The translations under genes and the position numbers were made by a program. A stretch of DNA of 9,424 nucleotides, taken from IMG/VR virus record IMGVR_UViG_2671180846_000014. One strand, 5' to 3'. Positions 1-9,424 of the stretch are shown one piece after another. The notes beneath the pieces were generated by a model. That model was given only the letters and a program-made list of their open reading frames with translations. It did no database searches and had not been told where the DNA came from. Position 1 is the first letter of the stretch; every line of letters starts with the position of its first letter. The DNA comes from a virus (lineage: Duplodnaviria > Heunggongvirae > Uroviricota > Caudoviricetes).

Positions 1-247
1 TGGTTGTCGCAGTGCCAGCACAACACCATTGCGCCGGTACCATAACGGTGAATGACGGTTTCACTGTGGTGATAATCACCGTGTGGCCACTGGCAGGATT
101 TAACATGGCGCAGTAACCAGTCAGACAATGCGCCAGCGCCACCAGCAGCACGAATCACTCGTTCGTCGCTGAAAAATGGCAGTAATGATTTATCCTCCGC
201 CAGCGGCTGGCGAACGGCAGGAACGACCCCGGACGGCAGATTACGCA
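1..247 (-). CDS. Cys/His-rich protein, partial (3' end beyond window); possible zinc-binding NinG/DUF968/HNH-like protein
   Basis: Own translation of minus strand from ATG at 245-247 to the window edge gives MRNLPSGVVPAVRQPLAEDKSLLPFFSDERVIRAAGGAGALSDWLLRHVKSCQWPHGDYHHSETVIHRYGTGAMVLCWHCDN with no stop. Absent from the ORF track because it is truncated. C-x-W-x-H...HH...C-W-H-C spacing suggests a metal-binding motif. Start is uncertain because the masked run 258-307 lies directly upstream. Confidence 0.4.
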
Positions 248-324
248 TGCTTTTCGGNNNNNNNNNNNNNNNNNNNNNNNNNNNNNNNNNNNNNNNNNNN
301 NNNNNNNGAAGTAATACCCGCACG

Positions 325-603
325 TTACCTCCAGATGCGTTGCTGGAATGTGCGGGACGGACGCGGTGGTCGTTCGGAGTAAGGAAGCCTGACGGAGATT
401 ATCCAGTGACGATAATCGAGGCTGAGGGCTTTCTTAATCTCGTATCCGTGTCTGCGGTAGCACTGAATTAGCCACTCGGCCTGTTCTTCAGTGCATGGGG
501 GATGCTGGAACCAGTCAGATTTGAAAGTGCGGGAACGCCGCCCGTGCCTGCTGGCAGGGGCGGCAGAGTTATCCGAATTGTAAAATTTGGTATCGTGCGC
601 CAT
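325..603 (-). CDS. hypothetical protein (92 aa)
   Basis: Track ORF 325..732 trimmed to the ATG at 601-603 (MAHDTKFYNS...). The longer N-terminal extension would be translated through the intrinsic terminator at 671-700, so the first ATG downstream of the terminator is preferred. No recognisable family. Only a weak SD. Confidence 0.4.
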   Translation of the reverse strand: MAHDTKFYNSDNSAAPASRHGRRSRTFKSDWFQHPPCTEEQAEWLIQCYRRHGYEIKKALSLDYRHWIISVRLPYSERPPRPSRTFQQRIWR

Positions 604-670
604 CTGTTTTCTCTGCTGGCGCAGCAGGTGCCAGTTGTTCAGGCTGACGGATGGATTGTAAACCAGAACG

Positions 671-700
671 ACCAGAAAAAACAAAACCCGCCGAAGCGGG
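671..700 (-). terminator. Rho-independent terminator (minus strand)
   Basis: Minus-strand RNA reads CCCGC-UUCG-GCGGG (GC stem, UUCG tetraloop) followed by UUUUGUUUUUUCUGG. On the plus strand the stem is preceded by an A-run, not followed by a U-run, so it is unidirectional. Confidence 0.7.
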
Positions 701-995
701 TTAAGTGCGGGTGCGTTGAGGATGCCTGACACATCAGCGGTGGCGAGGGATTTCTCCCCCGCCNNNNNNNNNNNNNNNNNNNNNNNNNNNNNNNNNNNNN
801 NNNNNNNNNNNNNTGGGCCTCAGATTAATGTTAAGCGTCTTGCAGGACGCGTAATGTTAACTGGGGCTTTTCTCTGTCTGCCTTACGGTGGCATGCCCGA
901 GGCAGACAGCCTCAAGCACCCGCAGCAATTCTACTTAACTCTCGCTTTACAGCAAACCGTTTTGCCCGATATGGGAATTCCCATACGGAATGAAT

Positions 996-1100
996 TCAGT
1001 TCCCCAGGCGCTCCATCAAAAACACAACCAGGCAGTAAACACCCACAACAGCAATAACAGCCAGAGCGCCTTCCATTACCAGTGAAATATCATCCGACAT
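996..1100 (-). CDS. small hydrophobic peptide (34 aa), single predicted TM helix
   Basis: Not in the ORF track (below its length cutoff). Minus-strand ATG at 1098-1100 is preceded by AAGGGAGGG with about 5 nt spacing. Translation MSDDISLVMEGALAVIAVVGVYCLVVFLMERLGN, stop TGA at 996-998. Confidence 0.4.
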   Translation of the reverse strand: MSDDISLVMEGALAVIAVVGVYCLVVFLMERLGN

Positions 1101-1209
1101 ATTCCCTCCCTTGGTGTGAATCCCGGCGAACGTTTTTACCCCCACCGACAAATAACATATACTAGAAAAGCAATAGCTATAGCAACGCCTGCAAATGCAT
1201 CTGGCCGGC

Positions 1210-1773
1210 TCATTGGTTCTCCCCCTGTGTCGCTTCTACTGCGATCTGACTGGCGTATTCGTTAATGGTAACGATAAGTTCTTGCTCGGCCTCATCCAGA
1301 CAACTACCGATACCTCGCCTGTCCACTTCAGAAGCATCGAAATCTGCACGAAGCCTGGCGACCTTCAGGATTGCGGACAACACCTCATCAGGGATTGCCG
1401 GAGAGTTGGTTGACGTTTCCGAGATTATCCGAAAATTATTGGTTGACGAACCCTTATTTTCCCGAAAGTTTCCAGCCTGAAGCATGGCGGCGCGGTGACA
1501 CCAGATAATCCAGCCAAGCGCCATATCCCATGCCATGTATTCTCTATCGCCATTTTTTGCTCTGCGGCGATCTACAGATTCCCCGAAACGCTTCTCCATA
1601 AATAATTCATAGGCTGCCCGTTCATCCGATACTGATGCCAGTGATGCCAGTGCAATTTTTAATGCGGTAAGCATGTTGTTTTGATCTTCATCGAGTCCGA
1701 ACGGTATTTCATCCCGTGATGACTCAATTCCGGTAATCGTGTACTGTAGCCATTCTTTGGTTAATTCAGTCAT
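1210..1773 (-). CDS. hypothetical protein (187 aa)
   Basis: Track ORF with ATG start at 1771-1773 and TGA at 1210-1212. Separated from the upstream gene by a 126-nt intergenic region. No recognisable family. No canonical SD; a hairpin sits 9 nt upstream of the ATG. Confidence 0.55.
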   Translation of the reverse strand: MTELTKEWLQYTITGIESSRDEIPFGLDEDQNNMLTALKIALASLASVSDERAAYELFMEKRFGESVDRRRAKNGDREYMAWDMALGWIIWCHRAAMLQAGNFRENKGSSTNNFRIISETSTNSPAIPDEVLSAILKVARLRADFDASEVDRRGIGSCLDEAEQELIVTINEYASQIAVEATQGENQ

Positions 1774-1781
1774 TTTTCACT

Positions 1782-1799
1782 ACCGCCCTTTCGGGCGGT
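1782..1799 (-). other. GC-rich hairpin (7-bp stem, GAAA tetraloop on minus-strand RNA) just upstream of the 187-aa ORF start
   Basis: Plus strand aCCGCCC-TTTC-GGGCGGt; no U-tract follows on either strand, so it is not a classic terminator. It occupies the position where an SD would be. Confidence 0.4.
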
Positions 1800-1899
1800 C
1801 TCCTGATGTTCTGAGGGTGCAGGAATCCCTCCGGTTAAGGATTTAATAAAAATCATTTCTGATTTAAATTTTCAGTGTTTAGTTGTTGGTTTATAGCCT

Positions 1900-2211
1900 T
1901 TATGCTTCGGCCTTATTTCTCAGCCATACACAAACAGGACCATCTTCGGTGTCATGTATCGAACCGATAAACCATCCCTCACCTTCTGGTCGCTCAGGTT
2001 CCCATGCTGAAATATCAGGGCCATCTGCGTCCAGATTAAAATCATCTTCATCCATACTACGGATAGCCCACTGAAGATTATTTTTCTCCATCCAGGCGTT
2101 AAACTCTTCCGTTGAAATATATTCCCGACCATCACAGAATTTTTCATATTCAGGATGCGTCCAGCAGCCATATTCATTACGTTCCACTGGCATTTCTTTA
2201 ATTGCGCTCAT
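1900..2211 (-). CDS. hypothetical phage protein (103 aa), acidic with conserved Trp residues; possibly DUF551-like
   Basis: Track ORF. ATG at 2209-2211 overlaps the upstream stop by 4 nt (ATGA) and is preceded by AAGGGGGG. Family assignment is from memory only. Confidence 0.6.
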   Translation of the reverse strand: MSAIKEMPVERNEYGCWTHPEYEKFCDGREYISTEEFNAWMEKNNLQWAIRSMDEDDFNLDADGPDISAWEPERPEGEGWFIGSIHDTEDGPVCVWLRNKAEA

Positions 2212-2396
2212 TTACCCCCCTTATTTAATTTTCTACGACACTTTTTACAATCATCTGGACTTTCGAATGTATCCGGCTCACGCTCATTGCCAAAATACAT
2301 CCACCCACCGCAAGTACTTGTTATTTCACCTTCAGCAAAATAATGATGCTTTTTCGCCATAAGTGGCCTTGCCCAGCCCGGATTCGTTTTACTCAC
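2208..2396 (-). CDS. small Cys/His-containing protein (62 aa), possible zinc-binding
   Basis: GTG start at 2394-2396 preceded by GGAGG at 6 nt; overlaps the upstream stop (GTGA). Contains HH, C-GG-W and C-KK-C motifs. Confidence 0.55.
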   Translation of the reverse strand: MSKTNPGWARPLMAKKHHYFAEGEITSTCGGWMYFGNEREPDTFESPDDCKKCRRKLNKGGK

Positions 2397-2749
2397 TTGT
2401 TGCCTCCTTTGCGAAGCTCTGCGACTAACTCGTCACATATGTGCGTCAAAGAGCAAAGTTTGATTGCTGGATGTTCGCGCACCATCTCCACACCCTGCGC
2501 CCGCAATTCTGCCAGAAAAGCGTAGGGGTCAGTTTTTTCACTGTGGTACATGGCATCATAGATAATCATTGCAGCGACACCTGCCTGTCCTGCATCTGTG
2601 ACGGATATATGCTCAAGGGCTACGGCCATTGCGTGTTTCAACCTCTCATTTTCCACCTCAAGCACCACACGATTAGCCTCCAGCTCTTCTATGCGTTTTT
2701 TTGCTGCTCCCAGCTCAACACGCAGCTCCTGATAGTTAATCTCGCTCAT
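2393..2749 (-). CDS. hypothetical protein (118 aa), predicted N-terminal coiled coil
   Basis: ATG at 2747-2749 preceded by GGAGGAAGGAG; 4-nt overlaps with both neighbours. N-terminus ELRVELGAAKKRIEELEANRVVLEVENERLK is heptad-like. Confidence 0.65.
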   Translation of the reverse strand: MSEINYQELRVELGAAKKRIEELEANRVVLEVENERLKHAMAVALEHISVTDAGQAGVAAMIIYDAMYHSEKTDPYAFLAELRAQGVEMVREHPAIKLCSLTHICDELVAELRKGGNK

Positions 2750-2970
2750 TCTCCTTCCTCCCGCACTGCTGTTTTATATGCCCGAAGCACATGCGATGTT
2801 TTTCCTGACACAGTGCTTCTCAGAAAGAAAATTCCACTGGTGTTTATTACCAGATACGGGTCAGCAAGACGCAGCATATCCAGTATGTGATTATGTTTTC
2901 TTGTTTCCAGCACCGTACTGGAAATAAGCATATGTGACACGGGGCCGAAATCATGATATCTGATTTTCAT
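2746..2970 (-). CDS. hypothetical protein (74 aa)
   Basis: ATG at 2968-2970 with a GGTGA-type SD; stop overlaps the start of the next gene. Confidence 0.5.
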   Translation of the reverse strand: MKIRYHDFGPVSHMLISSTVLETRKHNHILDMLRLADPYLVINTSGIFFLRSTVSGKTSHVLRAYKTAVREEGE

Positions 2971-2991
2971 ATCATCACCCTGCTGTAAAAA

Positions 2992-3681
2992 TTACCCGTT
3001 ATCTCCTGTCGTTATTTTCTGTATGACATCACGATGCTTATTAATTTCCCGCAGCGCGGCGCATAAGCGCTCCCACTTCTGAACCTGACCTTTTGCCCGG
3101 CGCAGCTCGCGGTTAGCCACATGCAGCGATGGTAAAATCAGACCATCCGGATGCTTTCTGATGAACGACGACTGTGACTGCACTGTGACCGCCACACTTT
3201 CAGTTTTAATTTCTTCCTGTGTTTCCGCTTCCCGGACTGGTAACGCAACACCTGCCGGCTGAGGAAAGGCTTTACCATCGGTTTCCGTTACCGATGCAGC
3301 TTTCGGCTCTGCCGGTAAATTATCGCCCGGTATGCAGTAACGATATTGACCGTCCTGATTTACGCGAATCAGACGACCTTTGCTGACAGCCATCGCCAGT
3401 GATGAATTCGCCCGGCGGGAGGTAATCCCGAACATTAACGCCAGTTCGTCAGCCGACTGAGGACCATGCTGTTCAATCGCGTTAATCAGCATCTCTGCAG
3501 TGGTTTTTGGGGCCGCTTCAGTTGCCTCACTCGTCAGCCACCACATCGACCCCTTGTTATCAGCTTCGCCACGACGCTTCAGCTTCCAGAGTTCGGTAAC
3601 AGCATCGTCACGGCTGATTTCAAGACGGGCTGCAATCTCGTGCGACGAGGCTTTTTTCAGTGCTTTCAGTGCGTCAAAAAC
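2992..3681 (-). CDS. hypothetical protein (229 aa) with two winged-helix-like segments; possibly DUF1627-like
   Basis: Track ORF 2992..3756 trimmed to the ATG at 3679-3681 ([11 protein letters not shown]...), which has GGAGG 8 nt upstream; the longer form would overlap the P-like gene. Two HTH-like stretches ([26 protein letters not shown] and [29 protein letters not shown]). Confidence 0.65.
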
Positions 3682-3724
3682 GGTTTCCATTAAATTTTCC
3701 TCCCGGTAAAAATTACTTCTCAAC

Positions 3725-4285
3725 TCAGACAAAACCGGCCGCCTTCCGGCGCTCATATTCCTGTTTCAGCAATTCAATTGGCGTTGGCCCTGGCGGGCGT
3801 TTGGGTGCTGCCAGTTGTCGCCGGACTGGCGGAACACTGAGGCCATTACCAACATGCTTTGCCCATTTCGTCAGCTGCCTTTCCACAAGCCGTTTTAACT
3901 CCCCTTCGGTCATCTGGCGCTCAATCCCCTTTGAACGCATCTCGAGGCAAATGTGGTACAGCACCGGCTGTGGCCACGGGTATTTATCACTCCCGTCGTA
4001 CCGCCAGGATTCATTCCTCCAGCGACGGTATTCCTCCATCACGGCATCCACCGTCAGGCCAAATGGATTTGCCCCGCTCTCCGAAATCAACGCCACAAAC
4101 TCAGCCAGATCCGGAGGCCACGTTTCACCCGCCCGGCAGCGGTCCATGCACCGACGGCAGATCTGCCGGATTTGCTGTTCAGTCATCGCGCCAATCTGAG
4201 CAATCCAGAGTTTCGACGGCGCAGCCCCGTTCTTCTGAGTCCAGCGGTTCGAATACACCTCCCCCATAAGCTCCCACAGCTTCCA
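3725..4285 (-). CDS. phage replication protein P-like (helicase loader); 5' end in or next to masked run
   Basis: C-terminal two-thirds aligns by eye with lambda P ([11 protein letters not shown]...[16 protein letters not shown]...[16 protein letters not shown]... versus lambda ENGITTMEQVN...FLPSPGQFVAWCREE...YPWKSNAHYWLVTNLY). Stop TGA at 3725-3727. True start is either the ATG at 4265-4267 (GGAG 4 nt upstream) or inside the N run 4286-4335; the track's 4381 start is a TTG. Confidence 0.65.
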
Positions 4286-5081
4286 NNNNNNNNNNNNNNN
4301 NNNNNNNNNNNNNNNNNNNNNNNNNNNNNNNNNNNGTGAAAACCTTCCCCTCCGCCATCCAGTAATCCCGGAATGCGGCAAGCTCAGCAGGTGTAAACTC
4401 AGGCTCAGGCAGAGCCATACCCCACACTGCTGCCCGCTGTCGAAAATCCGGCGACGGTTGCCAGACTCCAGTCATCGGAAATTTCCCGATCGGTTCGCTC
4501 AGGCCGTCCAGGTATTCAGGTTCGGCTGTCTGCAACGACGCGTCATTCAACTCACCGGTCGTAGCACTCTCGCGCATGCGCGCGTTATGTGTGGGGTTTA
4601 ATTCTTTATCTGTATCTGTATCTGTCGTGATTTGTCGTGACATATGCGTGACGCGTCGTGACTCATCGTGACAATCAGTGTTCTGCTTCCGCAGTCTTTC
4701 CCGCTCCCGCTGCGCTCTCTTGCGCTCTGCCGGGGATTTTGCGGTTTGCGAAACATTACCGTTATCCTCCTTCATCACCTGGCGTTTTTCCCATCCGGAA
4801 ATAAGATCACCATCCAGAACTCGCCCCTGCATTGCATGCAAAATTGAATCAATCACGTCTTCCGTCACATCAAGCGCACTTGCTAAATCTTCCGTCGTGA
4901 CATCAATGTGACCACGTAGTGACACGCCGTGACATGTCGTGACATTTCGTGACGCACTCACCAGAAGGTGGATATACACCGCCATCACTGTTGCGATTGG
5001 CTGTCCTGAGACCCTGGCAATGGTTCGCCATTTGGGATCATTTGGCATGTCATGCCACAATCTGAGCCAGGCATTAGCCAT
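4286..5081 (-). CDS. replication initiator candidate (O-like by position and embedded iterons); 3' end hidden by masked run
   Basis: ATG at 5079-5081 (MANAWLRLWHDMPNDPKWRTIA...) with GAGGTGA upstream; the track's extra MS comes from a GTG. Frame is open to the N run. Immediately precedes the P-like gene. Contains two phased GTGAC repeat arrays. Family (DUF1376/YdaU-like?) is not certain from memory. Confidence 0.55.
4607..4672. repeat. iteron-like array 1: (TATCTG)x3 followed by five CGTGA(C) repeats at 10-11 bp phasing
   Basis: CGTGA starts at 4626, 4636, 4647, 4657, 4667; TATCTG at 4607, 4613, 4619. Lies in frame inside the O-like CDS (encodes ...RRVTHMSRQITTDTDTD...). Confidence 0.6.
4896..4953. 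repeat. iteron-like array 2: six GTGAC repeats at 10-11 bp phasing
   Basis: GTGAC starts at 4897, 4908, 4919, 4929, 4939, 4949, same orientation as array 1. One inverted GTCAC at 4864-4868. Inside the O-like CDS N-terminal region. Confidence 0.6.
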
Positions 5082-5149
5082 ACTCACCTCATCTGATACC
5101 GAACTTTACCCTCGAACATCCGGAATAAATCCGGCATGAATATTGTTGG

Positions 5150-5575
5150 TCAATGCACGACAACAGCATTACCAGGCTGACCACCACTGTTAGTCAGGGT
5201 GCCCCAGGCGATCGCCGCTGCGACAAAATCATCCACATCTTTCACCAGCCGATCCCTCCGTTCGACGATCTCACGGTAATATTCAGAGCTGTGACTGCGC
5301 ATACGGGCCACCAGCAGAGGCGGCATTGCCTTTTCGATCGCCGGTAACAGAGCCTGAATTTTTTCAACAGCATCAGGGGTGTCTTTATCCAGCCAACGGA
5401 AAATTTTCTGGGTATTACGAGCCAGGGCTTCCGGATGGCTGTCGTCGTACAGTTCCGGGAACGTCATCCCCAGCTCGAAATAAGTCCGGGCTATTTCAGC
5501 TGCAGGAACTTTCTCACCGTCCGGATAGGCCCAGGCATTGATCGCCATGCGGATGTGCTCATGTTTGATTTTCAT
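5150..5575 (-). CDS. YdaT-like protein at the CII position (141 aa)
   Basis: ATG at 5573-5575 overlaps the Cro-like stop (ATGA); TGA at 5150-5152. N-terminus MKIKHEHI... resembles the YdaT family from memory. Sits between the cro-like and replication genes. Confidence 0.6.
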   Translation of the reverse strand: MKIKHEHIRMAINAWAYPDGEKVPAAEIARTYFELGMTFPELYDDSHPEALARNTQKIFRWLDKDTPDAVEKIQALLPAIEKAMPPLLVARMRSHSSEYYREIVERRDRLVKDVDDFVAAAIAWGTLTNSGGQPGNAVVVH

Positions 5576-5799
5576 GAATCCCCCTTTCCTTCGCCCTGAG
5601 TGGTATCCTTCTTTTTGTAAAGTTCTGGGTTCAAAGATAATTTCCCCTTGGAGTATGCAGCAGCTTCCGCAGCCCTCCCCTTCGGAACTATTTCACCAGG
5701 ACGCTTACGCCACATGTAAATAGCTTCGCGGGTTATCCCATAAAAATCGGCAACCCTCTGAACAGAACCAAAAAACTGGACAAGTTCATCAACTCGCAT
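5572..5799 (-). CDS. dicC: Cro/DicC-like small HTH repressor (75 aa)
   Basis: ATG at 5797-5799 with GGAGG 6 nt upstream. Divergent from the CI-like gene. Motif VQFFGSVQRVADFYGITREAIYMWRK...VPKGRA resembles DicC/Cro-family proteins recalled from E. coli Qin prophage. Confidence 0.8.
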   Translation of the reverse strand: MRVDELVQFFGSVQRVADFYGITREAIYMWRKRPGEIVPKGRAAEAAAYSKGKLSLNPELYKKKDTTQGEGKGDS

Positions 5800-5893
5800 T
5801 TTACCTCCTAAATCTAAGTATTTTTAGATTACAAGATAATTTTTTTTAGGTCAATGCAATCTAAAATAATTTATATTCAATTTGCAGGAGAAA
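5800..5893. promoter_or_regulatory. divergent promoter/operator region (PR/PRM-like) with two operator-like palindromes
   Basis: AATCTA-N8-TAGATT at 5811-5830 and AATCTA-N8-TATATT at 5858-5877. TATATT (5872-5877) is a plausible -10 for the repressor gene. For the cro side, TTGACC (complement of 5849-5854) is a possible -35, though the matching -10 is weak. AT-rich. Confidence 0.55.
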
Positions 5894-6541
5894 ATGATGG
5901 AAAGCCTTGGCATCAGGCTTAAGAGACTTAGAAAAGATAAGGGGCTGACCCAAGTAGAACTGGGTAAGCTTTCAGGCGTGACTGGGGTTACTATAGGGTA
6001 CTGGGAGAAAGATCTAAACGAACCAGGTAGCAAAGCTCTAAGTAAGTTAGCCCAGGCATTAGGAACTACTGAGTCCTATCTCCTATATGGAGTATCGTCT
6101 CCTGAATTATCTTTTGTACAAAGTACCTCAGGCACCAAGATCCCCTACCTTTCGTGGGGTGAGGCGATTTCTTTCCTAATCTTAAAAGGAGAGAAAACAA
6201 TGGGAAATGTCGATAGGATCACCACATTCTTTGATGTCGAGGAAGGTGATTTTGCCGTTTCAATGCCTGATGACACAATGCATAACCCATCAGGATCACC
6301 GAGTATCCCAGTTGGTGCTACTGTGATCCTAAGGCCAGGAGAAAGTTATAAAAATGGCAGCATCGTCGCTGTAATAGTTCCGGATCCGCTTAAAAATGAA
6401 CCATCTATGACTATAAAGAAATTAGTTATTGATGGGAAGCTTGTGTATTTAAGCCCTCTCAATCCACGCTATCAGTCATCCTTACTTACACCAGAGTGTA
6501 AAATTGTTGCCGTAGCAAAAGGTGTACAGTTCAACTTATAA
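5894..6541 (+). CDS. CI-like prophage repressor: XRE-type HTH plus LexA/S24 peptidase domain (215 aa)
   Basis: ATG at 5894 with AGGAG 5 nt upstream (the track start at 5882 is a TTG). N-terminal HTH LTQVELGKLSGVTGVTIGYWEK. C-terminus strongly resembles lambda CI (TIKKLVIDGKLVYLSPLNPRY versus lambda [21 protein letters not shown]), with a candidate Ser (AVSMPDD) / Lys (IKKL) dyad. Confidence 0.9.
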   Translation: MMESLGIRLKRLRKDKGLTQVELGKLSGVTGVTIGYWEKDLNEPGSKALSKLAQALGTTESYLLYGVSSPELSFVQSTSGTKIPYLSWGEAISFLILKGEKTMGNVDRITTFFDVEEGDFAVSMPDDTMHNPSGSPSIPVGATVILRPGESYKNGSIVAVIVPDPLKNEPSMTIKKLVIDGKLVYLSPLNPRYQSSLLTPECKIVAVAKGVQFNL

Positions 6542-6560
6542 CCCGCCACGTCCTTTACTT

Positions 6561-6588
6561 GAGGTCGGCAATGCCGACCTTTTTTTTT
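6561..6588 (+). terminator. Rho-independent terminator after the repressor gene
   Basis: GGTCGGC-AAT-GCCGACC followed by T9 (6580-6588), 20 nt after the stop at 6539-6541. Confidence 0.8.
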
Positions 6589-6593
6589 AAATT

Positions 6594-6636
6594 AATCTAG
6601 ATTTATCTTGACTGAAAAACTAAATACTTTTAGATT
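6594..6636 (+). promoter_or_regulatory. PL-like promoter with overlapping operator copies (candidate repressor-controlled promoter of the ydfA-dicF-dicB operon)
   Basis: -35 TTGACT (6608-6613), 17-nt spacer, -10 TAGATT (6631-6636). Operator-like AAACTA-N8-TAGATT at 6617-6636 closely matches the 5811-5830 site. Perfect palindrome AATCTAGATT at 6594-6603. Confidence 0.5.
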
Positions 6637-6816
6637 TATTACATACCACCCTACCTCGCCCCACAGAACGTCGGGCAATACCTCGAGTTACCCGGCAGTG
6701 GTCAGGGGTTAAGTAGCCAGCCCGAGGCGTATGAACATGACGGCGGGAACACTTTGTATAACAGCGCAGCAGGTTTTTAGTTCCGCGACCCGGCGTTAAG
6801 GGTAAATGAGGTCAAC

Positions 6817-6969
6817 ATGGATATGCTCAATCTTGGCAACAATGAATCTCTGGTGTGCGGAGTATTCCCCAACCACGACGGCACGTTTACCGCGATGACG
6901 TATACCAGAAGTAAAACGTTTAAAACCGAAGCTGGCGCGCATCGCTGGTTAGCAAGAAACGCTAACTGA
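6817..6969 (+). CDS. ydfA: YdfA-like small protein (50 aa)
   Basis: Not in the ORF track (below cutoff). ATG at 6817 with GAGG 6 nt upstream; translation MDMLNLGNNESLVCGVFPNHDGTFTAMTYTRSKTFKTEAGAHRWLARNAN. Position (first gene after the repressor, upstream of dicF/dicB) and sequence match my recollection of Qin YdfA. Confidence 0.55.
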   Translation: MDMLNLGNNESLVCGVFPNHDGTFTAMTYTRSKTFKTEAGAHRWLARNAN

Positions 6970-7140
6970 TTAGCGCCAGTAAAAACAGGTTTCCACAGGT
7001 TAATTTACCCTGAAAAGTCAGGGCATAACACGAAAGCGCACGGCGAGATCCCTTTGCATATAAGTCTTGTCGTTAAATTTCTTCGACCGTGCGCTTCTGG
7101 TTGTGGCAATCCGCGAAATGGCGCGGCGGTAAGTATGGCG

Positions 7141-7340
7141 GGGTTATTCCTTCCCCCATTGAGGACACCGGGTTGTCAGGTTGACCATACGCTTAAGTGA
7201 CAACCCCGCTGCAACNNNNNNNNNNNNNNNNNNNNNNNNNNNNNNNNNNNNNNNNNNNNNNNNNNGGGTTATTCCTTCCCCAGTTGAGGACACCGGGTTG
7301 TCAGGTTGACCATACGCTTAAGTGACACCCCCGCTACAAC
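7141..7340 (+). repeat. two near-identical 75-bp copies (7141-7215 and 7266-7340) separated by a masked 50-nt run; each holds a 9-bp-stem hairpin
   Basis: GGGTTATTCCTTCCCCCATTGAGGACACCGGGTTGTCAGGTTGACCATACGCTTAAGTGACAACCCCGCTGCAAC versus the second copy with 4 substitutions. Internal inverted repeat GGGTTGTCA...TGACAACCC. Confidence 0.7.
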
Positions 7341-7356
7341 GCCCTCTGTTATCAAT

Positions 7357-7415
7357 ATTCTGGTGACATTTGGCGGTATCAGTTTTACTCCGTGACTGCT
7401 CTGCCGCCCTTTTTT
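7357..7415 (+). ncRNA. dicF: DicF small RNA homolog (ftsZ-targeting prophage sRNA) with its intrinsic terminator
   Basis: ATTCTGGTGACATTTGGCGGTATCAGTTTTACTCCGTGACTGCTCTGCCGCCCTTTTTT matches my recollection of E. coli DicF with 2 differences in the 5' part. Ends in a GC stem (GGCGG...CCGCC) plus T6. Lies upstream of the dicB-like gene as in the Qin dicB operon. Confidence 0.7.
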
Positions 7416-7419
7416 AAAA

Positions 7420-7569
7420 GTGAATTTTGTGATGCGGTGAATGCGGCTCAGCGCACGCGGAACAGTTAAAACCAAAAACAGTGTTATGGGTGGATTCTCT
7501 GTATCCGGCGTTAATTGTTAACTGGTTAACGTCACCTGGAGGCACCAGGCACCGCATCACAAAATTCAT
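7420..7569 (+). other. long-range inverted repeat (19/20 nt arms at 7420-7439 and 7550-7569) bracketing the dicF-dicB spacer; candidate RNase III processing stem
   Basis: GTGAATTTTGTGATGCGGTG (7420-7439) is the reverse complement of CACCGCATCACAAAATTCAT (7550-7569) except for one terminal base. Smaller hairpins lie between (CGTTAA...TTAACG, CCTGG...CCAGG). Confidence 0.5.
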
Positions 7570-7585
7570 TGTTGAGGACGCGATA

Positions 7586-7774
7586 ATGGAAAAGTTATCA
7601 TGTAATGCCAGCACGTCTGAACTTCGTTTCGAAATTGGCGTTATCACTGGAGACAAAACATTTATTGAAGACGCCATTAAGCAGAGAAAACTCGAGCAGG
7701 ACCTGTTAAATGAAGTATGCATTCCTTCAATGCTGGCTCGTCTGGACCTGCTGCAAAAAGGATATAAACAATGA
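7586..7774 (+). CDS. dicB: DicB-like cell-division inhibitor (62 aa), copy 1
   Basis: ATG at 7586 (track ORF 7481..7774 trimmed). MEKLSCNASTSELRFEIGVITGDKTFIEDAIKQRKLEQDLLNEVCIPSMLARLDLLQKGYKQ resembles K-12 DicB as recalled (...NVNTSEGCFEIGV...FTEDAI...RK...LL...SMLARL...). Stop overlaps the ydfD-like start (ATGA). Confidence 0.8.
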   Translation: MEKLSCNASTSELRFEIGVITGDKTFIEDAIKQRKLEQDLLNEVCIPSMLARLDLLQKGYKQ

Positions 7775-7962
7775 ATACAACATTTGCACTCGTTCTGACA
7801 GTTTATCTTGTTTCCGGCGAATCTCTTGAGCTGGTGACTGGCTTATACGGTTCAATGAAAGAATGCATGGCTGCAGCAGCAGAACAAAAAATTCCCGGTA
7901 ACTGTTATCCGGTAGATAAAACTACTCACACTAATAATAACGAAATACCGGCAGGACTTTAA
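7771..7962 (+). CDS. ydfD: YdfD-like small membrane/lysis protein (63 aa), copy 1
   Basis: ATG at 7771; hydrophobic N-terminus FALVLTVYLVSG; C-terminal EQKIPGNCYPVDK...NNEIPAGL resembles Qin YdfD as recalled. Translationally coupled to the dicB-like gene. Confidence 0.75.
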   Translation: MNTTFALVLTVYLVSGESLELVTGLYGSMKECMAAAAEQKIPGNCYPVDKTTHTNNNEIPAGL

Positions 7963-8055
7963 AACAGCACCGTAATTAATATCCGGTTTCATTTTTATAT
8001 GCCAGCAATGGCAGGGATTTGTTCACCCTTAAATCTGTAATGAGGTTAAAACAAA

Positions 8056-8092
8056 ATGAGTAAAGTCTTTATTTGCGCCGCCATTCCGGACG
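8056..8092 (+). pseudogene. ydfE-like 5' fragment (12 codons, MSKVFICAAIPD) ending at masked run
   Basis: Identical to the first 37 nt of the ydfE-like gene at 9132. The track fuses it in frame through the N run to the type-2 dicB paralog, which is probably an artefact of the masked junction. Confidence 0.4.
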
Positions 8093-8142
8093 NNNNNNNN
8101 NNNNNNNNNNNNNNNNNNNNNNNNNNNNNNNNNNNNNNNNNN

Positions 8143-8313
8143 AACGTTAATACGTCTGAAGGTTGTTTTGATATTGGTGTTCTGCTCAGTAACCGGGAGT
8201 TTACGGAAGATGCCATTAAGATGAGAAAATATGAACCTTATCTTCTCAATGATAATTCCATACTTTCCAGAATTGCCCTTCTTGAACTTGGTATTATCGG
8301 AGAACAGCAGTGA
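8143..8313 (+). CDS. DicB paralog (diverged, type 2); 5' end hidden in masked run
   Basis: Visible part NVNTSEGCFDIGVLLSNREFTEDAIKMRKYEPYLLNDNSILSRIALLELGIIGEQQ, stop TGA at 8311-8313. Shares the NVNTSEGCF-IGV and FTEDAI-RK motifs with DicB but differs from copy 1 across much of its length. Confidence 0.6.
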   Translation, partial: NVNTSEGCFDIGVLLSNREFTEDAIKMRKYEPYLLNDNSILSRIALLELGIIGEQQ

Positions 8314-8498
8314 CTTCAGCATTTGCACTGGTGATGACCGTTTTTCTTATAACGGGTGAGCCACAAAATGTGATTACCGGAATTTATGACAGTAAGTCAT
8401 CCTGCATTCAGGTAAGGGACGAACAAAAAATCCCCGGTGAATGCCTCCCGTTAAAAAAAGTATCGCTGAACCTGAATAACGAAATACCGGCTGGATAA
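8310..8498 (+). CDS. YdfD paralog (diverged, type 2; 62 aa)
   Basis: GTG start at 8310 overlapping the upstream stop (GTGA). MTSAFALVMTVFLITGEPQNVITGIYDSKSSCIQVRDEQKIPGECLPLKKVSLNLNNEIPAG is diverged from copy 1 but shares the hydrophobic N-terminus and the EQKIPG...NNEIPAG C-terminus. Confidence 0.6.
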   Translation: MTSAFALVMTVFLITGEPQNVITGIYDSKSSCIQVRDEQKIPGECLPLKKVSLNLNNEIPAG

Positions 8499-8661
8499 CC
8501 CGCCAGCCATATTAACGCCATACCAACGGATTAAAAATGCCAGCAATGGCAGGGATTCGTTCACCCTGAAATCTGTAATNNNNNNNNNNNNNNNNNNNNN
8601 NNNNNNNNNNNNNNNNNNNNNNNNNNNNNGCATCACAAAATTCATTGTTGAGGACGCGATA

Positions 8662-8850
8662 ATGGAAAAGTTATCATGTAATGCCAGCACGTCTGAACTT
8701 CGTTTCGAAATTGGCGTTATCACTGGAGACAAAACATTTATTGAAGACGCCATTAAGCAGAGAAAACTCGAGCAGGACCTGTTAAATGAAGTATGCATTC
8801 CTTCAATGCTGGCTCGTCTGGACCTGCTGCAAAAAGGATATAAACAATGA
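8662..8850 (+). CDS. dicB: DicB-like cell-division inhibitor (62 aa), second type-1 copy
   Basis: Identical translation to 7586..7774; lies within direct-repeat copy C. Confidence 0.8.
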   Translation: MEKLSCNASTSELRFEIGVITGDKTFIEDAIKQRKLEQDLLNEVCIPSMLARLDLLQKGYKQ

Positions 8851-9038
8851 ATACAACATTTGCACTCGTTCTGACAGTTTATCTTGTTTCCGGCGAATCT
8901 CTTGAGCTGGTGACTGGCTTATACGGTTCAATGAAAGAATGCATGGCTGCAGCAGCAGAACAAAAAATTCCCGGTAACTGTTATCCGGTAGATAAAACTA
9001 CTCACACTAATAATAACGAAATACCGGCAGGACTTTAA
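8847..9038 (+). CDS. ydfD: YdfD-like small membrane/lysis protein (63 aa), second type-1 copy
   Basis: Identical translation to 7771..7962. Confidence 0.75.
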   Translation: MNTTFALVLTVYLVSGESLELVTGLYGSMKECMAAAAEQKIPGNCYPVDKTTHTNNNEIPAGL

Positions 9039-9131
9039 AACAGCACCGTAATTAATATCCGGTTTCATTTTTATATGCCAGCAATGGCAGGGATTTGTTC
9101 ACCCTTAAATCTGTAATGAGGTTAAAACAAA

Positions 9132-9424
9132 ATGAGTAAAGTCTTTATTTGCGCCGCCATTCCGGACGAACAGGCAATAAAAGAAGAGGGCGCAGTTGCT
9201 GTAGCCACTGCCATTGAAGCCGGTGATGAACGCCGCGCCCGTGCCAAATTTACCTGGCAATTCCTGGAGCAATATCCTGCTGCTCAGGACTGCGCTTATA
9301 AATTTCTTGTCTGCGAAGATAAACCTGGCATGCCCCGCCCTGCTATCGACTCCTGGGATACCGAATATATGCAGGAAAACCGCTGGGATGAGGAATCCGC
9401 TTCCTTTATTCCGGTCGAACCAGA
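9132..9424 (+). CDS. YdfE-like protein by position, partial (runs off window end)
   Basis: ATG at 9132; open frame to the window end (MSKVFICAAIPDEQAIKEEGAVAVATAIEAGDERRARAKFTWQFLEQYPAAQDCAYKFLVCEDKPGMPRPAIDSWDTEYMQENRWDEESASFIPVEP...). Follows dicB-ydfD as ydfE does in Qin. Sequence family not verified. Confidence 0.55.
   Translation, partial: MSKVFICAAIPDEQAIKEEGAVAVATAIEAGDERRARAKFTWQFLEQYPAAQDCAYKFLVCEDKPGMPRPAIDSWDTEYMQENRWDEESASFIPVEP

What the first reader, a model, noticed from the sequence alone, without database searches (positions are those of the whole stretch)
996..1100. Unlisted 34-aa single-TM peptide ORF with a strong SD: candidate small membrane toxin or kil-like gene
An ATG preceded by AAGGGAGGG encodes MSDDISLVMEGALAVIAVVGVYCLVVFLMERLGN, with an acidic N-terminus, a 20-residue hydrophobic helix and a short charged tail. 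That architecture is typical of type I toxins and phage membrane peptides. It lies in a 390-bp stretch without larger genes and is followed on the same strand by a hairpin (874-909) and a strong terminator (671-700).
Basis: partly seen in the sequence, partly recalled or inferred. Interest (0 to 1): 0.5.

Follow-up and report, generated by a model that had tools for sequence, protein, structure and literature searches.

The report
Small membrane peptide gene beside hokD

Summary
The ORF (window 996-1100, minus strand; SD AAGGGAGGG 3 nt before the ATG) is exactly as described. It is 100% identical to Sakai prophage Sp14 gene ECs_2755 / RefSeq WP_001278460.1, "hypothetical protein". It matches no Pfam, PHROG, NCBIfam or PADLOC family.

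It is a real gene. Substitutions fall mainly on third codon positions (8/7/24; dN/dS about 0.29, p = 3e-4). Distant 29-30-aa homologues keep the frame at dS above 1. Published Ribo-seq in uninduced Sakai shows strong translation (LB: RNA RPKM 133, footprint RPKM 885, 95% coverage).

The "following" hairpin (874-909) and terminator (685-702) belong to a hok mRNA (Rfam RF01794). The hokD coding sequence lies under the N mask at 764-813.

A second, unannotated 25-aa hydrophobic ORF (1136-1213) sits just upstream and overlaps the preceding gene's stop (ATGA).

Across E. coli, these two micro-ORF families abut the hok promoter in three arrangements, while the outer flanks differ between loci.

No antisense partner or repressive leader was found, and the peptide is acidic and heavily translated in growing cells. 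A type I toxin reading is therefore unlikely. My best reading is a lysogen-expressed single-pass membrane microprotein that travels with, and may modulate, the hok cassette. Its function is untested.

The parts
996..1100 (-). ORF2: the 34-aa single-pass membrane peptide gene of the finding (= Sakai ECs_2755, RefSeq WP_001278460.1). The coordinates include the TGA stop.
   Evidence: dN/dS about 0.29, p = 3e-4, changes by codon position 8/7/24. Pairwise omega 0.16-0.6. Ribo-seq evidence in PMC5597208.
1104..1112 (-). Shine-Dalgarno AAGGGAGGG for ORF2, 3 nt before the ATG.
   Evidence: The core AAGGAGGGAATATG is kept in the divergent L008 lineage while the rest of the spacer diverges. PMC5597208 S4 Table lists an SD 3 bp upstream with deltaG -6.4.
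1136..1213 (-). ORF1: an unannotated 25-aa hydrophobic peptide gene (MSRPDAFAGVAIAIAFLVYVICRWG). Its ATG overlaps the TGA of the upstream gene (ATGA). Its own SD is GGGGGAG.
   Evidence: It is conserved as 25/27-aa variants with an in-frame 6-nt indel. Changes by codon position are 11/10/21; dN/dS about 0.45, p = 0.024. An ORF1-only arrangement exists in L055.
1210..1773 (-). Upstream 187-aa gene (= ECs_2756, hypothetical; PHROG 14306/660). Its stop is coupled to the ORF1 start.
966..988 (.). Palindrome just after the ORF2 stop. It is the 22-bp perfect palindrome CGATATGGGAATTCCCATATCG in most alleles; the window allele has lost one base. No T run follows on either strand.
   Evidence: The RNA fold is modest (z = -1.9). 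It is absent from the Evi/BL21-type loci.
928..955 (-). Inferred hok promoter: -35 TTGCTG (950-955), 16-nt spacer, -10 TAGAAT (928-933).
   Evidence: Read from the sequence. It sits 7 nt upstream of the first position of the Rfam hok-leader model. It is conserved in all hok-linked loci. It was not detected by the consensus scan, so it remains an inference.
814..921 (-). 5' leader of the hokD mRNA (also the Sok target region).
   Evidence: Rfam RF01794: 114.9 bits at L001 2380-2554 and 59.7 bits at window 732-921.
764..813 (.). A 50-N mask that replaces 224 nt of real sequence (L001 2488-2711). The hidden stretch includes the rest of the leader and the complete hokD CDS (51 aa).
685..763 (-). 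3' untranslated end of the hokD mRNA, with its intrinsic terminator (stem 685-702, then TTTTGTTTTTTC).

Best explanation
ORF2 is a genuine protein-coding gene for a 34-aa single-pass inner-membrane microprotein. It is the second of two tandem hydrophobic micro-ORFs (ORF1 25 aa, ORF2 34 aa) that follow an accessory gene of a lambdoid prophage, and it lies directly upstream of the promoter of a hokD/sok type I toxin-antitoxin locus.

Shown:
- The frame is under purifying selection.
- It is transcribed and efficiently translated in uninduced lysogens.
- It and its distant 29-30-aa relatives are almost always found abutting a hok promoter, while the genes on both outer sides differ from locus to locus.

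Inferred:
- The peptide inserts into the inner membrane as one helix (conserved core ALA-x-x-AV-x-x-x-YCL-x-V-x-L-M-D/E-R-L).
- It acts by helix-helix contact with a partner rather than as a toxin. The most likely partner is Hok itself, with ORF2 dampening or timing Hok action so that a lysogen can carry several hok copies. Failing that, the partner is a host membrane protein.

ORF2 is an accessory of the hok cassette. It is not a second type I toxin.
For: Coding and selection:
- It is the only open frame of the six, with a strong SD.
- Across 25 distinct alleles there are 16 non-synonymous and 19 synonymous changes: dN/dS about 0.29, p = 3e-4. The other forward frames give about 1.2-1.3.
- Changes by codon position are 8/7/24.
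- Pairwise omega is 0.16-0.6 even at dS above 1. The Evi/BL21 subfamily gives omega about 0.35, p = 0.006.
- The stop position and frame are kept in every lineage.

Expression (PMC5597208, S2/S4/S9 Tables):
- ECs_2755 in LB: RNA RPKM 132.6, footprint RPKM 885.0, RCV 6.79, coverage 0.95.
- In BHI: 167.7 / 116.7 / 0.76 / 0.99.
- The upstream gene ECs2758 has RNA RPKM of only about 7.
- The authors predict inner membrane, one TM helix.

Membrane helix: the Kyte-Doolittle 19-residue mean is 2.7-3.0 in all family members.

Linkage to hok:
- 26 of 27 evaluable loci from a context-blind metagenome pattern scan have a hok leader downstream.
- 669 of 676 E. coli records that carry the ORFs have at least one copy contiguous with a hok leader.
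- The distant 29-30-aa homologues in phages Evi, mEp460_ev081 and Tritos, in L053, in strain G3/10 and in BL21(DE3) all end 10-40 nt before a hok -35.
- That subfamily is present in 1928 of 5426 genomes, and in 1679 it is contiguous with a hok leader.
- Upstream neighbours differ: the 187-aa gene, DUF551, ORF6N, DUF977, an acetyltransferase on the other strand, IS5.
- Neighbours downstream of hok also differ: DUF968, HTH/ImmA, Doc, methyltransferases, rem, Q.
- ORF1 alone also abuts hok in another arrangement.
Against: - There is no direct evidence of any interaction with Hok.
- hok/sok loci on plasmids and at other chromosomal sites lack these ORFs, so Hok/Sok does not need them.
- In some loci hok has been replaced by ibrAB-like genes (PAPS_reduct/DUF3440), yet both micro-ORFs remain intact there.
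- ORF2 and hok are so close that their linkage could be simple hitch-hiking.
- No consensus promoter was found for the lysogen-state transcript.
- Sakai carries three copies, so the published read counts may be pooled across copies.
- The dN/dS counts are not tree-corrected and rest on few independent lineages.
Confidence: 0.4

Rival explanations
1. ORF2 is an independent lysogen-expressed 'moron' microprotein whose function has nothing to do with hok. It might give superinfection exclusion or modulate a host transporter, sensor or divisome protein, in the way AcrZ, MgrB, SidA or HK97 gp15 act. It sits next to hok only because the two were inherited as one short block.
For: - It is expressed in uninduced lysogens at about 20 times the RNA level of an upstream early gene.
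- It remains intact where hok has been lost.
- It lies in the accessory-gene region of the prophage, where neighbours are mosaic.
- hok works without it elsewhere.
Against: - The adjacency survives dS above 1 and complete turnover of both outer flanks, in three architectures.
- In a blind scan 26 of 27 loci are hok-linked.
- The loci without hok still carry a decayed hok promoter, so the loss is secondary.
- There is no hit to any defence or exclusion family.
Confidence: 0.3
2. One reading: ORF2 is itself a small membrane toxin, either a type I toxin held in check by an antisense RNA or a kil-like host-killing peptide of the early operon.
For: - Its size, single hydrophobic helix and prophage location match.
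- It is adjacent to a real type I locus.
- Many small hydrophobic peptides are toxic when overproduced (general knowledge).
Against: - It is strongly translated in healthy exponential cultures: RCV 6.79, footprint RPKM 885.
- The SD is exposed and there is no long leader.
- There are no antisense promoter-like sites over the ORF, and promoter-like hits are at chance level.
- No Rfam family other than hok/sok was found.
- There is no similarity to Hok or to any toxin model.
- The peptide is net acidic at -3. Known type I toxins are generally cationic (own knowledge).
Confidence: 0.12
3. ORF2 is a translated but functionless by-product. In this view a short frame is kept open by constraints on the DNA or RNA (for example upstream elements of the hok promoter), and ribosomes load simply because an SD-ATG happens to be present.
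For: - The flanking non-coding DNA is about as conserved as the ORF within the window lineage: 13 changes in 35 spacer columns, 17 in 75 post-stop columns and 39 in 102 ORF columns.
- The family is confined to E. coli. There were no hits in 185,579 species-representative genomes.
Against: - The third-position bias and dN/dS of about 0.3 are specific to this frame. The only other frame that shares them is the antisense frame whose wobble positions coincide, and that frame has stops.
- The distant subfamily keeps the peptide core while the DNA is only about 65% identical.
- The SD is conserved even where the surrounding spacer diverges.
Confidence: 0.08
4. ORF1 and ORF2 are two halves of a single 74-aa two-helix protein. 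It would be produced by -1 ribosomal slippage on the G5 run at the ORF1 stop (U GGG GGU AA), or by phase-variable gain of a G.
For: - 74-aa fusions exist in public data (P0005, P0008, P0009). They arise from one extra G in the G5 run.
- The 13-codon spacer is open in the ORF2 frame.
Against: - Fusions were seen on only about 5 contigs, against more than 1000 for the split form, which is what homopolymer errors would produce.
- The L008 lineage has no G run and has an in-frame TAA between the ORFs.
- ORF2 has its own strong, conserved SD.
- ORF1-only and ORF2-only loci both exist.
- An open 13-codon stretch is expected by chance about half the time.
Confidence: 0.03

Closest known systems
Hok/Gef family type I toxins with Sok antisense RNA (Pfam PF01848; Rfam RF01794), including the hokD locus 75 nt downstream and hokW-sokW of Sakai Sp5 (PMC8621323)
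   Same: A small single-helix inner-membrane peptide, carried by E. coli lambdoid prophages, in the same cassette and on the same strand.
   Different: - No sequence relationship: no Pfam hit at E <= 1 and hhalign probability 1.5%.
- 34 aa, with no periplasmic C-terminal domain.
- Acidic rather than basic N-terminus.
- No overlapping mok-like frame.
- No long folded leader, no fbi/tac pairing and no Sok-like antisense.
- It is translated freely in growing cells, whereas Hok translation is silenced.
Other E. coli type I toxins (Ldr, Ibs, TisB, ShoB, Zor, DinQ) - from general knowledge
   Same: Peptides under 60 aa made of one hydrophobic helix.
   Different: Those have their own promoter, a structured 5' UTR that hides the SD, a dedicated antisense or divergent sRNA, and very low translation in unstressed cells. 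None of these features was found here.
Small regulatory membrane proteins that bind larger membrane proteins (AcrZ, MgrB, MgtS, PmrR, KdpF, CydX; Caulobacter SidA) - from general knowledge
   Same: 25-50 aa, single helix, translated in normal growth. Their activity resides in the helix and a few flanking residues. This is the mode of action I infer for ORF2.
   Different: No homology (NCBIfam and Pfam negative). ORF2 is prophage-borne and confined to E. coli. No partner is known.
Prophage 'moron' membrane proteins expressed in the lysogen (HK97 gp15 superinfection exclusion; lambda SieB/Rex class; the DicB and YdfD small proteins of Qin) - general knowledge and PMC6832061
   Same: An accessory small gene in a lambdoid prophage that is expressed without induction.
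   Different: Much smaller. No recognisable promoter-plus-terminator unit of its own. No hit to PHROG or PADLOC families.
Entericidin EcnA/EcnB: tandem small envelope peptides forming an antidote/toxin pair (general knowledge)
   Same: Two adjacent genes for very small hydrophobic peptides.
   Different: The entericidins are lipoproteins with a lipobox. ORF1 and ORF2 have I or Y at the position before the Cys, so they have no lipobox (read from the sequences).

Membership tests
Type I toxin-antitoxin toxin | Small hydrophobic, membrane-active peptide | tested here: met
   34 aa; the Kyte-Doolittle 19-residue mean is 2.72 over residues 11-29. PMC5597208 S9 Table predicts inner membrane with one TM helix.
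Type I toxin-antitoxin toxin | Cognate antisense or adjacent sRNA antitoxin that base-pairs with the toxin mRNA | tested here: inconclusive
   No promoter-like site was found antisense to 996-1112, and the overall counts are at chance level. The only Rfam hit in the region is the hok/sok element downstream. Absence of an unknown sRNA cannot be proved without strand-specific RNA data.
Type I toxin-antitoxin toxin | Own promoter and a long structured 5' UTR that keeps the SD sequestered, with translation off in growing cells | tested here: not met
   The ORF starts 35 nt after the ORF1 stop and its SD is 3 nt upstream. No promoter was found within 400 nt. Published RCV is 6.79 with footprint RPKM 885 in exponential LB culture.
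Type I toxin-antitoxin toxin | Growth arrest or membrane damage on expression | not testable with these tools
   This needs inducible expression. Native-level translation in healthy cultures argues against strong toxicity.
Hok/Gef (PF01848) | Sequence match to the HOK_GEF profile, including the conserved C-terminal periplasmic domain | tested here: not met
   No Pfam hit at E <= 1. hhalign against HokD aligns only 9 columns, with probability 1.5%.
Hok/Gef (PF01848) | mok-type overlapping reading frame, a Sok target and 5'-3' fold-back elements in the mRNA | tested here: not met
   The RF01794 model begins 75 nt downstream of the ORF2 stop (window 921) and does not cover the ORF.
Kil-like early-operon host-killing proteins (lambda Kil, Rac KilR, Qin DicB) | Sequence membership of one of those families | tested here: not met
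   Pfam, PHROG and NCBIfam give nothing for the peptide. The DicB-like genes of this same window lie elsewhere, at 7481-9038.
Kil-like early-operon host-killing proteins (lambda Kil, Rac KilR, Qin DicB) | Expression confined to the induced prophage (repressor-controlled early transcript) | tested here: not met
   RNA RPKM is 133-168 in three uninduced conditions, against about 7 for the upstream early-region gene ECs2758. The caveat is that Sakai has three copies of the ORF.
Small single-pass membrane microproteins of prophages (descriptive class, not a curated family) | Translated ORF of 50 codons or fewer, one predicted TM helix, purifying selection, prophage location | tested here: met
   The prophage context is cI/cro/cII/O in the window and Sakai Sp14.

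The most novel reading that the evidence does not exclude
Prophage hok loci of E. coli are three- or four-component cassettes. One or two constitutively translated micro-membrane peptides (ORF1 and/or ORF2) encoded immediately upstream of the hok promoter would act at the protein level on Hok, as an immunity-like damper or as a timer of Hok-assisted lysis. That would add a protein layer to what is regarded as a purely RNA-controlled type I system. It would also imply that about a third or more of E. coli genomes, BL21(DE3) included, carry an unannotated member.
Probability: 0.15. Interest if true: 0.7.

Novelty: new member of a known kind. Interest (0 to 1): 0.35.

Why it matters
The gene itself is not new. 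It is annotated and already has ribosome-profiling support, so as originally stated (an unlisted toxin candidate) the finding is largely explained.

Three things are worth keeping:
- Its upstream partner ORF1 and the 29-30-aa relatives of ORF2 are almost never annotated, although they occur in roughly 1600-1900 of 5426 complete E. coli genomes, including BL21(DE3).
- Two unrelated micro-ORF families are both found butted against the hok promoter while everything around them is reshuffled. This is a cheap, testable lead on whether type I Hok toxins have protein-level partners.
- The case illustrates an artefact. A masked neighbour (hokD) made RNA elements of one gene look like the transcription unit of another.

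Tried and rejected
- Family libraries (Pfam, PHROGs, NCBIfam, PADLOC) for ORF1, ORF2 and the Evi-type peptide gave only chance-level hits: ATP synthase c at E = 0.053 and Cmr5 at E = 0.027.
The 51-aa TTG-extended frame worked.
- The cluster look-up placed the peptide in a cluster with xanthine dehydrogenases. I treat this as a clustering artefact.
- The whole-library HMM search found 14 hits. All but the weakest (P0052, a 4211-aa protein at E = 3.4e-4 with no matched stretch) are alleles or fragments of this family, so no distant relatives were found.
- Two scans of the species-representative genomes (peptide patterns, then a DNA pattern) found nothing. The family therefore appears confined to E. 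coli strains that are not species representatives, plus gut metagenomes.
- blastn against INPHARED phages found nothing for the ORFs. Only tblastn revealed the 30-aa relatives.
- The idea that ORF2 is a degenerate mini-Hok was rejected. A HokD homologue search meant to build a diverse Hok profile returned only near-identical sequences and was not used.
- A lipoprotein reading was rejected because there is no lipobox.
- Consensus and relaxed sigma-70 scans found no convincing promoter for the ORFs on the minus strand.
- The post-ORF palindrome is not a canonical terminator: it has no T run and its fold z-score is -1.9.
- A literature search for ECs2755 in main texts gave nothing. The hokW-sokW paper and the Pro-SMP paper do not mention the upstream ORFs. 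ORF1 is not among the 465 novel Sakai genes of PMC5597208, whose cut-off was 30 aa.
- Structure prediction was not run. A 34-residue hydrophobic helix would not discriminate between the hypotheses.

Full report
**1. What is at the coordinates**

On the minus strand of the window an ATG at 1100 is preceded by AAGGGAGGG (1112-1104). It opens a 34-codon frame, MSDDISLVMEGALAVIAVVGVYCLVVFLMERLGN, that ends with TGA at 998-996. It is the only one of the six frames that is open across 996-1100. Residues 11-29 form a strongly hydrophobic stretch (Kyte-Doolittle 19-residue mean 2.72), and the net charge is -3. The hairpin at 874-909 and the terminator (stem 685-702 plus a T run) also exist.

**2. It is already annotated, and the window hides its neighbour**

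Megablast against complete E. coli genomes gives 100% identical matches in EHEC/O26 prophages. In O26:H11 11368 the ORF is WP_001278460.1, "hypothetical protein". In O157:H7 Sakai it is ECs_2755 of prophage Sp14.

The matching public stretch is 174 nt longer than the query. The 50-N run at 764-813 replaces 224 nt (L001 2488-2711), which contain the complete hokD gene.

Rfam's hok/sok model RF01794 scores 114.9 bits on the unmasked homologue. The match starts 75 nt after the ORF stop and runs to the hokD ATG. Even the masked window reaches 59.7 bits at 732-921.

The "strong terminator" is the 3' end of the hok mRNA. Neither is evidence for a transcription unit belonging to the 34-aa ORF.

**3. 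Is the ORF a real gene?**

The peptide matches no family in Pfam, PHROGs, NCBIfam or PADLOC.

Homologous DNA was collected from four sources:
- E. coli genomes;
- contigs that encode allelic peptides;
- a context-blind degenerate DNA pattern scan of metagenomes;
- a tblastn search of phage genomes.

Within the "window-type" lineage, 25 distinct alleles show 16 non-synonymous and 19 synonymous changes. That gives dN/dS of about 0.29 (binomial p = 3e-4), whereas the two other forward frames give about 1.2-1.3. Changes by codon position are 8/7/24.

A divergent human-gut copy (L008-L011) keeps the frame, the SD and the stop while the inter-ORF spacer diverges.

Distant 29-30-aa relatives (for example MVLVLKCALAIAAVMAIYCLAVVLMDRLSD) occur, unannotated, in several places:
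- phages Evi, mEp460_ev081 and Tritos;
- an Escherichia assembly (L053);
- strain G3/10 and BL21(DE3).

Pairwise Nei-Gojobori omega is 0.16-0.6 throughout, including pairs with dS above 1. Within the distant subfamily omega is about 0.35, p = 0.006.

The conserved core is the helix plus a C-terminal L-M-(D/E)-R-L motif. The acidic N-terminus (MSDDIS) is lineage-specific.

A search of 1.84 billion representative proteins with a profile found 14 hits. All but the weakest (P0052, a 4211-aa protein at E = 3.4e-4 with no matched stretch) are alleles or fragments of this family. Two scans of 185,579 species-representative genomes found nothing. The family is therefore narrow and essentially confined to E. 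coli.

These counts are not tree-corrected and rest on a handful of lineages. The direction of the signal is nevertheless the same in three independent comparisons.

**4. Experimental support from the literature**

Hücker et al. 2017 (PLoS One, PMC5597208) used ECs2755 as one of the 250 shortest annotated Sakai genes with RCV of at least 0.25. Their S2 Table gives the following values:

| Condition | RNA RPKM | Footprint RPKM | RCV | Coverage |
| --- | --- | --- | --- | --- |
| LB, 37 °C | 132.6 | 885.0 | 6.79 | 0.95 |
| BHI | 167.7 | 116.7 | 0.76 | 0.99 |
| BHI stress | 164.6 | 3.8 | 0.02 | 0.65 |

The mean RCV of that control group in LB is 1.55. S4 lists an SD 3 bp upstream (deltaG -6.4) and classifies the gene as "real". 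S9 predicts inner membrane with one TM helix. ECs2758, three genes upstream, has RNA RPKM of only about 7 in the same data.

The peptide is thus transcribed and efficiently translated in uninduced, growing lysogens. One caveat is that Sakai has three copies of the ORF, so reads may be shared between them.

I found no consensus promoter on the minus strand within 400 nt. The origin of this transcript is unexplained.

**5. What surrounds it**

Immediately upstream is a second, unannotated ORF (window 1136-1213, MSRPDAFAGVAIAIAFLVYVICRWG). Its ATG overlaps the TGA of the preceding 187-aa gene (ATGA), and it has its own SD. It is conserved as 25- or 27-aa variants that differ by an in-frame 6-nt indel. 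Changes by codon position are 11/10/21, and dN/dS is about 0.45 (p = 0.024).

Homology between lineages begins just at the ORF1 SD, although the upstream gene differs (the 187-aa gene or DUF551).

After the ORF2 stop comes a palindrome, which is a 22-bp perfect palindrome in most alleles. It has no T run on either strand. The hok promoter follows: -35 TTGCTG at 950-955 and -10 TAGAAT at 928-933. This promoter is inferred from position and conservation, not detected by the scan.

Rare 74-aa ORF1-ORF2 fusions in public data come from one extra G in the G5 run at the ORF1 stop. They appear on a handful of contigs against more than 1000 for the split form. I read them as homopolymer errors or sporadic mutants.

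**6. Linkage to hok**

In the blind metagenome scan, 26 of 27 evaluable loci carry a hok leader right after ORF2. In complete E. coli genomes, 669 of 676 records with the ORFs have at least one hok-linked copy.

The exceptions carry ibrAB-like genes (PAPS_reduct/DUF3440) instead. They still contain a decayed copy of the hok promoter, so hok was lost secondarily.

All the distant 29-30-aa homologues end 10-40 nt before a hok -35. That subfamily is present in 1928 of 5426 genomes, and in 1679 of them it is contiguous with a hok leader.

A third arrangement has ORF1 alone abutting the hok promoter (L055). ORF1-type sequence is present in 1613 genomes. In 1116 genomes it is joined into one place with a hok leader, a count that may include the window-type arrangement. 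In the window type, the segment carrying ORF2 and the palindrome is bracketed by a direct repeat, GGGTAAAAACG.

Meanwhile the genes on both outer sides are different in almost every context examined. hok loci on plasmids and at other chromosomal sites lack the ORFs. The dependence is therefore asymmetric: the micro-ORFs are rarely without hok, whereas hok is often without them.

**7. Interpretation**

The type I toxin or kil-like reading fails on the features that could be tested:
- there is no leader of its own;
- there is no antisense candidate;
- there is no similarity to Hok or to other toxin models;
- the peptide is net acidic;
- above all, it is heavily translated in healthy cells.

I therefore read ORF2 as a lysogen-expressed single-pass inner-membrane microprotein, paired with ORF1, that belongs to an extended hok cassette. 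The most economical mechanism is helix-helix binding to a membrane partner.

The persistent, asymmetric adjacency makes Hok the leading candidate partner, with ORF2 as a damper or timer of Hok action. This step is inference only (confidence about 0.4). An unrelated moron function is nearly as likely (about 0.3). Toxicity on overexpression is untested (about 0.12 for a toxin role).

**8. Novelty and score**

The gene is annotated and has published translation evidence, so the finding as stated is mostly explained and the toxin label is not supported. Two things are new here:
- the recognition of a narrow, largely unannotated family (plus the ORF1 family) that is widespread in E. coli, including BL21(DE3);
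- its systematic placement against the hok promoter.

I rate it as a new member of a known kind (small prophage membrane microproteins), with interest 0.35. The most novel reading not excluded is a protein-level partner of a type I toxin, with probability about 0.15.

Noticed in passing
window 1136-1213 (minus strand): An unannotated 25-aa hydrophobic ORF (ORF1) is translationally coupled (ATGA) to the 187-aa gene upstream. It is conserved with an in-frame 6-nt indel and a third-position substitution bias. The related 27-aa form is present in 1613 of 5426 complete E. coli genomes.
   Followed up: yes
window 258-307, 764-813, 4286-4335, 7216-7265, 8093-8142, 8580-8629: There are six runs of exactly 50 N. 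The one at 764-813 stands for 224 nt of real sequence containing hokD, so window coordinates are compressed there. The content of the other five was not checked.
   Followed up: partly
L057 788-877 (E. coli BL21(DE3), NC_012892.2 around 1,591,4xx): BL21(DE3) and E. coli C carry an unannotated 29-aa homologue (VLVLKCTLAIVAVMAIYCLVIVLMDHLSD, GTG start, AGGAG SD) between a DUF977 gene and the hokD promoter. The same subfamily is unannotated in nearly all of the 1928 genomes that have it.
   Followed up: partly
window 966-988; L004 and others: A 22-bp perfect palindrome, CGATATGGGAATTCCCATATCG, lies between the ORF2 stop and the hok -35. It has no T run on either strand and is absent from Evi/BL21-type loci. 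The ORF2-plus-palindrome segment is bracketed by a direct repeat, GGGTAAAAACG. Its role (protein site, RNA end or insertion scar) is unknown.
   Followed up: partly
L020 1501-1725; proteins P0005, P0008, P0009: Rare 74-aa ORF1-ORF2 fusions are created by one extra G in the G5 run at the ORF1 stop. A -1 slip on U GGG GGU AA would give the same product from the wild-type mRNA. This is probably sequencing error or sporadic mutation.
   Followed up: partly
L012, L017, L020 (about 1600-2420 of each locus): In some E. coli, the micro-ORF pair is followed by convergent ibrAB-like genes (a 214-aa protein plus a PAPS_reduct/DUF3440 protein) instead of hok. Homology to hok loci stops at about the hok transcription start, and the -10 is mutated (TAGAAT to TAGATG).
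   Followed up: partly
window 7358-7409 (+) and 7481-9038 (+): A DicF sRNA (Rfam RF00039, 77 bits) is followed by three tandem copies of a two-gene unit: a DicB-like 62-aa protein plus a 62/63-aa protein with a hydrophobic N-terminus that resembles Qin YdfD (resemblance from memory, not tested). Two of the units are 100% identical over 300 nt.
   Followed up: no
window 7141-7215 and 7266-7340 (+): A 75-nt direct repeat (95% identical) flanks one of the N masks, just upstream of DicF. Its nature is unknown.
   Followed up: no
window 996-1500 (minus strand); PMC5597208 S2 Table: ECs2755 RNA is about 20-fold higher than ECs2758 in uninduced Sakai, yet no consensus sigma-70 promoter is found within 400 nt upstream. 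The source of the lysogen-state transcript is unexplained.
   Followed up: partly
L058 728-853 (E. coli ATCC 8739) and L054 about 930-990: ATCC 8739 has an unrelated hydrophobic small ORF ending about 90 nt before a hok leader. L054 keeps only the last few bases of ORF2 plus the palindrome, in front of a degraded hok. Both suggest repeated turnover at this junction.
   Followed up: no
L001 2713-2794 (= window about 681-762, minus strand): The hok mRNA 3' end gives a sub-threshold Rfam match to IsrK (27.2 bits against a gathering score of 50). This is probably only terminator-like similarity.
   Followed up: no

Follow-up and report, generated by a model that had tools for sequence, protein, structure and literature searches.

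A conserved DUF1627/YdaW gene and five probably interchangeable small ORFs follow the replication module of a lambdoid prophage of Escherichia coli O26:H11

The DNA that was analysed, referred to here as the window, is 9,424 nucleotides long and belongs to a lambdoid prophage of E. coli O26:H11. The part described here is a 2.7-kb stretch that is 100% identical to the chromosome of E. coli O26:H11 strain 11368 and to many other chromosomes. At least 80% of the stretch is present in 343 complete E. coli genomes, and parts of it are present in 2646 of 5426 such genomes. In strain 11368, the stretch lies within a lambdoid prophage adjoining potC. The gene order of this prophage reads int, xis, exo, dicB, a cI-like gene, cro, a YdaT-like gene, an O-like gene and P, and then come the six genes of the stretch, which we denote g1 to g6. 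They are followed by a 34-aa ORF, hokD, a DUF968 gene, RusA, a DUF1133 gene and the lysis genes. RefSeq labels g1 as a DUF1627 protein and g2 to g6 as hypothetical proteins.

The six ORFs are co-oriented on the minus strand, 3' of a P-type replication gene. The start codon of g1 (3690..2992, 232 aa) lies 34 nt beyond the stop codon of P, and g1 is separated by a gap of 21 nt from g2 (2970..2746, 74 aa). This gene is followed by g3 (2749..2393, 118 aa), g4 (2396..2208, 62 aa, with a GTG start) and g5 (2211..1900, 103 aa). These four genes are joined by three 4-nt start/stop overlaps, ATGA between g2 and g3, GTGA between g3 and g4, and ATGA between g4 and g5. The last gene, g6 (1773..1210, 187 aa), follows g5 after a spacer of 126 nt. 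The initial annotation had described the same layout, with five tightly coupled genes and a sixth after the spacer, and our reading of the sequence agrees with it except at the start of g1, which had been placed at 3681 to give a protein of 229 aa. The start is instead the ATG at 3690, which has GGGAGG 8 nt upstream and gives the 232-aa protein that is also found in RefSeq.

We searched the stretch for further features and for support of the ORFs. Each of the six proteins matches a PHROG profile, with E-values from 9e-24 to 3e-110, and we therefore consider them to be products of real genes and not of chance ORFs. An Rfam search found no RNA family within 1210-3690, and a search for repeats found none within the region. 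The spacer between g5 and g6 was searched for promoters and terminators, and no convincing one was found.

The first gene, g1, is a true member of the DUF1627/YdaW family. Its protein matches the Pfam model DUF1627 (PF07789) over the full model length with 261.4 bits and an E-value of 3e-78, the gathering cut-off being 28.1, and it matches phrog_630 with an E-value of 3e-110. It is 69% identical to full-length YdaW of the Rac prophage. The DUF1627 profile was matched by all of 31 diverse g1 relatives that were aligned (20-69% identity). The family is narrow, comprising 148 clusters at 50% identity among 1.84 billion representatives. One paper on the Pas sRNAs mentions DUF1627. It was set aside, because the domain serves there only as a neighbourhood marker within 10 kb and those sRNAs lie near lysis genes, outside the region.

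We then analysed the domains of g1. The AlphaFold2 model, which is moderately confident (mean pLDDT 60, domains 70-80), places a first winged helix at residues 1-43 and a second at residues 64-119. These are followed by a disordered linker (124-189) and a long C-terminal helix (189-227). This is the architecture of the DUF1627 family, in which two winged helices and a variable linker precede a conserved C-terminal helix (IP.F ... EIRRTK ... LE.LR). The two winged-helix-like segments noticed in the initial annotation are thus supported by AlphaFold2, Foldseek and Pfam. In Foldseek searches of the PDB, the top match was ScpB, a tandem winged-helix protein (E 3.5e-4), and MarR-type regulators were matched as well. 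A profile search of PDB sequences returned the winged helices of Z-alpha, AspA and MarR. These structural matches are to generic winged helices, and ScpB, the top match, binds protein. Because the model is moderately confident and the matches are generic, DNA binding and protein binding by g1 are not separated by these data.

The position of g1 was found to be fixed. Among 69 loci from IMG/VR, g1 lies directly 3' of a helicase-loader gene in 68, and the loader is P-type in 42 of these and DnaC-type in 26. The gap between the loader gene and g1 is 21-34 nt in the commonest arrangements. YdaW of Rac occupies the same slot directly after a helicase-loader gene, but the Rac loader is the DnaC-type YdaV, whereas the loader upstream of g1 is P-type. 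Since g1 follows the loader gene whether this is P-type or DnaC-type, the gene is tied to the replication module. Acting at the replication stage, the two winged helices would probably bind either DNA or another protein, and g1 would probably dimerise through its C-terminal helix.

A more specific role can be proposed from the same position, namely that g1 belongs to the replication module as an accessory component, which cooperates with O and the loader either at the origin or on DnaB or DnaA. In that case, g1 would be neither an accessory gene nor a transcription factor of a general kind. The occurrence of g1 directly downstream of two unrelated loader types is consistent with this, and tandem winged helices are found in replication and chromosome-organising proteins, ScpB being the top Foldseek match. 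YfdR, a neighbouring prophage accessory protein, targets DnaA (PMC4776307). However, lambda replicates without a DUF1627 protein and has ren as the sole gene in this slot, and both the narrowness of the family and the generic nature of the winged-helix matches speak against a dedicated part in replication. We regard this role of g1 as doubtful.

We compared the stretch with the corresponding region of lambda. The slot held here by g1 is occupied in lambda by ren. Lambda Ren confers resistance to Rex exclusion. The second winged helix of g1 and Ren align weakly as winged helices. We considered g1 as a homologue of Ren and rejected this, as the pairwise comparison was not significant (BLASTP E 1.2) and the profile comparisons were marginal (phrog_142 E 3e-4; hhalign E 1e-3, probability 20%). 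The relationship between g1 and Ren is retained here as a positional analogy only. The stretch as a whole has the same map position as lambda nin, between P and RusA or the genes at the Q position. This supports the nin-region position, between the replication genes and the RusA or Q-position genes, that had been assigned to it initially. None of g1 to g6 matched NinB-NinI, and no nin-family Pfam match was found.

The genes downstream of g1 encode small proteins of different kinds. The protein encoded by g2 is basic (pI 9.6) and matches phrog_1001 over its full length (E 9e-24). It has no match in Pfam, NCBIfam or PADLOC. A version of g2 with 38% identity stands ahead of g5 in the commonest alternative arrangement of the region.

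The protein encoded by g3 was found to be related to the Ead/Ea22 family. It matches phrog_492 (E 7e-24) and phrog_368 (E 4e-19), in both cases in the C-terminal parts of the profiles only. Its match to the Pfam model Ead_Ea22 (PF13935) has 18.1 bits and an E-value of 0.004, covers profile positions 75-138 of 139 and is below the gathering cut-off of 27 bits. The protein retains the MSEINYQELR start, the coiled coil and a C-terminal module, and it is without the N-terminal domain of about 100 residues. A 242-aa protein (L032:8993-9721), to which g3 is 56% identical, itself scores 104 bits on Ead_Ea22. Because the N-terminal domain is absent and the rest of the protein resembles a true member, we consider g3 to be a deletion derivative and not a full member of the family. 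Judged from its sequence, g3 derives from an Ead/Ea22-family gene by internal deletion. The conserved start and the coiled coil are shared with Ea22 of lambda and Stx phages and with Ead of P22. The locations differ, as Ea22 lies between exo and xis, whereas g3 lies in the nin-equivalent region. Ea22 proteins have been reported to occur as mosaic variants with exchangeable C-terminal domains and to have a pro-lysogenic effect (PMC10834534, PMC7093339).

The protein encoded by g4 is basic, matches phrog_2358 (E 4e-31) and contains three cysteines and two histidines (H17, H18, C29, C50 and C53). All five residues are invariant in the g4 homologues from 52 loci, which reach down to 63% identity, in agreement with the Cys/His protein described in the initial annotation. 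We infer that g4 is probably a small zinc-binding protein with a putative zinc knuckle. The GTG start codon, which had been noted earlier together with a strong Shine-Dalgarno site, has AGGAGG 6 nt upstream. In RefSeq, the start of g4 is an ATG at 2360. We prefer the GTG, because the homologues in the 52 loci share the position of the start codon, which is mostly ATG there, and a conserved N-terminus, and because the ATG at 2360 is without a Shine-Dalgarno site. The RefSeq start thus looks 12 codons too short for this 62-aa protein. In 28 of the 52 loci, g4 stands alone, and none of the other five genes lies within 1.5 kb to its left or right.

The protein encoded by g5 is a conserved stand-alone protein of 103 aa and was confirmed to be acidic and tryptophan-rich, with a pI of 4.2 and six tryptophans. 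Its homologues share the invariant motif GWF.GSIHDTEDG.VC.WLR. The predicted fold of g5 has no match among solved structures. The protein can be described as a widespread phage protein that is predicted to be well folded and is without a solved relative. Fusion proteins of g4 and g5 were searched for as evidence of a functional linkage, and none were found.

The protein encoded by g6 is an acidic mosaic. It consists of modules at about residues 1-47 and 48-98, a linker and a C-terminal module at about residues 128-181, and its segments each match a separate profile (phrog_14306, phrog_660, phrog_60, phrog_3323 and phrog_5117). Many prophage proteins with a DUF551 annotation have residues 1 to about 130 in common with g6, at 72-97% identity. 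We identified 4319 related clusters, and among the matches listed most carry PF04448. For g6 itself, no Pfam match was found at E ≤ 0.1, DUF551 (PF04448) included. The proteins annotated in this way, with which g6 has its N-terminal modules and linker in common, include the V2 variant of Ea22 (PMC10834534), but g6 ends in a different module of about 55 residues and has no DUF551 domain.

A hairpin was identified upstream of g6 from the sequence and RNA folding. On the minus strand at 1782..1804, AGGAG is directly followed by ACCGCCC-GAAA-GGGCGGT, 8 nt before the ATG of g6 and within the 126-nt spacer. This hairpin is kept upstream of g6-type genes in other contexts. Compensatory changes were looked for among g6-type genes, and none were found.

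These assignments change how the stretch is classified. None of its genes had initially been placed in a characterised family. We found instead that g1 belongs to DUF1627 at 261 bits, that g3 is derived from Ead/Ea22, that g6 has the N-terminal modules of a large set of prophage proteins, which among the matches listed are mostly annotated as DUF551-containing, and that all six genes fall into PHROG families. The sequences and families of g1 to g6 are already catalogued. The five genes g2 to g6 are small ORFs of widespread enterobacterial prophage families, including Ead/Ea22 types and types that usually carry DUF551, and two of them, g3 and g6, have arisen as chimeras or by deletion. The initial annotation had also allowed for ordinary lambdoid nin or ead genes with known housekeeping roles. 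Confident homology to lambdoid ead/ea-type genes was found, and those genes are without a known housekeeping role, so only the first part of this description applies.

To characterize the arrangement of the genes, we compared 53 related loci in which the sequence extends far enough downstream. Over the 4.2 kb that follow g1, these loci contain 37 gene orders and 69 ORF families, which agrees with the accessory hotspot proposed in the initial annotation. The exact order g2 to g6 was observed in about nine of the 53 loci. The commonest alternative order comprises an HTH protein, the 38%-identical g2 relative, g5, a small ORF and a DUF551 protein. In other prophages, the slot contains DUF977, DUF4406, Mom-like or full-length Ead/Ea22 genes. 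Phage mEp460 has relatives of g5 and g6 in its early-left region, beside the integrase gene, and a relative of g5 follows ydaW in Rac-SA53. Given 37 gene orders among 53 loci, we conclude that g2 to g6 assort independently and not as a unit, and the unity implied by the earlier term "cassette" was overstated.

It is therefore likely that the stretch opens the nin-equivalent (P-to-Q) region and is made up of one conserved gene and five interchangeable ORFs, and not a six-gene functional unit. The opposite reading is that all six genes form one co-functional operon, which would be an anti-phage defence, superinfection exclusion or toxin-antitoxin module. The co-orientation and the three 4-nt overlaps would fit such an operon, and accessory slots of prophages can carry defence systems (PMC9122126), but the genes are also found apart from one another and in many further combinations, and g3 is a deletion remnant. 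For the defence or counter-defence role brought up in the initial annotation, a search against PADLOC-DB 2.0 gave a single marginal match, of g1 to SWIM_XIII (15.7 bits, E 0.001) in the winged-helix region, and no match for g2 to g6. NCBIfam gave no meaningful match for any of the six proteins. No enzymatic domain and no toxin-antitoxin family was found among them in Pfam and NCBIfam. A co-functional operon is thus very improbable.

Against the reading as independently assorting genes stands the conservation of the exact six-gene order, which hundreds of genomes share at about 99-100% identity. Selection for the set could account for this conservation, and recent spread of one prophage lineage could explain it equally well.

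A single gene of the stretch could have a role in the contest with host immunity even if the six do not act together. We considered that one or several of the six encode a counter-defence factor which inhibits an immune system of the host or of a prophage. Such a factor could be g1/YdaW, with a retron-type toxin as its target, or g5 or g6, as a mimic of protein or DNA. Both g5 and g6 are strongly acidic, and g1 holds the slot of lambda ren. When overexpressed, K-12 ydaW was among the prophage genes listed in a screen as blockers of RcaT, the toxin of retron-Sen2 (bioRxiv 10.1101/2020.06.22.160242), which we take as a lead only, and g1 is 69% identical to full-length YdaW of Rac. The hypervariable slot resembles accessory regions of phages in which anti-defence genes have been reported to abound (bioRxiv 10.1101/2023.04.06.535777). 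However, the ydaW result of the screen is not followed up in the available preprint text, and the ydaW of K-12 may be a truncated allele. In addition, g1 is conserved and fixed in position, in contrast to typical anti-defence genes, which are swapped fast. No match to a known anti-defence protein by sequence or fold was found in searches of PDB sequences, of the PDB with Foldseek and of BFVD. Sequence searches of PDB sequences with g1, g3, g5 and g6 returned nothing significant, and the BFVD fold matches at E ≤ 0.001 were all to uncharacterised or unnamed phage proteins. A counter-defence role for at least one of the proteins, for which only the context and one screen result speak, is unlikely on balance. 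That at least one is a new counter-defence factor is likewise unlikely, the leading candidates being g1/YdaW, which would act in a Ren-like manner against an abortive-infection or retron-type system, and g5.

Under the preferred reading, that of one conserved gene and five interchangeable ORFs, g1 to g6 would be delayed-early genes, transcribed from pR by way of O and P. The 4-nt overlaps suggest that g2 to g5 would be translated by coupling. The acidic proteins g5 and g6 would most likely work on their own, each binding proteins of the host or the phage. They may tune the lysis-lysogeny decision, replication or host defences, and such roles have been reported for Ea22 and other exo-xis proteins.

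The result is a negative one, in that the stretch is a routine prophage accessory stretch and need not be taken up as a new system. A modest but useful point is the link of DUF1627/YdaW to the replication module, which holds for both types of helicase loader. The families of g1 to g6 sit in about half of the complete E. coli genomes.

The window contains masked N runs at about 764-814, about 4290-4340 and other positions. Compared with NC_013361, it is shorter by 135 nt in the O/P genes and by 174 nt in the hok region. These shorter lengths are due to the masked N runs, which also create artificial ORFs in the window. The "P-like" ORF of 218 aa reads across an N run, and P in RefSeq has 153 aa.

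We found the DicF sRNA at 7358-7409 (77 bits). An exact direct repeat of 300 nt occupies 7554-7853 and 8630-8929 (spacing 1076 nt), doubling an ORF of 62 aa and the beginning of the next ORF (63 aa). The reference genome is annotated with dicB and a DUF1482 gene where this repeat falls. Repeats of 43 nt also occur at 538-nt intervals.

The start codon of g4, a 62-aa gene on the minus strand (2208-2396), differs between gene models. The RefSeq/PGAP model encodes 50 aa and starts at the ATG at 2360, which is without a Shine-Dalgarno site. Ahead of the GTG at 2396, AGGAGG lies at a distance of 6 nt, and this start overlaps the stop of the preceding gene, g3, by 4 nt. The same start codon position is used in g4 homologues, in which the N-terminus is conserved. 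The publicly available model probably misses the first 12 codons.

For g6, the last of the six minus-strand genes downstream of the replication gene, no Shine-Dalgarno site was found adjacent to the ATG. Sequence and RNA folding identified AGGAG immediately on the 5' side of a GC-rich hairpin of 18 nt (ACCGCCC-GAAA-GGGCGGT). This element (1782-1804, minus strand) ends 8 nt ahead of the ATG and may be a hairpin-bridged ribosome-binding site. It is also kept ahead of g6-type genes elsewhere, but hairpin sequence variants in other contexts only weaken the stem.

A hokD/sok type I toxin-antitoxin locus was found at 685-921 on the minus strand (Rfam sok, 59.7 bits); after it, at 702..685, comes a strong hairpin resembling an intrinsic terminator. 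This hairpin is probably the "terminator" that the initial annotation had placed as the far boundary of the six genes. Between g6 and the hok/sok locus we observed a conserved, very hydrophobic minus-strand ORF of 34 aa, MSDDISLVMEGALAVIAVVGVYCLVVFLMERLGN (996-1100), with a strong Shine-Dalgarno site, which may encode a small membrane peptide.

We compared the ORFs of related loci located downstream of the DUF1627 gene (g1). Otherwise unrelated ORFs in this slot, from L018, L025, L032, L038, L043 and L059 as well as 2393-2749 (g3) of the window, were found to have boundary motifs in common. They start with MSEI(N/D)YQ(A/E)LRE and end with (A)GIRIKGE or KGGN(K/Q). These motifs look like conserved linkers, sites at which genes and gene parts would be exchanged.

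Follow-up and report, generated by a model that had tools for sequence, protein, structure and literature searches.

An initiator-like gene in a lambdoid prophage of Escherichia coli carries two arrays of short direct repeats, spaced at about one helical turn, within its coding sequence. The arrays are a signal at the level of the DNA, neither a product of chance nor a repeat of the protein. The best explanation for them is a two-part iteron origin of replication situated inside the gene of a predicted winged-helix initiator, accompanied by an unwinding tract next to it, and acting with a lambda-P-like helicase loader; judged on comparison of sequences, this reading is probable, at roughly four in five. 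A preliminary description of the same DNA had suggested a candidate phage origin made of phased initiator-binding repeats within the initiator gene, and the suggestion gains support from the layout of the elements, from the concerted change of the repeat core and from constraint on synonymous positions. Within the candidate origin, array 2 and the A/T-rich tract beside it are the likely core, and array 1 together with a single inverted satellite site may form a conserved auxiliary part.

Locus and gene order

The window, i.e. the whole stretch of 9,424 nucleotides analysed here, has an E. coli lambdoid prophage as its source. Positions 4337-5150 are 100% identical to many E. coli chromosomes, e.g. 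that of the O26:H11 strain 11368, and related DNA is present in 802 of 5426 complete E. coli genomes, including prophages of EHEC O26 and O157. Megablast against phages returned a sole match (113 nt, 80%, Aeromonas phage pAEv1818), and relatives of the initiator-like gene were reached by tblastn rather than by this search. A LexA-family cI-like repressor gene lies on the plus strand (5882-6541). The P22-Cro-like gene (5572-5799), the YdaT-like gene in the cII position (5150-5575), the initiator-like gene with both arrays (4179-5081) and the lambda-P-like helicase-loader gene (3725-4186) share the minus strand, and a DUF1627 gene is listed after the last of these in the gene order of the window. 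The initiator-like gene thereby occupies the O position of a lambdoid early operon, beside a P-like gene that overlaps its end by 8 nt. The assignment of the loader gene comes from Pfam (Phage_lambda_P, 2.5e-16) and PHROG ('P-like helicase loader', 2.6e-53), and the gene is annotated as 'replication protein P' in NC_013361.

The initiator-like gene has 100% DNA identity to NC_013361, where its product is annotated as 'DnaT-like ssDNA-binding domain-containing protein', and in the identical E. coli O26:H11 locus (L001) this product is 345 aa long. The window contains six runs of exactly 50 N. One of these, at 4286-4335 in the 3' half of the initiator-like gene, stands for 185 nt in L001 and is clear of both arrays. 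The prophage may be defective, and the candidate origin may no longer fire.

The initiator protein

The only Pfam match for the whole protein is DnaT (PF17948, 1.5e-08), and a Pfam scan of the N-domain returned nothing even at E <= 10. The protein is also assigned to the PHROG family phrog_1408, 'replication initiation protein' (7.9e-118), and weak PHROG matches over aa 2-170 are to 'DnaD-like helicase loader' (4.4e-08) and 'replisome organizer' (6.1e-05). Many homologues are named 'phage replisome organizer' by NCBI. Full-length equivalence to DnaT was rejected on a score of 93 bits against the NCBIfam equivalog cut-off of 201, with residues 192-269 alone matching.

An AlphaFold model built from 31 sequences reaches medium quality overall (mean pLDDT 68) and values above 90 in the blocks aa 11-40 and 61-90. 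Predicted helices at 3-11, 16-25, 29-45, 63-70 and 74-84 are followed by a hairpin at 85-94, and together these would make up a winged-helix domain. Beyond this domain the model places a basic helix at 117-134 and a disordered stretch at 143-184. The protein is predicted to have three parts, namely a winged-helix domain at the N-terminus, a linker that is basic and disordered, and a DnaT-like C-domain. The fold of the N-domain model appears to be DnaD-NTD-like, all E-values of the Foldseek search being above 0.1. In the model the codons of array 1 fall on the end of helix 29-45 and on a low-confidence, length-variable loop at 46-62, and array 2 with the A/T-rich tract encodes aa 137-160 of the predicted disordered linker. 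By the model, the arrays occupy the structurally least constrained codons, those of a loop and a disordered linker.

Anatomy of the two arrays

Array 1 (4896-4953, minus strand) consists of six head-to-tail GTCAC(G) units and encodes aa 43-62 (SASRNVTTCHGVSLRGHIDVTT). Its GTCAC cores, read on the coding strand, lie at 4953-4949, 4943-4939, 4933-4929, 4923-4919, 4912-4908 and 4901-4897 with spacings of 10, 10, 10, 11 and 11 bp; in gene coordinates they start at nt 129, 139, 149, 159, 170 and 181 (span nt 129-186). Array 2 (4626-4672, minus strand) has four GTCACG units and one degenerate ATCACG unit and encodes aa 137-152 (CHDESRRVTHMSRQIT). The coding-strand cores are found at 4672-4668, 4662-4658, 4652-4648 and 4641-4637, and the degenerate ATCAC at 4631-4627, spaced by 10, 10, 11 and 10 bp; the corresponding gene coordinates are nt 410, 420, 430, 441 and 451 (span nt 410-456). 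The gap between the arrays is 227-229 bp, about 21.7 turns, which is not clearly integral. The five and six repeats of the preliminary description, in one orientation and 10-11 bp apart, were all recovered at their positions. The wording of the repeat unit needed mending: with the gene on the minus strand, the GTGAC recorded there becomes (T)GTCACG on the coding strand. The same description regarded two separate arrays as atypical, which is correct in relation to lambda and incorrect within the initiator family, where two arrays are the rule.

Chance does not account for the repeats. GTGAC occurs 29 times in the window against 13.5 expected, a count matched by none of 200 shuffles, and CGTGAC 11 times against 3.06 expected, with 8 of the 11 inside the two arrays. 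The longest chain of a 5-mer at 9-12 bp spacing has six members, compared with at most three in 500 dinucleotide shuffles, and Tandem Repeats Finder assigns a period of 10 to both arrays.

Constraint on the DNA

The GTCAC core is read in codon phases 0, 1 and 2 and so yields VT, CH and SR peptides; the earlier statement that the repeats lie in frame is inapt, as the unit occupies all three phases. When synonymous codons were shuffled with protein and codon usage kept, 3.5 +/- 1.6 GTCAC were obtained versus the 10 observed, a number reached in 0 of 5000 shuffles. The same procedure applied to relatives with their own motifs had a similar outcome in five of the six tested; the relative P0090 fails (360/5000). 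The two VT dipeptides of the array-1 loop are written as GTCACG in 24/24 and 23/24 GTCACG-class relatives, respectively. A protein-level repeat is ruled out by the 10-11 nt period, by the use of three codon phases and by synonymous shuffles that fall short of the observed counts. Synonymous positions in homologues, which the preliminary description had named as a check, are constrained, as judged from codon shuffles and VT codons and from the tract codons and inverted-site Val codon described below.

These results bear directly on the idea that the repeats have no function as DNA, being either tandem DNA prone to slippage that a loop and a linker can accommodate or a side effect of a peptide motif that recurs. 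The number of units does differ among close alleles, and the encoded segments are predicted to be unstructured, as such an idea would have it. Against it stand a period that is not a multiple of three, with all three codon phases in use, the strong constraint on synonymous sites, and the retention of position and two-array layout from Gamma- to Alphaproteobacteria with the motif replaced in both arrays together. We regard it as very improbable.

Family survey and concerted change of the core

Protein searches gave 1657 and 3297 clusters at E <= 1e-5. Phage members include those of Escherichia (Tritos, Evi), Pseudomonas (D3-like phi1), Aeromonas and Ralstonia. The survey sample comprised 71 genomic loci taken from Gamma-, Beta- and Alphaproteobacteria and from some metagenome-assembled genomes, plus phage and metagenome loci. 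A chain was defined as an identical 5-mer recurring at 9-12 bp spacing, or at 20-22 bp where one unit is skipped. By this rule 60 loci contain chains of the same 5-mer twice, starting at gene nt ~112-160 and ~330-480, the surveyed sequences being related by descent, so that counts of loci are not counts of independent events. A stricter two-cluster test was positive for 53/67 genes versus 0/66 upstream and 0/67 downstream control segments. About 12 of 72 relatives have no clear arrays by the exact-5-mer detector.

The core differs by lineage, with GTCACG, GTGACG, GCAACG, GTAACG and CGAACG/AACGC represented, and within each gene both arrays share one core. Such joint change is expected if one lineage-specific protein reads both arrays; it goes along with the lineage of the N-domain and lends indirect support to binding by the cognate initiator. 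The N-domain alone accompanies the arrays throughout; the C-domains and the adjoining helicase or loader genes vary, the latter being lambda-P-like in E. coli, annotated 'replicative helicase' in Aeromonas and annotated dnaB in Ralstonia. The number of units also varies, with 6 + 5 (array 1 + array 2) in the window, 6 + 7 in locus L080, 6 + 9 in L079 (E. coli GCA_000350765.1) and 4 + 5 in Shigella and in phage Tritos. Insertions and deletions in the protein match blocks of units, e.g. 7 aa, or 21 nt, corresponding to two units.

The A/T- and purine-rich tract

Array 2 is immediately followed by an A/T- and purine-rich tract (4597-4625, minus strand), on the coding strand (GATACA)3 GATAAAGAATTAAA, which is a candidate DNA unwinding element. 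The tract is the least stable 30-mer within the initiator-like gene by nearest-neighbour energy. It is short (~30 bp) and moderately unstable, ranking ~160th of the 9395 30-mers in the window, and intergenic regions are less stable. In relatives the corresponding tract is (GATAAA)n, (GATACA)n or (GAGAAG)n. Counted over 40 bp from the end of array 2, A+T is higher than in the locus in 60/60 relatives (mean 0.68 vs 0.44), and the enrichment holds even for hosts with 30-38% A+T. It is likewise visible in codon choice: in the tract, 77% of D/K/E/T codons have A or T as their last base, versus 46% elsewhere in the same genes, and at the most GC-rich locus the counts are 8/8 versus 20/74. The (TATCTG)3 repeat at 4607-4624 in the preliminary description is present as recorded there. 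It is not a separate oddity and instead belongs to this family-wide A/T- and purine-rich element.

Inverted core, conserved junction and palindrome

A single inverted core (coding-strand GTGAC, 4864-4868, minus strand) lies between the arrays, 33 nt after the last unit of array 1, where it is encoded in the codons for D-V-T (aa 71-73). The finding that the repeats of the arrays all have one orientation holds, and this extra site is added to the picture. The offset is 33 nt in 19 of 20 GTCACG-class relatives, and the Val codon of the site is GTG in all 20, compared with 33% of their other Val codons. In two GTAACG-class loci the same Val is encoded by GTT, giving GTTAC, the inverse of their own core. 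On this pattern the inverted core looks like a further DNA-level site. The class-specific VT residues here lie just before the predicted recognition helix, and a role for them at the protein level is also possible.

Downstream of array 2 there is a conserved junction (4564-4601, minus strand; coding strand TTAAACCCCACACATAACGCGCGCATGCGCGAGAGTGC, peptide LNPTHNARMRES), which marks the boundary between the variable module of N-domain plus iterons and the shared DnaT-like C-terminal module. The DNA motif of the junction is common to L001, L002, L003, L008, L079, L080 and L083. Its LNPTHN peptide (TTAAACCCCACACATAAC..., downstream of the A/T-rich tract) is invariant in the protein alignment, including in initiators with other (DUF1376) N-domains. 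L083, which is of the other-N-domain type, has different repeats ahead of the same tract, namely GTTCAAAC twice and once inverted. With the LNPTHN junction kept and the N-domain and repeats of L083 both different, the N-domain and the iterons behave as one exchangeable specificity module. The shared part to which this module appears to be joined consists of the A/T-rich tract, the DnaT-like domain and the P-like module. Inspection of the junction by eye brought up no convincing DnaA box or IHF site.

The junction contains the 12-bp palindrome CGCGCATGCGCG (4571-4582), which the preliminary description had counted as part of the origin. The palindrome exists at that position, and its role in an origin is not upheld. 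Perfect 12-bp palindromes number 3 in the window vs ~2.2 expected, this one follows from A-R-M-R codons, and perfect versions are confined to L001 and L008, that of L008 having another form; in L079, L080, L002, L003 and L083 it is imperfect or absent. It was dropped as a functional part on the grounds of its chance-level count and its lack of conservation past the closest relatives.

Proposed mechanism and alternatives

In the origin reading, rightward early transcription would yield the initiator, and monomers of its N-domain would bind head to tail at one-turn intervals in both arrays. Oligomerisation of the bound protein, possibly bridging the ~229-bp gap, would then stress the DNA and open the (GATACA/GATAAA)n tract. 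The DnaT-like C-domain could engage the opened DNA, the lambda-P-like loader or both, and the loader would deliver host DnaB.

The most serious alternative concerns the extent of the origin. Array 2 and the A/T-rich tract alone could be the origin, with array 1 and its inverted satellite site serving as a regulatory element, either as an autoregulatory or handcuffing site that titrates initiator to limit firing or as a roadblock that makes transcription or translation of the initiator gene dependent on initiator occupancy. The A/T-rich tract adjoins array 2 only, and array 1 alone has an inverted site of its own at a fixed 33-nt offset. Protein bound to array 1, which is close to the start of the coding sequence, could also block its own expression. 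The two iterons of lambda closest to the A/T-rich region are enough for unwinding and for in-vitro replication (PMC7466680). This division of labour is a possible one, which we hold to be somewhat unlikely: array 1 is conserved as well as array 2 and in the same orientation, and in Stx phages weakly bound distal extra iterons are needed for replication (PMC7466680), so that distal sites can belong to the origin proper. The repeats could also be bound by another phage protein (e.g. Cro-like or YdaT-like) or by a host protein and function in regulation, partition or packaging, given that partition sites and operators have short phased repeats as well. Such a role is improbable. Loci with the arrays differ in their neighbouring genes and all have the N-domain, and a YdaT-like gene is not annotated in the examined stretches of Ralstonia Firinga and phage Tritos. 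A conserved host factor is disfavoured by a core motif that differs by lineage, and the arrays are always in the initiator gene beside an A/T-rich tract, the classic arrangement of an origin (PMC7466680; PMC6316719).

A more far-reaching version of the two-part origin may be offered as a speculation that we consider rather doubtful. Here the origin would be self-referential: array 1 would lie in the codons for a loop of the very winged-helix domain that reads it, the Val codon of the class-specific D-V-T would double as the inverted site, and the arrays would be bridged across a fixed ~229 bp. Were this so, the specificity of the origin could not be switched without rewriting part of the initiator as well. 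The bridged arrays would then constitute a built-in loop or handcuff that activates unwinding of the A/T-rich tract and limits re-initiation, or that ties firing to the transcription and translation of the initiator gene. The motif classes, of which there are at least five in nature, would amount to a readable recognition code for the initiator family.

Implications

Members of the initiator family are very common. Pfam has no family for the N-domain, and a literature search, in which older subscription literature was thinly covered, found neither an account of an origin for the initiator family nor experiments on binding or replication for any of its members. DnaT, YdaT, repeats and origins are unmentioned in a paper on the replication region of Stx phages (PMC8044961). 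The comparative pattern described here provides a testable origin map of two arrays, one inverted site and an A/T-rich tract, and the motif classes offer a natural specificity series for recognition of iterons by winged-helix domains. It may also serve as a simple sequence signature by which origins could be annotated in thousands of prophages. The gene is a clean case of overlapping protein-coding and DNA-site constraint, which bears on recoding and on dN/dS analyses. For lambdoid prophages of pathogenic E. coli, the candidate origin is relevant to replication, and hence to induction and toxin-gene dosage.

Comparison with known systems

Origins embedded in initiator genes are textbook knowledge for lambda and SPP1, and the iterons of lambda are ~19 bp long with internal dyad symmetry. 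The four iterons of lambda form a single contiguous block at the middle of gene O, Stx phages have six, and iteron number varies among these relatives, adding or removing O residues (PMC7466680). As in lambda, the candidate origin is located within the initiator gene, where the codons specify a flexible part of the protein, and direct repeats, here the putative binding sites of the initiator, are followed in the coding direction by an A/T-rich tract (PMC7466680). A P-type helicase loader is likewise next downstream, the place in a cI/cro-type early operon is the same, and the number of units varies between relatives here too, as in lambda and Stx O genes. The likeness to lambda ori in gene O drawn in the preliminary description therefore stands as an analogy of layout. 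It does not extend to the initiator, a lambda O homologue being ruled out by the lack of a Phage_rep_O match in Pfam for the whole protein and for the N-domain; only the downstream gene is lambda-like, resembling P. Unlike lambda, there are two arrays ~229 bp apart, the units are short (10-11 bp) and head to tail, one array lies in codons of the DNA-binding domain, and the C-domain of the initiator is DnaT-like.

In SPP1, oriL lies in gene 38, with direct repeats and an A/T-rich unwinding element in the gene of the origin-binding protein; this protein, G38P, has a separate helicase loader and a DnaB-type helicase as its partners, and a second site, oriR, is ~13 kb from oriL (PMC6316719). The candidate origin is like oriL in combining repeats and an A/T-rich tract within the gene of its own initiator. 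The SPP1 protein is annotated as DnaD-like, and the fold predicted for the N-domain here may be DnaD-NTD-like. Homology to G38P was rejected at an hhalign probability of 0.3%, with no detectable sequence relationship. In SPP1 gene 38 the repeats are gathered in a single mid-gene region, and the second array here is ~230 bp away in the same gene, in contrast to oriR at ~13 kb. One-turn units, two arrays ~229 bp apart and an array in the codons of the DNA-binding domain set the candidate origin apart from lambda and SPP1 alike.

RepA_N-type initiators of Gram-positive plasmids (e.g. RepA of pSK41) belong to plasmids, not phages, and have no sequence-family match to the initiator described here. 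To our knowledge, they have no second array inside the codons of the DNA-binding domain. Two separated clusters of the same short repeat, recognised by one initiator and with an A/T-rich segment near, are known from ori/crr of the satellite phage P4 and from SaPI origins. The clusters of P4 are kilobases apart and its initiator is a primase-helicase, and those of the SaPIs flank an A/T-rich region in non-coding DNA. Unlike array 1, neither the P4 nor the SaPI clusters are known to be embedded in the reading frame of a DNA-binding domain.

Possible exchange of the N-domain and iterons

The junction between the two domains of the initiator (LNPTHNAR.RES; window 4564-4601) and the adjoining AT tract, an A/T- and purine-rich stretch directly after array 2 (window 4597-4625), also occur in initiators that carry a different N-domain, of the DUF1376 type. 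One of these (L083, 1541-1680) has repeats of its own, GTTCAAAC, in two direct copies and one inverted copy, and they precede the same AT tract. A shared junction and AT tract, together with the separate repeats of this one initiator, suggest that the N-domain and its iterons form a swappable module.

Within the phage collection the sole DNA-level match (megablast) is to Aeromonas phage pAEv1818, 113 nt at 80% identity (window 4813-4925), covering a portion of array 1 and adjacent downstream codons of the N-domain.

Variation of the arrays among relatives

Array 1 (window 4896-4953) has a particular arrangement in several of the motif classes, which group relatives by iteron core: a unit is joined to an inverted copy of itself, giving the 10-bp palindromes GTCACGTGAC, GTGACGTCAC, GCAACGTTGC and GTAACGTTAC, which sit in the codons following an invariant R-G. 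Loci with such an array 1 are L004, L006, L012, L024, L026, L028, L063, L065, L069, L072, L074, L077 and L078; the fused palindrome is absent from the window's own array 1. An inverted copy of the core also lies 33 nt past array 1 (window 4864-4868, gene nt 214-218), where it is made by a Val codon. Every one of the 20 GTCACG-class relatives has GTG here, and two GTAACG-class loci have GTT, which matches the inverse of their own core.

Array 2 (window 4626-4672) varies in copy number. Five units are present in the window, and two close E. coli alleles of the initiator gene, L079 (1501-2553) and L080 (1501-2577), have nine and seven perfect (T)GTCACG units respectively; their linker is longer as a result, by a multiple of the unit length. 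No clear arrays were found by the exact-5-mer detector, a search for phased chains, in about a dozen relatives (L003, L034, L045, L050-L052, L054, L062, L064, L071, L073 and L076). Units in L003 are visibly mixed (GTAACG, GTGACG and GAAACG), so in some of these relatives the arrays are probably degenerate rather than absent.

Elsewhere in the window, two more GTGAC copies lie 11 bp apart within the DUF1627 gene (3174-3189) and three further, unphased copies lie at 7322-7396. Both sets are probably due to chance, since shuffled sequences often yield 2-unit chains (436 of 500).

Initiator length and the immunity region

Six runs of exactly 50 N interrupt the window (258-307, 764-813, 4286-4335, 7216-7265, 8093-8142 and 8580-8629). 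The run at 4286-4335 is within the initiator gene, at a place where the E. coli O26 locus, identical in other respects, has 185 nt. Being 135 nt shorter, the run keeps the frame, and the initiator ORF therefore measures 302 aa in the window versus 345 in the O26 locus.

At the position of lambda cII is a gene for a YdaT-family protein (window 5150-5575), adjoined by a P22-Cro-like gene (5572-5799). Nearby in the identical O26 locus (L001) are dicB and hokD (L001 626-781 and 7623-7811). The prophage thus resembles Rac/Qin-type immunity regions.

Follow-up and report, generated by a model that had tools for sequence, protein, structure and literature searches.

An apparent duplication upstream of dicF in a prophage scaffold, and the single conserved RNA module behind it

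Phage HK022 provides a precedent for an early phage RNA that acts in cis: its put RNA suppresses downstream terminators via the zinc-binding domain of the beta-prime subunit of RNA polymerase. Closer to the locus described here is the precursor of the small RNA DicF. In Escherichia coli K-12, DicF is processed from the polycistronic transcript of the dicB operon (PMC10448788, citing Faubladier et al. 1990). A cut by RNase III sets the 5′ end of a 190-nt DicF species, which is detected in stationary phase, and RNase E then converts this species to the 53-nt DicF; the dicF terminator ends part of the transcripts (PMC10448788). In the DicF papers examined, the stretch that is cut away is treated only as precursor sequence. 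A four-way fold, compensatory changes and an occurrence without DicF are not described there; Faubladier and Bouché 1994 may note upstream conservation.

Our work concerns a stretch of viral DNA of 9,424 nucleotides (IMG/VR record IMGVR_UViG_2671180846_000014; hereafter the window), in which two copies of a 75-bp structured element appear to lie in the leader of dicF. Taken as a whole, the locus is very probably best explained by an artefact of scaffolding that hides a single, real RNA module upstream of dicF.

Scaffold spacers and the apparent tandem repeat

The duplication had been proposed by a sequence-only reading of the window, and the strings on which it rested are present as given. Positions 7141-7215 and 7266-7340 are identical at 71 of 75 positions (4 mismatches) with a start-to-start spacing of 125, and the 9-bp stem GGGTTGTCA/TGACAACCC was found in each copy, with 1 mismatch in copy 2. 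What did not hold is the genomic duplication. Fifty of the 125 bases are N (7216-7265), and the copies are alleles of two prophages. The stretch 7216-7265, when checked, was N throughout, with no bases hidden in register and no continuous sequence through the junction.

The window contains six N runs, each of exactly 50 N (258-307, 764-813, 4286-4335, 7216-7265, 8093-8142 and 8580-8629). Segments 1-257, 308-763, 814-4285 and 4336-7215 are each 100% identical to one prophage of E. coli O26 strain E2865 (prophage 1, L004); in that reference, the stretches under the three intervening N runs measure 98, 224 and 185 bp. The N runs do not preserve length and therefore are fixed-size scaffold gaps rather than 50-bp masks, as judged from the reference lengths. 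On the same lengths, the run at 7216-7265, to which no strand applies, is read as a spacer between two contigs. Short-read contigs break at multi-copy repeats, and the two hidden reference segments that were searched are multi-copy in the E2865 genome, with 2 and 3 places, respectively.

The prophage identity switches at this spacer. Segment 4336-7215 ends at position 9072 of the prophage 1 reference, and the next segment starts at the equivalent of its position 8998, which gives an overlap of 75 bp. From 7266 onward, the sequence is only 86% identical to prophage 1, and 7266-8092 is identical at 827 of 827 positions to 8001-8827 of a second prophage, located beside yccA in the same O26 genome (prophage 2, L003). 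The copies differ at four positions because they are alleles of these two prophages, and the 125-bp register arises because the 75-bp overlap is followed by the 50-N spacer. The module to which the 75-bp unit belongs occurs at 5-7 places per listed O26 genome, and therefore contigs break there; in pathogenic E. coli genomes we found up to 8 matching places per genome.

Could the source genome nevertheless carry a true 125-bp tandem, the remainder of the unit, such as a partial dicF, being hidden by the 50 N? The literal spacing in register would fit, and some stretches of sequence collections are masked as N. A tandem of this kind predicts that 7216-7265 copies 7341-7390. A composite query of 7341-7390 followed by 7266-7340 produced only two-piece matches in the natural order when searched against complete E. 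coli genomes, an outcome that carries no information on tandems; from this query it also emerged that the second O26 prophage matches copy 2 plus dicF at 100% identity. We regard a true tandem as very unlikely, because the three other N runs that could be measured in the window stand for lengths other than 50 bp, each copy carries the allele of a different prophage and is matched at 100% elsewhere, copy 2 has no 5′ third of the module, and no tandem was found in 98 loci or three collections.

The search for tandem copies of the unit in prophages and phages returned a single copy everywhere examined. A covariance model scan detected one module copy in 98 of 98 loci, and alignments showed one copy each in the O26 prophages, the K-12 Qin prophage and phage Tritos. 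Pattern searches requiring two 31-nt cores also came out empty; the allowed spacing was 1-135 in viral contigs and 75-105 in those from genomes and metagenomes. In the window itself, the module is complete at 7098-7217 (138 bits, model positions 1-121; covariance model R1). The match of the same model to copy 2, at 7281-7342, reaches 45 bits and is 5′-truncated by 60 model positions, as the second contig begins partway through the module; the intact module of prophage 2 itself scores 130.5 bits. The proposals of a duplicated module, a pair of protein-binding sites and a duplicated small RNA thus lose their object, copy 2 being the start of a contig from another prophage.

We are nearly certain that the 75-bp duplication is an artefact of unmerged contig ends. 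On this explanation, the window is a scaffold of short draft contigs from an E. coli O26:H11-like strain with several similar lambdoid prophages, in which fixed 50-N spacers join one contig to the next. One contig stops at 7215 and comes from one prophage, the next starts at 7266 and comes from another, and their ends overlap because both reach into the same conserved multi-copy sequence. Left unmerged and separated by 50 N, such ends look like two copies 125 bp apart. The duplicated structured element as it was originally stated is not a real feature and should be dropped. Moreover, the window is a chimeric scaffold in which any repeat flanking an N run is suspect. N runs can be assembly gaps, and in-register repeats that flank them are not to be trusted.

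Another repeat is present further downstream, where 7554-8092 equals 8630-9168 exactly. This 539-bp direct repeat has an offset of 1076 and carries dicB-like and DUF1482 genes; 43-nt copies at 7999, 8537 and 9075 lie within or near it. Its two copies map to overlapping parts of prophage 2 (L003 8001-8827 and 8289-9083), with an overlap of 539 bp. Between them are two N runs and a 437-bp contig, which matches neither prophage well and is probably a third prophage variant. The 539-bp repeat is a scaffolding artefact and not a gene duplication.

Near the start of the window, a match to the sok antitoxin RNA (RF01794, 59.7 bits, gathering 59) at 732-921 on the minus strand runs across an N run. 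The reference has hokD under the gap within this interval, which is a hok/sok type I toxin-antitoxin locus partly hidden by the gap.

The single module in the leader of dicF

The leader follows a DUF1391 (ydfA-like) gene at 6817-6969 on the plus strand, which is 100% identical to L004 8674-8826 (annotated as WP_000367376.1) and is the first gene of a dicB-type early-left operon. All leader features described below are on the plus strand. Two hairpins reported by the sequence-only reading were both found in the window. One is a small hairpin at 7008-7023, which reads CCCTGA-AAAG-TCAGGG in the sequence and marks the start of the conserved leader; it is kept in K-12, Tritos and both O26 prophages and is also part of the predicted K-12 leader fold. 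The other is the 10-bp stem 7034-7043/7087-7096 (inverted repeat I5, 10/10), which forms the core of a long interrupted hairpin at 7025-7107; folding of the K-12 homologue likewise gives an extended stem. This long hairpin is the predicted RNase III site that would make the 5′ end of the 190-nt DicF species.

The complete four-way-junction module occupies 7098-7215, as delimited by covariance model R1 (138 bits) and the RNAalifold consensus, and the copy 1 of the earlier reading (7141-7215) is the 3′ two-thirds of it. After the spacer, the window resumes with the 3′ two-thirds of the module from prophage 2 (copy 2, 7266-7340, assigned by its identity to L003). Next comes an A/U-rich linker at 7341-7357, which contains the putative RNase E cut for the DicF 5′ end according to the alignment with K-12 dicF. 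The dicF small RNA and its intrinsic terminator, in the prophage 2 allele, follow at 7358-7409 (Rfam RF00039, 77 bits, gathering 48); the 75-nt unit lies outside this match.

A 24-nt inverted repeat (I1, 92% complementary) spans 7416-7573, with arms at 7416-7439 and 7550-7573. The arms enclose the dicF-dicB spacer, the second one stopping shortly before the dicB-like gene starts at 7586. From its sequence, this repeat is possibly the RNase III site reported for the 3′ end of a 72-nt DicF; it could also block access to the ribosome-binding site of dicB. The dicF-dicB spacer of K-12 (L006 2433-2642) gave a sub-threshold match to the Rfam family STnc100 (34 bits versus a gathering threshold of 47, E = 1.8e-5).

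How does the module relate to the K-12 precursor? If 190 nt are counted upstream from the 3′ end annotated for dicF, the start falls at about position 7095, in the 3′ arm of the long hairpin, and by the same calculation the 75-nt unit is nt 46-120 of the 190-nt species. The alignment shows that the unit has its homologue in K-12 Qin and belongs to the 137 nt that precede the 5′ end of DicF-53. With a computed 5′ end near 7095, the module would therefore be the body of the 137-nt 5′ extension that is removed. The element had been placed where K-12 has ydfB/ydfC. This placement has to be revised, as K-12 Qin has the same leader of about 300 nt between ydfC and dicF, the whole of it within the 340 nt that separate them. 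The prophage in the window has no ydfB/ydfC, and the leader does not replace these genes.

The module measures about 116 nt (about 7100-7215) and ends 17 nt upstream of dicF. We collected 70 distinct versions of it from phages, prophages and viral contigs and used 27 representatives for a consensus. The consensus fold obtained with RNAalifold is a four-way junction of 30 pairs, 8 of which have double changes. The closing helix is GUUGUGGC/GCUGCAAC. The other helices are a hairpin CCGCG/CGCGG, a GGU/ACC helix enclosing a variable hairpin, and a long hairpin that consists of the previously reported stem extended by AGG/CYU and that has the invariant loop UUGACCAURCG.

Several helices change in a compensatory manner. 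The closing helix becomes GUUGUGGU/ACCACAAC in Ayreon-type phages. The variable hairpin takes the forms GGGG/CCCC, CUGGGG/CUCCAG, CCAGGUG/CACCUG and CGAGG/CCUCG, and GGU/ACC is replaced by GGC/GCC in P7. In the long hairpin, U-A becomes C-G in P1-like phages, which keeps the 9-bp stem paired. Across 56 distinct sequences, 96.7% of cells are paired in an alignment that was fitted to the covariance model, compared with 36-61% when the partners are slid; in the same set, 8 pairs have double changes, compared with 0-3 in the slid controls. Lambdoid phages, P1/P7 and an Actinobacillus phage all share two essentially invariant stretches, GGCGCGGCGGYAAGYAUGGC and CAGGUUGRCCAURCGC. The folding z-scores are modest (-1.3 to -2.9). 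No Rfam family covers the module, either in a scan of the window at the gathering threshold or in a scan of the K-12 leader at E-values up to 5.

The four-way topology recalls a tRNA. However, the arm lengths are unlike those of a tRNA, and ARAGORN found no tRNA or tmRNA-like gene in the window; a tRNA-like reading was rejected. By eye, a CCA stands 1-3 nt past the closing helix in many downstream classes (AGCCAC, AACCCAUG, AUCCAUG, UUCCAG) and recalls a tRNA-like 3′ end. It is missing in the DicF type (GCCCUC) and in two Salmonella-type classes.

The compensatory changes also bear on whether the unit could be protein coding, either as a remnant of ydfC or as a small open reading frame on the minus strand. 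A hypothetical protein is annotated on the minus strand over the module in several phage records, and of 54 distinct modules 36 keep one frame of this strand open. The same frame is closed in the other 18, the plus strand has no open frame across the module, and the variability has no three-base periodicity. In addition, the alignment shows indels in the variable hairpin, RefSeq has no gene at this position, and K-12 ydfC ends about 200 nt upstream of the module. Together with the lack of an open plus-strand frame, the distance from ydfC rules out a ydfC remnant, and we consider a coding function extremely unlikely. As to open reading frames in the window, it had been stated that a 21-codon frame is the only one touching a copy and that none of 60 aa or more lies between the ydfA-like gene and dicF. 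Several frames of 30-49 aa in fact touch the copies, and a minus-strand frame of 68 aa (7269-7475) overlaps copy 2 and dicF.

The single element, part of a known precursor, is real, and the literature examined does not seem to describe its conserved structure. Of the interpretations offered earlier, those that depended on duplication fell, and the view of the element as a structured, non-coding part of the dicF precursor stood.

Occurrence beyond dicF and possible functions

The module is not confined to dicF loci. It is present in phages Ayreon, 2H10 and cdtI as well as in Stx2c-converting phages, in which it is followed by a different terminator hairpin without the DicF seed, and it occurs also in a Salmonella phage and an Actinobacillus phage. 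In Ayreon (L015 2501-2675), the Stx2c phage (L016) and 2H10 (L023), the module precedes the terminator hairpin GGCGGUACCAG...CUGGUACCGC and a U run; other contigs have further linker variants after the module. Loci of the Ayreon, Stx2c and 2H10 types resemble members of one DicF-like small RNA family in which the seed differs and the leader is shared. In P1/P7-like phages, the module starts about 20 nt downstream of the C1-controlled Pban promoter (P1, L019 2488-2604, corresponding to about 68726-68842 of NC_005856; P7, L022). Only 8-12 nt separate it from the terminator stem, and tRNA-Asn, tRNA-Thr, tciABC, tRNA-Ile and ban follow. In each of the 16 classes whose downstream sequence was long enough, a hairpin and a T-run follow 27-83 nt after the module, and the linkers differ between classes. 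With a lambda-type nut site in mind (boxA, then a boxB hairpin to which N binds), the only features visible by eye are a GCUCU-like stretch just 5′ of the module in some classes and the 7008-7023 hairpin.

What could be the function of the module? Our tentative proposal, which we would not yet call probable, is that it serves as a cis-acting maturation or stability domain of the DicF precursor. RNase III would cut in the long hairpin just 5′ of the module, and RNase E would cut in the A/U-rich linker 3′ of it. As the body of the 137-nt 5′ extension that would be excised, the module may leave the precursor with a folded and protected 5′ end once RNase III has cut, and offer a single-stranded linker to RNase E. 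Because the same module in other phages precedes a terminator and differing linkers, some of them without the DicF seed, it may be a cassette that phage small RNAs close to terminators share for their biogenesis. Some observations sit uneasily with this proposal. RNase III and RNase E need no invariant loops, yet two stretches of the module are essentially invariant, and invariant loops fit a specific partner better than a passive scaffold. Furthermore, the short linker of P1/P7 leaves no obvious small-RNA body to mature, and the modest folding z-scores also weigh against a maturation domain.

The invariant loops, kept across distant phage types, would be easier to understand if the module itself were the functional product, an abundant structured early non-coding RNA that starts at the de-repressed promoter, stops at the neighbouring terminator and binds a host or phage factor, the DicF seed having been added later in the linker. 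The P1/P7 arrangement, which runs from the promoter over about 20 nt to the module and over 8-12 nt to the terminator and has no seed region, is consistent with this idea, as is the detection of the 190-nt species in stationary-phase K-12. We think it unlikely, since no partner or Rfam family is known and RNase E turns the 190-nt form of K-12 into DicF-53. A host partner, which the invariant loop and junction sequences suggest, could also be RNA polymerase. The module might then be a put-like processive antiterminator, or an attenuator, that acts on the polymerase or the adjacent terminator, early transcription passing the dicF-type terminator into dicB, exo, xis and int and, in P1, into the tRNAs and ban. 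In support of such a role, the module is always downstream of a repressor-controlled early promoter and 27-83 nt before a terminator with early genes beyond, and the annotations of the loci examined name no N gene. The one downstream ORF of Ayreon that was checked as a candidate N-like antiterminator is a phrog_204 member of unknown function and lacks an arginine-rich motif.

Comparison with HK022 bears on the same point. The HK022 putL site contains GCGCGGCGG and CAUGCG of the two invariant regions of the module, and putR contains GCCCGGCG and AUACG. These common motifs (9 nt and 6 nt) are short, GC-rich and in the opposite order, and they may be due to chance, for which a rough hand estimate gives a few percent for a 9-mer match. 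A BLAST search with word size 7 and a search with covariance model R1 with filters off found no similarity between putL or putR and the module. Moreover, the module is a four-way junction of about 116 nt, compared with two stem-loops of about 70 nt in put, the rightward operon has no second copy, and the K-12 dicF terminator does end part of the transcripts. Hence, a put-like or attenuating role seems quite unlikely to us. In the HK022 reference (L018), putL is located at about 742-815 on the minus strand and putR at 1955-2030. We also looked by eye for a riboswitch-style pairing between module and terminator; the only possible pairing is GGCGG/CCGCC, which is missing in P1, and it was rejected as a general mechanism.

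Returning to the tentative maturation role, a control of DicF-type maturation or of terminator read-through by the module would make it a control point for prophage cell-division inhibitors in pathogenic E. coli. It is doubtful, though conceivable, that the module represents an undescribed class of phage structured RNA that extends over lambdoid prophages, P1/P7, and Salmonella and Actinobacillus phages. If this were true, the RNA may act on RNA polymerase or the terminator, put-like on a different scaffold, or serve as a shared platform from which small RNAs with exchangeable seeds are made. The single module merits modest follow-up in its own right.

Comparison with known systems

The artefact is of a familiar kind. 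In drafts scaffolded from unmerged contig ends, as here, the spacer has a fixed length that does not equal the true gap, the ends overlap in a multi-copy repeat, the prophage identity switches at the spacer, and further perfect repeats stand beside neighbouring spacers; we see no difference between such cases and the window.

The HK022 put RNAs resemble the module in being structured RNAs of a lambdoid early operon that are positioned after an early promoter and before terminators. They differ in number, as HK022 has a left and a right copy and the module is present once per phage. A closer likeness is found in P1, where the Pban leader contains a stretch labeled "dicF-like region" in the genome record (NC_005856 68791-68892). 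The same module is present there (covariance model score of 92 bits, 78% identity), and, as at the dicF locus, it lies just after a repressor-controlled early promoter with an intrinsic terminator next to it. Unlike the dicF locus, P1 has another terminator, no DicF seed and a 7-nt insertion near the closing helix, and its downstream genes are tRNA genes and ban instead of dicB.

The nearest known relative is the 5′ extension of K-12 DicF-190 (Faubladier et al. 1990; Ragunathan et al. 2023, PMC10448788). The K-12 dicB operon has ydfB/ydfC, which are missing from the prophage in the window. In both, however, the extension has the same position relative to dicF, with 90-97% identity, a long hairpin where the RNase III-dependent 5′ end reported for K-12 falls and an A/U-rich linker where RNase E is reported to cut in K-12.

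Follow-up and report, generated by a model that had tools for sequence, protein, structure and literature searches.

The stretch of DNA analysed here (the window; 9,424 nt) belongs to a virus of the Caudoviricetes (IMG/VR record IMGVR_UViG_2671180846_000014) and carries on its plus strand a DicF small RNA (sRNA), a spacer, the cell-division inhibitor gene dicB and a ydfD-like gene (Table 1). The DicF sequence matches the Rfam family RF00039 over the whole model (positions 1-52 of 52), scoring 77 bits at 7358-7409 where the gathering score is 48, and the U6 tract (7410-7415) lies directly 3' of the match. DicB is a protein of 62 aa that matches Pfam PF05358 with 131.8 bits, and the downstream gene, which matches Pfam PF07358, overlaps the end of dicB by 4 nt. 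An earlier note on this DNA had placed the start of dicB 170 nt past the DicF terminator, and this distance was confirmed, since the U tract ends at 7415 and the ATG lies at 7586. The note had also concluded that DicF ends at its own terminator and that dicB is expressed by read-through; transcripts of both types have been reported in Escherichia coli K-12, namely ydfABC-dicF, ending at the DicF terminator, and a longer one that continues through dicB-ydfD (PMC10448788).

Table 1. Positions of the dicF-dicB features in the window and of related elements
Feature	Position	Strand	Basis or remark
DicF sRNA, terminator hairpin and U6 tract	7358-7415	+	Rfam RF00039; U tract read from the sequence
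Left (5') arm of the long closing helix	7416-7439	+	Inverted repeat, fold, covariation, RNAalifold
STnc100-like multi-hairpin core	7440-7549	+	Rfam RF02076 match, fold, RNAalifold
Right (3') arm of the long closing helix	7550-7573	+	Inverted repeat, fold, covariation
dicB Shine-Dalgarno sequence (GAGG, 7574-7577) and coding sequence	7574-7774	+	ATG at 7586; stop codon ends at 7774
ydfD-like DUF1482 gene	7771-7962	+	Pfam PF07358, 69.2 bits; 4-nt overlap with the end of dicB
Repeated last 20 nt of the right arm	8630-8649	+	Start of the third dicB unit; without left arm or core
Module with 13-bp closing stem	L125, L159, L175 and related loci, e.g. L125:1426-1587	- (L125)	Module upstream of a DicF-like element

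Organization of the dicB region and other features of the window

An in-frame upstream open reading frame (7481-7774; GTG start, 97 aa) passes through the right arm and on into dicB. Since the region shows covariation as RNA, translation of this frame is improbable. The frame recalls the K-12 dicB paper of Cam et al. from 1988, the title of which reportedly speaks of an "in-phase internal start".

The segment 7554-8092 is repeated at 8630-9168 with 100% identity over 539 nt. As the earlier note had observed, the right arm thus lies inside a duplicated unit, and its last 20 nt (from 7554) recur before the third dicB copy. The note had left open whether the left arm was duplicated as well, this being hidden by the mask at 8580-8629. 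The mask spans 50 nt, whereas 114 nt lie between the end of the left arm and the first duplicated base that is visible. There is thus no room for a colinear copy of left arm and core, and the left arm was not copied with the unit. In all, three tandem dicB-DUF1482 (ydfD-like) units lie within 7554-9168, and both junctions are masked. The middle unit (~8143-8579), whose dicB is of the common METLLPNVNTSE type, is a divergent allele (about 63% identity by crude global alignment); the open reading frame 8056-8313 reads as the first 12 codons of an exonuclease gene fused in frame to dicB. The unit spacing of 539 and 537 nt would fit a simple tandem array in which a short 5' fragment of the exonuclease gene abuts the right arm. 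The three-unit arrangement was not found in complete E. coli genomes, in viral contigs searched for the junction pattern, or in an exact-protein look-up of the second ydfD allele.

Three further observations concern other parts of the window. A match to the sok antitoxin RNA on the minus strand (732-921, partly masked) scores 59.7, where the gathering score is 59, and would imply a hok/sok-type toxin-antitoxin locus; a weak isrK-like match at 681-762 (27 bits) stays below threshold. Repeats similar to GTCGTGAC, with a spacing of about 10 nt, form two clusters (4624-4672 and 4894-4953; 12 matches where 4.8 are expected) inside a minus-strand open reading frame of 302 aa (4179-5087), and resemble the iterons of a replication origin located in the gene of a replication initiator.

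A long closing helix maintained in the plus-strand RNA

The two arms that bracket the spacer form an inverted repeat of 24 nt, with 92% complementarity and 110 nt between the arms. The 19/20 stem described by the earlier note (7420-7439 with 7550-7569) is exact, consisting of 19 Watson-Crick pairs and one G-U pair (G7420-U7569). The pair A7419-U7570 extends it to a continuous helix of 21 bp (7419-7439/7550-7570; 20 Watson-Crick pairs and one G-U), beyond which lie the mismatch A7418/G7571 and two A-U pairs. RNase III needs a continuous double-stranded RNA helix of about two turns (~20-22 bp), and the 21 consecutive pairs provide this length. This is the sole 24-nt inverted repeat with at most two mismatches within 300 nt in the whole 9.4-kb window, and about 3e-5 such repeats would be expected by chance according to an analytic estimate. 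Furthermore, the 22-mer of the left arm matches only at the two arm sites in the window, and none of 200 shuffles gave a match.

Folding of the spacer, which the earlier note had named as a check, bore out the long stem in both the minimum free energy (MFE) and the centroid structures, also with DicF attached. The segment 7416-7575 folds with -65.6 kcal/mol compared with a shuffle mean of -41.1 (z = -6.0; 0 of 200 shuffles), and the duplex of the two arms comprises 26 pairs at -34.9 kcal/mol. Within the core, RNAalifold gives the hairpins P1 (7442-7445/7452-7455) and P2 (7458-7461/7504-7507), and the window's own fold gives P3 (7507-7516/7524-7533) and P4 (7535-7539/7545-7549); position 7507 appears in both P2 and P3, a one-base overlap between the two methods.

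An intrinsic terminator or attenuator was also considered for the repeat and was rejected. The right arm is followed by GUUGAGGACGCG without a U tract, and a terminator scan was empty at this place; likewise, GUUGAGGAC comes after the right arm, and the left arm is clear of the DicF terminator stem.

Homologues were retrieved with two core motifs inside the loop, leaving the arms free to vary. The scans covered viral contigs and one genome per species, and matches in unrelated metagenome-assembled genomes that lacked the second core motif were left out as chance hits of a 19-base pattern. The remainder was reduced to 40 homologues with distinct arm pairs from E. coli, Shigella, Citrobacter, Klebsiella, Raoultella and viral contigs, and aligned. 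With the helix taken from the window, 86.8% of the cells were paired across the 40 homologues, and changes on both sides were found in 17 of the 24 stem pairs; the same was true of six of the ten pairs in P3 and of one pair in P4. The covariation score for the stem, P3 and P4 together was 0.353, a value reached by none of 500 shuffles, and it fell to 0.07-0.11 when the partner was slid by 1-3 columns. RNAalifold, given only the alignment, recovered the same 21-bp closing helix de novo. Whole arms were found to be swapped with pairing kept, as in CAACAGACCUUGCAAUGCAGUG in L029, AACAGGCUUUGCAAUGCGGUG in Raoultella and AGCAGGCUUUAAGGUGCGGUG in the Citrobacter contig L123, and in most lineages the arm duplexes measure 20-26 bp despite their differing sequences. 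The arms therefore covary strongly across the homologues, whereas the earlier note had held that a lack of covariation would speak against its reading. The stem is selected as RNA.

The repeat could instead be a palindrome acting at the DNA level, such as an operator, a recombination site or the ends of a mobile element, or a chance match. In favor of this, the right arm lies at or near a duplication boundary. The substitutions argue otherwise: cells with G-U exceed those with A-C by 64 to 16 in the stem and by 107 to 6 in P3, and this excess shows that pairing is kept in the RNA of one strand, the plus strand that carries dicF and dicB, and not in a DNA palindrome. The compensatory changes at 17 of 24 pairs also speak against this reading, and the chance expectation estimated above is minute; moreover, a promoter scan of the spacer found nothing above chance, neither a promoter for dicB nor another promoter-like site. 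We regard a DNA-level or fortuitous origin of the repeat as extremely improbable.

The K-12 Qin prophage site and RNase III processing

An RNase III site between dicF and dicB has been known in K-12 since 1990, when the cutting site was reportedly described by Faubladier, Cam and Bouche (J Mol Biol 212:461); the observation made in the window is thus correct and not new. In the K-12 Qin prophage, too, the site lies between the DicF terminator and dicB; identity amounts to 87% over 461 nt, the spacers are homologous, and the core and the loop length of 110 nt are shared. The arms differ at two positions, and both substitutions preserve the pairs, U-G and G-U in K-12 corresponding to C-G and G-C here. 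Apart from a U/A run at the helix base that is 2 nt longer in the window, arms and core align without gaps. The window differs from K-12 in its dicB allele (MEKLSCNASTSE...), in the two extra dicB-ydfD units downstream, and in a 125-nt tandem repeat upstream of DicF.

The suggestion of the earlier note that DicF is processed from the operon transcript in E. coli agrees with passages in two secondary sources, according to which the 72-nt DicF of K-12 is the RNase III product of the full-length read-through dicBF transcript (PMC5069750, PMC9438474). By alignment (MG1655 dicF annotation 1649382-1649434; end at L362:254-255; offset of 7176 to the window), the 3' end of this species maps to window positions 7430-7431, with an uncertainty of about 2-3 nt since the 72-nt figure comes from secondary sources. 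This point lies inside the left arm, 8-9 bp below the helix top and about 12 bp above its base. Furthermore, Gordon et al. (2017) list a site at 1649470, designated "intergenic dicF-dicB" and flagged as known (PMC5371410, Table S1), which corresponds to window position 7447, 8 nt to the inside of the K-12 left arm. It has 0 and 0 reads in the wild type versus 26 in the rnc deletion strain, so that the RNA-seq support amounts to 26 reads from a repressed operon (PMC5371410). Ragunathan (2023) treated RNase III solely at the upstream site, which forms the 5' end of the 190-nt species (PMC10448788). Taken together, the inference of the earlier note that the stem is an RNase III substrate is supported; processing is established for the K-12 homologue and would extend to the window by homology.

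Intercistronic and leader sites of RNase III, such as rpsO-pnp, rplL-rpoB, metY-nusA, the lambda N leader and sib, and those of the T7 early mRNAs, present a long imperfect helix in a polycistronic transcript that is cut on both strands, so that the RNAs upstream and downstream of it have separate fates. These sites are listed in a 2009 review, which also counts the dicF-dicB intergenic region among the classical substrates of the enzyme (PMC2777011). Unlike them, the helix described here encloses a conserved structured domain of 110 nt and no simple loop, and it directly adjoins an sRNA terminator.

We favor the reading, with a probability of roughly 80%, that the spacer represents the local version of the intercistronic element at which RNase III processes the dicF-dicB transcript in Qin-type lambdoid prophages. 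The structure, its significance, the covariation, the strand specificity and the homology to K-12 come from our analysis, and the dependence on RNase III from the K-12 literature. In transcripts that run past the DicF terminator, the 160-nt spacer would fold into a compact four-hairpin domain related to STnc100, closed by a helix of 21-26 bp that its first and last ~24 nt would form; folding would take place in the longer transcript once the right arm has been made. Its length is sufficient for RNase III, and the enzyme would cleave both strands of the helix some 9 bp below the top. Assuming the standard geometry of 2-nt 3' overhangs (PMC6212723), a cut after 7430 on the left would place the right cut near 7560/7561, and the two pairs between these predicted cuts include a G-C pair, in keeping with an in vivo rule on the pairs between cuts (PMC6212723). 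Three products would result: an upstream RNA with DicF, extended by a tail of 19 nt, at its 3' end, equivalent to the 72-nt species documented in K-12; a putative excised core of about 130 nt; and a predicted dicB-ydfD mRNA that would carry a 5'-monophosphate and about 25 nt of leader. In this way, DicF and the message for the division inhibitor would be uncoupled in their fates. That processing is coupled to the stability or translation of dicB, as the earlier note proposed, is speculation.

Two observations concern the region upstream of DicF. A perfect 10-bp inverted repeat (7034-7043/7087-7096) corresponds to the K-12 hairpin L002:1326-1338/1384-1396, the right arm of which, judged by length, contains the 5' end of the RNase III-dependent DicF species of 190 nt; DicF would then be flanked on both sides by RNase III hairpins. 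Between the upstream hairpin and DicF lies the tandem direct repeat with a period of 125 nt (7141-7215/7266-7340; 75 nt visible per copy, 95% identical), which is a single copy in K-12. The repeat would lengthen the "190-nt" DicF precursor made by RNase III by about 125 nt.

The STnc100-related core and its occurrence before kilR and other genes

The spacer matches the Rfam family STnc100 (RF02076) at 7423-7563 with 37.4 bits and E = 2.2e-5, short of the family's gathering score (47); the K-12 spacer, with 34.4 bits and E = 5e-5, also falls below it. This was the only STnc100-like match in the window, and no further Rfam family matched the spacer at E <= 1. The core shares with STnc100/PasD a GGUGAAU start, a GUUAACUGG hairpin, a UCACCNGGAGGCACCNGGCACC hairpin and a closing helix starting GGUG/CACC. 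Bona fide STnc100 copies differ in scoring 57-165 bits, in having closing helices of 6-9 bp rather than 21-26 bp, and in their location in the late region, next to phage tRNA genes, whereas the spacer is intercistronic in an early-left operon. They often form tandem arrays of 2-5 STnc100 units beside phage tRNA clusters (L010:2265-3380, L088:4349-5513, L022:342-1038 and L046:811-1488). A 2026 preprint ties STnc100 to the PasD sRNAs of pathogenic E. coli prophages; dicF and dicB are absent from it, and no link of the STnc100/PasD group to dicF was found in the literature searched. We class the spacer core as a diverged relative of STnc100 and not as a member of the family, because the Rfam scores lie below the gathering score with low E-values and blocks of the sequences align. 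It belongs with the STnc100/PasD group of prophage RNAs.

The motifs of the core are nearly invariant across genera. This strong sequence conservation suggests a function beyond presenting the helix, one that the processing model leaves unexplained. The helix may mainly be the closing stem of a trans-acting RNA, with the spacer as the precursor of an STnc100/PasD-like sRNA: RNase III would free an RNA of about 130 nt whose closing stem of about 9 bp would be like that of stand-alone STnc100. Such an origin is compatible with cleavage by RNase III and shifts its purpose from mRNA processing to the making of an sRNA. The E-values of the STnc100 match in the window and in K-12, the near-invariance of the core motifs and the short closing helices of bona fide copies are consistent with it. 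In addition, STnc100 copies are expressed, one being confirmed by Northern analysis in EDL933 (PMC5331693), and an Hfq-binding sRNA overlaps one STnc100 copy (PMC12711010). The K-12 reads at the core, very low in coverage, point in the opposite direction: the wild type gave 0 and the rnc deletion strain 26, the reverse of what a stable excised product should show; the match is under the gathering score, and no RNA species from the spacer was reported in the literature searched. We therefore consider it unlikely that the helix serves mainly in sRNA production. It is similarly doubtful that the dicBF operon encodes a second sRNA of about 130 nt and that one portable prophage RNA module exists in two forms. 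If this were true, the long-stem form would be cut out of early-left operons, where it precedes host-division inhibitors such as dicB and kilR, and the short-stem form would be the stand-alone or tandem copies in the late operon.

The long-stem module also occurs upstream of kilR (NCBIfam 161.6 bits; RefSeq annotation), the FtsZ inhibitor of the Rac prophage and, besides dicB, the other one known from prophages. In this class (L008:5777-5943; similar in L042, L109, L168 and L194), the right arm has a one-base bulge, and the module adjoins kilR directly and follows a DicF-like terminator element, which at L008 scores below the Rfam gathering score for DicF. The module was further found before a Rha/Ash-type regulator, a YdaE-like protein, and several small membrane proteins in Klebsiella, Raoultella and Citrobacter prophages. 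In the E. coli-type classes (dicB, kilR and Rha/Ash), it lies directly 3' of a DicF-type terminator. In one class, a module with a 13-bp closing stem stands immediately upstream of the DicF-like element (TGTGTGTAGTCTTGGCGG...; Table 1). A natural deletion variant on the minus strand of L186 (module start at 6357 of the reverse complement) has lost the middle hairpins and retains P1, the GGAGGCACC hairpin and the right arm.

These classes also bear on whether the helix hides the ribosome landing site of dicB and so controls translation directly, RNase III being inessential. In the window, the helix base reaches 7573, one position ahead of the GAGG Shine-Dalgarno sequence, and the MFE fold pairs U7411-A7417 with G7571-G7577, that is, the U tract with the Shine-Dalgarno sequence; the in-frame upstream reading frame also passes through the right arm. 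The pairing at the Shine-Dalgarno sequence is weak, however, consisting mostly of G-U pairs with one A-U. Moreover, in the kilR and other classes the Shine-Dalgarno sequence lies 5-45 nt beyond the helix and the helix length is still conserved. The feature maintained across the homologues is thus a length of about 22 bp, as RNase III needs, whereas the masking of a particular ribosome site is not maintained. Direct control of dicB translation by the helix thus seems quite improbable to us, and we retain RNase III processing as the preferred reading.

The helix is kept by compensatory change across at least five genera, which indicates that the processing step is under selection and is no accident of K-12. 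The window itself adds one further allele that retains the helix, and the value of the finding rests on the covariation, on the relationship with STnc100 and on the reappearance of the module before kilR. The presence of the same module before dicB and kilR suggests a shared handling of toxic division-inhibitor messages.
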